Assembly: GCA_040222995.1 (NCBI GenBank)
Contig: JAVKBW010000008.1
Span: forward strand, 12,729 to 76,728
Length of the DNA stretch: 64,000 nt
Reading direction: 5' to 3'
From: Alphaproteobacteria bacterium
Lineage (GTDB): Bacteria; Pseudomonadota; Alphaproteobacteria; UBA8366; Aestuariispiraceae
Under the pieces are notes generated by a model. That model did no database searches, had not been told where the DNA came from, and worked only from the letters and a program-made list of their open reading frames with translations. The first letter of the stretch is position 1; every line of letters begins with the position of its first letter. The translations under genes and the position numbers were made by a program. This document shows, piece by piece, positions 1-64,000 of the stretch.

Positions 1-266
1 ACCGCAAGGCGTTCTGGTCGGCCAACGCTGCCTCCAAGGCCGCTTTGGAAACCCTGGTGCAGACCTATGCGATGGAAGTGCAGAAAACGCCGCTGCGGGT
101 AAATCTCGTCGATCCCGGCCCGGTCGCCACCAACCTGCGGGCGATGGCCTATCCGGGCGAAGACCCGTCAACCCTGCCGAAGCCGGACGATGTCGCCGGC
201 CTGTTCGTCGATGCCGCCCTGCCCTCGTTTCAGGGGCACAGGCAGGTTATCGAGCCCGCAAAATAA
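1..266 (+). CDS. Short-chain dehydrogenase/reductase, C-terminal fragment (N-terminus lies upstream of the window)
   Basis: Frame 3 is open from the window edge. The translation ...SANAASKAALETLVQTYAMEV...LRVNLVDPGPVAT matches the SDR catalytic xxxK segment and the following PG motif. Stop at 264-266. Confidence 0.6.
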   Translation, partial: RKAFWSANAASKAALETLVQTYAMEVQKTPLRVNLVDPGPVATNLRAMAYPGEDPSTLPKPDDVAGLFVDAALPSFQGHRQVIEPAK

Positions 267-286
267 TTTAATTCCGGCTATTCGGT

Positions 287-1723
287 TCAGGGACCGATTT
301 GCCGTCCCATCTCGGGCGCGGAACCGGGATCGATAACTTTCAATTCGCCGTGTTCGGAAACCACGACGCGGTTTCGCCCGGCCTCCTTCGCCGCATACAA
401 AGCCTCGTCGGCGCGGCGGATCAGGCTTTCGCCGGTATCGCCGGGCTCGGCCGGCGCGACGCCAATGGAAATCGTCACGGTCTGGCTGGTGCCGACCGAT
501 GACATTTCGAACGGCGTATCGGCGACGGTTTTTCTGATCCGCTCGCAGACGATCTTGGCGATGTCCATTTCGGTGTCCGGCATGACGGCGACGAATTCCT
601 CGCCGCCGATCCGGGCGACAAGGTCGACCGCCCGAACGTTCAGGTTAACCCGCATCGCAAGTTCAACCAGCACTTCGTCGCCGGCACCGTGCCCGAACGT
701 GTCGTTGACCTTCTTGAAGAAATCGATGTCGAAGACCATCAGGGCCAGCGGCTTGTTGTTGCGGGCGTGGCGCTGGATCATGCTGTCCAGATGCGCTGTC
801 AGATAACGCCGGTTGTAGGCGCCGGTCAGCGGATCGGTCAGCGCCAGGACAAGGCTGCGTTCGTAGTTTTCACGCAGCCGTTCCTGATAGCGCTGGCGCT
901 TGATCTGGGTTCGCGCGCGGGCCAGAAACTCGTTCCTGTCGATCGGCTTCAGCAGATAGTCGTTGACCCCAAGGTCCAGCCCCTTGGCCACTCTGTTGAG
1001 ATCCTGATCTTCGGCGAGAACCAGGATCGGCGTGTACCGGGTCGACTCGTTGGCCCGCAACTGACTGACGAACCGAAGCGGGTCGTCTTCGTGCATGTCG
1101 AGGTTCACGACCACGAGGTCGAAGGACGTATCGTCGGCAAGCACGTGGCGCGCCGCGTCGATTGAATTGCTGTGCAGGATATTCGCCGATTCAGTTTCCA
1201 GCGCGTCCCGGACCCGCTTGAGATCGTTTTCATTATCCTCGACCACCAGGACATGCGCGCCGCTGGTGTCGGCTTCGGTCAGGACATTGCCTTTTTCCAG
1301 CACGCCGAAGCGGTCGGATGTCTGTTCGCGCAGCCGCCATTCGTCGGTGAGAATTTTCAACCGGACGAGCGAGCGCACCCGTGCGAACAGGGCCGTGTCG
1401 TTCAGCGGTTTGGTCAGGAAATCGTCCGCCCCCGATTCCAGACCGCGCACGCGGTCGGCCGGGTCGGACAGGGCGGTCACCATGACAACGGGAATATGGG
1501 TGGTTTCCGGGTCGGCCTTGATGGCCTCGCACACCTCGAATCCGTCCATGCCGGGCATCATGACATCCAGCAGAACCAGGTCCGGCGAATGTATCCGCAG
1601 CGACTCCAGCGCGGACGGTCCGTCCATGGCCGTCACAACGTCAAAATACTCGCTCTGAAGTTTCGCCTCCAGCAGCTTCACATTCGGAAAAAGATCATCG
1701 ACAACCAAAATGCGCGCTGTCAT
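287..1723 (-). CDS. pleD: PleD-type response regulator diguanylate cyclase (REC-REC-GGDEF)
   Basis: 478-aa ORF with two receiver domains (ILVVDD..., HVLVVEDNEND...). The C-terminal GGDEF domain has a GGEEF active site preceded by RAVD (an RxxD I-site). It lies directly downstream of a divK-like gene. Confidence 0.9.
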   Translation of the reverse strand: MTARILVVDDLFPNVKLLEAKLQSEYFDVVTAMDGPSALESLRIHSPDLVLLDVMMPGMDGFEVCEAIKADPETTHIPVVMVTALSDPADRVRGLESGADDFLTKPLNDTALFARVRSLVRLKILTDEWRLREQTSDRFGVLEKGNVLTEADTSGAHVLVVEDNENDLKRVRDALETESANILHSNSIDAARHVLADDTSFDLVVVNLDMHEDDPLRFVSQLRANESTRYTPILVLAEDQDLNRVAKGLDLGVNDYLLKPIDRNEFLARARTQIKRQRYQERLRENYERSLVLALTDPLTGAYNRRYLTAHLDSMIQRHARNNKPLALMVFDIDFFKKVNDTFGHGAGDEVLVELAMRVNLNVRAVDLVARIGGEEFVAVMPDTEMDIAKIVCERIRKTVADTPFEMSSVGTSQTVTISIGVAPAEPGDTGESLIRRADEALYAAKEAGRNRVVVSEHGELKVIDPGSAPEMGRQIGP

Positions 1724-1783
1724 GAAAAACCCTGACCCGCCGTCATCGTAACGCGACGTAGTTCATGTGGGATCCGCACCGTA

Positions 1784-2149
1784 TCAGTTAAGAAATTTTT
1801 CGACAGTCGCGAGGAAACTACTCACGGATATCGGTTTTGCAATATAGGCCTCGCATCCGCCTTCGCGAATCTTTTCTTCATCGCCTTTCATTGCAAATGC
1901 TGTAACCGCGATAATGGGTATCTGCTTCAGATCGTCGTCTTCCTTGATCCATTTGGTGACTTCCAGACCCGAAACCTCCGGCAACTGGATATCCATAAGA
2001 ATCAGGTCCGGCCGTTCGGTGCGAGCCATCTTGAGGGCTTCCATACCGTCACGGGTTTCGATGATGTCGTACCCACGGGATTCCAATAGATCGTGAAACA
2101 ATTTCATGTTCAATTCATTGTCTTCGACGATCATTACTTTATGCGTCAT
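1784..2149 (-). CDS. divK: Single-domain response regulator DivK
   Basis: [22 protein letters not shown]...[11 protein letters not shown]...[14 protein letters not shown]...YIAKPI is collinear with DivK. I chose the ATG at 2149 over the track start at 2164. The divK-pleD gene order is conserved. Confidence 0.85.
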
Positions 2150-2278
2150 GCATTCACGTCCCATGGTCTGTTAAAACAGTAATCTGTAAGCGGGCTGATT
2201 GTGCCTTGTAAATACTGGCAAATAAAGCCCGGACAACGGCATAATCTAACCTGAGAATCGTTATCAAAGTGTTTACGG

Positions 2279-3184
2279 ATGCAAATCGGACTGGATATCG
2301 GCGGAACGAAGATCGAAGCCCTTCTGCTGACCGCCGAAGGGGCGGTCGCTGAGCGTCTGCGCTGTCCTTCCGTAAAACACGATTATCCTGGAACTATTCA
2401 GGCAATTCAATCGCTTGTCAGCCAGCTCGATGCCGTCGCAGACACAAGGTGCAGCATCGGCGCCGGCATGCCCGGCGCCTTTTCGCGGGAAACCGGGCTG
2501 GTGAAGAACGCAAACTCGACCTGGCTGATCGGCAAACCGTTTAAGGCCGATCTGGCCGAAGCGCTGGGGCGGCCGGTCGCGATCAGCAACGACGCCAACT
2601 GCTTCGCCCTGTCGGAAGCGACAGACGGGGCGGCGGCCGGCGCGGCAGTGGTTTTCGGCGTGATTCTCGGCACCGGCGTCGGCGGCGGGCTGGTCATAAA
2701 CGGTCGGGTGATCGAGGGGCCGAACGCCATCGCCGGCGAATGGGGACACAACCCCCTGCCCTGGCCGACAGACAACGAACGCCCCGGTAACCCGTGTTAT
2801 TGCGGTAAATACGGCTGTATCGAGACGTTTCTTTCCGGCCCCGGCCTGTCGGCGCATATCGAGGCGATGACCGGCGAATGGCTGGATGCCGCCGAAATCG
2901 CGCGCCGCGCCGATGGCGGCGACCCGGTTTGCGAGAGCCAGATGCGGCTGTACGAAGACCGTTTGGCGCGCGGGCTTTCCCATGTCATCAACATCGTCGA
3001 CCCGGATGTCATCGTGCTGGGCGGCGGGTTGTCGAATATCGGCCGGCTTTACCCCAATACCGCTGCCCTGCTGCCCCGCTATGTGTTTTCTGACAGCGTT
3101 AGAACCCGGCTCGTGCCGCCGGAATTCGGCGATTCGAGCGGTGTCAGGGGGGCGGCCTGGCTCGGGGCGGCTTCGGGATCATGA
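2279..3184 (+). CDS. ROK-family sugar kinase (N-acetylglucosamine/glucose kinase-like)
   Basis: N-terminal LDIGGTK ATP-binding motif, GEWGH, and a CxCGxxGCxE zinc motif ([10 protein letters not shown]) typical of ROK kinases. Confidence 0.8.
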
Positions 3185-4455
3185 AAACCGCCTTCGGTCA
3201 GTTCCTGTGCCGGACCTGCCTATCACAATACTGTGATACAAAGGATTATCCCCTCATCTGCCCGAACTGCGGGTCGACGCGGGTAAAGGTGCATCCCGAA
3301 CTGCATGACCTGTCGATTGCCCATATCGACTGCGACGCCTTCTATGCATCGGTTGAAAAACGCGACAACCCGGCCTTGCGCGACCGCCCGGTGATCGTCG
3401 GCGGCGGCCGGCGCGGCGTCGTTTCGGCTGCGTGCTATGTGTCGCGCCTGTATGGCGTGCGGTCGGCCATGCCGATGTTCAAGGCGTTGCAGGCCTGCCC
3501 CGACGCTGTCGTGATACGGCCGAACATGCAGAAATACAGCGCAGTCGGCCGCGAAATCAAAGCGCTGATGCTGGATGTCACGCCAGCGGTCGAACCGTTG
3601 TCCATAGATGAAGCCTTTCTGGATCTGACCGGCACCGAACGCCTGCACGGCGGCAGCCCGGCGACGACGCTGGCGCGGCTGGTTCTGCGCATCCAGTCGG
3701 AAATCGGCGTCACCGCCTCAATCGGCCTCAGCTTCAACAAGTTCCTCGCGAAAATCGCCAGCGATCTCGACAAGCCGCGCGGCTTCGCGATCATCGGCCA
3801 GGCCGAGGCGCTGAATTTTCTGGCCGACAAGCCGGTCGGCCTGATCTGGGGCGTCGGCAAGGCTTTGCGCAAAAAGCTGCTGCAGGACGGCATCGAAACC
3901 ATCGGCCAGATCAGGCAGCAGGAAGAGGCCTGGCTGATCGCCCAGTACGGCGCGATGGGCCGGCGGCTTTACAACTTCTCTCGCGGGCTGGATGTCAGAC
4001 AGGTCGATCCCGGCGACGCGACCAAGAGCATTTCATCGGAAACCACGTTCGATACGGATATTTCCGACAAGGCGACGCTAATGAAAAAACTTTGGCCGCT
4101 CTGTGAAACGGTCGCCCGGCGTCTGAAGGCCCAGAATTACGCCGCCCGAACCGTAACCTTGAAATTGAAGACAAAAGACTTCAAAACGCTTTCCCGAAAC
4201 CGAACACTGGCAAGTCCGACACAATTGGCCGAAACACTGTACCGGACCGGATCCGCGGTTCTGGAAAAGGAAGCGGACGGTCGTAAGTTCAGATTGCTGG
4301 GAATCGGCGGCGCCGACCTGGTCGATCCGGGCAATGCCGACCCGCCCGATCTGGCGGACCCGGATGCGGCGAAACGGGCGAATGTCGAACGGGCGATTGA
4401 TAAGGTCCGGGCGAAACTGGGTGACACGGCGGTCAGAAAAGGCCGTGGATTGTAA
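3181..4455 (+). CDS. dinB: DNA polymerase IV (Y-family) with N-terminal zinc-ribbon extension
   Basis: [19 protein letters not shown]...[11 protein letters not shown] are the Y-family catalytic motifs. The N-terminus carries CRTC...CPNC. The start overlaps the ROK stop (ATGA). Confidence 0.9.
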
Positions 4456-4505
4456 AGCAACACCGCCCGGCGCAACGGCCGGTACGGAGAACTGGGGAGA
4501 GAAGA

Positions 4506-5474
4506 ATGGCGACGAAACCGAAACTGATGCTGGCGAGAAAGTTTCCTGACGATGTGGAAGCCCGGATCGAACAGAGCTACGACGTGGTCTGGAACAAGGA
4601 AGACGTCGTTCTGAGCGCCGACGATATCGTCAGCCGCGCCGAAGGCTGCGACGCCATCATGGTCAGTCCGACCGACAAGATCGACGCCGACGTCATTAGC
4701 CGGCTGCCGGACAGCGTAAAGATGATCGCCACCTTCTCGGTCGGTTTCGACCATGTCGACGTCAAGGCCGCGACGGCGAAAGGACTGGTCGTTTCGAACA
4801 CGCCCGACGTGCTGACCGACGCCACCGCCGATATCGCCATGCTGTGCATGCTGGGCGCGGCGCGTCTGGCCTACGCATCGGAATGCCTGCTGCGGGAACG
4901 CCGCTGGAAACGCTGGACGCCGACCGAACTGCTGGGCGTGCAGGTCACCGGCAAGCGCCTCGGCATCTACGGCATGGGCCGCATCGGCCGCGCCGTCGCG
5001 CAGCGCGCCCGCGGTTTCAACATGGACATCCTGTATCATGACATGGTCGAACTGCCGAAGGATCTGGTCGGCGACGCCACCTACTACGCCAATGTCGAGG
5101 ACATGCTGCCGCATTGCGATTTCCTGACCCTGCATTGCCCGCTGACGCCGGAAACCCACCATTTCCTGAACGAAAAGCGCATCAACACGATGCCGCAGAA
5201 CGCCGTTGTCATTAACACCGCGCGCGGACCGGTGATTGACGACGACGCCCTGATTGCGGCGCTGAAATCCGGCCGTCTGGCGGGCGCCGGCCTTGACGTT
5301 TTCGAAGGCGAGCCGAAAATCAATCCCGGCTATTTCGATCTGCCGAACGCGTTCATCCTGCCGCATATCGGCTCGGCGACCGTGGAAACCCGAAACGCAA
5401 TGGGCTTCCTGTGCGTCGATAACCTGGATGCCTTCTTCGCCGGCAAGGAAATGCCGACGCAGGTGAAACTGTAA
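4506..5474 (+). CDS. D-isomer-specific 2-hydroxyacid dehydrogenase (glyoxylate/hydroxypyruvate reductase-like)
   Basis: GIYGMGRIGRAVAQRA NAD-binding loop, the NTARG motif and PHIGSAT near the C-terminus. Confidence 0.85.
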   Translation: MATKPKLMLARKFPDDVEARIEQSYDVVWNKEDVVLSADDIVSRAEGCDAIMVSPTDKIDADVISRLPDSVKMIATFSVGFDHVDVKAATAKGLVVSNTPDVLTDATADIAMLCMLGAARLAYASECLLRERRWKRWTPTELLGVQVTGKRLGIYGMGRIGRAVAQRARGFNMDILYHDMVELPKDLVGDATYYANVEDMLPHCDFLTLHCPLTPETHHFLNEKRINTMPQNAVVINTARGPVIDDDALIAALKSGRLAGAGLDVFEGEPKINPGYFDLPNAFILPHIGSATVETRNAMGFLCVDNLDAFFAGKEMPTQVKL

Positions 5475-5493
5475 GGGTAAGGGAGACACGGGC

Positions 5494-6174
5494 ATGGCGG
5501 AAAAGGCACTGATCGTCGGAGCAGGCAGCGGGTTGAGCGCCTGCCTCGCCCGGCTGTTCCACAACGAAGGCATGGATGTCGCCGTGGCCGCCCGCCGGGT
5601 CGACAACATCCAGCCGCTGGCCGACGAGGTTGGCGGCAAGGCCTACCGCTGCGATGTCGCGGAGGCGGACGATGTGGCCGCGCTGTTCGACGCGGTCGAT
5701 GCCGATATGGGCGCGCCCGATATCGTTGTCTTCAACCCGTCGAAACGCAGCCGCGGACCGCTGGTCGACCTCGACCCGGAAGAGGTTCGCCAGGCGCTGC
5801 TCGTCACCTGCTACGGCGGTTTTCTGGTCGCCCAGCAGGCGGCGGAGCGGATGCTGAAACGCGGCAGCGGGTCGATCCTGCTGACCGGGGCTTCCGCCGG
5901 GGTGAAGGGTTATCCGAAATCCGCTCCGTTCGCGATGGGCAAGTTCGGCCTGCGCGGCCTCGCCCAGAGCATGGCGCGCGAGCTGCACCCGCAGAATGTC
6001 CATATCGGCCATTTCGTGATCGACGGCAGCATCGCCCCGCCCGGCGAAAGCGGCGACAACGACAACCGCCTCAGCCCGGAATCGATCGCCGAAACCTACC
6101 TGCAGTTCCACCGGCAGCACCGCAGCGCCTGGGCCTGGGAAATCGAACTGCGCCCGTGGGTGGAGACGTTCTGA
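5494..6174 (+). CDS. SDR-family oxidoreductase
   Basis: N-terminal IVGAGSGLS glycine-rich loop and a 226-aa Rossmann-type sequence. Confidence 0.75.
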   Translation: MAEKALIVGAGSGLSACLARLFHNEGMDVAVAARRVDNIQPLADEVGGKAYRCDVAEADDVAALFDAVDADMGAPDIVVFNPSKRSRGPLVDLDPEEVRQALLVTCYGGFLVAQQAAERMLKRGSGSILLTGASAGVKGYPKSAPFAMGKFGLRGLAQSMARELHPQNVHIGHFVIDGSIAPPGESGDNDNRLSPESIAETYLQFHRQHRSAWAWEIELRPWVETF

Positions 6175-6229
6175 CGGTTACGCGCACAATCATATACATT
6201 TTCATGCGCATGGTTTATGCTCATTTCTT

Positions 6230-6472
6230 ATGAACCATACCCGCACCAAACCGGCGAAACGCGCTGCCAACCTGTCGATTGACGCCGATCTTCTGGATGA
6301 GGCGAAAGCGATGGGCATTAACGTCTCCACATCTGCGGAAACCGGCATTCGCACAGCTGTAAAAACAGCAAAAGAACAGCAATGGTTAAAAGACAACGCA
6401 GCGGCCATAGACGGTAAAAATCGCTGGGTTGCAGAACACGGTCTGCCGCTGGCCAAGTACAGACAATTCTAG
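6230..6472 (+). CDS. ccdA: Type II antitoxin CcdA
   Basis: 80-aa protein. KRAANLSIDADLLDEAKAMGINVS...WLKDNAAAIDGKNRWVAEHGLPLAKYRQF matches the CcdA family. Its stop overlaps the start of the downstream ccdB (TAGTG). Confidence 0.8.
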   Translation: MNHTRTKPAKRAANLSIDADLLDEAKAMGINVSTSAETGIRTAVKTAKEQQWLKDNAAAIDGKNRWVAEHGLPLAKYRQF

Positions 6473-6771
6473 TGTCACGGTTTGACGTATATCGGACACC
6501 AAATTCAGACAGTCTGTTGCTGGACGTCCAAAGCGATTTACTTGGTCGCCTGGATACGCGTGTTGTTGTGCCTCTATACGCTCTCGAACAGGCACCACCG
6601 AAAGCTGACGGGTTAAACCCGATATTCATTATCGATGACGTAACCTACATGATGGCGACAGAACAGATTTCTGCTGTTCCGATGAACCTGTTGGATGAAC
6701 CAATAACCAACCTGTCCGACAAATTCGCCGAAATAACCGGCGCGCTGGACTTTCTGTTCCAGGGGTTCTGA
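6472..6771 (+). CDS. ccdB: Type II toxin CcdB (gyrase poison family)
   Basis: MSRFDVYRTP....LLLDVQSDLL..LDTRVVVPL is the CcdB N-terminal signature. It is translationally coupled to ccdA. Confidence 0.8.
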   Translation: MSRFDVYRTPNSDSLLLDVQSDLLGRLDTRVVVPLYALEQAPPKADGLNPIFIIDDVTYMMATEQISAVPMNLLDEPITNLSDKFAEITGALDFLFQGF

Positions 6772-6834
6772 CCCGGAATCCGATTCCCACTTTCCGCCCT
6801 TCAATCGGCAAAGACTGCCTGTGCCTTTCCGGCC

Positions 6835-6842
6835 ATGGTTAA
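6835..6842 (-). promoter_or_regulatory. TTAACCAT (CtrA 8-mer type) motif upstream of the GGDEF gene
   Basis: The plus strand reads ATGGTTAA, which is TTAACCAT on the minus strand. It lies about 136 nt upstream of the preferred start at 6971. Confidence 0.35.
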
Positions 6843-6880
6843 CCGCCGTTCCGATTCAGAAAACCGGAACAGCCGCCTAT

Positions 6881-6888
6881 ATGGTTAA
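6881..6888 (-). promoter_or_regulatory. Second TTAACCAT motif upstream of the GGDEF gene
   Basis: The plus strand reads ATGGTTAA, 46 nt from the first copy and about 90 nt upstream of the start at 6971. Confidence 0.35.
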
Positions 6889-6970
6889 CAAAAGATTGGC
6901 ACGGGCGTTGCGACATTCCTGTCGAGACACGGCTTGGAGAGGCCGTGACATGAGAGACGGGAGAAAAACA

Positions 6971-7765
6971 ATGTCTGACGTATCGCATTCGAGCACCGGG
7001 CCGGACCGGCATGACCGACCCACCAGGCGGGCGCGCCTTTCCGATCAACTGGCGACAATCGCAAACGAACTTATTGAAGCTGTCGGCGTGCCATCGCAAA
7101 AAGAAAGCGATGCAGGCTCTTCAAACCCTTACAGAAAACTTCTTAAAAAAGCGATGGCGCTGGCCGTCAGCGCCAGGCGCGAGCTTGACCGGCGGGATTC
7201 CGAGATCGCCCGGTTGAAACAGTTGTCGATAACCGATGAGGTGACCCGGCTGCTGAACCGGCGCGGCTTCGACTACGCCATCGACCGGGCGCTTGGCCGC
7301 GCCCGGCGGTTCGACGAAACCGGTCTTGTCATGCTGATCGATCTCGACGGGTTCAAACAGATCAACGATACCTTCGGCCATCAGGCCGGCGACCTTGTGC
7401 TTGCCTCCGTCGCCACATTGTTGCGGGTCAATACCCGCGATATCGACGACGTGGCGCGGATCGGCGGCGACGAATTCGCGATTATCCTGACCGGCGTGGA
7501 TGAACTTCTGGGGCAGCAGAAAGCGACCCAGATCGAAACCATGCTGAACAATCTTTCGGTGCCCTGGTCCGGTTTCGGCATTCAGGTCAGGGCGAGTGTG
7601 GGCATCGCCCATTACGACCAGACCGATACCCCGCAGGATATCGTACGGCGGGCGGACGAACGGATGTATTCGCAGAAGCGAAGCCGTCCGTCCCGTCTCA
7701 CTCTCGTGGCAGGAACGGATGTGGCGCCGCAGAAAGCGAGCGTCACCTGCCTTCCGGTGTATTGA
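6971..7765 (+). CDS. GGDEF-domain diguanylate cyclase
   Basis: The C-terminal domain has RIGGDEF, an upstream RxxD (RDID) and a coiled-coil N-terminus. The ATG at 6971 has a GGGAGA Shine-Dalgarno 8 nt upstream. The ORF is open from 6821, so the start is uncertain. Confidence 0.8.
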   Translation: MSDVSHSSTGPDRHDRPTRRARLSDQLATIANELIEAVGVPSQKESDAGSSNPYRKLLKKAMALAVSARRELDRRDSEIARLKQLSITDEVTRLLNRRGFDYAIDRALGRARRFDETGLVMLIDLDGFKQINDTFGHQAGDLVLASVATLLRVNTRDIDDVARIGGDEFAIILTGVDELLGQQKATQIETMLNNLSVPWSGFGIQVRASVGIAHYDQTDTPQDIVRRADERMYSQKRSRPSRLTLVAGTDVAPQKASVTCLPVY

Positions 7766-7920
7766 ATGTCACGCGAGCGGATGGCGCCGAAGCGCCGGCT
7801 GCCGAAAGAAATACCCTGTTCCGGCTTACTCCTTCAGCCTCCCGGCCGGACCCGACGATGGCGCCCCCACCGCCATCGCCTGTACCAGAGACGCCCTGCC
7901 CCGATGGCGTGACGGTACAC

Positions 7921-7958
7921 AGCGACGCTGCTTTCCCCGAGCGGCGTCGCTTCTTTTC
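7921..7958 (+). terminator. Possible intrinsic terminator between convergent GGDEF and fliJ genes
   Basis: An 8-bp stem (AGCGACGC / GCGTCGCT) with a 15-nt loop, followed by TCTTTTC. Confidence 0.3.
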
Positions 7959-7968
7959 AGGATACAGG

Positions 7969-8379
7969 CTATTTCTGGCGATGGGCCTGCAGGCCGACCT
8001 CGTCGAGCACCGCCTGATCCTTCCTGTCCAGATCCTGCCTGTCGGCCTCATCGCGCCGGTCTTTCGTGATTTCGTATTTTTTCTGTTCCTCGAACGCTTC
8101 GGCAAGCTGATCGCGCGCCTGATCGACATAAGGCTGCAACGCCTCGAGCTGCTTTTCCATCGTGGTTCGGTCCGCCTTTGCCCTGGCGGCATACTGGCCG
8201 AAAACAGGGCCGAGATCCGGCGTTTCCGAGGCAACCTTGCGCTCGTGTTCAACGCTCGCTTCCAGCGCGTCGATGCGGCTTTGCACGGCATCGACCTGGG
8301 CCATGACCTCGGCCAGCACCCGGCGTTTGTCATCGACATTGAACTTGGCGAGACGCACCAGTGTCTTCAGCGTTTTCAT
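7969..8379 (-). CDS. fliJ: Flagellar export chaperone FliJ
   Basis: 136-aa, highly charged coiled-coil protein (MKTLKTLVRLAKFNVDDKRR...) immediately downstream of fliI. Confidence 0.7.
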   Translation of the reverse strand: MKTLKTLVRLAKFNVDDKRRVLAEVMAQVDAVQSRIDALEASVEHERKVASETPDLGPVFGQYAARAKADRTTMEKQLEALQPYVDQARDQLAEAFEEQKKYEITKDRRDEADRQDLDRKDQAVLDEVGLQAHRQK

Positions 8380-8382
8380 GGA

Positions 8383-9759
8383 TTACGATCCGGTATTCGG
8401 TTCCGGTGGCGCTTCATCGGTCTCGCCGTAGGACATGTCCAGAATCTCCGCCAGCCTCATATAGCCGGATTCCAGATCGGCCTGCTCATCCTTGCCTTGA
8501 CCGATGAATTCATCAAGTTGGGGGTAGTAGTGAATGGCCTGATCGACCGTCGGGTCCGATCCCTTGCGGTAGGCGCCGAGGCGGATCAGCTCCGCCATGT
8601 CGTCATAGGCGGACAGCAACTGGCGCGCCTGATTGACCAGGGTATTCTGATCCTCGTTATTGCAGGCCGGCATCGACCGGGAAACCGAGCGCAGGATGTT
8701 CACCGCCGGATAGCGGTTACGGTGCGCGATCGTGCGGTCCAGTACGATATGGCCGTCGAGAATGCCGCGTACCGCATCGGCAATCGGTTCGTTGTGGTCA
8801 TCACCTTCGACCAGCACCGTGAACAGGCCGGTGATGCTGCCGTTGCCGGTGCCCGGCCCGGCCCGTTCGAGCAGACGCGGCAGTTCGGCGAAAACCGTCG
8901 GCGTGTACCCCTTGCTGGCCGGGGGTTCGCCGGCGCTGAGCCCGATTTCCCGCTGCGCCATGGCGAACCGGGTAACGCTGTCCATCAGGCACAAAACGTC
9001 CTTGCCCTGATCGCGGAAATATTCGGCGACCGCCATCGTCATATAGGCGGCTTCACGGCGCATCAACGCGGATTCGTCGGACGTGGCGACCACGACGACA
9101 CTGCGTTCCAGACCGTCCGGTCCCAGTTCGTCCTGAATGAATTCCTGCACCTCCCGGCCACGTTCGCCGACCAGTCCGATGACGATAACTTCGGCGCTGG
9201 AAAACCGCGCCATCATCGACATCAGGATCGATTTCCCGACACCCGAGCCGGCGAAAATACCCATTCTCTGACCGAGGCAGCACGTCGTAAATGTGTTCAG
9301 ACACCGCACGCCGAGGTCGATCTTGCCGCCCAGCCGGTTCCGCGCATGAGCGGGCGGCGGCTGGTTTCTCACCGGATAGGGCTGCTCGCCCCGCGGCAAC
9401 GGCACACCGCCGTCCAGCGGTTCGCCGAACGCATTGATGACACGGCCCAGCCATCCGTCATGCGGTCGGACGACGGGTTCGGAATCGATCAGCTCGGCAT
9501 CGCATCCCTGCCCGACGCCGATCAGTTGCCCGTACGGCATCGCCAGCGCCAGCCCGTCGCGAAAGCCGACGACTTCGCAGCGCACCCGCTTGTTGCCGCG
9601 CGCCACAAGGTTGCACCGGTCGCCGATCGACAAATGGCTTGAAACGCCGCCGATTTCCACCAACATGCCTTGAATGGCGGCAACGCGGCCGACGATTCGC
9701 GTCGCCGGCATCCGGTCAAGATCGGCGTTCAGACCTTCCAGGGCGTTTGACAGACCCAT
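8383..9759 (-). CDS. fliI: Flagellum-specific type III secretion ATPase FliI
   Basis: Walker A GSGVGKS, Walker B VLCLMDSVTR, and an F1/FliI-type C-terminus. I chose the ATG at 9759 (MGLSNALEG...) over the track start at 9846. Confidence 0.9.
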   Translation of the reverse strand: MGLSNALEGLNADLDRMPATRIVGRVAAIQGMLVEIGGVSSHLSIGDRCNLVARGNKRVRCEVVGFRDGLALAMPYGQLIGVGQGCDAELIDSEPVVRPHDGWLGRVINAFGEPLDGGVPLPRGEQPYPVRNQPPPAHARNRLGGKIDLGVRCLNTFTTCCLGQRMGIFAGSGVGKSILMSMMARFSSAEVIVIGLVGERGREVQEFIQDELGPDGLERSVVVVATSDESALMRREAAYMTMAVAEYFRDQGKDVLCLMDSVTRFAMAQREIGLSAGEPPASKGYTPTVFAELPRLLERAGPGTGNGSITGLFTVLVEGDDHNEPIADAVRGILDGHIVLDRTIAHRNRYPAVNILRSVSRSMPACNNEDQNTLVNQARQLLSAYDDMAELIRLGAYRKGSDPTVDQAIHYYPQLDEFIGQGKDEQADLESGYMRLAEILDMSYGETDEAPPEPNTGS

Positions 9760-9857
9760 CGCGTATTTCCGCGCTCCGTTGGAAATGAAAGCAGAACCTA
9801 ACGCGACTCGCGTTCCTGTGCGAGCAATACCGCGCCGAATCGGCAAAAATCAACCGG

Positions 9858-9865
9858 TTAACCAT
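9858..9865 (+). promoter_or_regulatory. TTAACCAT (CtrA 8-mer type) motif in the fliI/ctrA divergent intergenic region
   Basis: Exact TTAACCAT 131 nt upstream of the ctrA ATG (9996) and about 100 nt from the fliI start. Confidence 0.4.
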
Positions 9866-9995
9866 GATTATCAATTCTGGATATATTCTGATACCCTGTA
9901 TCGGGACCTTGCCGACGGGCGGCGGCAATCTATAATTGTTAAGGTATTCCGGTAAGGGATTGGGTTCTGGAACCTGTGATGTGGGACCAAGTGTG

Positions 9996-10718
9996 ATGCG
10001 TATTCTTCTGGTTGAGGACGATCCTTCAACGTCGAAAAGCGTCGAACTGTCGTTGAAGCATGAAGGCTATGTGATCGACGCCGTCGATCTTGGCGAAGAC
10101 GGGCTGGAGATCGCAAAAATCTATGAATACGACCTGATCATTCTGGATATCATGCTACCGGACATGACAGGATATGACGTGTTGCGGCAAATTCGCGCCG
10201 CCCGCCTGAAGACTCCGGTTTTGATCCTGTCCGGCCTTTCCGATCTCGACAACAAGTTGAAGGGGCTCGATACGGGCGCTGACGACTACCTGACGAAACC
10301 GTTCGACCAGCGCGAACTGCTGGCCCGGGTGCAGGCCATCGTGCGGCGGTCGCACGGGCATTCGACATCGGAAATCACCTGCGGTCCGCTGGTCATTCAT
10401 CTCGACCAGAAAACCGCCGAAATAAACGGCGAAGCCGTACCGCTGACCGGCAAGGAATATGGCATTCTGGAATTGCTGGCCCTGCGCATGGGGGTGACGC
10501 TTACCAAGGAAATGTTCCTCAACCATCTGTATGGCGGGATGGACGAGCCGGAAGCCAAGATTGTCGATGTCTTTGTCTGCAAGTTGCGCAAGAAGCTGTC
10601 GAAAGCGTCATCCGGCATCAATTTCATCGAAACCGTCTGGGGGCGCGGGTACGTGCTGCGGGAACTCGACAAGTCGCCCGACGATGTGGCCGAGACGAAA
10701 AAACTGAAACGCGCCTGA
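9996..10718 (+). CDS. ctrA: Cell-cycle master response regulator CtrA (OmpR family)
   Basis: [25 protein letters not shown]...[52 protein letters not shown]...[12 protein letters not shown] is nearly collinear with Caulobacter/Brucella CtrA. Confidence 0.92.
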
Positions 10719-10724
10719 CCGCGG

Positions 10725-11555
10725 TCAGCCCCCCGCCAGAGCCGGCGTCCGTCCGGCAAGATGATACATGCCGCGCTGCCCCGGCACCGGGACGAAACGG
10801 TTGGAAACGCCCAGCACGGTTTCGGCCGCACCGAGAAACAGGATGCCGTCATCCGCCAGTCGATCGGCGATACCATCCAGCACCTGCGCCTTTGTCGCCT
10901 GATCGAAATAGATCAACACGTTGCGGCAGAATACGATATCGAACTGCCCGAGATCTTCGGCGGAATTCAGGAGGTTATGCTGCCGGAAAGTCACCATCGA
11001 GCGCAACGAGGAATCGATCTGCCATTTTTCCTCGACCTTCCTGAAGTGCCGGATCAGGGTTCTGATCGGCAAGCCCCGCTGCACTTCGAATTGCGTATAC
11101 AGTCCGGCTCTGGCCTTGTTCAGCATTTCCGAGGAAATATCCGTGCCGTTAATGTCGAATGTCCATCCCGACATCGCCTCGCCCGACTCGCGGATCGACA
11201 GGCACAGCGAATAGGGTTCCTGGCCGCTTGAACAGCCGGCGTTCCATATCCGCACCCGTCCCGCCCGGGCCTGCATCATGCCGGGCAATACCACCTTGCT
11301 GAACTGATCGAACGGACGCCGGTCGCGAAAGAAGCTCGTCTCGTTCGTCGTCATGATTTCCGTGATCTGCGTCAGGATCTCTTCAGGCATCTCGGAACGG
11401 ATATGACGCGCCAGTTCCTCAAGCCCCGGAAACCCGTATTTCCGGCCGATCGGCGTCAACCGGGTTTCCAGCAGATACGCCTTGTCCTTCGGCAGAACCA
11501 GACCGGACCGGCGTTTCAGCAAACCGGACAGCAGTTCGAAAACTTCCGATTTCAT
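10725..11555 (-). CDS. cheR: Chemotaxis protein methyltransferase CheR
   Basis: ETSFFRD motif, SAM-binding IWNAGCSSGQEPYS, and FCRNVLIYFD. Confidence 0.9.
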   Translation of the reverse strand: MKSEVFELLSGLLKRRSGLVLPKDKAYLLETRLTPIGRKYGFPGLEELARHIRSEMPEEILTQITEIMTTNETSFFRDRRPFDQFSKVVLPGMMQARAGRVRIWNAGCSSGQEPYSLCLSIRESGEAMSGWTFDINGTDISSEMLNKARAGLYTQFEVQRGLPIRTLIRHFRKVEEKWQIDSSLRSMVTFRQHNLLNSAEDLGQFDIVFCRNVLIYFDQATKAQVLDGIADRLADDGILFLGAAETVLGVSNRFVPVPGQRGMYHLAGRTPALAGG

Positions 11556-11616
11556 CGCGCCGCCCCCCCGCGGTCGAACCGGCCGCCAACCTGCGTCAAT
11601 ATGCGAGGAAATACGG

Positions 11617-11982
11617 TCAAAGCAGACCGACCTGGGTCAGCTTGCTGTGGATGATTTCGCTGTCGAAAGGCTTCATGATGTATTCGTCCGCGCCGGCGGC
11701 AATCGCCTGTTTGATGTGGTCGACCGTGTTTTCGGTCGTACACAGGATAACAGCGGTATCGCGGCCGCCCGGCAACTGGCGCAAGGCGGTGAGAAATTCG
11801 ATCCCGTCCATGATCGGCATCTGCCAGTCGACCAGCACGCCGTCCGGCAGGTGACGCCGGCACATTTCCAACCCCTGCGCGCCGTTTTCGGCCTCGCTTA
11901 CCGTGAATCCGTACTCTTCCAGGATTTTCCGGGCAACCAGCCGGATCACCCGGGAATCGTCGACGATCAGACAGGTTTTCAT
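11617..11982 (-). CDS. cheY: CheY-like single-domain response regulator
   Basis: MKTCLIVDDSRVIRLVARKIL...VLVDWQMPIMDG...ADEYIMKPF. ATG at 11982. Confidence 0.85.
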   Translation of the reverse strand: MKTCLIVDDSRVIRLVARKILEEYGFTVSEAENGAQGLEMCRRHLPDGVLVDWQMPIMDGIEFLTALRQLPGGRDTAVILCTTENTVDHIKQAIAAGADEYIMKPFDSEIIHSKLTQVGLL

Positions 11983-12129
11983 ACCAGTGCTCCGTCCGGA
12001 CGCGTGCAGAACCGGCCGGGATTCGCATCCATGCAGGTCCAGAAAATACGGCGCCACCCCATCATCTTGGCAGGATACCTTAAACGTAAGCGGTTGAGAA
12101 AGCGCAAATCCCGGCTGAAAAAGAGGCGC

Positions 12130-14100
12130 TCAGACACAATCGGCCAGCGCCTGCAGAAGACCGTCGCGGTTGTACTTTTCAATGCGGTCGGTGAAACCGG
12201 CCCGATGGTCCTTCTGCAAGTCGTCCGGCGCGGCGCGGGATGACACCGCGATTACAGGAACCTTCGCCCAGCGTCTGTCCCGGCGCAACGATTCGATAAA
12301 GTCGTAGCAACTGCTGTCCGGCAGGTCGGTGTCGCAGAGGATGGCGTCTATCGTGCGTTGCCGGTCGCACACCGCCAGCGCCTGTTCCGCCGTCGCCGCT
12401 GTCAGCACAGTATAACCCGATGCGGTCAGGATCGGCGCAAGCAGGTTGCGGATATAGGCGCTGTCGTCGATCAGCAGCAATCGTTTGCCGCCCGGCGCGT
12501 CGGCGCGCGGCGGCTCGGCGGAAGGCGTCGGCGACGCATCTTCGCGATGTCTGTAGTCGCAATAGTGATCGGCATCGACGATGTCGGTCAGCACGCCCTT
12601 CAGCACGGCGCTGCCGAGCAGGCCCGGCCCGCCGGTCAGCGGCTGTATGGCGATGCGCGTGTCGACAATGTCCGAAACCTCGTCGACGACCAGCCCGACC
12701 CGCCCGTCCGGCCGGCCGATCACCAGAACCGGCTTTCTGCCGCTGTCGGGCAGGTCGATACCCTCCCCAACCGGCACCAGCGGCAAGTCCCGGTCACGAT
12801 ACGCCAGGGTGACGCCGGCATCGTCGATCGAGACATCCTCGAAATCGACCTCTTCCAGACGAACCACTTTAGCCAGCGGGACCGCCATCGGCCGTTCCCC
12901 GCCGGCCCGGAACAGCAGATAGGCGGACGGGCTGTCGCCGAGTGCCGGCCGCCCGGCAACCGCCACGACAGGCGCTGCAAGGGCGGCTGAATTCAGAACC
13001 ATCGCCACAGAACCGTCGGCGAGAACCGTCGTGCCGGCATAGCAGTCGATGCCGCGGATGACCGACGCGACGGGCTGAACCACGATCTCTTCCGTCTCCA
13101 GCACGGCATCCACCAGAATGCCGAAAAGGGCATCGCCATTTCGCGCGACGACCACCAGACCGTCCCGTGCCGTCGCTGAATCAGCGTCATCGCCGGCAAG
13201 CTCGAAGACCGAGGCCAGGCTGACCACCGGCACGAGCCGGTCGCCCTGCCGCAGCACCAGCGACGACCGAACCTGTTCAAGCACCGTTCCCGATGTTTCG
13301 CCGACGGACAGGACTTCGTCGATGTCAGCCTGCAGCAGGGCGAAACGCTGATCCCGGCACTGCACGATGACCGCGGCCTCAAGCGGTTTCGATTGCGCTT
13401 CCAGCACGCCGCGGCGAAGCACCGAGGTGACGTCAGACAAGCGGCGCAACGAAGCGTCCACCGCGCCGTCGCCCCGGTTTCGCAGGATATCCATCAACTG
13501 GTTCCGGGTCGCGCCCAGTTCAGACACCATGCGCATCAGGTTTTCCAGCACATCCCGCCTGACGCGAACGGTTCCGGTTTCCGGGTCCGTTTCCCTGTCG
13601 GTCGCTACGGGAAGCCGGTCTTCCGCTTCATCCGTCGGTCTTTCCGGTGCGCGGACAGCCGCAGGCCCTTCAGGCTTGAGCCCGGGTTCGACGACACCGG
13701 TCTCGGCAAGCGCGGAAAGCCCGTTTACAAGCCGGTCGCGATCCATCGGATGGCCCGGTTCTTCGCCTGTTTCCCGCAAATGGTCGAGAATGGTTGAAAT
13801 CCGGTCGAATGCGACCCGAACCAGCCCCTGCACGTCTTCGGTCAACTCTATATCACCGGCGCGAAGACGCTCGACGACCGCATCGGCGGCCTGGGCCAGC
13901 GATTCCAGTTCGAAAAGTCTCAGAAAACCGCTGGTGCCCTTGATCATCCGCAGCAGGGAATGGACGTCGTCCAGCAGTGCCGCATCGTCGGGAGTCCGCG
14001 CCAGCGCCGACAAATCGCCGTCAAGCCGCGCCATCCGGTCGGACGTTTCGGAGAGAAATTCGGCGAGCAGATCGTCCATTCGCGGCCTGTCGATCGTCAT
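12130..14100 (-). CDS. CheA-like scaffold lacking the ATPase (P4) domain: Hpt(P1)-dimerisation(P3)-CheW-CheW-REC
   Basis: N-terminal Hpt (DDVHSLLRMIKGTSGFL). A P3-like helix (VRVRRDVLENLMRMVSELGATRNQL) is followed within about 30 aa by a CheW-like domain. A second CheW-like domain and a C-terminal receiver (KRLLLIDDS...CDTDLPD) follow. I found no N-box, G1 or G2 kinase motifs. Confidence 0.8.
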   Translation of the reverse strand: MTIDRPRMDDLLAEFLSETSDRMARLDGDLSALARTPDDAALLDDVHSLLRMIKGTSGFLRLFELESLAQAADAVVERLRAGDIELTEDVQGLVRVAFDRISTILDHLRETGEEPGHPMDRDRLVNGLSALAETGVVEPGLKPEGPAAVRAPERPTDEAEDRLPVATDRETDPETGTVRVRRDVLENLMRMVSELGATRNQLMDILRNRGDGAVDASLRRLSDVTSVLRRGVLEAQSKPLEAAVIVQCRDQRFALLQADIDEVLSVGETSGTVLEQVRSSLVLRQGDRLVPVVSLASVFELAGDDADSATARDGLVVVARNGDALFGILVDAVLETEEIVVQPVASVIRGIDCYAGTTVLADGSVAMVLNSAALAAPVVAVAGRPALGDSPSAYLLFRAGGERPMAVPLAKVVRLEEVDFEDVSIDDAGVTLAYRDRDLPLVPVGEGIDLPDSGRKPVLVIGRPDGRVGLVVDEVSDIVDTRIAIQPLTGGPGLLGSAVLKGVLTDIVDADHYCDYRHREDASPTPSAEPPRADAPGGKRLLLIDDSAYIRNLLAPILTASGYTVLTAATAEQALAVCDRQRTIDAILCDTDLPDSSCYDFIESLRRDRRWAKVPVIAVSSRAAPDDLQKDHRAGFTDRIEKYNRDGLLQALADCV

Positions 14101-14165
14101 CGGGTTGCATCGAAGCGCCAAGCTTACGGGAAACCGGCCGCAAAAGGCCAGCCGAATAGCGGTCC

Positions 14166-14816
14166 TCAGGCCGGCAGAAGCAGCCGGATCGTCACTGTAT
14201 CCGTGTCGGTTTCGACGAAAATCCTGCCGCCGATATCGTTTACCAGACAATACAGGTAGGCGGCATGAACCCGGTTTGCCGAAACATCGTCTTCCGGCCC
14301 ACCGGTCCTGAGCAGCGCCGCGATCTCATCGCGCAGGGTCGCCTGCGTGCCGCGCGCCGTCACTGTAGTTTCCGTCCCGCCGGCGGTTATCGACAGGCGT
14401 CCGCCCCGCAACAGCGACGCCGCCGCGATTTCCACCGCCAGCAGCAGGCATTTGCCCGCGCCCTCTTTCCGCAGAACCGCTTCATCGCCCTTCATCGACC
14501 AGAGGCCGGAAACGGACGATTTTTCAAGATAGCCGTCGACGGCGGATTTCAGCATATCAAGGCCGATGGGCGCTCGCCCGGCACAGCCATAGGCAAGCCG
14601 GAAGAACTGCAGCCTTTGCGACGCCCGGCCGGAACTGTCCGCCAGCAGCGCCAGCGTTTCCGGATCCGCCTCGCCCGTTTCGCCCAGCATTTCGATACCG
14701 GCGGAGACGCCGCCGACGGGCCCGACAAGTTCGTGCACCAGCCGCGAGGCCATAAGCTCAGCGAAATCGGTATGCTTGGGCATTGGTATTCCAGATGACA
14801 GTTTTGAAACATTCAT
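14166..14816 (-). CDS. chpT: Histidine phosphotransferase ChpT (CckA-ChpT-CtrA relay)
   Basis: FAELMASRLVHELVGPVGGVSAGIEML is the ChpT/HPTransfase phospho-His helix, followed by a degenerate CA-like C-terminal domain. An alternative start is at 14783. Confidence 0.8.
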   Translation of the reverse strand: MNVSKLSSGIPMPKHTDFAELMASRLVHELVGPVGGVSAGIEMLGETGEADPETLALLADSSGRASQRLQFFRLAYGCAGRAPIGLDMLKSAVDGYLEKSSVSGLWSMKGDEAVLRKEGAGKCLLLAVEIAAASLLRGGRLSITAGGTETTVTARGTQATLRDEIAALLRTGGPEDDVSANRVHAAYLYCLVNDIGGRIFVETDTDTVTIRLLLPA

Positions 14817-14976
14817 ACTGCATACTCACAGGCTGTTTCCCTTGATCGAGCTCAATTATCGCGCAAAGGCGTTAACATATCCTTTCCGGATCGCCTGTCT
14901 GCACTGTTTTTCTTCATCGTCCCGTTGCGATACGCTAAAGCGGTTCACGTTTAACCGGCGACAGGGAGGACCGACG

Positions 14977-15168
14977 ATGACCGGACAGGGACAGCATGGC
15001 CTGACGCCGGGCGTCTACGTGCGCAACGCCGCCGCGCCGGACTGGGGCGACGGCCAGGTACAGTCCGCAATCGGCAACAAGGTAACGGTGAATTTCGAAC
15101 ATTGCGGCAAGGTCGTGATCGATACAAGCGTGGTTCCCCTGCAGATCACCGATCCGTCAGGCGATTGA
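14977..15168 (+). CDS. DUF3553-like small protein
   Basis: 63 aa. GVYVRNAAAPDWGDGQVQSAIGNKVTVNFEHCGKVVID resembles DUF3553. An AGGGAGGA Shine-Dalgarno precedes the ATG at 14977. Confidence 0.55.
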   Translation: MTGQGQHGLTPGVYVRNAAAPDWGDGQVQSAIGNKVTVNFEHCGKVVIDTSVVPLQITDPSGD

Positions 15169-15279
15169 CGCGGTCCGCCCGGCATGGCATTGCCCGGTCG
15201 TAACCGGATCAGTGAATGACGCGGACCGTACAGTGCCAATGCGGCAAGACGGTCAGGATGCGTCCCTGAAAAGATAAAA

Positions 15280-17007
15280 GTGATTGAGATGTCGATGGCT
15301 GAAGACAATGGGCAGGTAAAGAAGTTCCGCAATCCCGGCTTCGGGCGGCGCAAGACGGTGCCGTTCTCGAAAGGGCGTCAGCCCGACCCGAAAGCCGTCG
15401 AAGAGGTCGCGGCCCTGCTGGGCGACCGGCCGCGCGACCGCGACCTGCTGATCGAGCACCTGCATCTTATCCAGGATAAATACGGCCATCTTTCCGCCGG
15501 CCACATGAACGCCCTGGCGACGGAAATGAAGCTCGCGATGGCGGAAGTCTACGAAGTCGCCTCGTTCTACGCGCATTTCGATCTGGTTCTGGAAGGCGAT
15601 GCGGCCCCGCCCCCGCTGACGATCAGGGTCTGCGATTCGCTGTCCTGCGAACTGGCCGGCGCGCAAGCGCTGCTGAAAGACCTGCCCGACGCCGTGGGCA
15701 AGGATGTCCGCGTCATCCGCGCGCCTTGCATGGGCCGCTGCCATGTCGCCCCGGTCGCCGAAGTCGGCCACTATCACGCCACCAACGCCACGGTGGACAG
15801 CATCGCCGAAGCGGTATCGACCGGCCACACCCATGCCGAAATTCCCGATTACCTGGGCTTTGAGGATTATGTCGCAGGCGGCGGCTACGCCCTTTTGAAA
15901 GACTGCCTGTCCGGCAAGCGGACCTTCGAGGAAATGGCCGACACGATCGAGGCGTCCGGCCTGCGCGGCCTTGGCGGCGCGGGTTTCCCGACCGGCAAGA
16001 AATGGAAGATCGTCCGCGGCACGCCCGGCCCGCGCCTGATGACCATCAACGGCGACGAAGGCGAACCCGGCACGATCAAGGATCACCATTACCTGACCCG
16101 CGACCCGCACCGCTTCATCGAAGGCGCGCTGATCGGCGCGTGGGCGGTCGAGGCGGAAGCCGTCTACGTCTACATGCGCGACGAATACCCGGATGTGCTG
16201 CATATCCTGCAAAAGGAAATGGACCGGGTAACGAAGGAAGGCCTCGCCGATCATACGAAGCTGATCCTGCGGCGCGGCGCCGGCGCGTATATCTGCGGCG
16301 AAGAATCCGCGATGATCGAAAGCATTGAAGGCAAGCGCGGCCTGCCCCGCCACCGCCCGCCCTATGTGGCGCAGGTCGGCATTTTCGGCAAACCGACTTT
16401 GGTCAACAATGTGGAAACCGTATTCTGGGTCCGCGAAATCATCGAAAAAGGCGCGGACTGGTTCAAGGGCCATGGCCGCAACGGCCGCACCGGGTTGCGC
16501 TCGTTCTCCGTTTCAGGGCGCGTGAAAGACCCGGGCGTCAAACTCGCGCCGGCAGGCATCACCATCCGCGAACTGATCGACGAATATTGCGGCGGCATGC
16601 TCGACGGCCACGCCTTCAAGGCCTATCTGCCGGGCGGCGCGTCGGGCGGCATCCTGCCCGCCAGCATGGGCGACATCCCGATGGATTTCGACACGATCCA
16701 GAAGGACGCCAAATATTCCTTCATCGGTTCCGCCGCCGTGATGGTTTTATCCGACAAGGACAGCGTGATCGACGCCGCGCTGAACATCATGCGGTTTTTC
16801 GAGGATGAAAGCTGCGGCCAGTGCACGCCGTGCCGCGTCGGCACCGAAAAGGCCGTGAAGCTGATGGCGCAAGACACATGGAACAAACCGCTGTTGCAGG
16901 AACTGGCGACGGCGATGATGGATGCCTCCATCTGCGGTCTCGGTCAGGCCGCCCCCAACCCGCTGCTCTGCGTGCTGGAATATTTCCCGGACGAGGTGCC
17001 TGCCTGA
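15280..17007 (+). CDS. fdsB: NAD-dependent formate dehydrogenase beta subunit, NuoE-like (FdsG) fused to NuoF-like (FdsB)
   Basis: N-terminal NuoE-type 2Fe-2S region (IRVCDSLSCELAG...APCMGRCHVAP). This is followed by the NuoF-type GLRGLGGAGFPTGKKW FMN/NADH site and ESCGQCTPCRVG 4Fe-4S motif. Confidence 0.85.
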   Translation: MIEMSMAEDNGQVKKFRNPGFGRRKTVPFSKGRQPDPKAVEEVAALLGDRPRDRDLLIEHLHLIQDKYGHLSAGHMNALATEMKLAMAEVYEVASFYAHFDLVLEGDAAPPPLTIRVCDSLSCELAGAQALLKDLPDAVGKDVRVIRAPCMGRCHVAPVAEVGHYHATNATVDSIAEAVSTGHTHAEIPDYLGFEDYVAGGGYALLKDCLSGKRTFEEMADTIEASGLRGLGGAGFPTGKKWKIVRGTPGPRLMTINGDEGEPGTIKDHHYLTRDPHRFIEGALIGAWAVEAEAVYVYMRDEYPDVLHILQKEMDRVTKEGLADHTKLILRRGAGAYICGEESAMIESIEGKRGLPRHRPPYVAQVGIFGKPTLVNNVETVFWVREIIEKGADWFKGHGRNGRTGLRSFSVSGRVKDPGVKLAPAGITIRELIDEYCGGMLDGHAFKAYLPGGASGGILPASMGDIPMDFDTIQKDAKYSFIGSAAVMVLSDKDSVIDAALNIMRFFEDESCGQCTPCRVGTEKAVKLMAQDTWNKPLLQELATAMMDASICGLGQAAPNPLLCVLEYFPDEVPA

Positions 17008-17028
17008 CCCGTTCGGTCAGACAACCGG

Positions 17029-17361
17029 CTACCCCGACTTCGTAACCTGCGCGTCCGGCGCGTCGACGCCGTCCGGCACGCCGTCGACAAGCAGAAAGCT
17101 GCTTTCGGCGGCAGCGTGGCGTATTTTTGCCACTTCCTGGTATTCCGGTGAGTTGTAGAAGGTTCTGACAACCTCTTTCGACGGAAATTCCAGCACCACG
17201 ATGCGCCTGTCGAAGGCCGGGCCTTCCAGCGCCTCGACCTCGCCGCCGCGCACGATGAATTTTCCGCCGTATTTCGTGACCAGCGCCGGCGTCTGCGCCG
17301 TGTACTTCTTGTAGGTTTCCGGGTCGTCAACACGGACGGTTGCAATCAGATAGGCGGTCAT
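17029..17361 (-). CDS. DUF1330 domain protein
   Basis: MTAYLIATVRVDDPETYKKYTAQTPALVTKYGGKFIVRGG...VVLEFPSKEVVRTFYNSPEYQE is the typical DUF1330 pattern. Confidence 0.75.
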   Translation of the reverse strand: MTAYLIATVRVDDPETYKKYTAQTPALVTKYGGKFIVRGGEVEALEGPAFDRRIVVLEFPSKEVVRTFYNSPEYQEVAKIRHAAAESSFLLVDGVPDGVDAPDAQVTKSG

Positions 17362-17375
17362 TGGCAGTTTCCTCC

Positions 17376-18413
17376 TTACGTCCAGTCCAGCACGATCTTG
17401 CCGGATTTGCCGGAACACATGGTTTCGAACCCGTCGAGATAATCGTCCACTTTCAGGCGGTGGGTGAGGATCGGGTTGAGGTCCAGCCCTTCCTGGATCA
17501 AAGCCGTGCCCTTGTACCAGGTCTCGAACATTTCCCGCCCGTAGATGCCCTTGATCTGCAGTCCCTTGAAGACGACCTGGGTGAGGTCGACGGCGGCGTC
17601 GCCGGGCGGGATGCCGAGAAGGGCGATCTTGCCGCCGTTGATCATCGCCTTCAGCATCGAATTGAAGGCGTGCGGGTTGCCGGACATTTCCAGCCCGACA
17701 TCGAAGCCTTCGGTCATGCCGAGGCTTTTCATCACGTCGTCGAGGCTGGTTTTCGACACATCGACCGCGTTCTGGATGCCCAGAGATTTCGCCAGATCCA
17801 GGCGGTACGGATTGACGTCGGTGATCACCACATGCCGGGCGGCGACCTTTTTGGCGACGGCGGCGGCCATGATGCCGATCGGCCCGGCCCCTGTCACCAG
17901 CACGTCCTCGCCCACCAGATCGAACGACAGGGCGGTGTGGACGGCATTACCGTAAGGGTCGAGAATCGCCGCCAGATCGTCGCTCAGATAATCCGGCAGC
18001 TTGTAGGTGTTGTGCGCCGGGATGGCGAGGTATTCGGCGAACGCGCCCGGCCGGTTGACGCCGACGCCGACCGTGTTGCGGCACAGATGTTCCCGCCCCG
18101 CCCGGCAGTTGCGGCACAGGCCGCAGACGATATGGCCCTCGCCCGACACCCGGTTGCCTATTTCGAACCCTTCGACATCCTCGCCCATCGCCGCAACTTC
18201 ACCGGCGAATTCGTGGCCGACCGTCATCGGCACGGGAATGGTTTTCTGCGACCACTCATCCCAGGTGTAGATATGGATATCGGTGCCGCAGATCGCGGTT
18301 TTCCTGATCTTGATCAGCAGATCGTTCGGGCCGTATTCCGGCACCGGCACGTCCTGCATCCAGATGCCGCGCTCCGGCTTCTGCTTCACCAGCGCTTTCA
18401 TTGTTTGTGGCAT
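17376..18413 (-). CDS. tdh: L-threonine 3-dehydrogenase
   Basis: [22 protein letters not shown]...[10 protein letters not shown]...GHEFAGEV; a zinc-ADH fold collinear with Tdh. It is downstream of kbl. Confidence 0.92.
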
Positions 18414-18438
18414 GACAGTTCTACCTTTTCCTCACGAT

Positions 18439-18503
18439 CCCCGGTCTTGAACCGGGGTCTTCATCCCATTCGGCGAAAGATCCCGGATCAGGTCCGGGAT
18501 TCG
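18439..18503. repeat. Two REP-like GC hairpins in the kbl-tdh intercistronic spacer
   Basis: CCCCGG-tcttgaa-CCGGGG (18439-18457) and TCCCGGAtcaggTCCGGGA (18481-18499). The same hairpin types recur at 24152-24171 and 31744-31921. Confidence 0.6.
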
Positions 18504-18505
18504 AT

Positions 18506-19696
18506 TTAAACAATAACGCCCATATCGCGCCCGACCTCGGCGAAGGCAGCGACCGCGCGGTCGATATCCTGCGCGCTGTGCGCGGCTGACATCTGGGTGC
18601 GGATACGCGCCTGGCCCTGCGGCACGACGGGGAAGAAAAAGCCGATCACGTAGACGCCCTTTTCCAGCATCGCCGCCGCCATATCCTGCGCCAGTTTGGC
18701 GTCGCCCAGCATGACCGGAACGATCGGGTGTTCACCCGGCGCGAGCGTGAAGCCCAGCTTCGTCATGTCGCTGCGGAAATGTTCGGCGTTGTTCCGCAGC
18801 CGGACCCTCAGGTCGTCGGACTGTTCCAGCATGTCGATCACCCGCAGGGAGGTCGCGGCGATCACCGGGGCCAAAGTATTGGAAAACAGATAGGGGCGCG
18901 ACCGCTGCCGCAGCCAGTCGACGATTTCCTTCTTCGCCACCGTATACCCGCCGGACGCACCGCCCAGCGCCTTGCCCAGCGTACCGGTCATGATATCGAC
19001 CCGGCCCTCGACGCCGCAATATTCCGGCGTGCCCCTGCCCCTGTCGCCGACAAAGCCGACGGCGTGGCTGTCATCGACCATCACCATCGCATCGTATTTT
19101 TCGGCCAGATCGCAGATCTCGGGTAGCTTCGCGATGAACCCGTCCATCGAGAACACGCCGTCGGTGGCGATCATCCTGAACTGGCTGCCGTCGGCCTCTT
19201 TCAGTTTTTCTTCCAGATCGGCCATGTCGGAATTGGCGTAGCGCAGCCGTTTCGCCTTGCAGAGCCTGATGCCGTCGATCATCGAGGCGTGGTTCAGGGC
19301 ATCGGAAATCACCGCGTCTTCCGGCCCCAGCAGGGTTTCGAACAGGCCGGCATTGGCATCGAAACAGGACGAATACAGGATCGCATCCTCGTAGCCGAGG
19401 AAACCGGCCAGCCGGGATTCCAACTCCTTGTGTTCCTCCTGCGTGCCGCAGATGAACCGCACCGACGCCATGCCGTACCCATACCGGTCGAGCGCCTGTT
19501 TGGCCGCCGCCACAAGATCGGGACTGTCGGCAAGGCCGAGGTAATTGTTGGCGCAGAAGTTCAGCACATGCGCGCCGCCGGCGACCTCGATATCCGCCGT
19601 CTGCTTCGACGTGATGACGCGCTCGGTCTTGTACAGACCCGCGTCCTTCAGGCCTTCGAGCTCGGTCCGCAAGTGCCCGGTGAAAGAAGAGATCAT
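18506..19696 (-). CDS. kbl: 2-amino-3-ketobutyrate CoA ligase (glycine C-acetyltransferase)
   Basis: PLP alpha-oxoamine synthase signature. [13 protein letters not shown]...[10 protein letters not shown]...[15 protein letters not shown] contains the PLP lysine. ATG at 19696. Confidence 0.92.
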
Positions 19697-20018
19697 GACG
19701 GCAAACCCCCGCGATTTGGTTCTTATGCTGCAATCATGGCTGGTATGGCGATACTTGCAAACCGGCAAAACGGAGAAATTGCGGGAACGGAAAAATTTTC
19801 AGACGGCACGTCAGGTGCCTGTGACCGAAATTGCGCACAATGACAGAGTCCCGGCGCCGTGACCGGCGGCAGCCAACCAAGTCCGGTCACCACGGCCTCA
19901 AGCGCAATCACCTGGGCGTTACAGTATCCATAATTTAATACTTTTTCTTGCAATTCATTCTTGATTACACCGCCCCAAGCCATTTTGATGGCGGAGATAT
20001 ATCAGGGAATGGGACCGC

Positions 20019-21065
20019 ATGACCGGTTTTGAAAATTGCACCGTTCTTGTGGTCGAGGATCATATGGAAATCCGGACGCTTCTGGCGTCGGTGCTGACCG
20101 CGCTCGGCGTCAGGAATGTCGTCGTCGCCAATAACGGCGCGCAGGCCATCGAGATCATGACCCAGATGCGCCTCAGGCCCGACCTTGCCGGGGTGACGGA
20201 AATCGACGCCATCGTCTCGGACTGGGTCATGGACAATATCGACGGCGCGACCCTGCTGCGATGGGTGCGCCGGCACAAGGATTCCCCCGACCGGTTCATG
20301 CCGTTCCTGATGCTGAGCGCCAATGCCGACGCCGACAGGGTGGAACTCGCCCGCGATCTCGGCGCATCCGACTTCCTGGCCAAACCCTTCACGGCCGCAA
20401 GCCTGGCGGCGCATCTTGTCATCGCGATGACCGACGACCGTCACTATGTGAAGGTCGGCGCCTATTTCGGACCGGACCGGCGCAAACGCATCGAGGATGT
20501 CCCTGCCGAAAAGCGTGATTCCCAGACCCCCTATACCGAAAAGGGCGTCCGCTACTATCCGCCGCCGCGCAGCAAAAGGCGCAAGGTCAGCAGGGATTTC
20601 ATGCCGGCGAAAACGGACCTGGAAACCGTTGAAATGGAACTGGAGGCCTGTACGGAAGACTTCCGGGACTGGATGGAGGCGTATTTCCGGCGTCTCGATG
20701 AGGCCTGCGCACACTGCGCCGGGGCCGACCCGAAACAGCGCGTCAGACCGTTCAACGACATCAACGCGATTTCGCATGAAATGCGCGGCCAGGGCGGCAT
20801 GTTCGGTTATCCGCTGATCACCGACGTGGCCCGGTCGCTGTTCGGTCTGACGCATCTGAACAAGGACAGGTCTGACGGGTGCCTGAAGCTGATCCGCAAC
20901 CATATCGATACGATGAAAGCCATCATGCATGAAAACGTCGAGGGGGATGGCGGCGAAATCGGCATGGAACTGGTGGCGGAACTGAGACGCGCGAACACCC
21001 TGTTTCTGGCCACTACGTCCGTTGAAGGCGCGGTCAGCCGCGACTTTGAAAAGGCCAACCGCTAG
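20019..21065 (+). CDS. Response regulator receiver protein with C-terminal Hpt-like domain
   Basis: The receiver reads VLVVEDHMEIRTLL...IVSDWVMDNIDG...FLAKPF. The C-terminal segment ISHEMRGQGGMFGYPLI resembles the HxxKG Hpt phosphorylation helix. Confidence 0.65.
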   Translation: MTGFENCTVLVVEDHMEIRTLLASVLTALGVRNVVVANNGAQAIEIMTQMRLRPDLAGVTEIDAIVSDWVMDNIDGATLLRWVRRHKDSPDRFMPFLMLSANADADRVELARDLGASDFLAKPFTAASLAAHLVIAMTDDRHYVKVGAYFGPDRRKRIEDVPAEKRDSQTPYTEKGVRYYPPPRSKRRKVSRDFMPAKTDLETVEMELEACTEDFRDWMEAYFRRLDEACAHCAGADPKQRVRPFNDINAISHEMRGQGGMFGYPLITDVARSLFGLTHLNKDRSDGCLKLIRNHIDTMKAIMHENVEGDGGEIGMELVAELRRANTLFLATTSVEGAVSRDFEKANR

Positions 21066-21175
21066 AGCATCGGTCATCCGGCGCGGTTGGAACATCCCGC
21101 GACGCTTCCAGGGTATGGTTTACCCCCGGATTGCGCTGTAAACTCCGGCATCATGAAACGACCCTTTTGCGGAAT

Positions 21176-23986
21176 ATGAATGCCATGACCGACACAGACA
21201 CGAAGACCATCCGTTTCAGCCTCGACGGCCGAGATGTCGAAGCGAAAAACGGCGAAACCATCTGGCAGGTGGCGCAACGCGAAGGCGTTGAAATTCCACA
21301 CCTTTGCTACGCGCCGGAGCCGGGGTACCGGGCCGACGGCAACTGCCGCGCCTGCATGGTGGAAATCGAGGGCGAACGGGTTCTGGCCGCGTCGTGCATC
21401 CGTACGCCGAATGAAGGCATGGTCGTGAAATCGGCGACTGACCGCGCCAAATCGTCCCGCAAGATGGTGTTCGAACTGCTGATCGCCGACCAGCCGGACC
21501 GCAAGGTCGCGCACGAAACCGACAGCAAGTTCTGGACCTGGGCCGACGATGTCGGCATCGCCGACAGCCGCTTCCCGCAGCGCGAGGCCGCTATCCTGTC
21601 GAAACTGGCGACCGACGCCAGCCACCCGGCGATGCGCGTCAATCTGGATGCCTGCATTCACTGCAACCTGTGCGTCCGCGCCTGCCGCGACGTGCAGGTC
21701 AACGATGTCATCGGCATGGCCTATCGCGGTCACGGCGCGAAGATCGTGTTCGATTTCGACGACCCGATGGGCGACAGCACCTGCGTCGCCTGCGGCGAAT
21801 GCGTGCAGGCCTGCCCGACCGGCGCGCTGATGCCGTCAACCCAGGTCGATGAAAATCAGGTCTATACCGGCGGCGCCGACAAGGTGATCAACTCGCTGTG
21901 CCCGTTCTGCGGCGTCGGCTGCCAGACCGAAATTCACGTCAAGGACGGCAAGATCCTGAAGGTCGACGGGCGGGACGGTCCGGCCAACCAGAAGCGGCTT
22001 TGCGTCAAGGGCCGCTTCGGCATGGATTACACCAGCCACAAGGGTCGCCTGACCAAGCCGCTGATCCGCAAGGACGGCGTGCCGAAACGCTGGGATGACG
22101 AGGTCGACCCGGACAACCCCTATACCCATTTCCGCGAGGCAAGCTGGGAAGAAGCCCTGGCCTACACGACCAGAAGCCTGGCCGGCATCCGCGACACCGC
22201 CGGACCGAAGGCTCTGGCCGGGTTCGGCTCCGCCAAGGGATCGAACGAGGAAGCCTATCTGTTCCAGAAACTGGTGCGCACCGGGTTCGGCACCAACAAT
22301 GTCGACCATTGCACGCGGCTGTGCCACGCCTCGTCCGTCGCGGCGCTGATGGAAGGCGTCAGCTCCGGCGCGGTATCCGCCCCGTTCAACGACGCCCTGA
22401 AATCCGATGTCTGCATCATCATCGGCGCGCGGCCGAACCAGAACCACCCGGTCGCGGCCAGCTTCTTCAAGCAGGCGGTCAAGACCGGCACCAAGCTGGT
22501 CATTCTCGACCCGCGGCAGCAGAACATGTCGCGGATGGCGTGGAAGCACCTGCAGTTCAAGCCCGGCGCGGATGTGTCGCTGCTGAACGCGATGATCCAC
22601 ACGATCATCAAAGAAGACCTGATCGACAAGCAGTACGTTCAGGCCAATGTCGACAATTTCGACAAGATCGCCAAGAACATCGAGGGCTTCTCGCCGGAAG
22701 CGATGGAAAAGGTCTGCGGCATTCCGGCCGAGGAAATCCGGGAAGTCGCCCGCGCCTATGCAACGGCGGAACGCGCCATCATCTTCTGGGGCATGGGCAT
22801 TTCGCAGCACGTTCACGGCACCGACAATTCGCGCTGCCTGATCACGCTGGCCGCGATCACCGGCCAGGTCGGCCGCGAAGGCACCGGCCTGCATCCGTTG
22901 CGCGGCCAGAACAACGTGCAGGGCGCGTCCGATGTCGGGCTGATCCCGCATGTTTTCCCGGATTACCAGCTTGTCGAGAACCCCAAGGTTCACCAGTGGT
23001 TCGAGGATTTCTGGGGGTCGAAAATCGACCCGAAACGCGGCCTGACCGTGGTCGAGATCATCAACGCGATCATCGCTGGCGAGATCAGGGGCATGTACAT
23101 CATGGGTGAGAACCCGGCGATGTCGGACCCGGACGCGAAACACGCCCGCGAGGCGCTGGCGAAACTGAACCATCTGGTGGTGCAGGAAATCTTCCTGACC
23201 GAAACCTGCTACTATGCCGACGTGATTCTGCCGGCCTCCGCCTTCGCCGAAAAATGCGGCACGTTTTCCAACACCAACCGCACGGTGCAGATGGCGCGCC
23301 CGGCGCTCGACCCGCCGGGCGAAGCACGGCAGGACTGGGAAATCATCCAGGACATCGCCAACGGCATCGGCCTTAACTGGAGCTACACCCATCCGCGCGA
23401 TGTGTACGAGGAATTCCGCAAGGCGATGCCGTCGATTACCGGCATTTCCTGGGACCGTCTGGAACAGAACGAGGCGGTGACCTATCCGTGCGATTCCGAA
23501 GACGATCCCGGCCAGCCGGTGATTTTCCGCGAAGGTTTCCCGACGCCCAACGGCCGCGCCAACCTGGTGCCGACCCAGCTTGTCCCGCCGGCCGAAGTGC
23601 CGGACGACGACTATCCGATGGTGCTGACCACCGGGCGTCTGCTGGAACACTGGCATACCGGCGCGATGACGCGGCGGTCGGAAATTCTCGACACGATCGA
23701 GCCGGAAGGCGTCGCGCATCTGCATCCGAAGTTCCTCGCCGAGCTGAATGTCACGCCGGGCGACTTCGTGGAGGTGGAAACCCGGCGCGGCCGGGTGCGG
23801 CTGAAGGCCCGCGCCGACCGCGATGTGACGCCGAACATGGTGTTCATTCCGTTCTGCTTCGCGGAAAGCCCGGCCAACATGCTGACCAACCCGCAGCTCG
23901 ATCCGTTCGGCAAGATTCCCGAATTCAAGTATTGCGCGGCGAAGGTCGAAAAGTCGGCGGAACAGGCGCCCATCGCGGCGGAGTAA
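21176..23986 (+). CDS. fdsA: NAD-dependent formate dehydrogenase alpha subunit (molybdopterin, Cys type)
   Basis: N-terminal 2Fe-2S (DGNCRACMVEIEG), 4Fe-4S clusters (CIHCNLCVRAC, CVACGECVQACP, CPFCGVGC) and a molybdopterin domain. HCTRLCHASSV has Cys at the Sec/Cys position. Confidence 0.9.
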   Translation: MNAMTDTDTKTIRFSLDGRDVEAKNGETIWQVAQREGVEIPHLCYAPEPGYRADGNCRACMVEIEGERVLAASCIRTPNEGMVVKSATDRAKSSRKMVFELLIADQPDRKVAHETDSKFWTWADDVGIADSRFPQREAAILSKLATDASHPAMRVNLDACIHCNLCVRACRDVQVNDVIGMAYRGHGAKIVFDFDDPMGDSTCVACGECVQACPTGALMPSTQVDENQVYTGGADKVINSLCPFCGVGCQTEIHVKDGKILKVDGRDGPANQKRLCVKGRFGMDYTSHKGRLTKPLIRKDGVPKRWDDEVDPDNPYTHFREASWEEALAYTTRSLAGIRDTAGPKALAGFGSAKGSNEEAYLFQKLVRTGFGTNNVDHCTRLCHASSVAALMEGVSSGAVSAPFNDALKSDVCIIIGARPNQNHPVAASFFKQAVKTGTKLVILDPRQQNMSRMAWKHLQFKPGADVSLLNAMIHTIIKEDLIDKQYVQANVDNFDKIAKNIEGFSPEAMEKVCGIPAEEIREVARAYATAERAIIFWGMGISQHVHGTDNSRCLITLAAITGQVGREGTGLHPLRGQNNVQGASDVGLIPHVFPDYQLVENPKVHQWFEDFWGSKIDPKRGLTVVEIINAIIAGEIRGMYIMGENPAMSDPDAKHAREALAKLNHLVVQEIFLTETCYYADVILPASAFAEKCGTFSNTNRTVQMARPALDPPGEARQDWEIIQDIANGIGLNWSYTHPRDVYEEFRKAMPSITGISWDRLEQNEAVTYPCDSEDDPGQPVIFREGFPTPNGRANLVPTQLVPPAEVPDDDYPMVLTTGRLLEHWHTGAMTRRSEILDTIEPEGVAHLHPKFLAELNVTPGDFVEVETRRGRVRLKARADRDVTPNMVFIPFCFAESPANMLTNPQLDPFGKIPEFKYCAAKVEKSAEQAPIAAE

Positions 23987-24004
23987 TGATTGCTAGTCAT
24001 CCGC

Positions 24005-24127
24005 CCACCCTCACCCTCCGCCTGCTTGCGCAGGCTCCCCCCTCTCCCGCCGGCGGGCGAGGGATTGGTATGCGTGACCACTGAGCCCCTTCTCCCGCTG
24101 GCGGGAGAAGGTTGGGATGAGGGTGGT
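24005..24127. repeat. Composite palindromic intergenic element, copy 1 (about 120 nt, 3 internal hairpins, terminal inverted repeats)
   Basis: CCACCCTCACCCTC...GGGATGAGGGTGG termini enclose the hairpins GCCTGCttgcGCAGGC, a CTCTCCCGC/GCGGGCGAGGG-type stem and CTTCTCCCGCtggcGGGAGAAG. It is near-identical to 31939-32058 and, inverted, to 27426-27533. Confidence 0.85.
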
Positions 24128-24151
24128 TGTTTTCGTTTGATCATTGCTGAT

Positions 24152-24171
24152 TCCCGGATTTGATCCGGGAT
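24152..24171. repeat. REP-like hairpin
   Basis: TCCCGGAtttgaTCCGGGA, the same family as 18481-18499 and 31900-31918. Confidence 0.55.
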
Positions 24172-24189
24172 CTTTTCGAGAGTGAAACC

Positions 24190-24537
24190 ATGACGACAAA
24201 ACCGGACCGCCCCAACCCGCTGAAGCTCAACAAGCTGCAACTGAAAACCCTGGTGCTGGCGCAGATCCTGATCAAGGAAGGCGACCAGGGCGAGGAAGAC
24301 CCGGAAACCGGCGACGTGACCCTGCGCGCCATCCCGCATGCGCATGGCGACCATGTGCATCTGGGGCCGTATACGGTGTCTTCGCGGGATATCAGCGGGT
24401 TCACCAACCCGGCGGTCTGGGTCGCGTTGATGCGCAAGGGCCTCGCCCGCGGCGGCCCGCCGATCACGCTCACCAAAGAAGGCGTCACCTACAATACCGG
24501 CCTCGACAGCAAGTTCGCTGAAGTCAGCGATCACTAA
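24190..24537 (+). CDS. Hypothetical protein (115 aa)
   Basis: ORF with coding-like composition and an ATG at 24190. I recognised no motif. Confidence 0.5.
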   Translation: MTTKPDRPNPLKLNKLQLKTLVLAQILIKEGDQGEEDPETGDVTLRAIPHAHGDHVHLGPYTVSSRDISGFTNPAVWVALMRKGLARGGPPITLTKEGVTYNTGLDSKFAEVSDH

Positions 24538-24744
24538 GACACAACAACCCAAAGCAGAATCAGGCAAGTCTTTTGGGGGATCGGTCATCGCTTCCCCGTT
24601 GCCGCTGCGCGCAACCCGCCTTATCTGTTTAGGCAGGGAGGCGGGGAACTGCCGTTTTTCATCGGACCGGCGTTAATCCGGTTGCGATGCCTGTATTTCA
24701 GCCCCCGCCCGTTTCAGCAGTTTTAATCAAGGAAAGGATTTTCC

Positions 24745-25206
24745 ATGCCTGTTTCCTTTACCCTTAACGGCAAGCCGGTATCGGTGGATATCGACCCGGA
24801 AACGCCGCTTCTGTGGGTCGTGCGCGACGAGTTGCGCCTGACCGGGTCCAAATTCGGCTGCGGCATCGCGCAATGCGGCGCCTGCACCATGCATGTCGAC
24901 GGCTACGCCCAGCGAACCTGCGTTCTGCCCATCGAGGCCGTCGAAGGGTCGGACGTCACCACCATCGAAGGCATCGAAGGCCGCGAGGCGGAGGCAATCC
25001 AGGCGGCGTGGCGCGCAATCGACGTGCCGCAATGCGGCTACTGCCAGTCCGGCCAGATCATGAGCGCGGTCGGTCTGCTGAAAGACAACCCCTCGCCCTC
25101 CGATCAGGATATCGACGACGCAATGGCCGGCAATCTCTGTCGCTGCGCGACCTACCACCGTATCCGCCAGGCGATCCACACCGCCGCCGACACAATGAAA
25201 GGGTAA
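24745..25206 (+). CDS. iorA: (2Fe-2S)-binding small subunit of an IorAB/aldehyde-oxidase-type molybdoenzyme
   Basis: GCGIAQCGACTMHVDG and CGYCQSGQIM...GNLCRCATY are the two [2Fe-2S] motifs of xanthine-dehydrogenase-family small subunits. Confidence 0.85.
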   Translation: MPVSFTLNGKPVSVDIDPETPLLWVVRDELRLTGSKFGCGIAQCGACTMHVDGYAQRTCVLPIEAVEGSDVTTIEGIEGREAEAIQAAWRAIDVPQCGYCQSGQIMSAVGLLKDNPSPSDQDIDDAMAGNLCRCATYHRIRQAIHTAADTMKG

Positions 25207-25211
25207 GCATC

Positions 25212-27419
25212 ATGAACGCGATCCCCAAAACACCCAATCTCAGCCGCCGTGCCGTTCTGACCGGCATCGGCGGGCTTGCCGCCGGCCTGACGCTCGGCGT
25301 CTGGCTGCCGAAACTGGCGAAAGCGCAGTCCGGCATCGTCGACGCCCCCGCCGATCCGTCGAAAGTTTTCACGGCGAACGCCTTCATCCAGGTCGGCATC
25401 GACGACACCGTCACCGTGCTGATCAAGCATATCGAATTCGGCCAGGGGCCGTTCACCGGCCTGACCACGCTGGTCGCCGAGGAAATGGATGCGGACTGGA
25501 GCCAGATGCGCGCCACCCATGCGCCGGCGGACGTTTCCAAATACGTCAACAAGCTGTTCGGCATGCAGGGCACCGGCGGGTCGACCGCCATGGCGTCGAG
25601 TTTCACCGTGATGCGCGAGGCCGGCGCCGCCGCCCGCGCCATGCTGGTTGAAGCCGCCGCCGATGAATGGGGCGTGCCGGCATCTGAAATCACCATTTCG
25701 AAAGGCGTTGTCAGCCATCAGGCATCGGGCAGAACCATCGGCTTCGGTGCGCTGTCGCCGAAAGCGGCCATGGTGCCGGTTCCCGAAACCGTCACGCTGA
25801 AGGACCCGAAAGATTTCGTCTTCATCGGCAAGGACATGCCGAAGCTGGATACCTTCGCGAAGACAACCGGCGAAGCGACCTTCACGCAGGATGTCTTCCG
25901 CTTCGGCATGATCGTCGCCGCTGTCGCCCACCCGCCGGCCTTCGGCGCGACCGTCAAAAGCTTTGACGCGACGGACACCCTGAAGGTTCGCGATGTGATT
26001 GAGGTGAAGCAGATTCCGACCGGCGTCGCCGTCTACGCCCGGCACACCTTCGCCGCCTTCAAGGGCCGCGACGCCCTGAAAGTGGAGTGGGATACTTCTG
26101 CCGCCGAAACCCGGTCGTCGAAACAGATGATCGCGGACTACAAAAAAGCGACCGAAAAGAAGGGGCTCGTCGCCGCCGAGATCGGCGTCGTCGACAAACG
26201 GATGGAACACGAGGAGACCGTTCATGAAGCGGTCTACGAGTTTCCGTTTCTGGCCCATGCGCCGATGGAGCCGCTGGACGGCGTTATCGAACGGCGCGGC
26301 GACGAGGTCGAAGCCTGGCTGGGCAGCCAGATCCAGACCATGGATCACGGCACCATCGCCGGTGTGATGGGGCTGAAACCCGAACAGGTGCAGGTGCATA
26401 CCATGCTGGCCGGCGGGTCGTTCGGCCGTCGCGCCCAGCCGGATTCCGGTTTCGCGGCGGAACTGGCCTCGGTGCTGAAAGCCACCGACCAGGAAAAGGC
26501 GGTGAAGCTGGTCTGGTCGCGCGAGGACGATATTCGCGGCGGCCGCTACCGACCGCTCGGCGTGCATCGGCTGAAAGGCGCCATCGACAAGGACGGCAAC
26601 ATTTCCGGCTGGGACCAGACCATCGCCATCCAGTCGATCATGATGGGAACCGGCTTCGAGGACTTCATGGTGCGCGACGGCATCGACGCCACCTCCGTCG
26701 AGGGTGCGTCCGACATGCCCTACCGGATTTCCGATGTCCGGGTCAGCGTTCACAACATGCAGAACGGCGTGCCGCCTTTGTGGTGGCGGTCGGTCGGCCA
26801 CACCCACACGGCCTTCGCGGTCGAGGTGTTTCTGGACGAACTGCTGCGCATCGCCGGGCGTGACCCGCTACAGGCACGTCTCGACATGATGGGCGTTGAA
26901 TTCGTCCGCGAAAGGGCGGTGCTGGAACGGGTCGCCGATCTCGCCGATTGGGGCGGGCCGGTGCCGGAAGGCCGGGCCCGGGGCGTCGCGGTGCACAAAA
27001 GCTTCAACTCCTACGTCGCCCAGGTGGCCGAGGTGTCGCAGGGCGAGGAAGACGGCGTGCCGCGCGTTCACAAGGTCTGGTGCGCGGTCGATTGCGGCAT
27101 CCCGGTCAACCCGAACGTCATCCGGGCGCAAATGGAAGGCGGCATCGGCTACGGCCTCGGCCACATCCTGTACGGGTCGATCGACCTGGAGGAAGGCGGC
27201 GCGGTGCGGCAGTCGAATTTCGACGAATACCGGTCGCTGCGCATCAACGAAATGCCGGAGGTGGACGTCGCGATCATCGACAGCACCGAACCGCCGACCG
27301 GCGTTGGCGAGCCCGGCACCCCGCCGGTCGGCGCGGCCGTCGCCAATGCCTGGATTGCCCTGACCGGCCAGCGCATCCGACGCCTGCCCTTCACCGCCAA
27401 CCAGACGGTGAGCGGGTAA
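25212..27419 (+). CDS. iorB: Molybdopterin-binding large subunit (isoquinoline 1-oxidoreductase beta-like) with Tat signal
   Basis: The ATG at 25212 gives MNAIPKTPNLSRRAVLTGIGGLAAGL..., a twin-arginine signal. The body matches the aldehyde oxidase/xanthine dehydrogenase a/b hammerhead and Moco domains. The upstream part of the track ORF (from 24813) overlaps iorA and was rejected. Confidence 0.85.
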   Translation: MNAIPKTPNLSRRAVLTGIGGLAAGLTLGVWLPKLAKAQSGIVDAPADPSKVFTANAFIQVGIDDTVTVLIKHIEFGQGPFTGLTTLVAEEMDADWSQMRATHAPADVSKYVNKLFGMQGTGGSTAMASSFTVMREAGAAARAMLVEAAADEWGVPASEITISKGVVSHQASGRTIGFGALSPKAAMVPVPETVTLKDPKDFVFIGKDMPKLDTFAKTTGEATFTQDVFRFGMIVAAVAHPPAFGATVKSFDATDTLKVRDVIEVKQIPTGVAVYARHTFAAFKGRDALKVEWDTSAAETRSSKQMIADYKKATEKKGLVAAEIGVVDKRMEHEETVHEAVYEFPFLAHAPMEPLDGVIERRGDEVEAWLGSQIQTMDHGTIAGVMGLKPEQVQVHTMLAGGSFGRRAQPDSGFAAELASVLKATDQEKAVKLVWSREDDIRGGRYRPLGVHRLKGAIDKDGNISGWDQTIAIQSIMMGTGFEDFMVRDGIDATSVEGASDMPYRISDVRVSVHNMQNGVPPLWWRSVGHTHTAFAVEVFLDELLRIAGRDPLQARLDMMGVEFVRERAVLERVADLADWGGPVPEGRARGVAVHKSFNSYVAQVAEVSQGEEDGVPRVHKVWCAVDCGIPVNPNVIRAQMEGGIGYGLGHILYGSIDLEEGGAVRQSNFDEYRSLRINEMPEVDVAIIDSTEPPTGVGEPGTPPVGAAVANAWIALTGQRIRRLPFTANQTVSG

Positions 27420-27425
27420 GAAGGT

Positions 27426-27533
27426 CCACCCTCATCCCGACCTTCTCCCGCCGGCGGGAGAAGGGGTTGGTTGTCCCTCTCCTGCTTGCGGGAGAGGGAA
27501 GAGCCTGCTCGAAGCAGGCGAAGGGTGAGGGTG
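27426..27533. repeat. Composite palindromic intergenic element, copy 2 (inverted relative to copies 1 and 3)
   Basis: CCACCCTCATCCCGACCTTCTCCCGCcggcGGGAGAAGG...AGCCTGCtcgaaGCAGGCGAAGGGTGAGGGTG. It starts 7 nt after the iorB stop. Confidence 0.85.
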
Positions 27534-27538
27534 TCGGT

Positions 27539-28441
27539 TTAAGAAATATGCATCTCAACCGGCGCTTTCGCGTCCGACGGCGCGATGCCGAAATGCCGCT
27601 TGAAGTCGCGGCTGAACTGCGACGGGCTTTCATAGCCGACCTGGTTGGCGGCGACCCCCGCCCGCATTCTTTCGAACATGATCAGGTCGCGCGCCTTGTC
27701 CAGCCGCACTTTCTTGATGTACTGCACCGGGGATGACGCCGTTACCTGCTTGAACGCCCGGTGGAACGCGGACGCGCTCATGCTGGCTTCCGAGGCCAGC
27801 TCATCGACCGTCATGGTGCGGGCGTAATCCCGGTGAATGACGTTCAGCGCTTTCGACACGCGGGCATAGTGTTCGTCGTGCCGGGTCAGTTCGTACAGGG
27901 ATTTTCCGTTCGGCCCGGTCAGCGCGCGGTACATCAGTTCGCGCAGGATGGATTTTCCCAGCACCCGGCAGTCGAGCGGCGATGTCAGGCAGGTGAGCAG
28001 CCGGCACACCGTATCGCGCATCGCATCGTCGAACGGAATCGGCACGACGCCCCGGCCCAGCGCCTTTTCAGTGCAGGCGCCGTTGCAGGGCGTTTTCATT
28101 TCCACCACCAGTTCCCGCAAATCGGCGATATCGAGGCTGACGAACAGGCCGAAGACCGGTTCTTCCGGCGTCGCCATGCTTTCGCATTCGAACGGCACCG
28201 GCACGCTGAGGCTGAGATAGGTGGACGCATCGTAGGTAAACGTCTCGCCGCCCAGATAGCCGGTCTTTCTGCCCTGCAGGATGAACACCAGCCCGGCATT
28301 GTAGACCAGCGGCGTGCAGGCCATCGATTCCGTCGACCAGAACAGCGTGACGCCGTCGACATCGGTCTGTTTCTTGCCGACGCCCGGCATGAAACCGTAG
28401 TGCCGCTTCAGATCCGGCAGATAGGGTGAAAAATGTGTCAT
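27539..28441 (-). CDS. AraC-family transcriptional regulator
   Basis: The C-terminal double HTH reads TVDELASEASMSASAFHRAFKQVTASSPVQYIKKVRLDKARDLI...VGYESPSQFSRDFKRHFG. ATG at 28441. Confidence 0.85.
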   Translation of the reverse strand: MTHFSPYLPDLKRHYGFMPGVGKKQTDVDGVTLFWSTESMACTPLVYNAGLVFILQGRKTGYLGGETFTYDASTYLSLSVPVPFECESMATPEEPVFGLFVSLDIADLRELVVEMKTPCNGACTEKALGRGVVPIPFDDAMRDTVCRLLTCLTSPLDCRVLGKSILRELMYRALTGPNGKSLYELTRHDEHYARVSKALNVIHRDYARTMTVDELASEASMSASAFHRAFKQVTASSPVQYIKKVRLDKARDLIMFERMRAGVAANQVGYESPSQFSRDFKRHFGIAPSDAKAPVEMHIS

Positions 28442-28605
28442 GGCAGGATTATATAGGAACCTTCTCCCAAAACATCCATTACGGCGGCAACGGTAGCAGG
28501 AATAGGCAAGTTTTTTGCAGGAATGGTCCTGAGCCGGGACTCTTTCATACACATGAAAAGAGAAGCCCTTGCGAAAGCCGGCGAATAATCGGCTAAACTC
28601 CCCCC

Positions 28606-29841
28606 ATGCGTCTCCTGATTTTTCTCTGTCTCGTTCTTTCGGCCTGCGCCGGTGCGCCGGTGGAACAATCGCCGCCGCCCATCGCGGTGTCGTATCATGT
28701 TGTGGCCGTCGATGACGCCGCTGATTCCTTCGGCGACGGATCGGACAGGCCGGTCCTGCCCGCCTCCACCGCGAAGCTGATGACGGCCCTGGCGGTGCTG
28801 GATTTCGCGCCGCCGAACGCCACCTTCAAGACCCATCTGTGCCGCAACGGCGATACGCTGGCGCTGCTGGGTGGCGGCGACCCGTCCTTCGATGTCGAGG
28901 ACATGCTGGCGCTGGCGATGAAGGCGCAGGACGATCTGGACGGTGTTACCGCCTTCACTTACGCCCCGGCCGGTCTTTACGGGTCGATCAACAGCCGACA
29001 GCCGGCGGATGCCGCCTACAATCCGCAACTGGCGCATCTGATGGTGGCCGAGGGGGCGTATCGCGGCCACCGAGCGGAAGACGGCAGCGGCTGGACCGTA
29101 CCCGACGGCGCGCCCATTCCCGCCGAACCGGGCACTGACTGGTACGCCCATTCCGATCCGCCGCGCCAGGCCGCTGACCTGTTCCGGTTTTACGCGCAAG
29201 GACTGGGCATCGACCTGCCCGCGCCGCAGCCCGGCGAGATCGAATGCGACCGGCTGATCGCCCGGCAGGACAGCCCGCCTTTGTCGGCCCTTGTCGGCGA
29301 GATGCTATGGACGTCGAGCAACCCGATGGCGGAAATGCTGGGCCGCTTCACCCTCGGCGTGCCGGATGCCGGCCAGTGGCTTGAGTTCCGGCATCCGGAG
29401 ATTTCCGGCTTCGCGTTGACCAACTTTTCCGGCCTCGATGCGGCATCAAGGCTGACCCCGCGCGCCATGGCGACGCTGCTGGCGACGGAAGCCGGGCGCG
29501 TTGCGGGCGACACACCGTTTCCCGCGATGCTGACGCCGGCCGGATGGGACGGCGGCCTGAAACACCGGATGCAGGAACCGCCGCTCGCCCTCGCTGTGTG
29601 GGCCAAGACCGGCACGATGCAGTACGGCGTCGGGCTTGCGGGGTATCTGATGGTGCCCGGCAAGGGGCTGCACGCCGTGGCGCTTTACGCGTTCGACGAG
29701 GAAAAGCGCCGGGTCTACGATGCCGCCGTGCTCGATCCCTCGCCGGAAATGGAAGCCGACGCGAAGGCCTGGCGCGACCGGGCAAGGGCCGCCATCGACG
29801 CCACCGCCGGACAGATCTACGAACGGCTATTGGCCAACTAA
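28606..29841 (+). CDS. PBP4-family (peptidase S13) D-Ala-D-Ala carboxypeptidase/endopeptidase-like lipoprotein
   Basis: Lipobox LVLSAC. SxxK (PASTAKLM), an SGLD-type motif (NFSGLDAASRLTP) and KTG (AKTGTM) are present. Confidence 0.7.
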   Translation: MRLLIFLCLVLSACAGAPVEQSPPPIAVSYHVVAVDDAADSFGDGSDRPVLPASTAKLMTALAVLDFAPPNATFKTHLCRNGDTLALLGGGDPSFDVEDMLALAMKAQDDLDGVTAFTYAPAGLYGSINSRQPADAAYNPQLAHLMVAEGAYRGHRAEDGSGWTVPDGAPIPAEPGTDWYAHSDPPRQAADLFRFYAQGLGIDLPAPQPGEIECDRLIARQDSPPLSALVGEMLWTSSNPMAEMLGRFTLGVPDAGQWLEFRHPEISGFALTNFSGLDAASRLTPRAMATLLATEAGRVAGDTPFPAMLTPAGWDGGLKHRMQEPPLALAVWAKTGTMQYGVGLAGYLMVPGKGLHAVALYAFDEEKRRVYDAAVLDPSPEMEADAKAWRDRARAAIDATAGQIYERLLAN

Positions 29842-29908
29842 CCGCTGGCAGGCTGCACGCGAATCCCCGCATCGTGACCGTCATCTTTTGCAATGACGGG
29901 TCCGCCCC

Positions 29909-31225
29909 ATGAACATCATCTTCTTCGCCATGGTCGCGATTGCGTTTCTGGTCGCCGCCTACCATCAGATCACCTGGGTGCCGCCGGTCAGCGATGCGAT
30001 TGCCGCCAGCCCGATGGAGAAGCTCGGCACCGGCATGATCGAGACAGCGGATGTGTCGGTCACGCTGGCCATCGGCCTGATCGGCGTGATGGCCCTGTTC
30101 CTCGGCCTGATGAAGGTGGCGGAGGCCGGCGGCCTGCTGGTCATCATCGCGAAACTGCTGCGGCCGCTGATGAAACGCCTGTTCCCCGACGTGCCGGCCG
30201 ACCACCCGGCGATGGGCGCGATGATCATGAACCTGTCGGCCAATGTCATGGGGCTGGGCAACGCGGCGACGCCGTTCGGCATTCGCGCCATGCAGGAACT
30301 CGACAAGCTGAACCCGCACAAGGGCTGCGCCACCAACGCGATGGCGCTGTTTCTGGCGATCAATACATCCAGCGTCACCATATTGCCGACCGGGGTGATC
30401 GCCATTCGCGCCGCCGCCGGGTCCGCCGATCCGGCGGGGATCGTCCCCACCACCCTGGTCGCCACCATCTGTTCGACCACCATGGCCATCGTCATGGCGA
30501 AACTGCTGCAGCGGTATTTCCCGGCAGGCCCGGTCGCCGGCAGGGAGCCATCCGAGGCCGAACCGGAACAGCCGGAACCCGCATCGCCTTCCGCCGACCT
30601 GTCGCAAGCGTCGGAAGCCTATCCGATATGGGTCTCGGCGCTGGCGCTGGCCTGCCTGATTGGCCTTGTGCCGCTGACGGTCGCCTACGGCAAGACCATC
30701 GCGCCGTGGATCATCCCCGGCCTGATGATCGCGCTGCTGAGTTTCGGCATGGCGAAGAAGGTGCCGATCTATGAAAGTTTCGTCGAGGGCGCGAAGGACG
30801 GGTTTCAGGTCGCGGTGCGCATCATCCCCTATCTCGTCGCCATTCTGGTGGCGGTCGGCATGTTCCGCGCCAGCGGGGCGATGGAACTGTTGATCGTGCC
30901 GCTGTCGGTCATCACCGAACCGCTCGGCATGCCGGCGGAAGCCCTGCCGATGGCGCTGCTGAGACCGCTCAGCGGCTCCGGCGCGTACGGCATTATGGCG
31001 TCGATCATCAACGACCCGGATGTCGGGCCGGATTCCTATACCGGCTATCTGGTGAGCACGTTACAGGGGTCGACCGAAACCACCTTCTACGTGCTGGCGG
31101 TGTATTTCGGCGCGGTGCAGATCAAGCGCATCCGCCACGCGCTGGCCGCCGCACTTTCCGCCGATCTGGTCGGCATCGTTGCAGCCGTGGTGATTTGCTC
31201 TATTTTATACGGAACACTCGCCTGA
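29909..31225 (+). CDS. Nucleoside-recognition (Gate) domain membrane protein, SpmA/SpmB-like fusion
   Basis: 438-aa polytopic membrane protein with two Gate-like halves, including NVMGLGNAATPFGIRAM, a typical SpmA motif. Confidence 0.7.
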   Translation: MNIIFFAMVAIAFLVAAYHQITWVPPVSDAIAASPMEKLGTGMIETADVSVTLAIGLIGVMALFLGLMKVAEAGGLLVIIAKLLRPLMKRLFPDVPADHPAMGAMIMNLSANVMGLGNAATPFGIRAMQELDKLNPHKGCATNAMALFLAINTSSVTILPTGVIAIRAAAGSADPAGIVPTTLVATICSTTMAIVMAKLLQRYFPAGPVAGREPSEAEPEQPEPASPSADLSQASEAYPIWVSALALACLIGLVPLTVAYGKTIAPWIIPGLMIALLSFGMAKKVPIYESFVEGAKDGFQVAVRIIPYLVAILVAVGMFRASGAMELLIVPLSVITEPLGMPAEALPMALLRPLSGSGAYGIMASIINDPDVGPDSYTGYLVSTLQGSTETTFYVLAVYFGAVQIKRIRHALAAALSADLVGIVAAVVICSILYGTLA

Positions 31226-31240
31226 TCAGGAGGACTTACC

Positions 31241-31729
31241 ATGAGCGACCGTATCTGGAGCGTCTATCTTTCCGGGGAAATCCACAGCGACTGGCGCGAG
31301 CGCATTGAAACGGGCATTGCCGATGCCGGCCTGCCGGTCGAACTGACAAGCCCGGTGACCGTGCATGAGGATTCCGACGATTGCGGTGTGGCGATTTTCG
31401 GCGCGGAACAGGACAAGTTCTGGCACGACCGCAAGGGCGCGCAACTGAACGCTATTCGCACCCGCACGCTGATCGAGGAAGCCGATCTGGTCGTCGTGCG
31501 CTTCGGCGAAAAGTACAAGCAGTGGAACGCCGCCTTTGATGCCGGCTTCGCCGCAGCCCTCGGCACGCCCTACATCACCCTGCACCCGACCGACCACGAC
31601 CATGCGCTGAAGGAAGTTGACGGGGCGGCGATGGCGGTAGCCCGCGAACCAGAACAGGTGGTGCAGGCTTTGGCCTACATCATCCGCGGCGAGATGCCGA
31701 AGGCGTCGGCCAAAGCAGCGGCGGAGTAA
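31241..31729 (+). CDS. YtoQ-family protein
   Basis: WSVYLSGEIHSDWRERI...GAEQDKFWHDRKGA...VVVRFGEKYKQWNAAFDAG matches the YtoQ family pattern. Confidence 0.7.
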   Translation: MSDRIWSVYLSGEIHSDWRERIETGIADAGLPVELTSPVTVHEDSDDCGVAIFGAEQDKFWHDRKGAQLNAIRTRTLIEEADLVVVRFGEKYKQWNAAFDAGFAAALGTPYITLHPTDHDHALKEVDGAAMAVAREPEQVVQALAYIIRGEMPKASAKAAAE

Positions 31730-31743
31730 GTCGCAACGCCGAT

Positions 31744-31921
31744 CCCCGGGCGAAGACCCGGGGTCCATTCCTGCGGCCCGTGAGCAAGCGAAGACGACAA
31801 CGGAATAGGTCCCGCATCAAGTGCGGGACTCTTGCTTTTAGAATTAAATGAACGTTCCCCGGGACTGAGCCGGGGTCTTTCGACGTATCCTGATAAAGAT
31901 CCCGGATCGGGTCCGGGAATC
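31744..31921. repeat. Cluster of four short GC hairpins (REP-like)
   Basis: CCCCGGGcgaagaCCCGGGG (31744-31763), GTCCCGCatcaagtGCGGGAC (31809-31829), CCCCGGgactgagCCGGGG (31857-31875) and TCCCGGAtcgggTCCGGGA (31900-31918). Confidence 0.65.
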
Positions 31922-31938
31922 GCATGAAAACGATATCT

Positions 31939-32058
31939 CCACCCTCACCCTCCGCCTGCAAACGCAGGCTCCCCCCTCTCCCGCCTGCGGGCGAGGGGAT
32001 TTTACTAGTCCTCGTAGCTCCTTCTCCCGCTGGCGGGAGAAGGTTGGGATGAGGGTGG
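31939..32058. repeat. Composite palindromic intergenic element, copy 3
   Basis: It has the same termini and hairpin order as 24005-24127. The first about 45 nt and last about 40 nt are almost identical. It ends 4 nt before the stop of the convergent dehydrogenase gene. Confidence 0.85.
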
Positions 32059-32062
32059 ATGC

Positions 32063-33079
32063 TCAATACCCCAGCGCAGGATCAATCGGGTTCATGACGG
32101 GTTTGCCGTCGAGAAACAGGGTCATGTTGCGGAAAAACAGGTCGAGGGTCATCGGCACATAGGCGTCGCCGTCATCGGCCGAGACATGCGGCGTGACGAT
32201 GAGGTTTTTCGTGTGCCAGAGGCGCGATTCCGGGGCAATCGGTTCCGGGTCGAACACATCGAGGATCGCCCCGGCGAGACTGCCTTCTTCCAGTTTGTCG
32301 CAAAGCGCATCGTAATCCATGATCGACTCGCGGCCGATATTGACGATCCCCGCCGTCGGTTTCAGCAAATCGAGCCGGCGCCGGTCGAACAGGCCGCGGG
32401 TTTCCGGCGTATCGGGTGTCGCCAGAAAAACGTAGTCGGCGCGCGGTAACACGCTGTCAAGTTCACCCACCGACACAACCTCGTCACAGTCGTCGACGGC
32501 GCGGCCATGCCGGTTGACGCCGATGACATGGACGCCGAGATCATGCACCCGTTTCGCCGTCGACCCGCCCAGGCTGCCGGTGCCGACAACCACCAGGGTT
32601 TTTCCGGCAATCGGCGAGGCGAACAGGGAATCGTAGACCGCATGGCGCTGGTTGGTGACGATAGCCGGCATATGCGAGTGCAGCATCAGGACGCTCATCA
32701 GGCCGAATTCGCCCGCCTTTGCGGCATGCACGCCCTTGTTGTTGGTCAGCGTCACGCCTTTGGGCAGCCAGTCGAGCGGCAGCAGGTGTTCAACCCCCGC
32801 CCCGATGATATGAATCCATTTCAGCTTCGGCGCGATGGCGGCCAGGTTTTCCGTCGGCAGGTTCCAGCACAATAATACGTCCGCATCGGCCATTGAGGCC
32901 TCAAAATTGTCGGTGTCCCAGTCGATGGTCGCGTCGATCTTCCCGGCAAGCCCCGGCATCTGCGCCAAAGCCGTATTGAACCGCTCTTTCGTGATGGTGA
33001 AGACGGCCTCGCCTTCCGGCGTGTTGGGAAACGAGCCGGCGGCCCAGCGGTTGTTTTTTACATGTACTTTGACGCCCAT
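32063..33079 (-). CDS. D-2-hydroxyacid dehydrogenase family protein
   Basis: NAD loop VVVGTGSLGGSTAKRV, NIGRE (the NxxRG equivalent) and a TPHVSA catalytic His region. Confidence 0.8.
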   Translation of the reverse strand: MGVKVHVKNNRWAAGSFPNTPEGEAVFTITKERFNTALAQMPGLAGKIDATIDWDTDNFEASMADADVLLCWNLPTENLAAIAPKLKWIHIIGAGVEHLLPLDWLPKGVTLTNNKGVHAAKAGEFGLMSVLMLHSHMPAIVTNQRHAVYDSLFASPIAGKTLVVVGTGSLGGSTAKRVHDLGVHVIGVNRHGRAVDDCDEVVSVGELDSVLPRADYVFLATPDTPETRGLFDRRRLDLLKPTAGIVNIGRESIMDYDALCDKLEEGSLAGAILDVFDPEPIAPESRLWHTKNLIVTPHVSADDGDAYVPMTLDLFFRNMTLFLDGKPVMNPIDPALGY

Positions 33080-33157
33080 TGGCGAAGTCCTCGTCTGTCC
33101 TGATTGCGATCCGGCTCATACCAGAATTAATTCGCTTTCGGGTCAAACGAGTAATTC

Positions 33158-34078
33158 TTACGGGGACACGGCGATTCGGTCTGCTTCCGACGGGACCGCA
33201 ACCCAGTTCCGGAACCGTCTTACCCTGTCCATGTGTGCGGTATTCGGTGGAAAAACAAGATAGTAGGAAAACTGATGCCGAACCACTGTATCGGACAGCC
33301 GGACAAGCCTTCCCGATTTCAGATCCGCTTCTGCAAGCTCTAGATATCCGATGGCGATTCCGGCCCCGTCCGCCGCCGCCTGCAGGGCGAAACTGGGATC
33401 TGCGAAGGAAAGACCGAACAGTTCCGGCGGCGGCGTCACCCCCGCGCCTTCCAGCCACAACCGCCATTCCTCACCAAAAGAATGGCCGGCAATATCCGCA
33501 TGCAGCAGCTTGTGCTTCAAAATGATGTCGGCATCGACCGGCGCGACCGACGCCAATGGATGATCCGGCGAACAGAGCGGCGTCAGATGGATCGGCAGCA
33601 AAGGCTCGGCGACCAGCCCTTCCCAGGGCGGCACACCGCAGCGCACCGCCACATCCGCCTCGCCTGACAGTAGATTCAGATATCCGAGGGTCGGCTTGAA
33701 ATGGATATCGAGTTCGGTTTCCTCCGGCGTCCAGTTCTTCAGGCGCGGCGTCAGCCATTTCGCCGTGAAGGATGGCGTTGCGGTCACGATCAGCCGCCGG
33801 CTCTCGTCCGTGCGGGTCAGTGTTTCGAGCGCTTTTTCGATACTGTCGAAGGACTGGGTCAGGGCCGGTACGAGAAGCTTCGCCGCATCGGTCAGTTCAA
33901 TGCCGCGGTTGGTCCGGTCAAACAGCCGACGCCCCAGAATATCCTCAAGCGATCTGATCTGCTGGCTGATCGCACTGTGAGTCACCAGCAGTTCATCCGC
34001 CGCCGCCGAAAAGCTGCCGAGCCGCGCCGCAACCTCAAACGCGCGCAGTGCGTGCAGGGGTGTATTGCGTCGATTCAT
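33158..34078 (-). CDS. LysR-family transcriptional regulator (GcvA-like)
   Basis: The N-terminal HTH reads LHALRAFEVAARLGSFSAAADELLVTHSAISQQIRSLE. It is divergent from the Rieske oxygenase gene. Confidence 0.88.
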   Translation of the reverse strand: MNRRNTPLHALRAFEVAARLGSFSAAADELLVTHSAISQQIRSLEDILGRRLFDRTNRGIELTDAAKLLVPALTQSFDSIEKALETLTRTDESRRLIVTATPSFTAKWLTPRLKNWTPEETELDIHFKPTLGYLNLLSGEADVAVRCGVPPWEGLVAEPLLPIHLTPLCSPDHPLASVAPVDADIILKHKLLHADIAGHSFGEEWRLWLEGAGVTPPPELFGLSFADPSFALQAAADGAGIAIGYLELAEADLKSGRLVRLSDTVVRHQFSYYLVFPPNTAHMDRVRRFRNWVAVPSEADRIAVSP

Positions 34079-34194
34079 TGTTCGTCCCGCCCCCTTCGGA
34101 TGTAAGATTACCTTACATCAAAGACGACAATTTCTCGATACACAATAGACTTCGGACTCCTCTATTCTGTCGCCGGTATATACAGGAGGAATAC

Positions 34195-35544
34195 ATGCCG
34201 GACTCGACGACCAGGCCGTCAACCAACCCGAAGCCGAACAGTGGCTATCATCAGAGCCTGCCGGGTACGTCGGACACGCTACTGACGCAGATCGGCCCCG
34301 GCACACCGGGCGGTGAATATCTGCGCCGGTACTGGCAGCCGGTCGCGCTGGTATCGGATATCGGGGAGCTGCCGACGCCGCTGCGTATTCTCGGCGAAGA
34401 CCTGATCCTGTTTCGCGACCTGTCCGGCCGCATCGGCCTAGTACACAAAAACTGCCCGCATCGCCGCGCCTCGCTGGAATACGGCAAGTGTGAGACCCGG
34501 GGCATCCGCTGCTGCTATCACGGCTGGCTGTTCGACACCGACGGCACGGTGCTGGAAGTACCGGGGCAGCCCGACGGCATTGAGGACAAGGTGAAGAACG
34601 CGGTCAGCCTCGGCGCCTATCCCGTGCACGAATACAAGGGCATCGTGTTCGCCTATCTCGGCCCGCCGGAAAAACAGCCGGCCTTTCCCGTCTACGACAC
34701 GATGGAGATCCCGGGCCAGATCATGCGGCCCTACAAAGCCCCCTTTAACTGTAACTGGCTGCAGGTGCTGGACGCGATACTCGACCCGATCCACACCGCT
34801 TTCCTGCATTCACGGATCAGCCGCGAACAGTTTTCCGAAGGCTTCGGCGAGATCGGAGAAATGGAATTCTTCGAACGCTTCATGTCCTATCTCGGCACCG
34901 CAACCAGACGGGTGGGCGACAATATCTGGGTGCGGGTGAACGAACTGGTTCTGCCGAACTTCACCCAGGCCGGGGCCGCCTTCGCCGCCGACGGCACCAA
35001 ACCGCGGTATTTCGGGCGTTCAGCGTTTTCACGCTGGGTCGTGCCGGTGGATGACGAACACACGATCTGCATCGCCTGGGCGAATTTCGGCGAGCGCGGC
35101 GACCCGGTCGAATATGACACGCCGGAAGGACCGGAACTGATCGAACAGGGAGAAGTGTTCGACCGCACGCCGGAACAGCGCCAGCGTTTTCCCGCGGATG
35201 CCGAAGCCACCGAGGGCATGGGGCCGATTACCGAGCATTCGAAGGAATACCTGGTGCCCAGCGACAAGGGCATCGTTACCTACCGCCGAAAATTGCGGAA
35301 AATCATTAAGGCGCTGCAGGACGGAACTGAACCCGGCCATCTTACGGAACGCCATAACGGCACGGTGCCGACCTATGGCGGCGATACGGTTCTGGCCATC
35401 GGAAAGGACAAGACGGACGATGCCGCCCTGCTGCGCAAGGTCGGCCGGCAGGCAATGGACATCCAGTTCGCGGCGGAACACCTGCACGGCGAAGAGCGCG
35501 ACGAGGACGTCATGGAAAAGCTGAAGGAACTGGAACGCGGCTAG
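34195..35544 (+). CDS. Rieske [2Fe-2S] aromatic-ring-hydroxylating oxygenase, alpha subunit
   Basis: The Rieske motif is CPHRRASLEYG...CCYHGW, with a downstream non-haem iron site (DPIHTAFLH). The ATG at 34195 is preceded by AGGAGGA. Confidence 0.85.
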   Translation: MPDSTTRPSTNPKPNSGYHQSLPGTSDTLLTQIGPGTPGGEYLRRYWQPVALVSDIGELPTPLRILGEDLILFRDLSGRIGLVHKNCPHRRASLEYGKCETRGIRCCYHGWLFDTDGTVLEVPGQPDGIEDKVKNAVSLGAYPVHEYKGIVFAYLGPPEKQPAFPVYDTMEIPGQIMRPYKAPFNCNWLQVLDAILDPIHTAFLHSRISREQFSEGFGEIGEMEFFERFMSYLGTATRRVGDNIWVRVNELVLPNFTQAGAAFAADGTKPRYFGRSAFSRWVVPVDDEHTICIAWANFGERGDPVEYDTPEGPELIEQGEVFDRTPEQRQRFPADAEATEGMGPITEHSKEYLVPSDKGIVTYRRKLRKIIKALQDGTEPGHLTERHNGTVPTYGGDTVLAIGKDKTDDAALLRKVGRQAMDIQFAAEHLHGEERDEDVMEKLKELERG

Positions 35545-35799
35545 GCCGTAAACTCGTAAACGAGAGAGGATTTTGCCCGTGACGGATCTGGATGGACCGG
35601 ACGTCTGGCGGTTGCGGCGCGATGCAGCGGCATCGGGCAAGATCGACAGGCGGTCGGCGCGCCAGATCCGCCGGGCCGGAACGGCTGGCCGGTCGGCCCG
35701 CCTCTGCGTCGTCAATCCGCCTTGCCGATGCGCAGGCATCGCCTGCGGCGCATTTCCTGGCATTGACAGGCCGAACCGGTCAGCAAAAACTCTCTTCGT

Positions 35800-36192
35800 T
35801 TATGAGTCTACGGCCTGGTCTTCTGTCCGGTCCCGTTCGTACCGGTGCGACACCGGAAACGGCGGCAGCCAGGCCTCGCGGCGGATGGTCCAGCTTTCAT
35901 AGGTCGGGGTAAACCGGTCCGGCGCGTCCAGTGAGCCCAGATGCACCTCGATTTCATCGCCGGTGCGGGCAAAGACCGACGAGCCGCAGGCGGGGCAGAA
36001 ATGCCGTCCCTTGTAATCGTTAGTTTCGCCTTCAATCGTTACCGCATCCTGCGGGAACACGGCGGCGGCATAGAACAGCGCGCCGTGATGCTTGCGGCAA
36101 TCGAGACAATGGCAGATGCCGACCCGGTCCGGGCGTCCCGATGCCTCGATCCGCACCTTGCCGCACTGGCAACCACCGGTGAAGCGATCCAT
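35800..36192 (-). CDS. GFA-family (glutathione-dependent formaldehyde-activating-like) zinc protein
   Basis: GGCQCGKVRIE...CHCLDCRKHHG...FCPACGS is the characteristic GFA/CENP-V cysteine pattern. Confidence 0.8.
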   Translation of the reverse strand: MDRFTGGCQCGKVRIEASGRPDRVGICHCLDCRKHHGALFYAAAVFPQDAVTIEGETNDYKGRHFCPACGSSVFARTGDEIEVHLGSLDAPDRFTPTYESWTIRREAWLPPFPVSHRYERDRTEDQAVDS

Positions 36193-36438
36193 GCCGCGCC
36201 TCCTACAGACAATGAAAAGAGCAATCAGTTAAAACGAACGAAAACGACAAGGCAATCAGCCACCAGGGACAAAGCCAGAGTCACGCCGGTTTGGCGTTAA
36301 TGGCATAGGCAACGCCCGATTACGTCAATGCGCGACAATTTCACCCGGTTTTTGCCACCGAGTTCATGTATTGTCGGATTCTGCACTAGCACTGGCTTTC
36401 GAAAAAACGCACGTGGCAAACACGAACCGAGGAATGAC

Positions 36439-36735
36439 ATGATTGAATTTGAAAAAGCGAAGCTCGACCCGGGTTCTCACTTCCGAAAGCCGGGCGATGT
36501 GTTGGCAAGCTCGGACTTCAGTAATGTTCAGAAGATCGAAATACTTCGCCGCTGGGAGTACGATGCCAATGAATTGGCCGTTGCAGAAGAAGAAGGACTG
36601 ACTGGTGGTGAACCTTCGATGCTTGAACAGATACTGAAAGCACTAGAAACGCTTGTGGAGCATATCGATACCGAGCATTCCCCGCCTACTAAGCAACATG
36701 GCCTATCCCAAGAGGATTTGAAGAGGTTAAGATAA
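36439..36735 (+). CDS. Hypothetical acidic protein (98 aa)
   Basis: ATG at 36439. The composition is lower in GC than the flanks and I recognised no motif. Confidence 0.45.
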   Translation: MIEFEKAKLDPGSHFRKPGDVLASSDFSNVQKIEILRRWEYDANELAVAEEEGLTGGEPSMLEQILKALETLVEHIDTEHSPPTKQHGLSQEDLKRLR

Positions 36736-36903
36736 CGCGGCAACCAGTTAAACGTCAGAGTTGCCCTCCGTTTTATTCAACCAAAAAAAGCCGATCCTTC
36801 GGTTTTTACCAACAAAAATTCCACCACGGTTTGATTCGCATCAAGGCGAGATCCCACTCGCCCCGGCAGTATTCAGCTTTTAGCGGATAATCAGGAGAGT
36901 CCA

Positions 36904-37473
36904 GTGTCAGACCAACAGAGTGAAGCAAACGTTCGGGAAGCAGTTGGTGTCTTCAACAATGCTGATTCCCTTGTAGCAGCAATCGACGAGCTCCAGAGTT
37001 CTGGATTCGATCGAGCTGAAATCAGTCTTCTCGCCAGCGAATCTGCCGTGCAGGAGAAACTGGGCCACATGTATGAAAAGGTGAGCGACCTGGAGGACGA
37101 CCCCGCGGCACCCCGAACAGCCTATGTTTCAACAGAATCAATTGGCGATGCCAAAGGCAGCCTGATTGGCGGGTTGATCTATGTCGGCGCCATGGCCGCA
37201 GTGGGATCAATAGTCGCTTCAGGAGGTTCACTCGGAATTGCCCTGATAGGGGCGACAGCACTCGGCGGGACAGGAGGATTTATTGGCGCAATCCTCGCTG
37301 AATGGGTCGGCAAGCATCATGCTGATTTTCTGCAGGAACAATTGGATCATGGAGGATTAATCCTCTGGGTTCGTACACGGGATGAAACCCATGAAAAGCG
37401 CGCAACGAAAATATTATCATCGCATTCCGCCTATGACGTTCATGTCCATGGCCGACCTAATATGAGCAGCTAG
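36904..37473 (+). CDS. Hypothetical membrane protein; N-terminal domain resembles YflT/general-stress-17M, followed by glycine-zipper TM segments
   Basis: The GTG at 36904 is preceded by AGGAGA. AVGVFNNADSLVAAIDELQSSGFDRAEISLLAS is followed by GGLIYVGAMAAVGSIVASGGSLGIALIGATALGGTGGFIGAIL. Confidence 0.5.
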   Translation: MSDQQSEANVREAVGVFNNADSLVAAIDELQSSGFDRAEISLLASESAVQEKLGHMYEKVSDLEDDPAAPRTAYVSTESIGDAKGSLIGGLIYVGAMAAVGSIVASGGSLGIALIGATALGGTGGFIGAILAEWVGKHHADFLQEQLDHGGLILWVRTRDETHEKRATKILSSHSAYDVHVHGRPNMSS

Positions 37474-37561
37474 TTTAACGCGTTACAGACGGAAACAGAC
37501 CATTATCCAGCCAATACCCACCTCCAATGCACCGACAGGTTCGGACACAAGGCATCAGTGA

Positions 37562-37972
37562 ATGACGGCAAGCAACGCAACGGAAGATGCATTAAGGGAA
37601 GCGTTGCTGGACGAATACAAGGCACGTGCCACCTACAGAAAGGTTATCGAGACCTTCGGAGAAATTCGGCCTTTCATCAATATCGTCGAGGCGGAGGACC
37701 GTCATGCCGCAGCACTGCTAAGGCAGTTCAAACGCCTCAATCTGGATCCTCCGGAGGATCAATGGAAAGGCAATGTGGCGGCTCCGGCGTCGATTATGGA
37801 AGCCTGCAAAGCCGCTGTCGCCGACGAAATCAACAATGCGGAAATGTACAATCGGCTGCTGGCAACAGTTGATGATCCAACCGTCAAGAAGGTTCTTCTT
37901 AATCTTCAGGCTGCTTCACAAGATCGCCATCTGCCGGCTTTTCGCCGTTGTCTCGCCAGAGAGGCATCATGA
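37562..37972 (+). CDS. Ferritin-like (DUF2202-like) protein
   Basis: LDEYKARATYRKVIETFGEIRPFINIVEAEDRHAAAL...ADEINNAEMYNRLL...ASQDRHLPAFRRC shows a four-helix diiron-type E..H spacing. Confidence 0.6.
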   Translation: MTASNATEDALREALLDEYKARATYRKVIETFGEIRPFINIVEAEDRHAAALLRQFKRLNLDPPEDQWKGNVAAPASIMEACKAAVADEINNAEMYNRLLATVDDPTVKKVLLNLQAASQDRHLPAFRRCLAREAS

Positions 37973-38039
37973 TGGCACGCATCGAATAACGGTATTCGTT
38001 GCTATCTCGATCAGAAGCGGAACGGTTTCCCGAATACTG

Positions 38040-38405
38040 CTATGCCGGTTCCGCGTAATAGGCCAGGCGTTCGAAGCGCACCCCGGTCTCGTCGAAATGA
38101 ACCAACGCGGCTCCTTCCAGCGGCGTTTCGCCAGCCTGCCACCAGCACCAGCAGACATGCGGGGTGACGGAAGTATCGATTGCCCGGTGCCGATAGACCA
38201 GAAACGGCGACGGTATGACACCATCATTCAATTCCGCAGCGGCGGCTTTGAAGTCTTCGACAAACTTGATGAAGGTTTCCGGCGTTATCATGCCGGTCGC
38301 CGGATCGTCATATCGGAAATCCGGCGTAACGGCCTGCAGACTGAGAGATGGGTCGCCCAGCCGCCAGCCTTCGAGATAGATTTCCAGCGTTTCCTGAGCA
38401 CTCAT
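38040..38405 (-). CDS. SnoaL/NTF2-like fold protein
   Basis: 121 aa. The MSAQETLEIYLEGWRLGD... start is typical of SnoaL-like proteins. It lies immediately downstream of the GS-like pair. The assignment is tentative. Confidence 0.5.
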   Translation of the reverse strand: MSAQETLEIYLEGWRLGDPSLSLQAVTPDFRYDDPATGMITPETFIKFVEDFKAAAAELNDGVIPSPFLVYRHRAIDTSVTPHVCWCWWQAGETPLEGAALVHFDETGVRFERLAYYAEPA

Positions 38406-38414
38406 AAAAGCCTC

Positions 38415-39782
38415 CTACAGATACCACTCGAATTCCCGCCGCAACGGCACCGCCATCAGCGCATCGAATTCGTTGTCCTTCACGGCCTTGTAGATCGAGA
38501 CATAGTCGTCGCCGAAATAGTCGCGGAGGACCGGCGCATGGTCGAGCTGGTTCAGCGCATCCCACAGTTTGAAGGGAATGTCGTCGGCCATTTTTTCGCC
38601 CGCATTGCCGTGGCGCGGCCCCGTTTCCGGTTCCAGTTTATTTGTGATGCCGTAGTGAATGCCGGCCAGAATGCAGGCGAGCACCAGATGCGGGTTGGCG
38701 TCGGCCCCGGCGATGCGGTGTTCGATCCGCCGGCCCGCACCGGTGTCGCTCGGGATACGGAAGGCGAGCGAGCGGTTGTCGTAGCCCCAGTCTTTCGTCA
38801 CCGGCGTGAAGTTATTGGCGGCGAAGCGGCGGTAAGAATTCAGGCTGGGCGCAAGGAACGCCATCGATTCCGCCATCGTCGCCTGCAATCCGGCCATGGC
38901 GTGACGCATCACCGTCTCGTCCGGGTCGAGTTCCTCGTCGAAAATGTTCCTGCTGTCGTCGTTCAGGAAACTGGAATGAACATGCAGACCGCTGCCGGCC
39001 GAATCCGGATACGGCTTTGCCAGAAATGTGGCATCGAGGCCGTGACGCCGCGCCACCGACTTGATGCAGCGGCGCATCAGGCAGGCATGGTCGCCCGCGA
39101 CGACCGGGTTTTCGACATGCCGCAGGTTCAGCTCGAACTGGCCGGGCGCATATTCGCTGGACGCCACCGATGTCGGCACGTTCTGCGCCAGGCAGGTCTG
39201 TTCCATCTCGATCAGAATTTCGGCGAAGTCTTCCAGCTTTTCCATGCCGTAGACCTTGGTCGCTGTCTGCGGAATACCCGAACGCGGGGTGATCGGCGGT
39301 TTCGGCCCCTTGTCTTCGGTGCGCTGCGGGTCGATCAGAAAGAATTCAAGCTCGGTCGCGCAGATCGGCCGCAGCCCGTCAGCGGTGAAGCGGTCGACGA
39401 CTTTCTGCAGAACCACGCGCGGATCGAACCAAAGTGGCTGATCATCGACGGGGTCACGCATGTCGATCTGCACCTGGGCGACCGGCACCGGGCTCCACGG
39501 CATCGGCACCAGCGTGCCGGGAATGGGAACGCCGTAGCCGTCGGGGTCGCCGTCACTGAAACCATACCCCATCGGGTCTGAACAGTTGCCCGTCACATCC
39601 AGCACGAACAGCGACTTGGTGGCCTTGAACCCGCCGTTATAGATTTTTTCCAGATCGGCAATCGGATACCGCTTGCCCAGCGCGCCGCCGCAGATATCGA
39701 ACACCACCGTATCGATGTAACGGGTTTCGGGGTGTTTCTGGAGGAATGCGTGAACCTCTTCGGGAAGGGAACCGTCTGCCAT
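38415..39782 (-). CDS. Glutamine synthetase-family ligase (gamma-glutamyl-amine synthetase-like), paralogue 1
   Basis: TELEFFLIDP, SEYAPGQFELNL, FLAKPY...GSGLHVHSS and NRSLAFRIP are GS catalytic-domain motifs. ATG at 39782. Confidence 0.88.
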   Translation of the reverse strand: MADGSLPEEVHAFLQKHPETRYIDTVVFDICGGALGKRYPIADLEKIYNGGFKATKSLFVLDVTGNCSDPMGYGFSDGDPDGYGVPIPGTLVPMPWSPVPVAQVQIDMRDPVDDQPLWFDPRVVLQKVVDRFTADGLRPICATELEFFLIDPQRTEDKGPKPPITPRSGIPQTATKVYGMEKLEDFAEILIEMEQTCLAQNVPTSVASSEYAPGQFELNLRHVENPVVAGDHACLMRRCIKSVARRHGLDATFLAKPYPDSAGSGLHVHSSFLNDDSRNIFDEELDPDETVMRHAMAGLQATMAESMAFLAPSLNSYRRFAANNFTPVTKDWGYDNRSLAFRIPSDTGAGRRIEHRIAGADANPHLVLACILAGIHYGITNKLEPETGPRHGNAGEKMADDIPFKLWDALNQLDHAPVLRDYFGDDYVSIYKAVKDNEFDALMAVPLRREFEWYL

Positions 39783-39793
39783 TTCTTGTGTCC

Positions 39794-41158
39794 TTAAAGA
39801 TACCAGTCGAATTCGCGGCGCAACGGCGCATCCAGCAATGCGTTGAATTCCGCCTGTTTGATGTCCCTGTACAGGGTCAGATAATCCTGCCCGAGATACG
39901 ACCCGAGGACCGGAGCGTCGGCAAGCCTGTCCAGTGCATCCCATATCTTGAACGGAATATCACGCGCCATCTTGTATCCGGCATTGCCGGGATGCGGGTC
40001 GGATGACACCGCCAACCGGTTCTTCAGCCCGTGATGCAGGCCGGCCAGCACGCAGGCCAGCACCAGATGCGGGTTGGCGTCGGCCCCTGCGACCCGGTGT
40101 TCGATGCGCTTCGCCGCGCCGCGCGCCGCCGGTATGCGGAACGCGACAGACCGGTTGTCGTATCCCCAGTCTGTCGTGACCGGCACGCAGTAATTCGCCT
40201 CGAACCGCCGGAACCCGTTGATGCCCGGCGAGAAGAACGCCATCGCCTCTGCCATCGTCGCCTGCATGCCGGCGATTGCCTGCCGGATTACCGTTTCATC
40301 GGGGTCGTTGGCGTCATCGAAGATATTGCCGCCGGCCTCATTCAACACGCTGACATGAGCATGCAGGCCGCTGCCGGTCATATCGATATAGGGTTTCGGC
40401 AGAAACGTCGCATCGAAACCGTGCTGCCGCGCCACCGCCCGGACGCACCGGCGCAACAGGCAGGCGTGATCGGCGGCGGTCACCGGATCGTCGACGTGAT
40501 GCAGGTTCAGCTCAAACTGGCCAGGCGCGAATTCGCTGGATACGACACTGGTCGGAATATTCTGCGCGGCGCAGGCGCGGTCGATGGCGCGCAGCACGGC
40601 TGAGAAATCCTCCAGCTTTTCCATGCCGTAGACCTTGCGGACGGTGCTGGGCCGGCCGGTTGTCGGCGATTTCGGCGGCTGCGGCGCGCCGGCATCGTCG
40701 CGTAACGGGTCGATCAGAAAGAATTCCAGTTCCACCGCCGTTACCGGCTGCCAGCCGTCGGCGTGAAGACAATCGACGACCTTTCGCAGCACAACCCGCG
40801 GATCGTACCAGATCGGCGCGCCGTCGACCCGGCGCAGGTCGATCAGGCATTGCGCCGTCGGCTCGTCCGCCCAGGGAACCGGCGCCAGACTGCCCGGCAC
40901 CATCTTCCCCAGCCCGTCCGGATCGCCATCGCTGAACCCGATACCCTGCGGGTCGCAGCAATCGCCGGTCACATCCAGCGTGAAAACCGCTTCCGGAAAG
41001 GCGAAGCCGCCGCTGCAGAGCTTGCCGATCTCGGCCACCGGATAGCGCTTTCCGAGCGCCGTACCGGCGAGGTCGAGCACGAAAGCGTCGACCGATTCCG
41101 TTTTCGGGAAGGTCGCCAGAAAGTCCTGAACATCTTTTGGTAAATCAGTCTTTGGCAT
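39794..41158 (-). CDS. Glutamine synthetase-family ligase, paralogue 2
   Basis: It has the same motif set (VELEFFLIDP, SEFAPGQFELNL, GSGLHAHVS, NRSVAFRIP) and is collinear with the downstream paralogue. Confidence 0.88.
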   Translation of the reverse strand: MPKTDLPKDVQDFLATFPKTESVDAFVLDLAGTALGKRYPVAEIGKLCSGGFAFPEAVFTLDVTGDCCDPQGIGFSDGDPDGLGKMVPGSLAPVPWADEPTAQCLIDLRRVDGAPIWYDPRVVLRKVVDCLHADGWQPVTAVELEFFLIDPLRDDAGAPQPPKSPTTGRPSTVRKVYGMEKLEDFSAVLRAIDRACAAQNIPTSVVSSEFAPGQFELNLHHVDDPVTAADHACLLRRCVRAVARQHGFDATFLPKPYIDMTGSGLHAHVSVLNEAGGNIFDDANDPDETVIRQAIAGMQATMAEAMAFFSPGINGFRRFEANYCVPVTTDWGYDNRSVAFRIPAARGAAKRIEHRVAGADANPHLVLACVLAGLHHGLKNRLAVSSDPHPGNAGYKMARDIPFKIWDALDRLADAPVLGSYLGQDYLTLYRDIKQAEFNALLDAPLRREFDWYL

Positions 41159-41167
41159 CGGGACACT

Positions 41168-42571
41168 CTAGAGCAGGATCATCGCGGCCAGACCGAGGAA
41201 GGCAAAAAACCCGACCACATCGGTAACCGTCGTCAGCACCACGGTCGAGGCGATGGCGGGGTCGATGCCGATGCGGTCGAGGGCGATGGGCACCAAGGTT
41301 CCGGTCAGCCCGGCGACCAGCAGATTGATGATCATGGCGCTGGCGATCACCAGCCCGATCATCGGATCGGCGAACCAGGCCCAGGCGAGCCCGCCGATCA
41401 ACAGGGCGAACAGGATGCCGTTGACGCCGCCGACCAGCACTTCCTTGTAGATGATCCGCATGGCGTTGCCGGCGGTCAGTTCGTTCGTCGCCAGCGCACG
41501 CACGGCGACGGTCAGCGTCTGGGTGCCAGCATTACCACCCATCGAGGCGACAATCGGCATCAGGATCGCCAGCGCGACGATCCTTTCGAGGGTGGATTCG
41601 AACATGGCGATGACCGCGCTGGCCAGAATGGCGGTCAGCAGGTTCACCAGCAGCCAGGAAAATCGCAGACGGGTAGTTTTTCTGACGTCGGAATAAAAGT
41701 CATCGGCCTGCACCCCGCCGAGTTTCAGGATGTCTTCCTCGTGTTCCTCGTCCAGAACATTGACGATATCATCGACCGTGATCACGCCGACCATCCGGCC
41801 GTCCTCGTCGACGACGGGGGCTTCAACCAGCCCGTATTGCCGGAACAGAAAGGCGACGTCCTCCTGGTCCATGGTGACGGGAATCAGCTTGGGGTCAGCC
41901 TCCATGACATCGGAGACCGGGGTCGGCCGGCGGGTGCGCAACAGCTTCGACAATTGCAGCAACCCGACCGGCGCCAGGCTCGGCCCGACCGCGACGATAT
42001 TGTAGAAATCGTCCGGCAGGTCGCTTTCCTCGCTGCGCATGTAGTCGATCGTGTCGCCGACGGTCCAGTGCAGCGGCACGGTCACCACTTCGTGCCGCAT
42101 CAGCCGGCCGGCGGAATCGTCGGGATAGGTCAGGCTCTGTTCGTAAAGCGCCCGTTCCTCTTCCGGGATGGTCCGCAAAACCTCGCGCTGTTCGTGCTCG
42201 TCCAGATCCTCGATGAAGTCGATGGCGTCATCGCTGTCCAGATCGCTGACGATGGTGGCGATCTGTTCGGCGTTGAGGATATCGACCACATCCTCGCGAA
42301 CCGCATAGTCGAGATACGAGATGACTTCCGAATCGAGATTGTCGCCGATCACCGCGATCAGCGATTCCCGCTGGCCGCTGGTAAGCTGCTCCAGAAGGTC
42401 GGCGATGTCGGCGGCATGCAACGGTTCGAGAAGGGCATGAACCGTTTCGTTCTCGCCCTTCTCCAGCGCGTCTTCTATCGCCACGACGACATCCTTGGAC
42501 AGGCCGTAAAGCTCGTCGAGAGCGTCGCCGTCGGCCTTTTTATCCTCTGTCAGTTCTTCGACGTTCGCCAA
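41168..42571 (-). CDS. mgtE: Magnesium transporter MgtE
   Basis: MgtE N-domain, a tandem CBS pair, and a C-terminal TM domain with GNAGTQ and the DVVGFF motif. Confidence 0.92.
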   Translation of the reverse strand: MANVEELTEDKKADGDALDELYGLSKDVVVAIEDALEKGENETVHALLEPLHAADIADLLEQLTSGQRESLIAVIGDNLDSEVISYLDYAVREDVVDILNAEQIATIVSDLDSDDAIDFIEDLDEHEQREVLRTIPEEERALYEQSLTYPDDSAGRLMRHEVVTVPLHWTVGDTIDYMRSEESDLPDDFYNIVAVGPSLAPVGLLQLSKLLRTRRPTPVSDVMEADPKLIPVTMDQEDVAFLFRQYGLVEAPVVDEDGRMVGVITVDDIVNVLDEEHEEDILKLGGVQADDFYSDVRKTTRLRFSWLLVNLLTAILASAVIAMFESTLERIVALAILMPIVASMGGNAGTQTLTVAVRALATNELTAGNAMRIIYKEVLVGGVNGILFALLIGGLAWAWFADPMIGLVIASAMIINLLVAGLTGTLVPIALDRIGIDPAIASTVVLTTVTDVVGFFAFLGLAAMILL

Positions 42572-42638
42572 TACCTGTGACCCTTTCCCGTTGAGTCGGA
42601 ACCGGCCCGCTCAGACGAAAGCCGAAGTTGAGACAGAC

Positions 42639-44936
42639 CTATTCCGCAGCGGCGGCAGCCTTCGCCGTGGCATGCATCTGGGCATCGACGACGGCAACCG
42701 CCGACATGTTGACGATGCCGCGCACCGTGACCGACGTGGTCATGATATGCGCCGGCAGTTCCGCGCCGATCAGCATCGGACCGACCGACAGGCCGTTCGC
42801 CAGAGTCTTCAGCAGATTGTAGGCGATGTTGGCCGCATCGAGGTTCGGCATGATCAGCAGATTGGCCGGTCCCTTGATCTTGCAGTCGGCGACAAGGCTT
42901 TCCCGCAGCAACGGCGTCAGCGCCGCATCCGCATGCATTTCGCCATCCACCTTCAGTTCCGGGTGGTCACGGTGCAGAATGGCGACGGCATCACGCACCC
43001 GTTTTGCCGACGGCCGGTCGGAAGACCCGAAATTCGAATGCGAAATAAACGCGATTTCGGTTTCGATGCCGAACCGCTTCGCCTCGTCGCTGGCCAGAAC
43101 CGCCATTTCCGCAAGCTGTTCCGATGTCGGTTCGTTGGTGACATGGGTATCGGCCAGGAAATACACCCCGGTATCCAGAATCATCATCGACATTGCCGAG
43201 AGGTCACGGATGCCGGGCCGCATGCCGACAATCGACTTCACGTACTTGCAGTGGTTCTGGAACCCGCCGGTCGCGCCGCAGAGCATGGCGTCCGCCTCGC
43301 CGCGCTTCAGCATCAGCGCGCCGATGGCCGTCGGCCGGGTGCGGATGATCTCGCCGGCATGCGCCTTGCTGATGCCGCCGCGGCTGTTCATCTGGTGATA
43401 GGCATCGCGGTACTGCGAATAGCGGTCGTCGTTTTCCGGGTCGCAGAGTTCGAAATCCTTGTCCATCTTCAGACGCAAACCCAGCTTTTCGATCCGCATC
43501 TCGACCACCGCGCGGCGGCCGATCAGGATCGGCTTGGCCAGCCCGTCATCGACGACGAACTGAACCGCGCGCAGCACGCGTTCGTCTTCGCCTTCACAGT
43601 AGACAACCCGTTTCGGATCTTCCTGCGCCTTGTCGAACATCGGCTTCATCACCGTGCCGGACTTGTAGACGAAGCGGTTGAGTTCGCGGATATAGGCGTC
43701 GAAATCCTCGATCGGCCGGGACGCCACGCCGCTGTCCATGGCGGCCCTGGCCACCGCCGGCGCGATTTCCGTGATCAGGCGCGGGTCGAAGGGTTTCGGG
43801 ATCAGGTTGTTTTCGTTGAACCCCTGCGCCGCCAGATCGCCGTAGGCGCGGGCGACGATTTCCGACACTTCCTTTTTCGCCAGATTGGCGATGGCCTTGA
43901 CGCAGGCGATCTTCATTTCCTCGTTGATCGTCGACGCGCCGACATCCAGCGCGCCGCGGAAGATGAACGGGAAACACAGAACGTTGTTCACCTGGTTCGG
44001 AAAATCCGACCGGCCGGTGCAGACGATGGCGTCCGGGCGCACTTCATGCGCTTCGGTCGGCAGAATTTCAGGCGTCGGGTTGGCGAGCGCCAGAATGACC
44101 GGCTTGTCGGCCATTTTCTTCACCATGTCCTGCTTCAGCGCGCCGGGACCGGACAGGCCGAGGAAGACATCCGCGCCGGCGATCGCATCGTCCAGCGTGC
44201 GCTCGTCACAGGTCTGCATGTAGACCGACTTGTACTCGTCGATATTGTCTTCGCGCTTGTCCTGCACGACGCCCTTGCGGTCGCAGATATAAATGTTCTT
44301 TTTCTGCGCGCCCATCGACACCATCATGGCGACACAGGCGAGCGCCGCGGCGCCGGCGCCGGAAACCACGATCTTGATTTCGTCGAAGGTCTTCCCCTTC
44401 AGTTCCAGCGCGTTGTAGACCGCCGCGGCGGCGATGATCGCCGTGCCGTGCTGATCGTCGTGGAACACCGGAATGTTCATTTCCTCGCGCAGGCGGCGTT
44501 CGATCTCGAAACAGGCCGGCGCGCCGATGTCTTCCAGGTTGATGCCGCCGAAGGTCGGCTCCAGCCGCTTAACACATTCAACAAACGCGTCGACATCGGT
44601 TTCCGCGACCTCGATATCGAAGACGTCGACATTGGCGAATTTCTTGAACAGAACCGCCTTGCCTTCCATCACCGGCTTTGAGGCCAGGGCCCCGATATTG
44701 CCGAGACCCAGAACCGCCGTACCATTGGTGACGACGCCGACCAGATTGGCGCGCGCTGTATAGAGGGCGGCCTTTGACGGGTCCTTTTCGATTTCGAGAC
44801 AGGGAGCGGCGACGCCCGGCGAATAGGCCAGCGACAGGTCGCGCTGGTTGGCCATCGGCTTGGTCGCCTGGATGGTCAGCTTACCCGGCGGGTACATCTG
44901 GTGATAATAAAGAGCTTCCTTGTCGAGATCGTCCAT
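42639..44936 (-). CDS. maeB: NADP-dependent malic enzyme (malic enzyme plus PTA-like domain)
   Basis: [23 protein letters not shown] and [11 protein letters not shown] form the malic enzyme core. A roughly 330-aa phosphate-acetyltransferase-like C-terminal domain follows. ATG at 44936. Confidence 0.92.
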
Positions 44937-45144
44937 CTGTCTTTCCCCCTGTAGCATCCCCAAAGGCCCGGTTACGCCGCCAAATTATCCGGCGGTTCCG
45001 GACCCAGAACCCTTTGTGACCGCATCATGCGATGAATTCGCGGGAACTTAAAGAAAAACACGGTGACCGTTTACCGACCCGCCGCCATTCCGCTTTGAGG
45101 CTGCCGTGCCGCGCGGTTCAGACAACCAGCCGCGTTCCGTTCCG

Positions 45145-46110
45145 TCAGGCGATCAGCCAGATATTGTATCCGATATACGTGAAAAGCAGAATCGCGCCCT
45201 TCGGCCGGGTGACCTGCCCCTGCCCCCGGAAACTGAAGCAGAAAACGAACAGCAGGACCGTCGCCAGCCCGACAACGATAATGTCCCGCGACAGAATTTC
45301 GGGCGGAACGATCATCGGTTCGATGATACCGGCAATCCCCACGACCACCAGCGTGTTGAACAGGTTGGAGCCGAGAATGTTGCCGAGCGCCAGATCCGGC
45401 TGCTTTTTCAGCGCCGCCGAAAGCGACGACGCCAGTTCCGGCAGGGACGTGCCGACAGCGACAATCGTCAGGCCGATCAGGAGGTCGGATACGCCGAGCG
45501 CGCCCGCAACCTCGACAGCCCCCCAGACCAGCAGCCGGGAGCTGACGATCAGAACGACCAGACCGGCAATCGCCCGGAAAAGTGGCTTGCCCGCGCTATC
45601 GGCCGGTGGGGAATAGTGCGCTTCCACCTCCTGGCCGAAGGAATCCTCGCGATTGCGAAATCCTTCCCGTACGCTCCAGCCGATCAGCGCAAGGAAGACG
45701 GCGAAAAGCACGACCGCGTCGATCCGCGACAGCGCGCCGTCGAACAGCAGCGCGACCGTCAGCCCCGTGACGCCAAGCAGGATCGGGATTTCCCGCCTGA
45801 TGGCGTCGGAATGAACGGCGATCGGGGCGATCACCGCCGTGACGCCGATGATCAGGGCGATGTTGGCGATGTTCGACCCGTAGGCGTTGCCCAACGCCAA
45901 GCCGGAATTGCCCTCATAGGCGGCGAAGGCGGAGACCATCATTTCCGGAAACGAGGTGCCGAACCCGATGATCACGATTCCGATCAGCAACGGCGGAACG
46001 GAATACTTGCGGGCCAGTTCGGCCGACCCATCGACAAATTTGTTGGCGCTCCAGATCAGCAGCGCGAGGCCGGAAACAATAGCGATTGAAGGAAGGACCA
46101 TGGAAACCAT
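45145..46110 (-). CDS. CaCA-family cation/calcium antiporter (YrbG-like)
   Basis: Two alpha-repeat motifs are present (GTSFPEMMVS... and GTSLPELASS..., each followed by GNxxGSN). Confidence 0.85.
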   Translation of the reverse strand: MVSMVLPSIAIVSGLALLIWSANKFVDGSAELARKYSVPPLLIGIVIIGFGTSFPEMMVSAFAAYEGNSGLALGNAYGSNIANIALIIGVTAVIAPIAVHSDAIRREIPILLGVTGLTVALLFDGALSRIDAVVLFAVFLALIGWSVREGFRNREDSFGQEVEAHYSPPADSAGKPLFRAIAGLVVLIVSSRLLVWGAVEVAGALGVSDLLIGLTIVAVGTSLPELASSLSAALKKQPDLALGNILGSNLFNTLVVVGIAGIIEPMIVPPEILSRDIIVVGLATVLLFVFCFSFRGQGQVTRPKGAILLFTYIGYNIWLIA

Positions 46111-46258
46111 TTCAATAGAGGAGCCGCGTCAAACTACAGGGCGCCCTGAATGACGCGCAACGATGCAGGACGGTGCTTTTACCGAACGCCGAAACATATG
46201 GTGCCGCTACCCGGCCCTTCCCATACCTGTTTGAATTATTTTGGGGGCGCCGGGCAAC

Positions 46259-47059
46259 TCAGGTAAATGACTGATCCCGAACCCCGCCAACGATCAGCCA
46301 CAGACCCCAGGCGACCAGCAGGCCACCGCCGGCCCTGGAAATCAGCTCGCCTCGCGGCGCGAGTTTTTCCAGCGCAACAATCATCGACAGGACGGCAATT
46401 GTAGTCAGGCTCATGACCCCGCCAACGAACAGCACCATCATCAGGGCCCAACAGCAGCCGACACAATAGCCGCCATGTCCAAGCCCCATCCGGAATGCAC
46501 CGAGCCGCCCGGCGCGCCAGTCCGTCAGCAGAAACCCGATCGGCGTTCGGCATTTGTGAAGACATGCGGCCTTGAGCGGGGTCAGTTGAAAGAGACCCGC
46601 AGCAACAAGGATGCCGCCGCCCAGTAATGATCCCTGAACCTGCACCATGTGCGACAGGACTTCCGCGCGCTGGAAGCTCCATTGCAGGGCCGTCGCCGCT
46701 ATGCTGAACAAAGCCCAGACGAGAAGGTACGCCGCAAGGAACCAATGGCTTGCGCTCCGGTTCCCGGGGTCTCGTTTGGCCGCGATCCGCCGGTGAACCA
46801 CCATCATCGGAACGGCTGACGGCAACATCATTGCGCCCATCATTACCGACCACATCAGCCAGACGGCAGTGATTTCCCCGACCGTCCAACGCGAATTCAT
46901 CGGCATCATCAGGCGCACGAAGGGCGAAGACATGTTGGCCGCGGACCACAGGACAAGACACCAGCCGGCTATGGACAGGACGGCAAGCACGGCCACGCCA
47001 CGGCGCATCTCGGCGCGCCCCGGACGGTTGGATATGACCTCTGATTGTCGCCGGCTCAA
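46259..47059 (-). CDS. DUF2182 membrane protein (predicted metal-binding)
   Basis: Polytopic membrane protein with a CLHKCRTP motif. It overlaps the stop of the upstream DUF1326 gene by 4 nt, and this pairing is typical. Confidence 0.7.
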   Translation of the reverse strand: MSRRQSEVISNRPGRAEMRRGVAVLAVLSIAGWCLVLWSAANMSSPFVRLMMPMNSRWTVGEITAVWLMWSVMMGAMMLPSAVPMMVVHRRIAAKRDPGNRSASHWFLAAYLLVWALFSIAATALQWSFQRAEVLSHMVQVQGSLLGGGILVAAGLFQLTPLKAACLHKCRTPIGFLLTDWRAGRLGAFRMGLGHGGYCVGCCWALMMVLFVGGVMSLTTIAVLSMIVALEKLAPRGELISRAGGGLLVAWGLWLIVGGVRDQSFT

Positions 47060-47658
47060 TTCCAGTAAGCGAAGTCGGTGGCGAAGCCGCAGCGCTCGGA
47101 ATAGCTGAAGGACAGCGGTGCGTCCTGGACAGTCAGACTGGAGACGGATTCCTGACCCGGGTGATTATGCCCCGGAATACCGCAGGACACCCGACCGTCG
47201 AAATCGAAATTCCGCACGACCTGCGCCGAGGCAGAGGTACCGACGGTAATGGTTTCGACGCCGGCCATATGGCCAAGCCGGATTTCTGCGCGCTTGATGC
47301 CCAGTATTGTTGAGAAATATGCCGTGACCTCGAGATTTCCGGCTGCCTTGCCGCTGAAAATCCGGCTCAGTGTGTCGAACTGAGAGTCTGATGCGGATTC
47401 GTCAATGTAGATGAAGACAGACCAGATATCGTCGCCGACATCATCGTTATAGGTTCCCGCAATAGCCACGTTCAGGTCCGATAGATCAACGCTGCCCATA
47501 TGTCCCTTTGCGATGCGCCACGAAAGCAGGAAATCGCAATCGCCGTAGGTCGAGCGACCACCGGCAACATCGCCCTGCCGACGGCACGGACAAACGGCAT
47601 CGCAATTGCACGCCTCGTAGTAACTTCCTGCGATATGGTATGTCGGCTGTTCGCGCAT
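47056..47658 (-). CDS. DUF1326 protein
   Basis: YEACNCDAVCPCRRQ is the hallmark DUF1326 Cys cluster. The ATG at 47658 has a GGGGA SD. Confidence 0.75.
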   Translation of the reverse strand: MREQPTYHIAGSYYEACNCDAVCPCRRQGDVAGGRSTYGDCDFLLSWRIAKGHMGSVDLSDLNVAIAGTYNDDVGDDIWSVFIYIDESASDSQFDTLSRIFSGKAAGNLEVTAYFSTILGIKRAEIRLGHMAGVETITVGTSASAQVVRNFDFDGRVSCGIPGHNHPGQESVSSLTVQDAPLSFSYSERCGFATDFAYWN

Positions 47659-47670
47659 GTCCGTTCCCCA

Positions 47671-47699
47671 ATTCAAAAGCTGATCATCGCCTTTTGAAT
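47671..47699. promoter_or_regulatory. Perfect 9-bp inverted repeat (ATTCAAAAG-N11-CTTTTGAAT) just upstream of the DUF1326 RBS
   Basis: The arms at 47671-47679 and 47691-47699 are exact reverse complements. The repeat is AT-rich in a GC-rich context and lies 13 nt from the start codon. Confidence 0.35.
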
Positions 47700-48085
47700 G
47701 CGGGCGAAGAACGCACCCACGGCCAAACGGTAGAGTGATGTTGGGGTAAGGGCCTCACGCTGGCAAGGTAAGTTTCGTGCCCCACGGATACCCGGCCGCC
47801 GAGGATGCCCTCCTTGCGCGAGACGGCGACACACAGCGAACCACAATCGCTATCGCCCCCGCCTACTGTACCGCGAGTGCGGTTTTGCCGCGCCGGGTGC
47901 GGGCCGTCGCCGCCGGAAACCCGCCAAGCCACTGAAATCCCGCCATAAAAAATCCTTCAAAAACTGCACCATACGACACCTATCGGATGAGCGGGCCATC
48001 GCCTAGTTTGCCGGCCTTGCAGGACACACCGCGGACTGGACCCGGTGTGGCCGAACAACACTTAATGACATGGAAAGAAGACCCG

Positions 48086-48679
48086 ATGGCCCTGCACAAC
48101 CCTATTACCACCCGCCCCGCCGGCAAGGCGGATGCCCGCGCCCTTGCGCAACTGATCGACATCGCCGGCGAAGGCGTTCCCGCCTGGCTGTGGAGCAGGT
48201 CCTGCGGCGACGGCCAGTCCCCGCTCGATATCGGCGAGGAACGCGCGCAACGCGACGCCGGCGGGTTCTCCTACATCAACGCCGAAGTGGCCGTGACCGG
48301 CAACGAGGTCGTCGGCATGGTGCTGAGCTATCCGATCGACACGGCCCCTGAAGACGATCCGAACGACCTGCCCGCCCCGCTCGCGCCGTTCATCGAACTG
48401 GAGGCGAAATCCGTCGGCACTTGCTACGTCAACGCGCTTGCCGTGCGGCCGGGCCATCGCGGCCGGGGCATCGGCGCACGGCTGCTTGCCTGCGCCGAAC
48501 ATTCCGCGCGCGACAAGGGATATGCGAAAGTCAGCATTCAGGTGTTCGAACAGAATGTCGATGCGCTGAAGCAGTGCCGACGGCTGGGCTATCGCGATAT
48601 CGCGCAAAGCCCGGTGCGGGAGCATCCCTGCCAGCCGTACTACACCGGCAACGTCATTCTGCTGGAAAAGGATCTGTAG
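48086..48679 (+). CDS. GNAT-family N-acetyltransferase
   Basis: NALAVRPGHRGRGIGARLL is the acetyl-CoA-binding motif A (Q/RxxGxG/A). The start is uncertain (48065 or 48086). Confidence 0.75.
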   Translation: MALHNPITTRPAGKADARALAQLIDIAGEGVPAWLWSRSCGDGQSPLDIGEERAQRDAGGFSYINAEVAVTGNEVVGMVLSYPIDTAPEDDPNDLPAPLAPFIELEAKSVGTCYVNALAVRPGHRGRGIGARLLACAEHSARDKGYAKVSIQVFEQNVDALKQCRRLGYRDIAQSPVREHPCQPYYTGNVILLEKDL

Positions 48680-48798
48680 GTCACAGACCCGGGGATCGCC
48701 GGTGGCCCAAGAAGGTTCGTGCGCTGGATTTCGGTTCTGACCCGCCCTATATTACAGGGAGGTGGCATATTGCTACCGATAAGGCGAAGGACTTTTGT

Positions 48799-49095
48799 AT
48801 GGCGAAGTCAATCAAGATTCCTGACGAAGCGATGGAAATCGTGAAACAGGAAGCCCGACTCCAAAGCCGTTCGCTGGCCGGACAGATGGTCCACTGGATG
48901 AATATCGGCCGGGCAATCGAACAATCCGGCACGTTCAACTACCAGCACATCCGCGATGCCCTTGCCGGAACGCGGTCGCCGGATGCATTGACCGCAGAGG
49001 AACAGGACGTCTTTCTGGCCGAGTTCGGCGACAAATCTGCGCATCCATCAGAAAAAGAACAGGCTTTCTTCGAAAATCGGCGCAAACAGGGCTAA
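48799..49095 (+). CDS. ParD-like (PF11903-type) antitoxin-like protein, no adjacent toxin
   Basis: MAKSIKIPDEAMEIVKQEARLQSRSLAGQMVHWMNIGRAIEQSG resembles the ParD_like family. No partner ORF of 60 aa or more follows it. Confidence 0.55.
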   Translation: MAKSIKIPDEAMEIVKQEARLQSRSLAGQMVHWMNIGRAIEQSGTFNYQHIRDALAGTRSPDALTAEEQDVFLAEFGDKSAHPSEKEQAFFENRRKQG

Positions 49096-49254
49096 GGAAT
49101 CAGGCTGGCCGATGGCTAATCCAGCCGCCCGCGCGCATTCTTTCCTTCAGGAACGGGCAACCGGTTCACATCGCGACCCGCATCCCGGCTTGGATCGGCG
49201 ATCTGTATGGCGACCTGGTCCATCGCCGATAGTTTCTATTTGTCTTTGAAAAGT

Positions 49255-49272
49255 TGGTGCGGTCGAGAAGAC
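49255..49272 (-). other. tRNA 3'-end-like fragment, candidate att site (distal junction of the integrated element)
   Basis: TGG-T-GCGGTCG-AGAAG-AC reads on the minus strand as ...CTTCT-CGACCGC-A-CCA. That is a T-stem 3' strand (C61 correct), a 7-nt acceptor strand, a discriminator and CCA. Sequence beyond it does not continue as a T-loop, so this is not a whole tRNA. Confidence 0.4.
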
Positions 49273-49477
49273 ACTACACTCTGCCCGCATCTACACCATT
49301 AAGGCTCTGAAATCGTTAGTAAATTTAACCCTTAACCTATAACACTCTTTGTCTATAACACCATTGCATATCGGTTTCAAACATCACAATTGGAAAACCA
49401 GAAATCGGCCCTGAGGTCTTCCCAGGTCCGTATTGCTTTTCATAAATCAATGCTGTGTAGAGTCAAAAGCGAGCGAC

Positions 49478-49795
49478 TTATTCGTTCATTTGGTCGAGTA
49501 CAAGAAGCTGAAGCCTGTCACGATAAACCGCATCAAACTGCCGCGTCCGTGCCCGATGGTGCAGCCACACTATACCCGCCCCTATCAGAAACACGATCAA
49601 GGCAAATAACTCTTGTCCGCCAACACCTACGACTACTATCGCCATCAAAGCAGGAATCCCGAATCGCATGAGTAATTGTCCGTCAGCGTTGGGATCGCGC
49701 ATTTTTAAAGTCGCTTCTGCTTGCTCTTTGGCCAGCATCTGTAGTTTCAAATCCGCTCGGAGAAGATCGTAATCGGTGACATGCTCTATTTCCAT
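49478..49795 (-). CDS. Hypothetical small membrane protein
   Basis: 105 aa from the ATG at 49795. It has two hydrophobic segments (GIPALMAIVVVGVGG, LFALIVFLIGAGIVWL). Confidence 0.4.
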   Translation of the reverse strand: MEIEHVTDYDLLRADLKLQMLAKEQAEATLKMRDPNADGQLLMRFGIPALMAIVVVGVGGQELFALIVFLIGAGIVWLHHRARTRQFDAVYRDRLQLLVLDQMNE

Positions 49796-49892
49796 CGAGG
49801 AACTACCTGCTTTTATCGAGTGGCGAGAATGAACCACACAAAAACACGGGGAGAAAACCCAGGGCAAGGTCTGCTGCCCTGGGTCATACCTT

Positions 49893-50072
49893 TCAGTCAA
49901 ACATTCGGTCCACAACACTTCCCAGGCTCCGCCGGTCCCGGATCAGCCTCTTCTCGATCCGACCATCCGGGCCGGTGCGATAATACACCTTCCCGGATTC
50001 ATACTCCTCATCGTCGCGGCTCCCTTCCCCGCCCATCAGTTCGCGGAACCGCTTACTGTCAAATCCAGCCAA
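49893..50072 (-). CDS. Possible 59-aa ORF translationally coupled to the terminase stop
   Basis: A TTG at 50072 lies 1 nt after the TerL stop, with an alternative ATG at 50036. The product is ...GKVYYRTGPDGRIEKRLIRDR.... It is below the 60-aa track cutoff. Confidence 0.25.
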   Translation of the reverse strand: MAGFDSKRFRELMGGEGSRDDEEYESGKVYYRTGPDGRIEKRLIRDRRSLGSVVDRMFD

Positions 50073-50073
50073 A

Positions 50074-52356
50074 TTAGCCTCCTATATTCTCCGCGATCCG
50101 GTCGCGGAATTGATTGAAGTTCACCCCGTGGCGGACGTGATATCCGCCCCGCTGGTACTTTGCGAGTTCGCCTTCGATAGCCTGAATACGTCCGAGCAGA
50201 TCATCCGCCGGTAGCCCCATGGCGACCTCCTCATTGTAGGTGATCAACAGGGCATCCCGTCGCTGCCTTAGCTCTTCGGCGTTCTCATCTTCACCGGCCC
50301 ATAGCTCCAGGTCTTCTTCCGGTATCAGACACTGCCGAAGCGGGAGCCGTTTGAGCTCCTCGACGTTGAACCGAGCACCGGCAACCATTGAAGCCTCATC
50401 GACCGACAAGATGTCCTGGAAAGCTGCAACGGCGTAGCTGAGCGCATCCACGATGTCGTCGTTCTTCAGCCCTCGCCCGTCATATTTAACGCCCGTCAAC
50501 TGGTTCACGAAATCGACGCCGTGCTCTGGATCGGTCAGAACGCCCCGGCAAACCAAGACCCGACCGGATGCAAAGGCCGGGGCAAGGGTTTCGATGATTC
50601 GCCGCCCCTTTCGCTGCTTACCAGTTGTCACCGGGTCCACTTTGATCGGGTAGCCGCGCCGGGCCGTCTCTCCTGCAAGCTGGGAAGCGAACAAGCCGTC
50701 CTTTTCCTGCTCGACCAGAATACGGTTAGCCTTGTGCTCAACGATGATCCGGGCACATTCCTGGATGGCCGCGCCGGTCGAGTGAGCCCGTACACCAATG
50801 GCCCGCCGAATGATCACCCTGCCGCCAGCGGTGGATGAGACAATCGACAAACCAATGGCATCACCCTTTCCGACCAACCCGCCAGCCGGGTCTACGGCTG
50901 CGACAGTCTGGACATAAGGCTTACAGTCCTGGGAAGCCTCCGACACGCCATGCCAATTGTCGCCTTCTTCGGCATGGCCCTTTGGGAGACCTTGGAGAAC
51001 GTCTCCACCCCCACGGATCACAATCGGGGCCGACATTGAGCCCGGCTCGATATCGACAACCGGCAACGAGGCAATCTTGATCGGGCGCTCGTTGGTCGCC
51101 GCCTGTGTCAGGTCGATCCGCCAGTGAAGCGCGAACAACCTGGTGGACATCTTCCGCTTTCTGCTTTCGATGTCCGCTGCCGAGAAACGGTCCGGCCAGC
51201 GGCTATGGAACACTTCCTTGCCATCCAGGATATCGGAATCGAACAGGCAAGCCCGGTGCTCATCCCAGGAGCCCTCTTCCACAAGCCGACCATACAGTGA
51301 CATCTCAGACTGAGGCGTCCCGAGAACCACGACGCGGCTGTATGGATCAGGCACAAGCACGTTATGCGCTTCCGAGATTTGATCCTGCAGCTTGTCGATT
51401 GAGTCGGCTGTGTCGTGCTTCGGCGTCTCCACATCATCCAAGATGATAAGTCGAGCCCGTTTGCCGGTAATCTGCCCAGTGATGCCAATTGAACGGAAGC
51501 TGACGGACATGCCCAGCTTTCCAGAGGCCGGACCAACGACAAAGCTGGAGGCGTTATCCGGGTCTTCGTCTTCGGGCCTCAGGTCTTCCAATACCGGGGA
51601 CCACTCGATGAACCCTCGGACCATCCGCAACATGTCACGCGCATGGCTTTCTCCCTGGGAGACGACAAGGATGGTCTCGTTCACCGGGTCGCGCCATAAA
51701 CGCCAAAGCGCATAGAAGGCCGTATAGGTCGATTTGGCTGAGCCTCGGGACGCAAGGATGAGGATATCCCGCTCCTTCGACAGCAGCCCCGAGACGATGT
51801 CGTCGTGAATTACACCCGGCTCACGCCATCCCGGCAACAAAGGCCGAATGACAGCATGAACGAAGGTCCAGAATGCAACACGCTCATCGGTCATGAGACC
51901 GCCGCCCGCCGGGTCCGCCCGCATCAACGTTGCCGCCTTTATTGCCGACAGCAATTCAGCCTTACGGGCCAGATCGGGCCGGTTCTGTTCGGACAGGCGC
52001 GTCAGTTCCGAAACCGCCTCACTGACCTCGGTTACGAATGCCTCGGTTTCCCGATAGGGATGAGCTGTGAACGGGGGAACCAGTACCGGCTTGCCCTTGC
52101 CCGGCTTGTTGCGGATTTCGTTGTTCGGTTTCGGCTTGTTGCGGGCCGCGCCACCTTGACAGCTTCGGCAGGTCGTATGCCAGCCGGTCTTGCTTTTGTT
52201 CAACGGTGAGAACGTTTCGTGGCCCAGGGGCTTAACCTCGCCACACGTATCGCACTCGTACGGTTGGCCCAGGTAGGCTTGTGCGGTGGGGCTAACTTTG
52301 GTCGCACCGGTAGCGTTTCGGGTGCCCATGAAGGCACCCTTCGTCGTTTTGGACAT
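50074..52356 (-). CDS. terL: Phage terminase large subunit with N-terminal zinc-ribbon/basic extension
   Basis: Walker A ILASRGSAKST and Walker B ARLIILDDVE. The RNaseH-like nuclease carries AAVDPAGG...GDAIGLSIV and DDIVDALSYAV. The N-terminal about 170 aa carry CDTC...CRSC and a lysine/arginine-rich tract. Confidence 0.85.
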   Translation of the reverse strand: MSKTTKGAFMGTRNATGATKVSPTAQAYLGQPYECDTCGEVKPLGHETFSPLNKSKTGWHTTCRSCQGGAARNKPKPNNEIRNKPGKGKPVLVPPFTAHPYRETEAFVTEVSEAVSELTRLSEQNRPDLARKAELLSAIKAATLMRADPAGGGLMTDERVAFWTFVHAVIRPLLPGWREPGVIHDDIVSGLLSKERDILILASRGSAKSTYTAFYALWRLWRDPVNETILVVSQGESHARDMLRMVRGFIEWSPVLEDLRPEDEDPDNASSFVVGPASGKLGMSVSFRSIGITGQITGKRARLIILDDVETPKHDTADSIDKLQDQISEAHNVLVPDPYSRVVVLGTPQSEMSLYGRLVEEGSWDEHRACLFDSDILDGKEVFHSRWPDRFSAADIESRKRKMSTRLFALHWRIDLTQAATNERPIKIASLPVVDIEPGSMSAPIVIRGGGDVLQGLPKGHAEEGDNWHGVSEASQDCKPYVQTVAAVDPAGGLVGKGDAIGLSIVSSTAGGRVIIRRAIGVRAHSTGAAIQECARIIVEHKANRILVEQEKDGLFASQLAGETARRGYPIKVDPVTTGKQRKGRRIIETLAPAFASGRVLVCRGVLTDPEHGVDFVNQLTGVKYDGRGLKNDDIVDALSYAVAAFQDILSVDEASMVAGARFNVEELKRLPLRQCLIPEEDLELWAGEDENAEELRQRRDALLITYNEEVAMGLPADDLLGRIQAIEGELAKYQRGGYHVRHGVNFNQFRDRIAENIGG

Positions 52357-52373
52357 TATTTCTCCTTAGAAGT

Positions 52374-52400
52374 AAAAAACCCCAAGGATGATCCTTGGGG
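52374..52400 (-). terminator. Intrinsic terminator downstream of the PEP-CTERM gene, 18 nt before the TerL start codon
   Basis: A 9-bp perfect stem (CCCCAAGGA/TCCTTGGGG) with a 3-nt loop is followed on the minus strand by TTTTTT. Confidence 0.6.
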
Positions 52401-52540
52401 TTCAGAGTGATGGGACATCGAGCCGCTTATTTACGCAATGCGGGCTCAATCAATAAAGGGATCATCTAACTGCTTTTGATCCTGAGCAGACAAAAGAAAA
52501 GGCCCCGCAGGACCCCTTCAACAAACAGTGAGCAAACTGT

Positions 52541-53239
52541 TTAAGCCGTATTTGGTCGTCTCAACCTGAGAAGCCCGAAACCTACTAGAGCCGTGGCTAG
52601 GAGTGGCAAAGCCGCTGGCACAGGAACTAGTGTTGGACTGTCATCTGAGGCTAACTGCAACGATATGTTATCCAGTGCTGAAGCTTCCGCAATCTCAGTG
52701 ATTTGGGAAAACGATGATATATCCAAGGGAACAAAATCGCTAAGAGCTACTGCAAACCTAACTTCATCGAAACCATTGAGATCAAACAGACCAAGGACTT
52801 GGGGAAGGGTGCCCATATCAAAAAGCCCAGAATCTGCGACAATGCCATTGTTCAATGTTTGCCAGAATCCTCGGTGTGCATCTAGAGGGTTATGCCCCGT
52901 GCCAATATTAAACTCTATGCCGACCATTTTTGCGTTGTCGGCAGTAGCGACTGAAATAAAGTTCCCAGCAGAACCTGTATATACAAAGTTCCCGCTTAAC
53001 CCGAGAAATCCGGCGTGGGTGTTACAGATGGTACCAGTTTGGCAAATAAGTTGTGTTGAGGTATCACGTGAAATCGCAATACCATTTTCTTCGAAACTAA
53101 GGCTCGTCATATTATCCAGATTAGTGGATCGATCTACAGAAAATACAGCAGATCCCGAACCAAATGTCTGCGTCGCCGCACTAGCTTGACCAACAAACAT
53201 CCCAAGAAGTGTCAATGCTCCAATAACCAATTTCCACAT
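52541..53239 (-). CDS. Secreted protein with C-terminal PEP-CTERM/VPLPA-CTERM-type sorting signal
   Basis: The signal peptide is MWKLVIGALTLLGMFVGQASA. The C-terminus VPVPAALPLLATALVGFGLLRLRRP has a Pro-rich motif, a TM helix and a basic tail. The gene is about 45% GC by eye. Confidence 0.7.
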   Translation of the reverse strand: MWKLVIGALTLLGMFVGQASAATQTFGSGSAVFSVDRSTNLDNMTSLSFEENGIAISRDTSTQLICQTGTICNTHAGFLGLSGNFVYTGSAGNFISVATADNAKMVGIEFNIGTGHNPLDAHRGFWQTLNNGIVADSGLFDMGTLPQVLGLFDLNGFDEVRFAVALSDFVPLDISSFSQITEIAEASALDNISLQLASDDSPTLVPVPAALPLLATALVGFGLLRLRRPNTA

Positions 53240-53537
53240 GATGCTTTCCACTCTTATAATTTGCAAAATCATAAAATTTATCTCCCATAACTATATATAA
53301 GGAGATTGTGCAGTGCTGCTATCAATAGGTGCATTTGCAATATCAACCTGCGGTATGATTGTCGACCACCATTGACTGAAACGTTATGGAGTCACAAAAC
53401 CTTAATTATATCAGTTGTCTCAGTTGCTGATTGTCCGTTGTTGGCACATACCGAACCAATGTCGATTCATCAGTTGATGTCCTAAGATAAGAGATAAGCG
53501 GACATTGCCGTACAATGCCCGCTCTCTCTGTTTGAGT

Positions 53538-54401
53538 TTAACTCCTTACAACAAGCCCATCGTGATAGACTGACGGGTTGTTGCGCTTCAGCGTCTCCCA
53601 GGCATTCGGATCGACTTCGATTTCCCGACCGTCAATCCTGACCTTCATCGGCCCGGCGCTCTTGGAGCCGGATTGCCCGCTGGACACTTTCGCGTATTGC
53701 TGTGCCCAATCAGTGAAGGCGCTGGCATCGCCAGCCCGGATAGCCTGAAGCCCGGCTGCCGTAATGGCGTGTCCGCCGAACTGCTGTCTGGCCCAATCCC
53801 AGAAACCCTGGTGATCCTCAATGCCCGCAACCTTGGTCACCAACTCGTTGATCGACGCCTCGACGTCTCCATAGACCTGTTGGGCCTGTTGCAGAAACGC
53901 CGCCGGGTCGATTCCATTGGCCCGCGCCATCTCCACTGCCGACTCCGGCAGTTGCGACGGGTCCGTCAGAAACTCGGACATGATCTGCGTTCCCGCACCC
54001 TTCCCAAGCTGGGCATCGAAGGCGGGCAACCAATCCTGTAGAGCGTCGGACGTGCTGTCGGCCACCTCAAGGTCGCCTTCCGGCTCCTGCTGGTGATCGG
54101 ACTCCGCCCGCTCACTGGGGCGCTGATCCTCAGGTGTATCCGTATAGACACCCTGGGAGTCCTTATGGACATACCCATGGCGCTCCGCATCGCCCAGACG
54201 CATTGAGACGCCCTGGACGGTCACGATATCGTCGCCCGTCGCTTCTCGCCCGGCAATCGCCGCCCCGGTCTGATCGGTCGCGGTTGCCATGATGTCGCCG
54301 CCCCGGCGTACCGAGCTCGGGCTTGGGTCCACGAATTGCCGGGTCGGCTGTTCGTTGGACCGGATCGTTACGTCCGTCTGTGGTGTGTTTTCGTTTGTCA
54401 T
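53538..54401 (-). CDS. Hypothetical protein (288 aa, acidic, phage-context)
   Basis: Long ORF with an ATG at 54401 and coding-like composition. I recognised no motif. Confidence 0.5.
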   Translation of the reverse strand: MTNENTPQTDVTIRSNEQPTRQFVDPSPSSVRRGGDIMATATDQTGAAIAGREATGDDIVTVQGVSMRLGDAERHGYVHKDSQGVYTDTPEDQRPSERAESDHQQEPEGDLEVADSTSDALQDWLPAFDAQLGKGAGTQIMSEFLTDPSQLPESAVEMARANGIDPAAFLQQAQQVYGDVEASINELVTKVAGIEDHQGFWDWARQQFGGHAITAAGLQAIRAGDASAFTDWAQQYAKVSSGQSGSKSAGPMKVRIDGREIEVDPNAWETLKRNNPSVYHDGLVVRS

Positions 54402-54482
54402 TGAATTCTCCTTGTAGTTGGTCAAACGAAAAGCGGCCCAACTAGGGGCCACTCATCGTCTGTGTCGTTGATGTGTTTTGGT

Positions 54483-54683
54483 TTAGTTGCCGATCAGTGT
54501 TCCCAGGTTCCCGACAACGCTGCCGCCATCCGGTGCCGTGCGTGGGGACCGAACAGCGTTCTCTTTGACACCGTCCAGATTTCCGTCATTGCCGATAAGC
54601 TGGAGGGCCGTAATGTCGCCCGAGGCAGAATCGACGTGAACCACATAGGCCTTGTCGTTGTGCTCATAGATGAATTTGGTCAT
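54483..54683 (-). CDS. Hypothetical small protein
   Basis: 66-aa ORF whose start overlaps the stop of the upstream ORF by 4 nt. Confidence 0.4.
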   Translation of the reverse strand: MTKFIYEHNDKAYVVHVDSASGDITALQLIGNDGNLDGVKENAVRSPRTAPDGGSVVGNLGTLIGN

Positions 54684-54952
54684 TGGTTTCTCCTGTTTGT
54701 TTGCGTCTTCTCCAATAGGGTTTTCTGCTTCAACAGCCCCTTCAGACGCTTGATGGTTTTGTGGTCTTCGTATCGATGCATTCCAAGGTCCTGTTGGGAC
54801 CGCTCAAGGTCGTCGATACGTTGCTGTAGTGCCGCACACCCTGTGCAACGGCAGTACCGTCCCGCCTCTTCAAGTTCGAGATCGTATGGCGGAGCGGATT
54901 GGTGACGGCCCAGATCGGCCAGTGTTTGAGATACGATGTCATTCAGTGACAT
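54680..54952 (-). CDS. Hypothetical small protein
   Basis: The ATG at 54952 is preceded by AAGGAGA. The protein is 90 aa with a CRCTGC motif and a coiled-coil tail. Confidence 0.45.
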   Translation of the reverse strand: MSLNDIVSQTLADLGRHQSAPPYDLELEEAGRYCRCTGCAALQQRIDDLERSQQDLGMHRYEDHKTIKRLKGLLKQKTLLEKTQTNRRNQ

Positions 54953-55227
54953 TAAGTCTCCTTCTAAAGTGGCACCTCTGGACCCGAAACGCCGGAACAT
55001 GTCGAGAAGCCAGAGGGATGTTTAGGTTTGGTCATGAGAAAGAGGCGGCGACAAAGACGCCTTCCAGGACTGTGCTAGAGCCGTCTTAAAGTTCGGACAC
55101 AACTCCGTCCTGGAACTACTTAGGTCTGTCTCTAGCTTGGGGGCTTTTCCGCCCCCGCCGCCAATAGAGCCAACTCAATAGTACTCATTATCCCCTAAGA
55201 GATTACTTCCTTAGGGGATCGTGACAC

Positions 55228-57015
55228 CTATTTCACAAAGGCTTTTGTCCGGCCCTCTTTGAGCGTCTCTATATCCAGGAACTCGACAGCCGTTCGAACC
55301 TGCACGTTCCTTAGCAACCGCCCAAAGTTTTGACCCGACAACCCGAGAGTGGTCCGAGCCTCTGCGAATGTCAGTCGGTGCCCAGGGCTTAGCGCCTCGA
55401 GCATGGAAACGAATTGATCCGCGTTTGTGATGGTCTTCGGTTTCTCCTGTACGGAACTCGGCTTCCAGAGCCTTATGTTGGCCCCTGGGAACCACGTCGG
55501 CAGGGCCTTTTCGATTCCGGTCTTGGGCAAAGCCATGATCCAGGCATTGCAGGGGCGGCAGTCGCCTCTGTCGGGCAGACGTGCAGACGCCCGGCAAAGT
55601 GCCTGTAGAATGTGGTGCCCGAGTTCCCCAAGGCGAACCTTGGACCGATCTGCGGTCAGAACCTTACGATCCGGCTGCAGTTCCGCAGACGCCCGTTTCA
55701 TCGCTTCATAGTCGTTGTCCGAATAGAACAGCGTCCCGGCCAGTATCACGTTTTCACAGCCAACAAAGTCGTTGGTTGCGGTATGCCTACCCCAATTCAG
55801 GAAGGCGACGTTTTCCGGTCGCGACAGCCTCTCCCTCAGCTTTCGGGGAATATCGGGCACACCCCCGTCACGGCGTCCAATCCGACTGGCCTTGTGGTGA
55901 ACGACCAGCCACTTTTCGGTCGGCTTGGATTCGATGAGTTCTGCTATTCCGCTCAGGTATGCCTCGCTATTGTCGGGCCGCTTCCAGGCGGTCTTGGAAC
56001 CGGACGCCCGCCAAACGGATATCGTCAGGTTCTCATAGGTCTTGTAGGCACAGGGAAGCCGCTCAACACGCCCCAGCCGCTCCTGGTCGGCATATTGCTG
56101 GCGAATTCTGCCGGATGCATCGGTGACCACCACCGGATAGATATCGTCCGGCAAAGTCGGCCTGAAGTGAACCTTGGCGACCTCGCCTCCATTCTTGCTG
56201 ACATGAACATTCTTTCCCGATATCGCGGCCAAATCCAGGAACGACTCCGCAGAAAGACCGGTGCCGCGTTCACCGGACAGGTATTCGTCAACATCGGTTG
56301 CCCCCAGGGAGCCGACCCAGTGCGGGAACTGCATTGAACCGCCGTCCTGCCACGAGTCCAAATCCGACCTTACTTGCGCGAGCAAATCAGCCGCCTCCTC
56401 TTCGTACTTCCTGGAGAGGGCACCTATGGCTTGGCCCAGGGACCGCTTGTCGATTTTAATGCCACGAGTAACGGAGAAGGTTTCGTCCCATACTCTCAGC
56501 TTTCGTGACTGTCCCCGGTAATCCAGCTCCCAGGCATCGGACATCCGGCGTCCTTTGGTCATTCGCCGGACCCGCTCGTGCGTTGTCAGGAGAATAGGCC
56601 GATATTCCAGGTTGTCCGACTTTTCCTTTTCGAACGCCTTGTTTCCGGCAACCCAAATTCCGATCCTGCTTTGGTGAATACCCATCGCCAACAGTTGGTC
56701 CCGGAAGTCGTGCGCCTGTTGGATGCGTTCGACGCAGATCAATGCGCCTGGGTGCCGTCCATCCGAACGATCCCGATGTACCGGCTCCAGAGCCGCCAAA
56801 TAGCTGCTGATCGCTGTCGTCTTGCCGACGCCCGGATCGAGGCTGCTGAGGTAAGCGACGTTATCGGCTTCACCATTGGTTATCCGGTCGAACGTTTGGA
56901 TGAGTGATTGAAGGGCGGACCATTGGTCGGACGCCAGAGACGCGCCACGGTCATTCATGGCGGCACGTAGTTTATTCATGGCCGCACGGGCGACCGGCGA
57001 CAGTTCCGTATTCAT
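55228..57015 (-). CDS. P-loop NTPase, helicase-like (putative replication/mobilisation protein) with C-terminal wHTH-like tail
   Basis: Walker A LDPGVGKTT and Walker B/DExx-like LRVWDETF. The ATG at 57015 has an AGGAG SD. The family was not identified with certainty. Confidence 0.65.
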   Translation of the reverse strand: MNTELSPVARAAMNKLRAAMNDRGASLASDQWSALQSLIQTFDRITNGEADNVAYLSSLDPGVGKTTAISSYLAALEPVHRDRSDGRHPGALICVERIQQAHDFRDQLLAMGIHQSRIGIWVAGNKAFEKEKSDNLEYRPILLTTHERVRRMTKGRRMSDAWELDYRGQSRKLRVWDETFSVTRGIKIDKRSLGQAIGALSRKYEEEAADLLAQVRSDLDSWQDGGSMQFPHWVGSLGATDVDEYLSGERGTGLSAESFLDLAAISGKNVHVSKNGGEVAKVHFRPTLPDDIYPVVVTDASGRIRQQYADQERLGRVERLPCAYKTYENLTISVWRASGSKTAWKRPDNSEAYLSGIAELIESKPTEKWLVVHHKASRIGRRDGGVPDIPRKLRERLSRPENVAFLNWGRHTATNDFVGCENVILAGTLFYSDNDYEAMKRASAELQPDRKVLTADRSKVRLGELGHHILQALCRASARLPDRGDCRPCNAWIMALPKTGIEKALPTWFPGANIRLWKPSSVQEKPKTITNADQFVSMLEALSPGHRLTFAEARTTLGLSGQNFGRLLRNVQVRTAVEFLDIETLKEGRTKAFVK

Positions 57016-57228
57016 ACTGTTACTCCTGTGTGGATGTGAATTGGTCTCCACGCAGGACTACAAAGACAGGGCCCGCCTCACCGGTTTGAACCGATGAAAC
57101 GGGCCGCTTTCACAACCTACATGGAGAATGCCCTGGCTGATCGGGCCAAGGAGACGACAGAGAGAAGTTTGATGTGATCAGGCCGTGCAGGACTTATTGG
57201 ACACGGCGCTCCGACACTGTCGGGCAAC

Positions 57229-57591
57229 TCATGTACTTCTCCCCTTCACAGTGCGTCCATTAGGTGTTACGCGGGGATAGAAACGAGTTAGCCGCTCGAT
57301 ATACCGCAGCTTGAACTGCATGGCTTTCTGACCGGTGTAACCCATGACCAAAACCGTGAACCCATCTTTGGTCATGTCATAGGCGGGATACTCTCGGACC
57401 CCAAAACCGGTCGGGCGAGTGAATGTTGTTCGCAGGAACAGCCCCTCACCTAGGTCTCCAGATTTGGAGATCAAGTCGTCAATGTCTCGTACCACATGCG
57501 TGTGCTGTTTCCCAAAGAACTCCGCAACGTCCTTACTGTTGGCGAACACGACGTTGTCCTTAACGTGTACTACTGGCTGAATGTCCTTCAT
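57229..57591 (-). CDS. Rha-family phage regulatory protein
   Basis: VVFANSKDVAEFFGKQHTHVVRDIDDLI...YDMTKDGFTVLVMGYTGQKAMQFKLRYIERL matches the Phage_pRha pattern. Confidence 0.8.
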   Translation of the reverse strand: MKDIQPVVHVKDNVVFANSKDVAEFFGKQHTHVVRDIDDLISKSGDLGEGLFLRTTFTRPTGFGVREYPAYDMTKDGFTVLVMGYTGQKAMQFKLRYIERLTRFYPRVTPNGRTVKGRST

Positions 57592-57615
57592 GGTGTGTCT
57601 TCCTTTTGATCATAC

Positions 57616-57641
57616 AAAAACCCCCGCCGATCTGACGGGGG
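57616..57641 (-). terminator. Terminator-like hairpin upstream of rha
   Basis: A CCCCCG/CGGGGG stem with a 9-nt loop is followed on the minus strand by TTTTT. Confidence 0.35.
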
Positions 57642-57812
57642 CTACTCTCTGTCACAGTGGGGGGCTTTTGTGTTACGGGCGCTGTAAGCGAGGTGTCGCC
57701 TTGCGTTGGGGCCGCCGCAGAAATACCTGAAAAATTGACATTCGACTGTGTGTCTGGAGAGACTTCCCCGTACCACTTGGACTTTCAAACTATCGTCTGT
57801 TAGTAGTGAATT

Positions 57813-58217
57813 GTGAGCCGATTTGTAATTTTGTTTGCAACACTACTCGCGTCTTGTTCCTACGATGCCATGACAGAGGCAATGGTGTCCTGGAAGGGCG
57901 CACACATTTCGGAAGCCATCGACCAGTGGGGACCACCGGACGATGAGCGGACTGTCGCTGATTTTACCAGCTACCTATGGTACCGGGGCGGCGAACCGGC
58001 AACCATAACAACCTATGCCCCTGCGACCGGATATGTTGGCAGTGAGCCGGTCTATATGTCCGTGCCGACAACTACCCAGATTTCAACAAAGTGTACCCGT
58101 CAGTTGTACTTCGACAGCGGGGGGACGATCACGCATGTCAAATGGGAAGGTGGCGGCTGCTGCGTTATGACCGTATCGGGCTGGTGCGCTACTATCGGGT
58201 ATCGCGACGGAAACTAA
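57813..58217 (+). CDS. Hypothetical lipoprotein
   Basis: GTG start. The product begins MSRFVILFATLLASCSY, which carries a lipobox (LLASC). It is 134 aa. Confidence 0.5.
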   Translation: MSRFVILFATLLASCSYDAMTEAMVSWKGAHISEAIDQWGPPDDERTVADFTSYLWYRGGEPATITTYAPATGYVGSEPVYMSVPTTTQISTKCTRQLYFDSGGTITHVKWEGGGCCVMTVSGWCATIGYRDGN

Positions 58218-58503
58218 GGACTTCCGCTAGTTGGTTCGAATCCACGGCTGTAGAGGCCGTGAGAAGCGGCCCAAAGGCCACCCAAGGCTCCCTGCCGCGC
58301 CCCCGTTCATGGGCGATTGTAACGCTGGGTTCCGTGGCCCCCGGTGCATACCCATCAACGTACTGGGTTTCTTCATCCGCTACGGGCTCACCCCAGGTCA
58401 GCCTTGGGGACTGCTTTTGGAGTGCATCGCGCACCAATTGTGTCTCCGACAGAATGTCCATTTCAGAAAGGCGGACAGGAAACGGTAGAATAGTTGCGGT
58501 CAT
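58192..58503 (-). CDS. Hypothetical protein
   Basis: 103-aa ORF upstream of nothing recognisable. It overlaps the lipoprotein 3' end by 26 nt. Confidence 0.35.
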   Translation of the reverse strand: MTATILPFPVRLSEMDILSETQLVRDALQKQSPRLTWGEPVADEETQYVDGYAPGATEPSVTIAHERGRGREPWVAFGPLLTASTAVDSNQLAEVLSFRRDTR

Positions 58504-58592
58504 GTTCGGCTCCTATGGTTGGTCCTTTAAGACACTTAAGGGGCGATATTTCCAAAGTCAGTAGTTGGTTCCTTGTATTTTTGTATCAGCGG

Positions 58593-59255
58593 CTAGCCTT
58601 GCAGAACCCGCTTCACCTGTTGCGGGTGCCAGCGACCCCCTCGGGCAGACGGAATGCCCCTTTCGTTCAACTCATTAGCGATGGCCCTAAGCGAGCTCGC
58701 TCCACGCGAGCGAATATCGTCAATGATCGGTCGAAGGTCTGCCCAGCGTTCTCGAGCGTTCTGTTGGGCCTTGGTTGTCCCCAGGGCTCGCCCCTTAACC
58801 GCCGCCGCCTCCGACAAGTTCCCAGGAGAGCCCAGCGTCTTACCCCGAGCCTTCGCCGCCCGAAGGGCCGCTTTGGTCCGTTCCGATATCATCCGACGCT
58901 CCTGCTGAGCCACGACCGCCATAATGCCTACCGTCATTTCGTTGGCTTCTGGCAGATCGGCAGCAACGAACCGGGTCTTGCTGTTCTGGAGTGTCAGTAG
59001 AAATGCCGCATCTCTGGAGAGCCGGTCCAACTTCGCCACAACGAGCGTTGCTCCGTACAACCGACAAGACCGAAGCGCGGCATCCAACTTAGGTCGGGCA
59101 TTGTTTCCGCCGCGTTCGACCTCGGTGAACGCGTCCACGATCTCCCAGTCTTTGCCATTCACATAGTCCGACACGGCTGCTTGCTGTGCCTCCAGGCCCA
59201 GGCCCGACCTGCCCTGCCGATCCGTCGAGACCCGATAGTATGCAACGTATTTCAT
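58593..59255 (-). CDS. Serine recombinase (resolvase/invertase family)
   Basis: YYRVSTDRQ is the catalytic Ser motif, followed by LVVAKLDRLSRD and a C-terminal HTH (SLRAIANELNERGIPSARGGRW). The ATG at 59255 has a GGGAG SD. Confidence 0.88.
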   Translation of the reverse strand: MKYVAYYRVSTDRQGRSGLGLEAQQAAVSDYVNGKDWEIVDAFTEVERGGNNARPKLDAALRSCRLYGATLVVAKLDRLSRDAAFLLTLQNSKTRFVAADLPEANEMTVGIMAVVAQQERRMISERTKAALRAAKARGKTLGSPGNLSEAAAVKGRALGTTKAQQNARERWADLRPIIDDIRSRGASSLRAIANELNERGIPSARGGRWHPQQVKRVLQG

Positions 59256-59507
59256 CTGTCCGCTCCCTGTGAACGCTGGTTTACTGGATTGTGACAGAGA
59301 TATTGAGTCGGATAGCCAACAGATCAAGAAGAAATGTGCCCGGCATTCCAATCGATTCTCAGCGCCGCTGCGGAGTCCACTGGCGAGCCTCGGGCTATCT
59401 CGAGTCCCTTCGACCGGCTGGATACTAGATGCGCTCTGTGACTCTTAAAATCGATCCTAGGGGCATTCCAGCTTTCTCTTGTTCTCTTATTGTTCTATTG
59501 TTTGGCC

Positions 59508-59696
59508 ATGCCAGATCGATCCATCCCCATCGAAGAACAGACGCTGCGTGACGCCCTTCTGTTGCTGCGATCCCCCAAGCCTGGGTTGCCCGCCGATACC
59601 GAGATCAGGCGACGAACCATCAGAACCATTGAAGCGGCCTTAATGGGAGCCTGGGGATCATCCCAGGAGACTGCAAAGAAAAACTCAAAGGAATAG
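59508..59696 (+). CDS. Possible small ORF (62 aa)
   Basis: ATG at 59508. There is no motif and it may not be coding. Confidence 0.25.
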   Translation: MPDRSIPIEEQTLRDALLLLRSPKPGLPADTEIRRRTIRTIEAALMGAWGSSQETAKKNSKE

Positions 59697-59928
59697 AGGG
59701 GTGCCCCCACGGGGGAAATGCATATCGCGCTCGGGAGAAACTGAGACATTGTGGATGCAGATTGGCACCCCATTATTAAAACGACAGTAGGCCAAGAGAA
59801 CTAACTGAGAGCAACTCCAACAGCTTTCTGGCCCTAAGACAGGCGATGATAACTACCTGTTGGATGTGTCAAGCTTGTAGGAAGAATGTTAGTTCGTAGG
59901 GAGAAAAACCAAAAACACAGAAGAAAAT

Positions 59929-59940
59929 CTAACAAATAGG
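59929..59940 (+). repeat. Left arm of a perfect 12-bp inverted repeat bracketing the two-gene cassette
   Basis: CTAACAAATAGG, whose exact reverse complement occurs at 62702-62713. Confidence 0.8.
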
Positions 59941-60022
59941 TGAATCTGTTATCCTTCACAAAGTGCATCGCTATGGATTTGTGTATAAAAGGTGTAGCTA
60001 AGCAGCACCGTTTCGCAAAAGC

Positions 60023-61075
60023 TTGAATCTAGAATGGCTACGATTGCGCTCCAAGCCTCGTATCTCCATAGTATTCGTGGAGGATGAATTGAGCACATAT
60101 CTTGATATCGCCAAAAACGTCTTGCGGGCAAACCGACGCCCTATGAGTGCGAAATCAATACTAAACGCGGCCTACGACGCGGGTGTAGTTCCCTCTCACT
60201 TGTATGGCAAAACCCAACACAAGACTCTTCAGGCCCGCCTAAGCGAGGACATTCTCCACCACAGAGAGACATCAGCGTTTTACAGGACTGAGCCAGGACA
60301 ATTTGCATTGGTCGAGTTTCTGGAAGATCCAAACATCGCGGAAGAATGGAAAAAAAAGTTTCCGGCACGAAGACGCACACGCGATCTCAAAAAATATAAC
60401 GCCCTTGGCGTAAAGCGCTCTATCGCCCTCGCCCTTCACAATAGCACCACCTCATTTGGAAACTTCTTTAGCCAAACAGTCGCAGACGACGCAGTGGTCG
60501 CGATGCATCCGGACCTTATGGAAGATAGAGGTTATTGTTCTATGTGGACGTTCTCCGTTGTCCATAAGGATAATCAGGTACTAGCCTATCGAGTTGGCCA
60601 ATATCGCGATGATCGAGACGCTTTCGCTAACAAACGTTCAATAGGATTTCCTGGGGCGTTAGGTGCCGACGATTTATCACTCTTCTCGGAGGACTCCTTT
60701 GGTGCAGAAGAGTGCGCAATTTCTGTTCTGCAGCAAGACCTTGACCTATCACTAGCTGCTTTTGATAGATCAGATTCTCAAAGACCTAAGATCGATAGTG
60801 TGATGGCAGTATCTGGACTCGGCGGAAACCTCGAGTTGGTAATTGTGCTCTTGTGGAACTGCCCAAAATGGTTTGAACCCGTCACCAGACGGCTTTCTCT
60901 AAACAATCCAGAGTGGTTGCATCTTGAAGCTAGACACAACAACATAGAAGACTTCGAGCCGTGGAGCGTACAGGTTCTTGAACGGCTAACCGAAGCAACC
61001 AGGCGGGCAAACATTGGCAACTCGCAGGATTACCACTCAACAATCGGCGTTTCTGAGATTCGAGCTCGAGAGTAG
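60023..61075 (+). CDS. HARE-HTH domain protein with uncharacterised C-terminal domain
   Basis: Residues about 23-99 (LSTYLDIAKNVLRANRRPMSAKSILNAAYDAGVVPSHLYGKTQHKTLQARLSEDILHHRETSAFYRTEPGQFALVEF) fit the HARE-HTH winged-helix pattern (GKTP..TL.A.L..DI...F.R...G.F.L). The start is ambiguous: TTG 60023, GTG 60077, or TTG 60089 after GGAGGA. GC is about 45%. Confidence 0.7.
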   Translation: MNLEWLRLRSKPRISIVFVEDELSTYLDIAKNVLRANRRPMSAKSILNAAYDAGVVPSHLYGKTQHKTLQARLSEDILHHRETSAFYRTEPGQFALVEFLEDPNIAEEWKKKFPARRRTRDLKKYNALGVKRSIALALHNSTTSFGNFFSQTVADDAVVAMHPDLMEDRGYCSMWTFSVVHKDNQVLAYRVGQYRDDRDAFANKRSIGFPGALGADDLSLFSEDSFGAEECAISVLQQDLDLSLAAFDRSDSQRPKIDSVMAVSGLGGNLELVIVLLWNCPKWFEPVTRRLSLNNPEWLHLEARHNNIEDFEPWSVQVLERLTEATRRANIGNSQDYHSTIGVSEIRARE

Positions 61076-62696
61076 GGACGCGAGGCGCGAAAAGGTTGCG
61101 CTTCAGACAATATGCCAATTGTACCGTTGCGGTTATCACTTCACACCTGAAGACAAGCGTGGGTTTGAAATGCAAACCGCCGGCCTTGTCATGAATTCCA
61201 ACGATAACAAGGTGGTTCGTTGGTGTTTAAACACTATAGCTCGCATTGGAACCAAAGAAGGAACTTTAGGGAGTGTAAGAATAACTCTCTCGAAGTACGA
61301 ATCGGACCCCGAAATAGTTGCATCTGCGGTCGCAGCTCTAGCTCATTTGTTTCATGGTGACATTTCAACAGTTTCAGAAGTATCAGACATCCGACCTGAG
61401 ACTCGGACATTAGCTGCGATGCAAATTGTTGGCCCTAGAGTCACCGGTTCCGCAGATTTACGAATCGATATTGAGACGGCTGATATCGAGGTCATTAAAT
61501 TAGCCCTCATAGTGATTGGCTTAAACCATGATGTAGAGAACCTTTTTCATCCCCGACATAAAAATGGGGAGTTGATTCGAGCACTTGGCAGCCATGACGA
61601 TCCAATCGTCCGCCAATATGGTGTTTGGGCAATTATCGAGAACGACTCGCTTGGTCCACAGCATTTAGGCGTACCATTGGAGCGCCTTGAATATGAACCG
61701 CCGAACGTACAAGCCAAGCTTCTGCAACTTGGCAGCACTGCCATAAACGATTTCGAAATGAAACAAGAGTTCATATTGGCTGGTAGCAATCTCGAATCTA
61801 TCGACGCAAGGGAGGGCTTAGCAAAAGGGCTGCTCTCAGAGTTTTATGATGGTCTCCAAGATATAACCGTGCCTTGGATGGGAGAAGAGGCTAGCAATCG
61901 CGTTCGCCTGTTATTAGCAGAGCATATGGCGCGATACTCTGAAGAAGTGCCGACATACTCAGAAGAAGCGCTGAGGTTAGCCAACGAAAGTGCAGACTTC
62001 CGTGAACGTATACTTCTAGGAGCTGAAGGACGTCCTCTCTATGGCAAAATCCAAAGGATGTCCGATTCAATGTCTCCGGGGCTCTTCGATGATAGCGCTG
62101 ACCCGATGCGAGCTAAGTTAATTAGAAATACAAAAGAAGAAGCTACGACCAAAGTACTGATGTTGAATGCATCTCCTGATGATGAAGAACGGATACGAGT
62201 CGATATCGAAGGCCGTGATGTTCAAGAGGCCTTAGAATTAATAAGGACACCCAAAAGGCTTATCGAAATTACTCAGAGGCACGCAAGCCGCCTAGACCAG
62301 ATACAAAAAGAACTTCTAGCGATATCTCCCAAAATCCTTCATTTTAGTGGCCATGGCGATGAAGACGTTCTCATATTTGAAACACGAGATGGCCAAGTAG
62401 ACCCCCTAGATGGCAGTGTTTTAGCAGACATGATCAAAGCCTATGGTGGACTGGAATGCGTTGTATTGCATTCGTGTTTTAGTCACAGAATTGCATCTGC
62501 ATGTAAGCGAAATGTGCAATTCGTTATAGGCTCAACAAGAGAAGTTGACGATACGACAGCATCTGGTTTTAGCCGCGCCTTTTATCAGGCACTCGCTTAC
62601 GGAAGGACTTATAAGAATGCGTTTGATATGGGCGTTATTGAAGTGAAGGCCGTAAGCGCAGCGGCTGCAGGTGCGTACATTTTTTTGGACTCGTGA
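61014..62696 (+). CDS. HEAT-repeat protein with C-terminal minimal CHAT/caspase-fold peptidase domain
   Basis: The N-terminal about 300 aa contain repeated D..VR/A-helix HEAT-like units (NDNKVVRWCLNTIARIG, SDPEIVASAVAALAHL, HDDPIVRQYGVWAI, ASNRVRLLLAEHMARY). The C-terminal domain reads KVLMLNASPDDEERIRVDIEGRDVQEAL...ILHFSGHG...CVVLHSCFS...VIGSTREVDDTTASGFSRAFYQAL. It has a His (codon 62352-62354) and a Cys (62475-62477) spaced as in CHAT/caspase folds. The start is ambiguous (TTG 61014 or ATG 61170). Confidence 0.75.
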   Translation: MATRRITTQQSAFLRFELESRDARREKVALQTICQLYRCGYHFTPEDKRGFEMQTAGLVMNSNDNKVVRWCLNTIARIGTKEGTLGSVRITLSKYESDPEIVASAVAALAHLFHGDISTVSEVSDIRPETRTLAAMQIVGPRVTGSADLRIDIETADIEVIKLALIVIGLNHDVENLFHPRHKNGELIRALGSHDDPIVRQYGVWAIIENDSLGPQHLGVPLERLEYEPPNVQAKLLQLGSTAINDFEMKQEFILAGSNLESIDAREGLAKGLLSEFYDGLQDITVPWMGEEASNRVRLLLAEHMARYSEEVPTYSEEALRLANESADFRERILLGAEGRPLYGKIQRMSDSMSPGLFDDSADPMRAKLIRNTKEEATTKVLMLNASPDDEERIRVDIEGRDVQEALELIRTPKRLIEITQRHASRLDQIQKELLAISPKILHFSGHGDEDVLIFETRDGQVDPLDGSVLADMIKAYGGLECVVLHSCFSHRIASACKRNVQFVIGSTREVDDTTASGFSRAFYQALAYGRTYKNAFDMGVIEVKAVSAAAAGAYIFLDS

Positions 62697-62701
62697 CCCC
62701 G

Positions 62702-62713
62702 CCTATTTGTTAG
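62702..62713 (-). repeat. Right arm of the 12-bp inverted repeat
   Basis: CCTATTTGTTAG begins 5 nt after the stop codon of the HEAT-CHAT gene. Confidence 0.8.
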
Positions 62714-62816
62714 CTCGGCACAGTAGATGAGAACGTTTATTGCAACAGCGGGATGTGGGTTCTTTAGAAGAACTTTGTTGTAAATCTACAGACATGCCAA
62801 CACATCATGATCTACA

Positions 62817-64000
62817 TTAAAAAATTCGATGCAACATGCTCTTCGCGTATGCTTCAAAGCCTAATTTCAGCCGTCGCTTTTCGGGGCCACTCGAATATAT
62901 ATCTGTGAGTAACTTCCCCGAACTATGCCCCATCATCCGATCTTTCATCACAGGATCGATGTCCTCAATGTTCTCTAGGACTGTCGCCGCCCACCGTCGA
63001 ATGCTATGAAGGTCAAGGCCCTGCGCCTTCGCTTCTGGTATGGCCTCAGCGAGTGTCGCTCTCATCCTTTTAGATACTGAGTGACCGAGTTTCTGGTCCT
63101 GTCCCCCTGGCCTCAGTTCTTCGAAGAGCTGATCATCTGGCCGTTTGCCAATAGTTCGGCGTTCCAGGATTTCCTGGGACCGCTCCGACAGAAAGAAAAC
63201 CACTCGGTTGCCAGACTGGGTCTTGGCATCTTTGATGTGGACCTCGCCACCATCATGCACGTCGCGAACACGGAGTTCACATATCTCGTTGAGTCGACAC
63301 CCACTTTCAACGAGCAGCAGCCCGATATCATACTCCTCCGGTCGTGAGTTCTGCTTGCGCTTAAGTGCCTCAAGAAAGGTTTTGAGCTCCTCATCTGAGA
63401 ATGCCCGTTTTCTTCTCTTTGTCTTCTTCAATTCCCCGGTCAGACCCGAGAACGGTGACAGGCCGTCACAGTACTCCCTGCGGCGCGCCCATTTCCACAT
63501 CAGGTCCAAAGCACCGATGTACCGACCAAGGGTCCTTGGAGAACGCCCTGAGGGCTCCAAATGATCGGACAACCACTTGGTGGCGACCCTGGGAGTGATC
63601 TTGTTCATCATCCGGTCGCCCATCGCATCGACGAACGTGTTCACGGCATGGCGACGGCCATCAATTGTGCCCGCTGTGACCTGCCCTTCTAATGACTTTA
63701 GCCATTCGTCCCTGACCGTGGAAAGCGGAACACCCTTGCCAGTTGCTATCTCATAGTACCTGTGGGCTTCGGTATCATGACCGCGCTCGGCTATGTCTTC
63801 TGCTCTATCTGCGATGATTTCGGTATAAATGTCCTGGCGTTCCTCATCGGGAGCTTCAAGCAACTCATTAAGAGCCGCGACGGCTTCTGAGTTGGAGCCT
63901 GTTCGCTGGAAAACCTGAGCTTCTACCTGCCTGATTATTTCGTCCAGCTTGCCGTGCTTGCGCCGGTTCGCTTCGTCGAGGTCGCGGGTTTTCAGTGTCC
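62817..64000 (-). CDS. int: Tyrosine recombinase / phage-type integrase (N-terminus beyond the window end)
   Basis: The catalytic set is ESGCRLNE (Arg), LHSIRRWAAT (HxxR), MMGHSS (His) and DIYSSG (Tyr). The reading frame stays open from 63863 to base 64000, so the track start (TTG at 63863) is not the real start. Confidence 0.88.
   Translation of the reverse strand, partial: TLKTRDLDEANRRKHGKLDEIIRQVEAQVFQRTGSNSEAVAALNELLEAPDEERQDIYTEIIADRAEDIAERGHDTEAHRYYEIATGKGVPLSTVRDEWLKSLEGQVTAGTIDGRRHAVNTFVDAMGDRMMNKITPRVATKWLSDHLEPSGRSPRTLGRYIGALDLMWKWARRREYCDGLSPFSGLTGELKKTKRRKRAFSDEELKTFLEALKRKQNSRPEEYDIGLLLVESGCRLNEICELRVRDVHDGGEVHIKDAKTQSGNRVVFFLSERSQEILERRTIGKRPDDQLFEELRPGGQDQKLGHSVSKRMRATLAEAIPEAKAQGLDLHSIRRWAATVLENIEDIDPVMKDRMMGHSSGKLLTDIYSSGPEKRRLKLGFEAYAKSMLHRIF

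Follow-up and report, generated by a model that had tools for sequence, protein, structure and literature searches.

A mobile gene pair encoding a HARE-HTH/Nudix-fold protein and an ARM/HEAT-CHAT protein is a candidate bacterial immune module

Organization of the locus

The + strand of the window (the whole stretch of 64,000 nucleotides that was analysed) carries two overlapping open reading frames, g1 (60023..61075, 350 aa) and g2 (61014..62696, 560 aa), which share 62 nt (61014-61075) and confirm the same-strand overlapping gene pair described in an earlier note on this DNA. The two genes and the putative ribosome-binding sequence are as follows.

60079..60084, + strand: GGAGGA, a Shine-Dalgarno-like sequence 4 nt 5' of TTG 60089 (read from the sequence; role inferred)
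60089..61075, + strand: g1, HARE-HTH and Nudix-fold protein (open reading frame; start placed by homologue alignment)
61014..62696, + strand: g2, ARM/HEAT-CHAT protein of 560 aa with a TTG start (open reading frame; overlaps g1 by 62 nt)

The g1 start was placed by comparison with its homologues. A start codon (ATG, GTG or TTG) stands at the aligned position in 36/36 distinct loci (35 related loci and the window), and the TTG at 60089 aligns with residue 1 of the g1 homologues. Judged by this alignment, TTG 60089 is very probably the true start, giving a protein of 328 aa and replacing the mechanical start of the reading frame at 60023; g1 residues are numbered below by the 350-aa reading frame. 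Conservation of the first 50 residues among homologues of 557-566 aa speaks for the long g2 start at 61014. The public annotation of the source metagenome-assembled genome shortens both genes, to 255 aa for g1 and 508 aa for g2. The low GC noted earlier for the pair was also confirmed (0.473, against 0.611 in window positions 1-48000 and 0.556 in the 48-60 kb region).

g1 combines a HARE-HTH with a Nudix fold

60095..60316, + strand: HARE-HTH winged-helix domain of g1 (ORF residues 25-98; Pfam PF05066)
60359..60388, + strand: basic linker FPARRRTRDL of g1 (ORF residues 113-122), joining the HTH to the Nudix-like domain
60395..61021, + strand: Nudix-fold domain of g1 with a non-canonical Nudix box (ORF residues ~125-333; structure model and Foldseek)

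The N-terminal HARE-HTH that had been proposed from the letters alone holds up: Pfam PF05066 matches residues 25-98 above its gathering score (E=1.3e-8, 35.5 bits, cut-off 25.9), and in the structure model of g1 (mean pLDDT 79.4) residues 26-96 form three helices followed by a β-hairpin, a winged-helix fold. The remaining ~230 residues, which the earlier note had left unassigned, in fact adopt a Nudix fold in the model. The best 50 PDB matches listed by Foldseek for this C-terminal domain are all Nudix-family proteins, the closest among those listed being 3e57 (E=3.9e-6, TM 0.62-0.68), and the BFVD viral structure library likewise gives a Nudix fold.

Pfam NUDIX has no match to g1 at E ≤ 1, and the canonical Nudix box, GX5EX7REUXEEXGU with its catalytic glutamates, is not met in g1; because this criterion failed, we file the domain as a Nudix fold and not as a Nudix hydrolase. 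The consensus of the g1 family (519 hits in the family search) reads FPGA...VLxQDLDLS in the region of the box, and an hhalign alignment of g1 to MutT, topologically sensible but non-significant, supplies an acidic counterpart for only one of the three glutamates (D239). The catalytic glutamates thus appear to be missing in this comparison, but the alignment lacks statistical support and the domain could still be an enzyme. A role as a nucleotide or base sensor is plausible. In the basic linker between the two domains, 24 homologues show no variation at F113, A115, R116, R117, R118, R120 and L122 and almost none at D121, and we infer that the linker could be an ARM-binding or a DNA-binding peptide.

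g2 combines an ARM/HEAT solenoid with a predicted CHAT protease domain

61014..62066, + strand: ARM/HEAT α-solenoid of g2 (residues 1-351; model pLDDT mostly >90), the constant scaffold of the wider family
62067..62141, + strand: disordered linker of g2 with a conserved (D)LF(G/D) motif (residues 352-376; pLDDT <50)
62142..62693, + strand: CHAT (caspase-fold) protease domain of g2 (residues 377-560; Pfam PF12770, match to PDB 8tl0)
62352..62354, + strand: codon of the catalytic His447, motif HFSGHG (invariant; aligns with SAVED-CHAT H375)
62475..62477, + strand: codon of the catalytic Cys488 (invariant; aligns with SAVED-CHAT C422)

The model of g2 (mean pLDDT 85.8) shows a helical solenoid (1-351), a disordered linker (352-376) and an α/β domain (377-560), and a Foldseek search of the PDB with it returned the SAVED-CHAT filament 8tl0 as the best match, followed by importin-α and designed armadillo proteins (E=8.7e-6 to 1e-3 for these ARM matches). 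The N-terminal region meets the criterion for ARM/HEAT repeats, a right-handed α-solenoid of paired or triple helices, and relatives of g2 match Pfam HEAT_2. The structure model and fold searches therefore confirm the fusion of a HEAT/ARM array to a C-terminal CHAT domain that had been read from the sequence. In the linker, F358 is invariant and L357 nearly invariant.

PF12770 matches g2 residues 385-536 (E=6.9e-7, 29.4 bits, cut-off 24) and is carried by most g2 homologues. A profile of the g2 family matches PDB 8tl0 with E=1.3e-23, and the Foldseek matches to the chains of 8tl0 (E=1.8e-9 or weaker) satisfy the criterion of a caspase-like α/β fold, with 26% identity and an rmsd of 2.8-2.9 Å over ~190 columns for chains C and D. 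Each of 25 g2 homologues keeps both H447 and C488; the register of these residues with H375 and C422 comes from the profile alignment to 8tl0, H375 being located with a chain-numbering offset of 20. H375 and C422 are the experimentally defined catalytic dyad of SAVED-CHAT (bioRxiv 10.1101/2023.06.23.546230). The intact His/Cys dyad that had been assigned to these two codons is thus invariant and falls on the SAVED-CHAT dyad. On the evidence of alignments and models, the g2 CHAT is a caspase-like cysteine protease with an intact His447/Cys488 dyad, its proteolytic activity being inferred.

g1 and g2 travel together and match no 2023 PADLOC model

In the reference genomes, g1 lies directly upstream of g2 on the same strand in 28/28 loci with a full-length g2 orthologue, and across 33 loci g1 and g2 are the sole conserved genes, so the expectation that both gene families co-occur elsewhere is met, with no third conserved neighbour. 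At the junction the two genes usually meet in a stop-start overlap or stand a few bases apart, the typical overlap being 4 nt where the window has 62 nt. The identities of g1 and g2 homologues to the window proteins are correlated (r=0.86). Their divergence runs in parallel, and they relocate as a pair among unrelated genomic sites. Their distribution is patchy, the full-length CHAT form being found in about 30 of 185,579 species representatives. Conservation near g1-g2 in the 33 loci does not extend to a cyclase, Cas10, CRISPR array or PCaspase, and no Cas genes are among the flanking ORFs listed.

Neither protein matches any of the 5027 models of PADLOC-DB 2.0.0 (2023) at E ≤ 1, and full-text literature searches found no description of the g1-g2 pair. 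The earlier view that the pair belongs to no named defence system therefore stands against the 2023 PADLOC models only; that the module is undescribed is credible, with a more recently named system not excluded.

Exchange of the C-terminal domain in the wider ARM family

A profile of the ARM region alone recovered 370 clusters, in which the C-terminal modules fall into three main classes: a short tail (96 clusters), CHAT (16 clusters) and PNP_UDP_1 (4 clusters). The PNP tails match the PADLOC CBASS 'PN-superfamily' effector model (E down to 5.5e-17), and the (D)LF(G/D) motif of the g2 linker also opens the tail of the short-tail class. Retention of g1 in the other two classes was checked on one example locus each; the PNP-class locus and the short-tail locus each have a full-length upstream g1 orthologue (38% and 37% identity, respectively), and the FPARRRTRDL linker motif is also kept in the g1 partners of both classes.

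From these sequence comparisons, the constant part of the family is g1 together with the ARM/HEAT solenoid of g2 and the exchangeable part is the C-terminal domain of g2, CHAT being one of at least three interchangeable modules on the constant ARM scaffold. The replacement of CHAT by a PNP of the CBASS-effector kind at the same position is independent evidence that CHAT acts as an effector. The short tail, the commonest of the C-terminal modules, is a candidate new effector domain. The third module is an Asn/Gly-rich helical domain.

Genomic context

58593..59351, − strand: serine recombinase, resolvase type (Pfam Resolvase, E=2.4e-27)
62817..63863, − strand: tyrosine integrase (Pfam Phage_integrase, E=3.1e-10)
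50074..52356, − strand: phage terminase large subunit (PHROG 38, E=1.8e-71; Pfam terminase domains)
57229..57591, − strand: Rha-like phage regulator (Pfam Phage_pRha, E=1.5e-24; PHROG 518)

Since a terminase large subunit is present, the element around the pair in the window is phage-derived. The suggestion that the pair occupies a cargo slot of a mobile element is consequently sound for the window, where it stands between the serine recombinase and the tyrosine integrase and the element also has terminase and Rha-like genes, but it does not extend to prophage cargo as the usual home of the pair, because sequenced phages hardly ever carry it: there were no full-length matches in 50,697 phage records, and only 2 contigs in IMG/VR carry the pair.

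In 27/27 loci the pair has a lower GC than its flanks (mean difference 8.8 points). The flanks are variable, and their ORFs include resolvases, Mrr, type I restriction-modification, GajB-like, DRT, PifA and MADS genes, as well as toxin-antitoxin pairs and Thoeris-like TIR proteins. Among individual loci, some have transposases and HNH genes as neighbours, others VapBC, HEPN and PIN genes with an integrase, and on an Agrobacterium Ti plasmid the pair is located among TIR, caspase and CHAT genes. The pair is also found on plasmids and integrative elements beside other toxin-antitoxin pairs. Some loci have ordinary metabolic or housekeeping neighbours with no defence or mobile gene adjacent. A defence or mobile-element neighbourhood of the homologues, which the earlier note proposed to look for, is thus seen in many loci, and several are purely metabolic.

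Proposed function and alternatives

Caspase-family proteases are bacterial immune executioners in Craspase, SAVED-CHAT, type IV Thoeris and gasdermin systems, and to our knowledge every bacterial case of the caspase type is triggered by a CRISPR complex, a cyclic nucleotide or a TIR product. The g1-g2 module has none of these upstream parts, neither a CRISPR complex nor cyclic-nucleotide or TIR components. With somewhat more belief than doubt, we interpret the pair as a self-contained, mobile, undescribed sensor-effector immune module of the abortive-infection type; no member has an experimental phenotype. The folds, the PADLOC search, the co-occurrence and the neighbourhoods, all in-silico checks, support the combination of a sensor with a proteolytic effector put forward in the earlier note, without phenotype data.

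In the mechanism that we propose, g1 and g2 would be made together and form a complex in which the protease is inactive, with the NLS-like ARRRTRDL linker of g1 possibly lying in the ARM groove, which resembles that of importin. g1 would sense infection via DNA, via a nucleotide or base in its degenerate Nudix pocket, or via both. HARE-HTH domains elsewhere have been linked to DNA-modification sensing (PMC6591016 and PMC11037411). The signal would then be relayed via the ARM scaffold, probably by an oligomerisation that aligns the dyad as in SAVED-CHAT, and CHAT would cut host or phage proteins, or g1, so that the phage could no longer replicate and the cell would be sacrificed. Both the part of g1 as sensor and the contact between ARM and linker are inferences. 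A wider claim, which we put forward only tentatively and with considerable doubt, is that g1 and the ARM scaffold are a new innate immune sensor that reads a feature of invading DNA or an invader-derived nucleotide or base and drives, without an NTPase or second messenger, three or more exchangeable effectors (a caspase-like protease, a PNP of the ATP nucleosidase type and an unknown Asn/Gly-rich helical domain). As an example of the trigger, the degenerate Nudix pocket could take up a flipped-out modified base; MutY handles a flipped base with a MutT-like domain.

For g1 there is another explanation. It could be an NrtR-like transcription factor under which the operon stays silent as long as ADP-ribose or some other nucleotide signal is absent, in which case ARM-CHAT alone would be the sensor, its ARM binding a phage protein, as well as the effector. 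ARM/HEAT solenoids are typical protein-binding surfaces, HEAT-like domains bind phage proteins in other single-protein defence systems, and a regulator-first gene order is common in defence operons. A winged helix with a Nudix fold and a degenerate-looking box is also the combination found in NrtR, but the domain order of g1 is the reverse and its HTH is of the HARE type. Nudix-HTH repressors are predicted to be ADPr sensors in conflict systems (PMC9503650); however, no general excess of inverted repeats was found 5' of g1 in 35 loci (mean arm 5.23 observed, 5.15 shuffled), and the overlap, the in-step divergence and the retention of g1 with ARM in all three effector classes make the linkage tighter than is usual for a detachable regulator. 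We consider this alternative unlikely, though not negligible. It would leave the locus a defence module and change only the role of g1.

In type II toxin-antitoxin modules, too, a short HTH gene comes first and overlaps the effector gene that follows, and the pair could accordingly be an addiction module that stabilises mobile elements, g2 being a toxin neutralised by g1 without a dedicated anti-phage role. This is improbable in our judgement: the GC is low relative to the hosts and the pair does sit on plasmids and integrative elements beside other toxin-antitoxin pairs, but many copies are chromosomal, between housekeeping genes, where there is nothing to stabilise, and both proteins, being large and built of several domains of a sensing type (HARE-HTH, Nudix fold, ARM), do not resemble typical antitoxins. 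PNP, the module found in place of CHAT, is moreover known from immune systems (bioRxiv 10.1101/2023.01.24.525353). Toxin-antitoxin and abortive-infection roles are not mutually exclusive. That the pair is housekeeping or regulatory, for example in DNA-damage or nucleotide-pool surveillance with regulatory proteolysis like that of the HetF-type CHAT proteases of cell differentiation, is very improbable, since the metabolic neighbourhoods of some loci, the action of Nudix/MutT-like domains in nucleotide sanitation and a faint NCBIfam HetF match (E=0.2) are opposed by the patchy distribution, the variable insertion sites, the foreign GC, the travel on plasmids and integrative elements and the exchange of the effector for a CBASS-type PNP.

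If the sensor-effector module that we favour is an immune system, it would represent a new sensing route to protease-mediated cell death in bacteria. With only two genes, the ARM family would be a compact system in which to study the activation of unrelated effectors by one sensor. A model of the family helps to annotate genes now called 'CHAT domain-containing protein' and 'HTH domain-containing protein' in Rhizobiales and Rhodobacterales and on their plasmids, among them the Ti plasmids of Agrobacterium.

Comparison with known systems

Among solved structures, the nearest relative of the protease domain of g2 is SAVED-CHAT of the Haliangium ochraceum type III-B CRISPR/CBASS hybrid (8tl0). 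Both proteins have an N-terminal sensor or scaffold and a compact C-terminal CHAT with the His/Cys dyad in register, whereas the N-terminus is SAVED in one and an ARM/HEAT solenoid in g2, and the PADLOC SAVED_CHAT model does not match g2. Membership of g2 in SAVED-CHAT, CBASS or type III CRISPR was rejected on its ARM in place of SAVED and the lack of a conserved third gene, and a cyclic oligonucleotide ligand cannot be assumed because there is no SAVED, cyclase or Cas10 partner.

Craspase consists of the type III-E gRAMP with TPR-CHAT and Csx30, its protease remaining inactive until the nucleic-acid-sensing partner is triggered, and its substrate is encoded adjacently. It resembles g2 in fusing a helical-repeat domain to a CHAT protease and differs in that the pair has no gRAMP/Cas7-11, crRNA, Csx30 or Csx31, that the partner is a HARE-HTH-Nudix protein and that the repeats are ARM/HEAT, not TPR. 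Type III-E membership was rejected, as only g1 and g2 are conserved over 33 loci with no Cas in the flanking ORFs listed.

Type IV Thoeris couples a TIR protein to a caspase-like protease effector through a nucleotide-derived signal (bioRxiv 10.1101/2024.10.24.620036). It is likewise a two-gene module with a caspase-family protease effector, but its protease is a Peptidase_C14 with a TIR partner, whereas that of g2 is of the CHAT type in a module without TIR. On the Agrobacterium Ti plasmid the TIR and caspase genes adjoin each other beside g1-g2, implying that these are separate systems; we rejected membership in type IV Thoeris, as the partner is a HARE-HTH-Nudix protein and TIR genes are only separate neighbours on pTi. 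A bacterial gasdermin with its protease was also rejected, g1 having no PADLOC match and a fold of winged HTH plus Nudix.

Among regulators, the NrtR-type Nudix-HTH proteins and the Nudix-HTH or Nudix/WYL-HTH sensors that PMC9503650 (section 3.8) predicts for ADPr-centred conflict systems share with g1 a Nudix-fold sensor with a degraded catalytic box and a winged-helix DNA-binding domain. NrtR has an N-terminal Nudix-like domain and a C-terminal winged HTH, responds to ADP-ribose and has its operators in front of NAD genes, whereas g1 has the reverse order with a HARE-family HTH, and its gene overlaps an ARM-effector gene with which it is inherited. The 33 loci show no linkage of the pair to ARG, phosphatase or NAD-metabolism genes. 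Membership of g1 in the NrtR family was rejected on the reversed domains, the absence of NAD genes and the lack of an upstream inverted-repeat excess.

PNP effectors (Cap17-like ATP nucleosidases) occur in CBASS and Detocs, which follow the same logic of effector swapping as the ARM family (bioRxiv 10.1101/2023.01.24.525353). The HARE-HTH-Nudix and ARM sensor modules are unrelated to the cyclases or two-component kinases of those systems, but the effector is held in common, sister members of the family carrying PNP where g2 of the window has CHAT.

Gene models and setting of the pair

The earlier note had described a pair of adjacent genes, which we confirmed where it had placed them: g1, encoding a HARE-HTH and Nudix-fold protein, and g2, encoding an ARM/HEAT-CHAT protein. 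The surrounding features are listed below.

Features of the window around the pair
50074..52356, - strand: terminase large subunit (PHROG 38, E=1.8e-71), further to the left
57229..57591, - strand: Rha-like phage regulator, left of the pair
58593..59351, - strand: resolvase-type serine recombinase, left of the pair
60023..61075, + strand: g1, mechanical ORF of 350 aa
61014..62696, + strand: g2, ORF of 560 aa
62817..63863, - strand: tyrosine integrase, right of the pair

The two ORFs overlap by 62 nt in the window, and the GC content of the pair is 0.473 vs 0.611 in the window's first 48 kb. Because the pair is flanked by the recombinase, the Rha regulator, the terminase and the integrase, it is cargo within a phage-derived integrative element, the ends of which are undefined. 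No tRNA or tmRNA that could serve as an attachment site was found in the window. A scan of 59300-63000 for promoters and terminators gave nothing exceeding chance, with one promoter-like site (4.7 expected) and seven terminator-like sites (3.4 expected), none convincingly placed.

Residues of g1 are numbered from the mechanical ORF at 60023. Its homologues start with M-D/S-S-Y-L-D-I-A, which corresponds to residue 23 of this ORF, and ATG, GTG or TTG stands at the aligned start in 36/36 distinct loci (35 related loci and the window). The window has TTG 60089 as this codon, with GGAGGA upstream of it at 60079-60084. Since the homologue starts, the start codons in all 36 loci and the GGAGGA coincide there, the real g1 is most likely 60089..61075 (328 aa), as judged from sequence alone. 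The N-terminal 50 residues of g2 are conserved among homologues of 557-566 aa (F13, E17, R25, K27, L30, Q31, Y37 and R38), so TTG 61014 is inferred to be its true start. The deposited annotation of this metagenome-assembled contig (RIM72_00405, RIM72_00410) shortens both genes, leaving a g1 of 255 aa that has lost the HARE-HTH and a g2 of 508 aa that has lost two conserved N-terminal helices. Truncation also affects several database homologues, so that surveys based on domains miss the family.

Elsewhere in the element, the terminase carries an N-terminal extension with weak HNH/endonuclease VII-like PHROG matches (phrog_1035 at residues 34-107, phrog_2255 at residues 18-83) ahead of its ATPase and nuclease domains. 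A second low-GC dip, to 0.44 at 52.5-53.5 kb, lies within 52000-54500. The - strand ORFs 52541..53272 (243 aa), 53538..54452 (304 aa) and 55228..57051 (607 aa, with a GVGKT P-loop-like motif) matched no family in Pfam or PHROG; possibly they are additional cargo of this element, likewise uncharacterised.

The ARM/HEAT-CHAT protein

A CHAT domain was detected over threshold at residues 385-536 of g2 (Pfam; numbering of the 560-aa ORF), and an AlphaFold2 model built with 25 homologues (mean pLDDT 85.8) divides the protein into three parts.

Parts of g2 in the AlphaFold2 model
1-351: all-helical solenoid
352-376: disordered linker
377-560: alpha/beta domain

The top PDB match of this model by Foldseek is the activated SAVED-CHAT filament of Haliangium ochraceum (8tl0, best chain E=1.8e-9; chains C and D at 26% identity and 2.8-2.9 A rmsd over ~190 columns), and the next are importin-alpha and designed armadillo proteins. 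The g2 family profile matched the 8tl0 sequence with E=1.3e-23, aligning the invariant H447 (HFSGHG) and C488 with chain residues 355 and 402. Allowing for an offset of 20 in residue numbering, they correspond to H375 and C422, the experimentally defined SAVED-CHAT dyad (bioRxiv 10.1101/2023.06.23.546230). The earlier note's reading of g2 as a HEAT/ARM array with a minimal CHAT domain and an intact dyad was therefore correct, down to the codon coordinates of the dyad, by Pfam, by AlphaFold2 and Foldseek and by the 8tl0 profile alignment.

The HARE-HTH and Nudix-fold protein

The HARE-HTH occupies residues 25-98 of g1 (Pfam), and the other 230 residues matched no family in Pfam, NCBIfam, PADLOC or PHROGs. 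The structural model of g1 has a mean pLDDT of 79.4 and a pTM of 0.74. The best 50 PDB matches listed for it are all Nudix proteins, led by TM1382 (3e57, E=3.9e-6, TM 0.62-0.68) and including RppH, Ap4A hydrolase, Dcp2, NudC and NUDT15 among others, and a viral structure library again returned Nudix. Support at the sequence level was lacking: the C-terminal domain has no Pfam match to Nudix, a PDB sequence-profile search gave only a chance match (E=0.14), and hhalign against E. coli MutT gave a probability of 0.16. We thus assign the domain a Nudix fold on the evidence of the predicted fold only, without claiming a Nudix hydrolase.

The domain retains an ANK..IGFPG stretch resembling the start of the Nudix box, and the position of the catalytic helix reads VLxQDLDLS. 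In the sole alignment that could be obtained, topologically sensible and statistically non-significant, invariant leucines take the place of two of the three REUXEE glutamates. By analogy with NrtR regulators, the domain may bind a nucleotide without hydrolysing it. Use of other residues is also possible, since invariance or near-invariance is seen at many charged positions of the domain (R190, R195, R198, D217, D239, D241, E285 and D310); D196 and D197 are present in at least 90% of the sequences. Between the two domains lies a basic segment, FPARRRTRDL, with 7/10 residues invariant and D121 nearly so. A g1 relative on the Zymomonas mobilis plasmid pZZ6.01 (locus L083, 4178-4999) has retained the HARE-HTH (40% identity over 94 residues) and a basic linker rich in Lys. 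Its C-terminal half, of ~170 residues, is different and gives no alignment with the Nudix-like domain, which is therefore dispensable to the family.

Linkage and distribution of the pair

Scanning one genome per species for 185,579 species, we found full-length g2 orthologues at 28 loci, all in Alphaproteobacteria. In 28/28, g1 lies directly upstream on the same strand, cut by a contig end in two. When the ORFs of 33 loci were clustered all against all, out to 10 kb from the pair, no conserved third gene emerged, the only conserved families being g1, g2 and their antisense shadow ORFs. The co-occurrence of the two genes, which the earlier note had left to be checked, was thus borne out. Three loci, L029-L031, were considered as counter-examples and rejected, all being partial, decayed or cut copies: L029 is cut by a contig end, L030 is rearranged, and in L031 (7655-9881, Sulfitobacter sp. 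PS-8MA) an IS21-type element with IstA- and IstB-like ORFs splits g2 and leaves the CHAT domain alone, an example of module decay.

The two genes are typically joined by a stop-start overlap of 1-4 nt or a gap of a few bases; in the window and its closest relatives the overlap is longer and reaches tens of nt (62 nt for both the window and locus L001). Identities of g1 and g2 to the window proteins are correlated (r=0.86, 25 loci), and the GC content of the pair is below that of its flanks in 27/27 loci, by 8.8 points on average. Five plasmid records hold full-length copies. We rejected the pair as a typical phage gene, as there was no full-length homologue in 50,697 phage genomes, only two IMG/VR contigs with the pair and no PHROG match.

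Insertion sites vary among genomes.

Surroundings of the pair or its relatives
Filomicrobium, and also a short-tail locus: housekeeping genes
Cereibacter: transposases and an HNH gene
Sinorhizobium meliloti: VapBC, HEPN, a second PIN toxin-antitoxin pair and an integrase
PNP-class locus: integrase, resolvase, PDC-S26-like PD-(D/E)XK gene and MADS-like methyltransferase
Zymomonas plasmid: toxin-antitoxin genes
Agrobacterium Ti plasmid: dense island with ThsB-like TIR proteins, one caspase, two further CHAT proteins and one metallophosphoesterase

The 101 flanking ORFs closest to the pair in 29 loci, tallied without a formal enrichment statistic, included four resolvases, three Mrr-type endonucleases, type I restriction-modification subunits, a GajB-like UvrD, a DRT reverse transcriptase, PifA, MADS components and several transposases, along with ordinary metabolic genes.

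The Ti plasmid island is on A. tumefaciens pTiCFBP5877 (NZ_CP039902.1, 49925-64641; locus L084). Upstream of the pair, a TIR gene adjoins a Peptidase_C14 caspase in a type IV Thoeris-like layout; downstream are a 361-aa CHAT protein with a PDC-S66-like N-terminus, a 632-aa CHAT protein whose gene overlaps the metallophosphoesterase gene, and two more ThsB-like TIR proteins. A second, unrelated CHAT gene also lies just downstream of g2, convergent with it, on an IMG/VR contig (L093, 9909-10421, - strand). It may be a coincidence within defence islands or, by analogy with SAVED-CHAT acting on PCaspase, a hint of a protease cascade. The extra CHAT genes beside the pair on the Ti plasmid and on this contig were rejected as module members, not being a general feature of the loci.

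Exchange of the domain after the solenoid

In plasmid searches, Zymomonas and Paracoccus yielded relatives that have the ARM domain and lack CHAT, each preceded by a HARE-HTH gene. An ARM-only profile searched against 1.84 billion cluster representatives (E<=1e-3) retrieved 370 clusters. In 123 of these the C-terminal boundary of the ARM domain is complete, and three classes dominate among their tails: a short tail (at most ~150 residues) in 96/123, CHAT in 16/123 and a ~330-residue module in 4/123. The last is PNP_UDP_1 (E about 1e-12 to 1e-16) and matches the PADLOC CBASS 'PN-superfamily' effector model (E down to 5.5e-17); in CBASS and Detocs, PNP-type domains have been shown to act as ATP nucleosidase effectors (bioRxiv 10.1101/2023.01.24.525353).

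The short tail (P0255-P0332 class; L085:4953-6440; L083:5016-6479) opens with DLFG, a motif shared with the linker of the CHAT form; an Asn/Gly-rich segment (VTNN..NINGNVQAGA..GGDATNSG) follows, and helices with a DPSP motif form the end. It could be assigned to no family, has no transmembrane-like segment and gave only weak matches to PADLOC PDC-M14B (E about 0.007-0.01); it may be a new effector domain.

Contig look-up of one PNP-class and one short-tail member placed a HARE-HTH gene directly upstream of each, overlapping in the former and 8 nt apart in the latter, and these g1 orthologues are full-length (38% and 37% identity, respectively), Nudix-like motifs included. The g1 protein and the ARM solenoid are the constant part of the family and the domain after the solenoid is the variable part. 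Of the in-silico evidence, this pattern of a constant sensor with interchangeable effectors argues most strongly for CHAT as the effector of a module of the immune type.

Proposed mechanism and alternatives

These analyses establish which domains the two proteins contain, that the dyad is intact and the linkage obligate, that effectors are swapped and that the module is mobile; the mechanism is inferred. The two proteins would be co-translated and form a complex, in which the importin-like ARM groove might bind the NLS-like ARRRTRDL linker of g1, an attractive idea for which there are no contact data. The g1 protein would sense infection through DNA; in other proteins, winged helices of the HARE-HTH and related kinds recognise modified DNA (PMC6591016, PMC11037411). 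A nucleotide or base bound in the Nudix-like pocket may be a further signal. CHAT probably has to oligomerise to become active, by analogy with SAVED-CHAT, whose dyad is aligned when filaments form (bioRxiv 10.1101/2023.06.23.546230). The active protease would then cut host or phage proteins, or g1.

The main alternative keeps the defence function and takes g1 as a ligand-responsive repressor and the ARM domain as the sensor of a phage protein. It is not excluded, although g1 and g2 abut or overlap, g1 persists through all effector classes, and there is no excess of inverted repeats upstream. In the 120 nt upstream of g1 in 35 loci, the best inverted-repeat arm averaged 5.23 nt vs 5.15 nt in shuffles, so a palindromic operator, as expected of an autoregulator, has no general support. 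A clear palindrome is shared by only two related loci: L082 (Sinorhizobium meliloti) has a perfect one with 12-bp arms, GCTACATGCCCG-A-CGGGCATGTAGC, ~47 nt upstream of g1 over a putative promoter, and L011 (Stappia) has a degenerate copy at the same position; it is absent from the other 33 loci. Readings of the pair as an addiction module or as housekeeping genes are less likely. The sensor-effector reading is credible, with its function resting on computation only, and to that extent the defence-module interpretation of the earlier note is supported and extended.

Comparison with known systems

Neither g1 nor g2 matched any of 5027 PADLOC models (2023 library) at E<=1, so that the locus is unassigned there, as the earlier note had anticipated. 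Full-text literature searches brought up no paper describing the pair, and the ATP nucleosidase paper (bioRxiv 10.1101/2023.01.24.525353) does not mention it. The module has apparently not been described before; given the date of the library, a recent naming is not excluded. The nearest characterised relatives are SAVED-CHAT and Craspase for the g2 protease, type IV Thoeris for the two-gene caspase-effector design, CBASS and Detocs PNP effectors for the sister PNP class, and NrtR-like Nudix-HTH sensors, predicted in ADPr-centred conflict systems (PMC9503650), for g1. Unlike these systems, the module lacks the SAVED domain and cyclase of SAVED-CHAT, the gRAMP and Csx30 of Craspase and the TIR of type IV Thoeris, as well as the gasdermin of gasdermin systems. 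It is a new combination with a new sensor half, built of known domain types.
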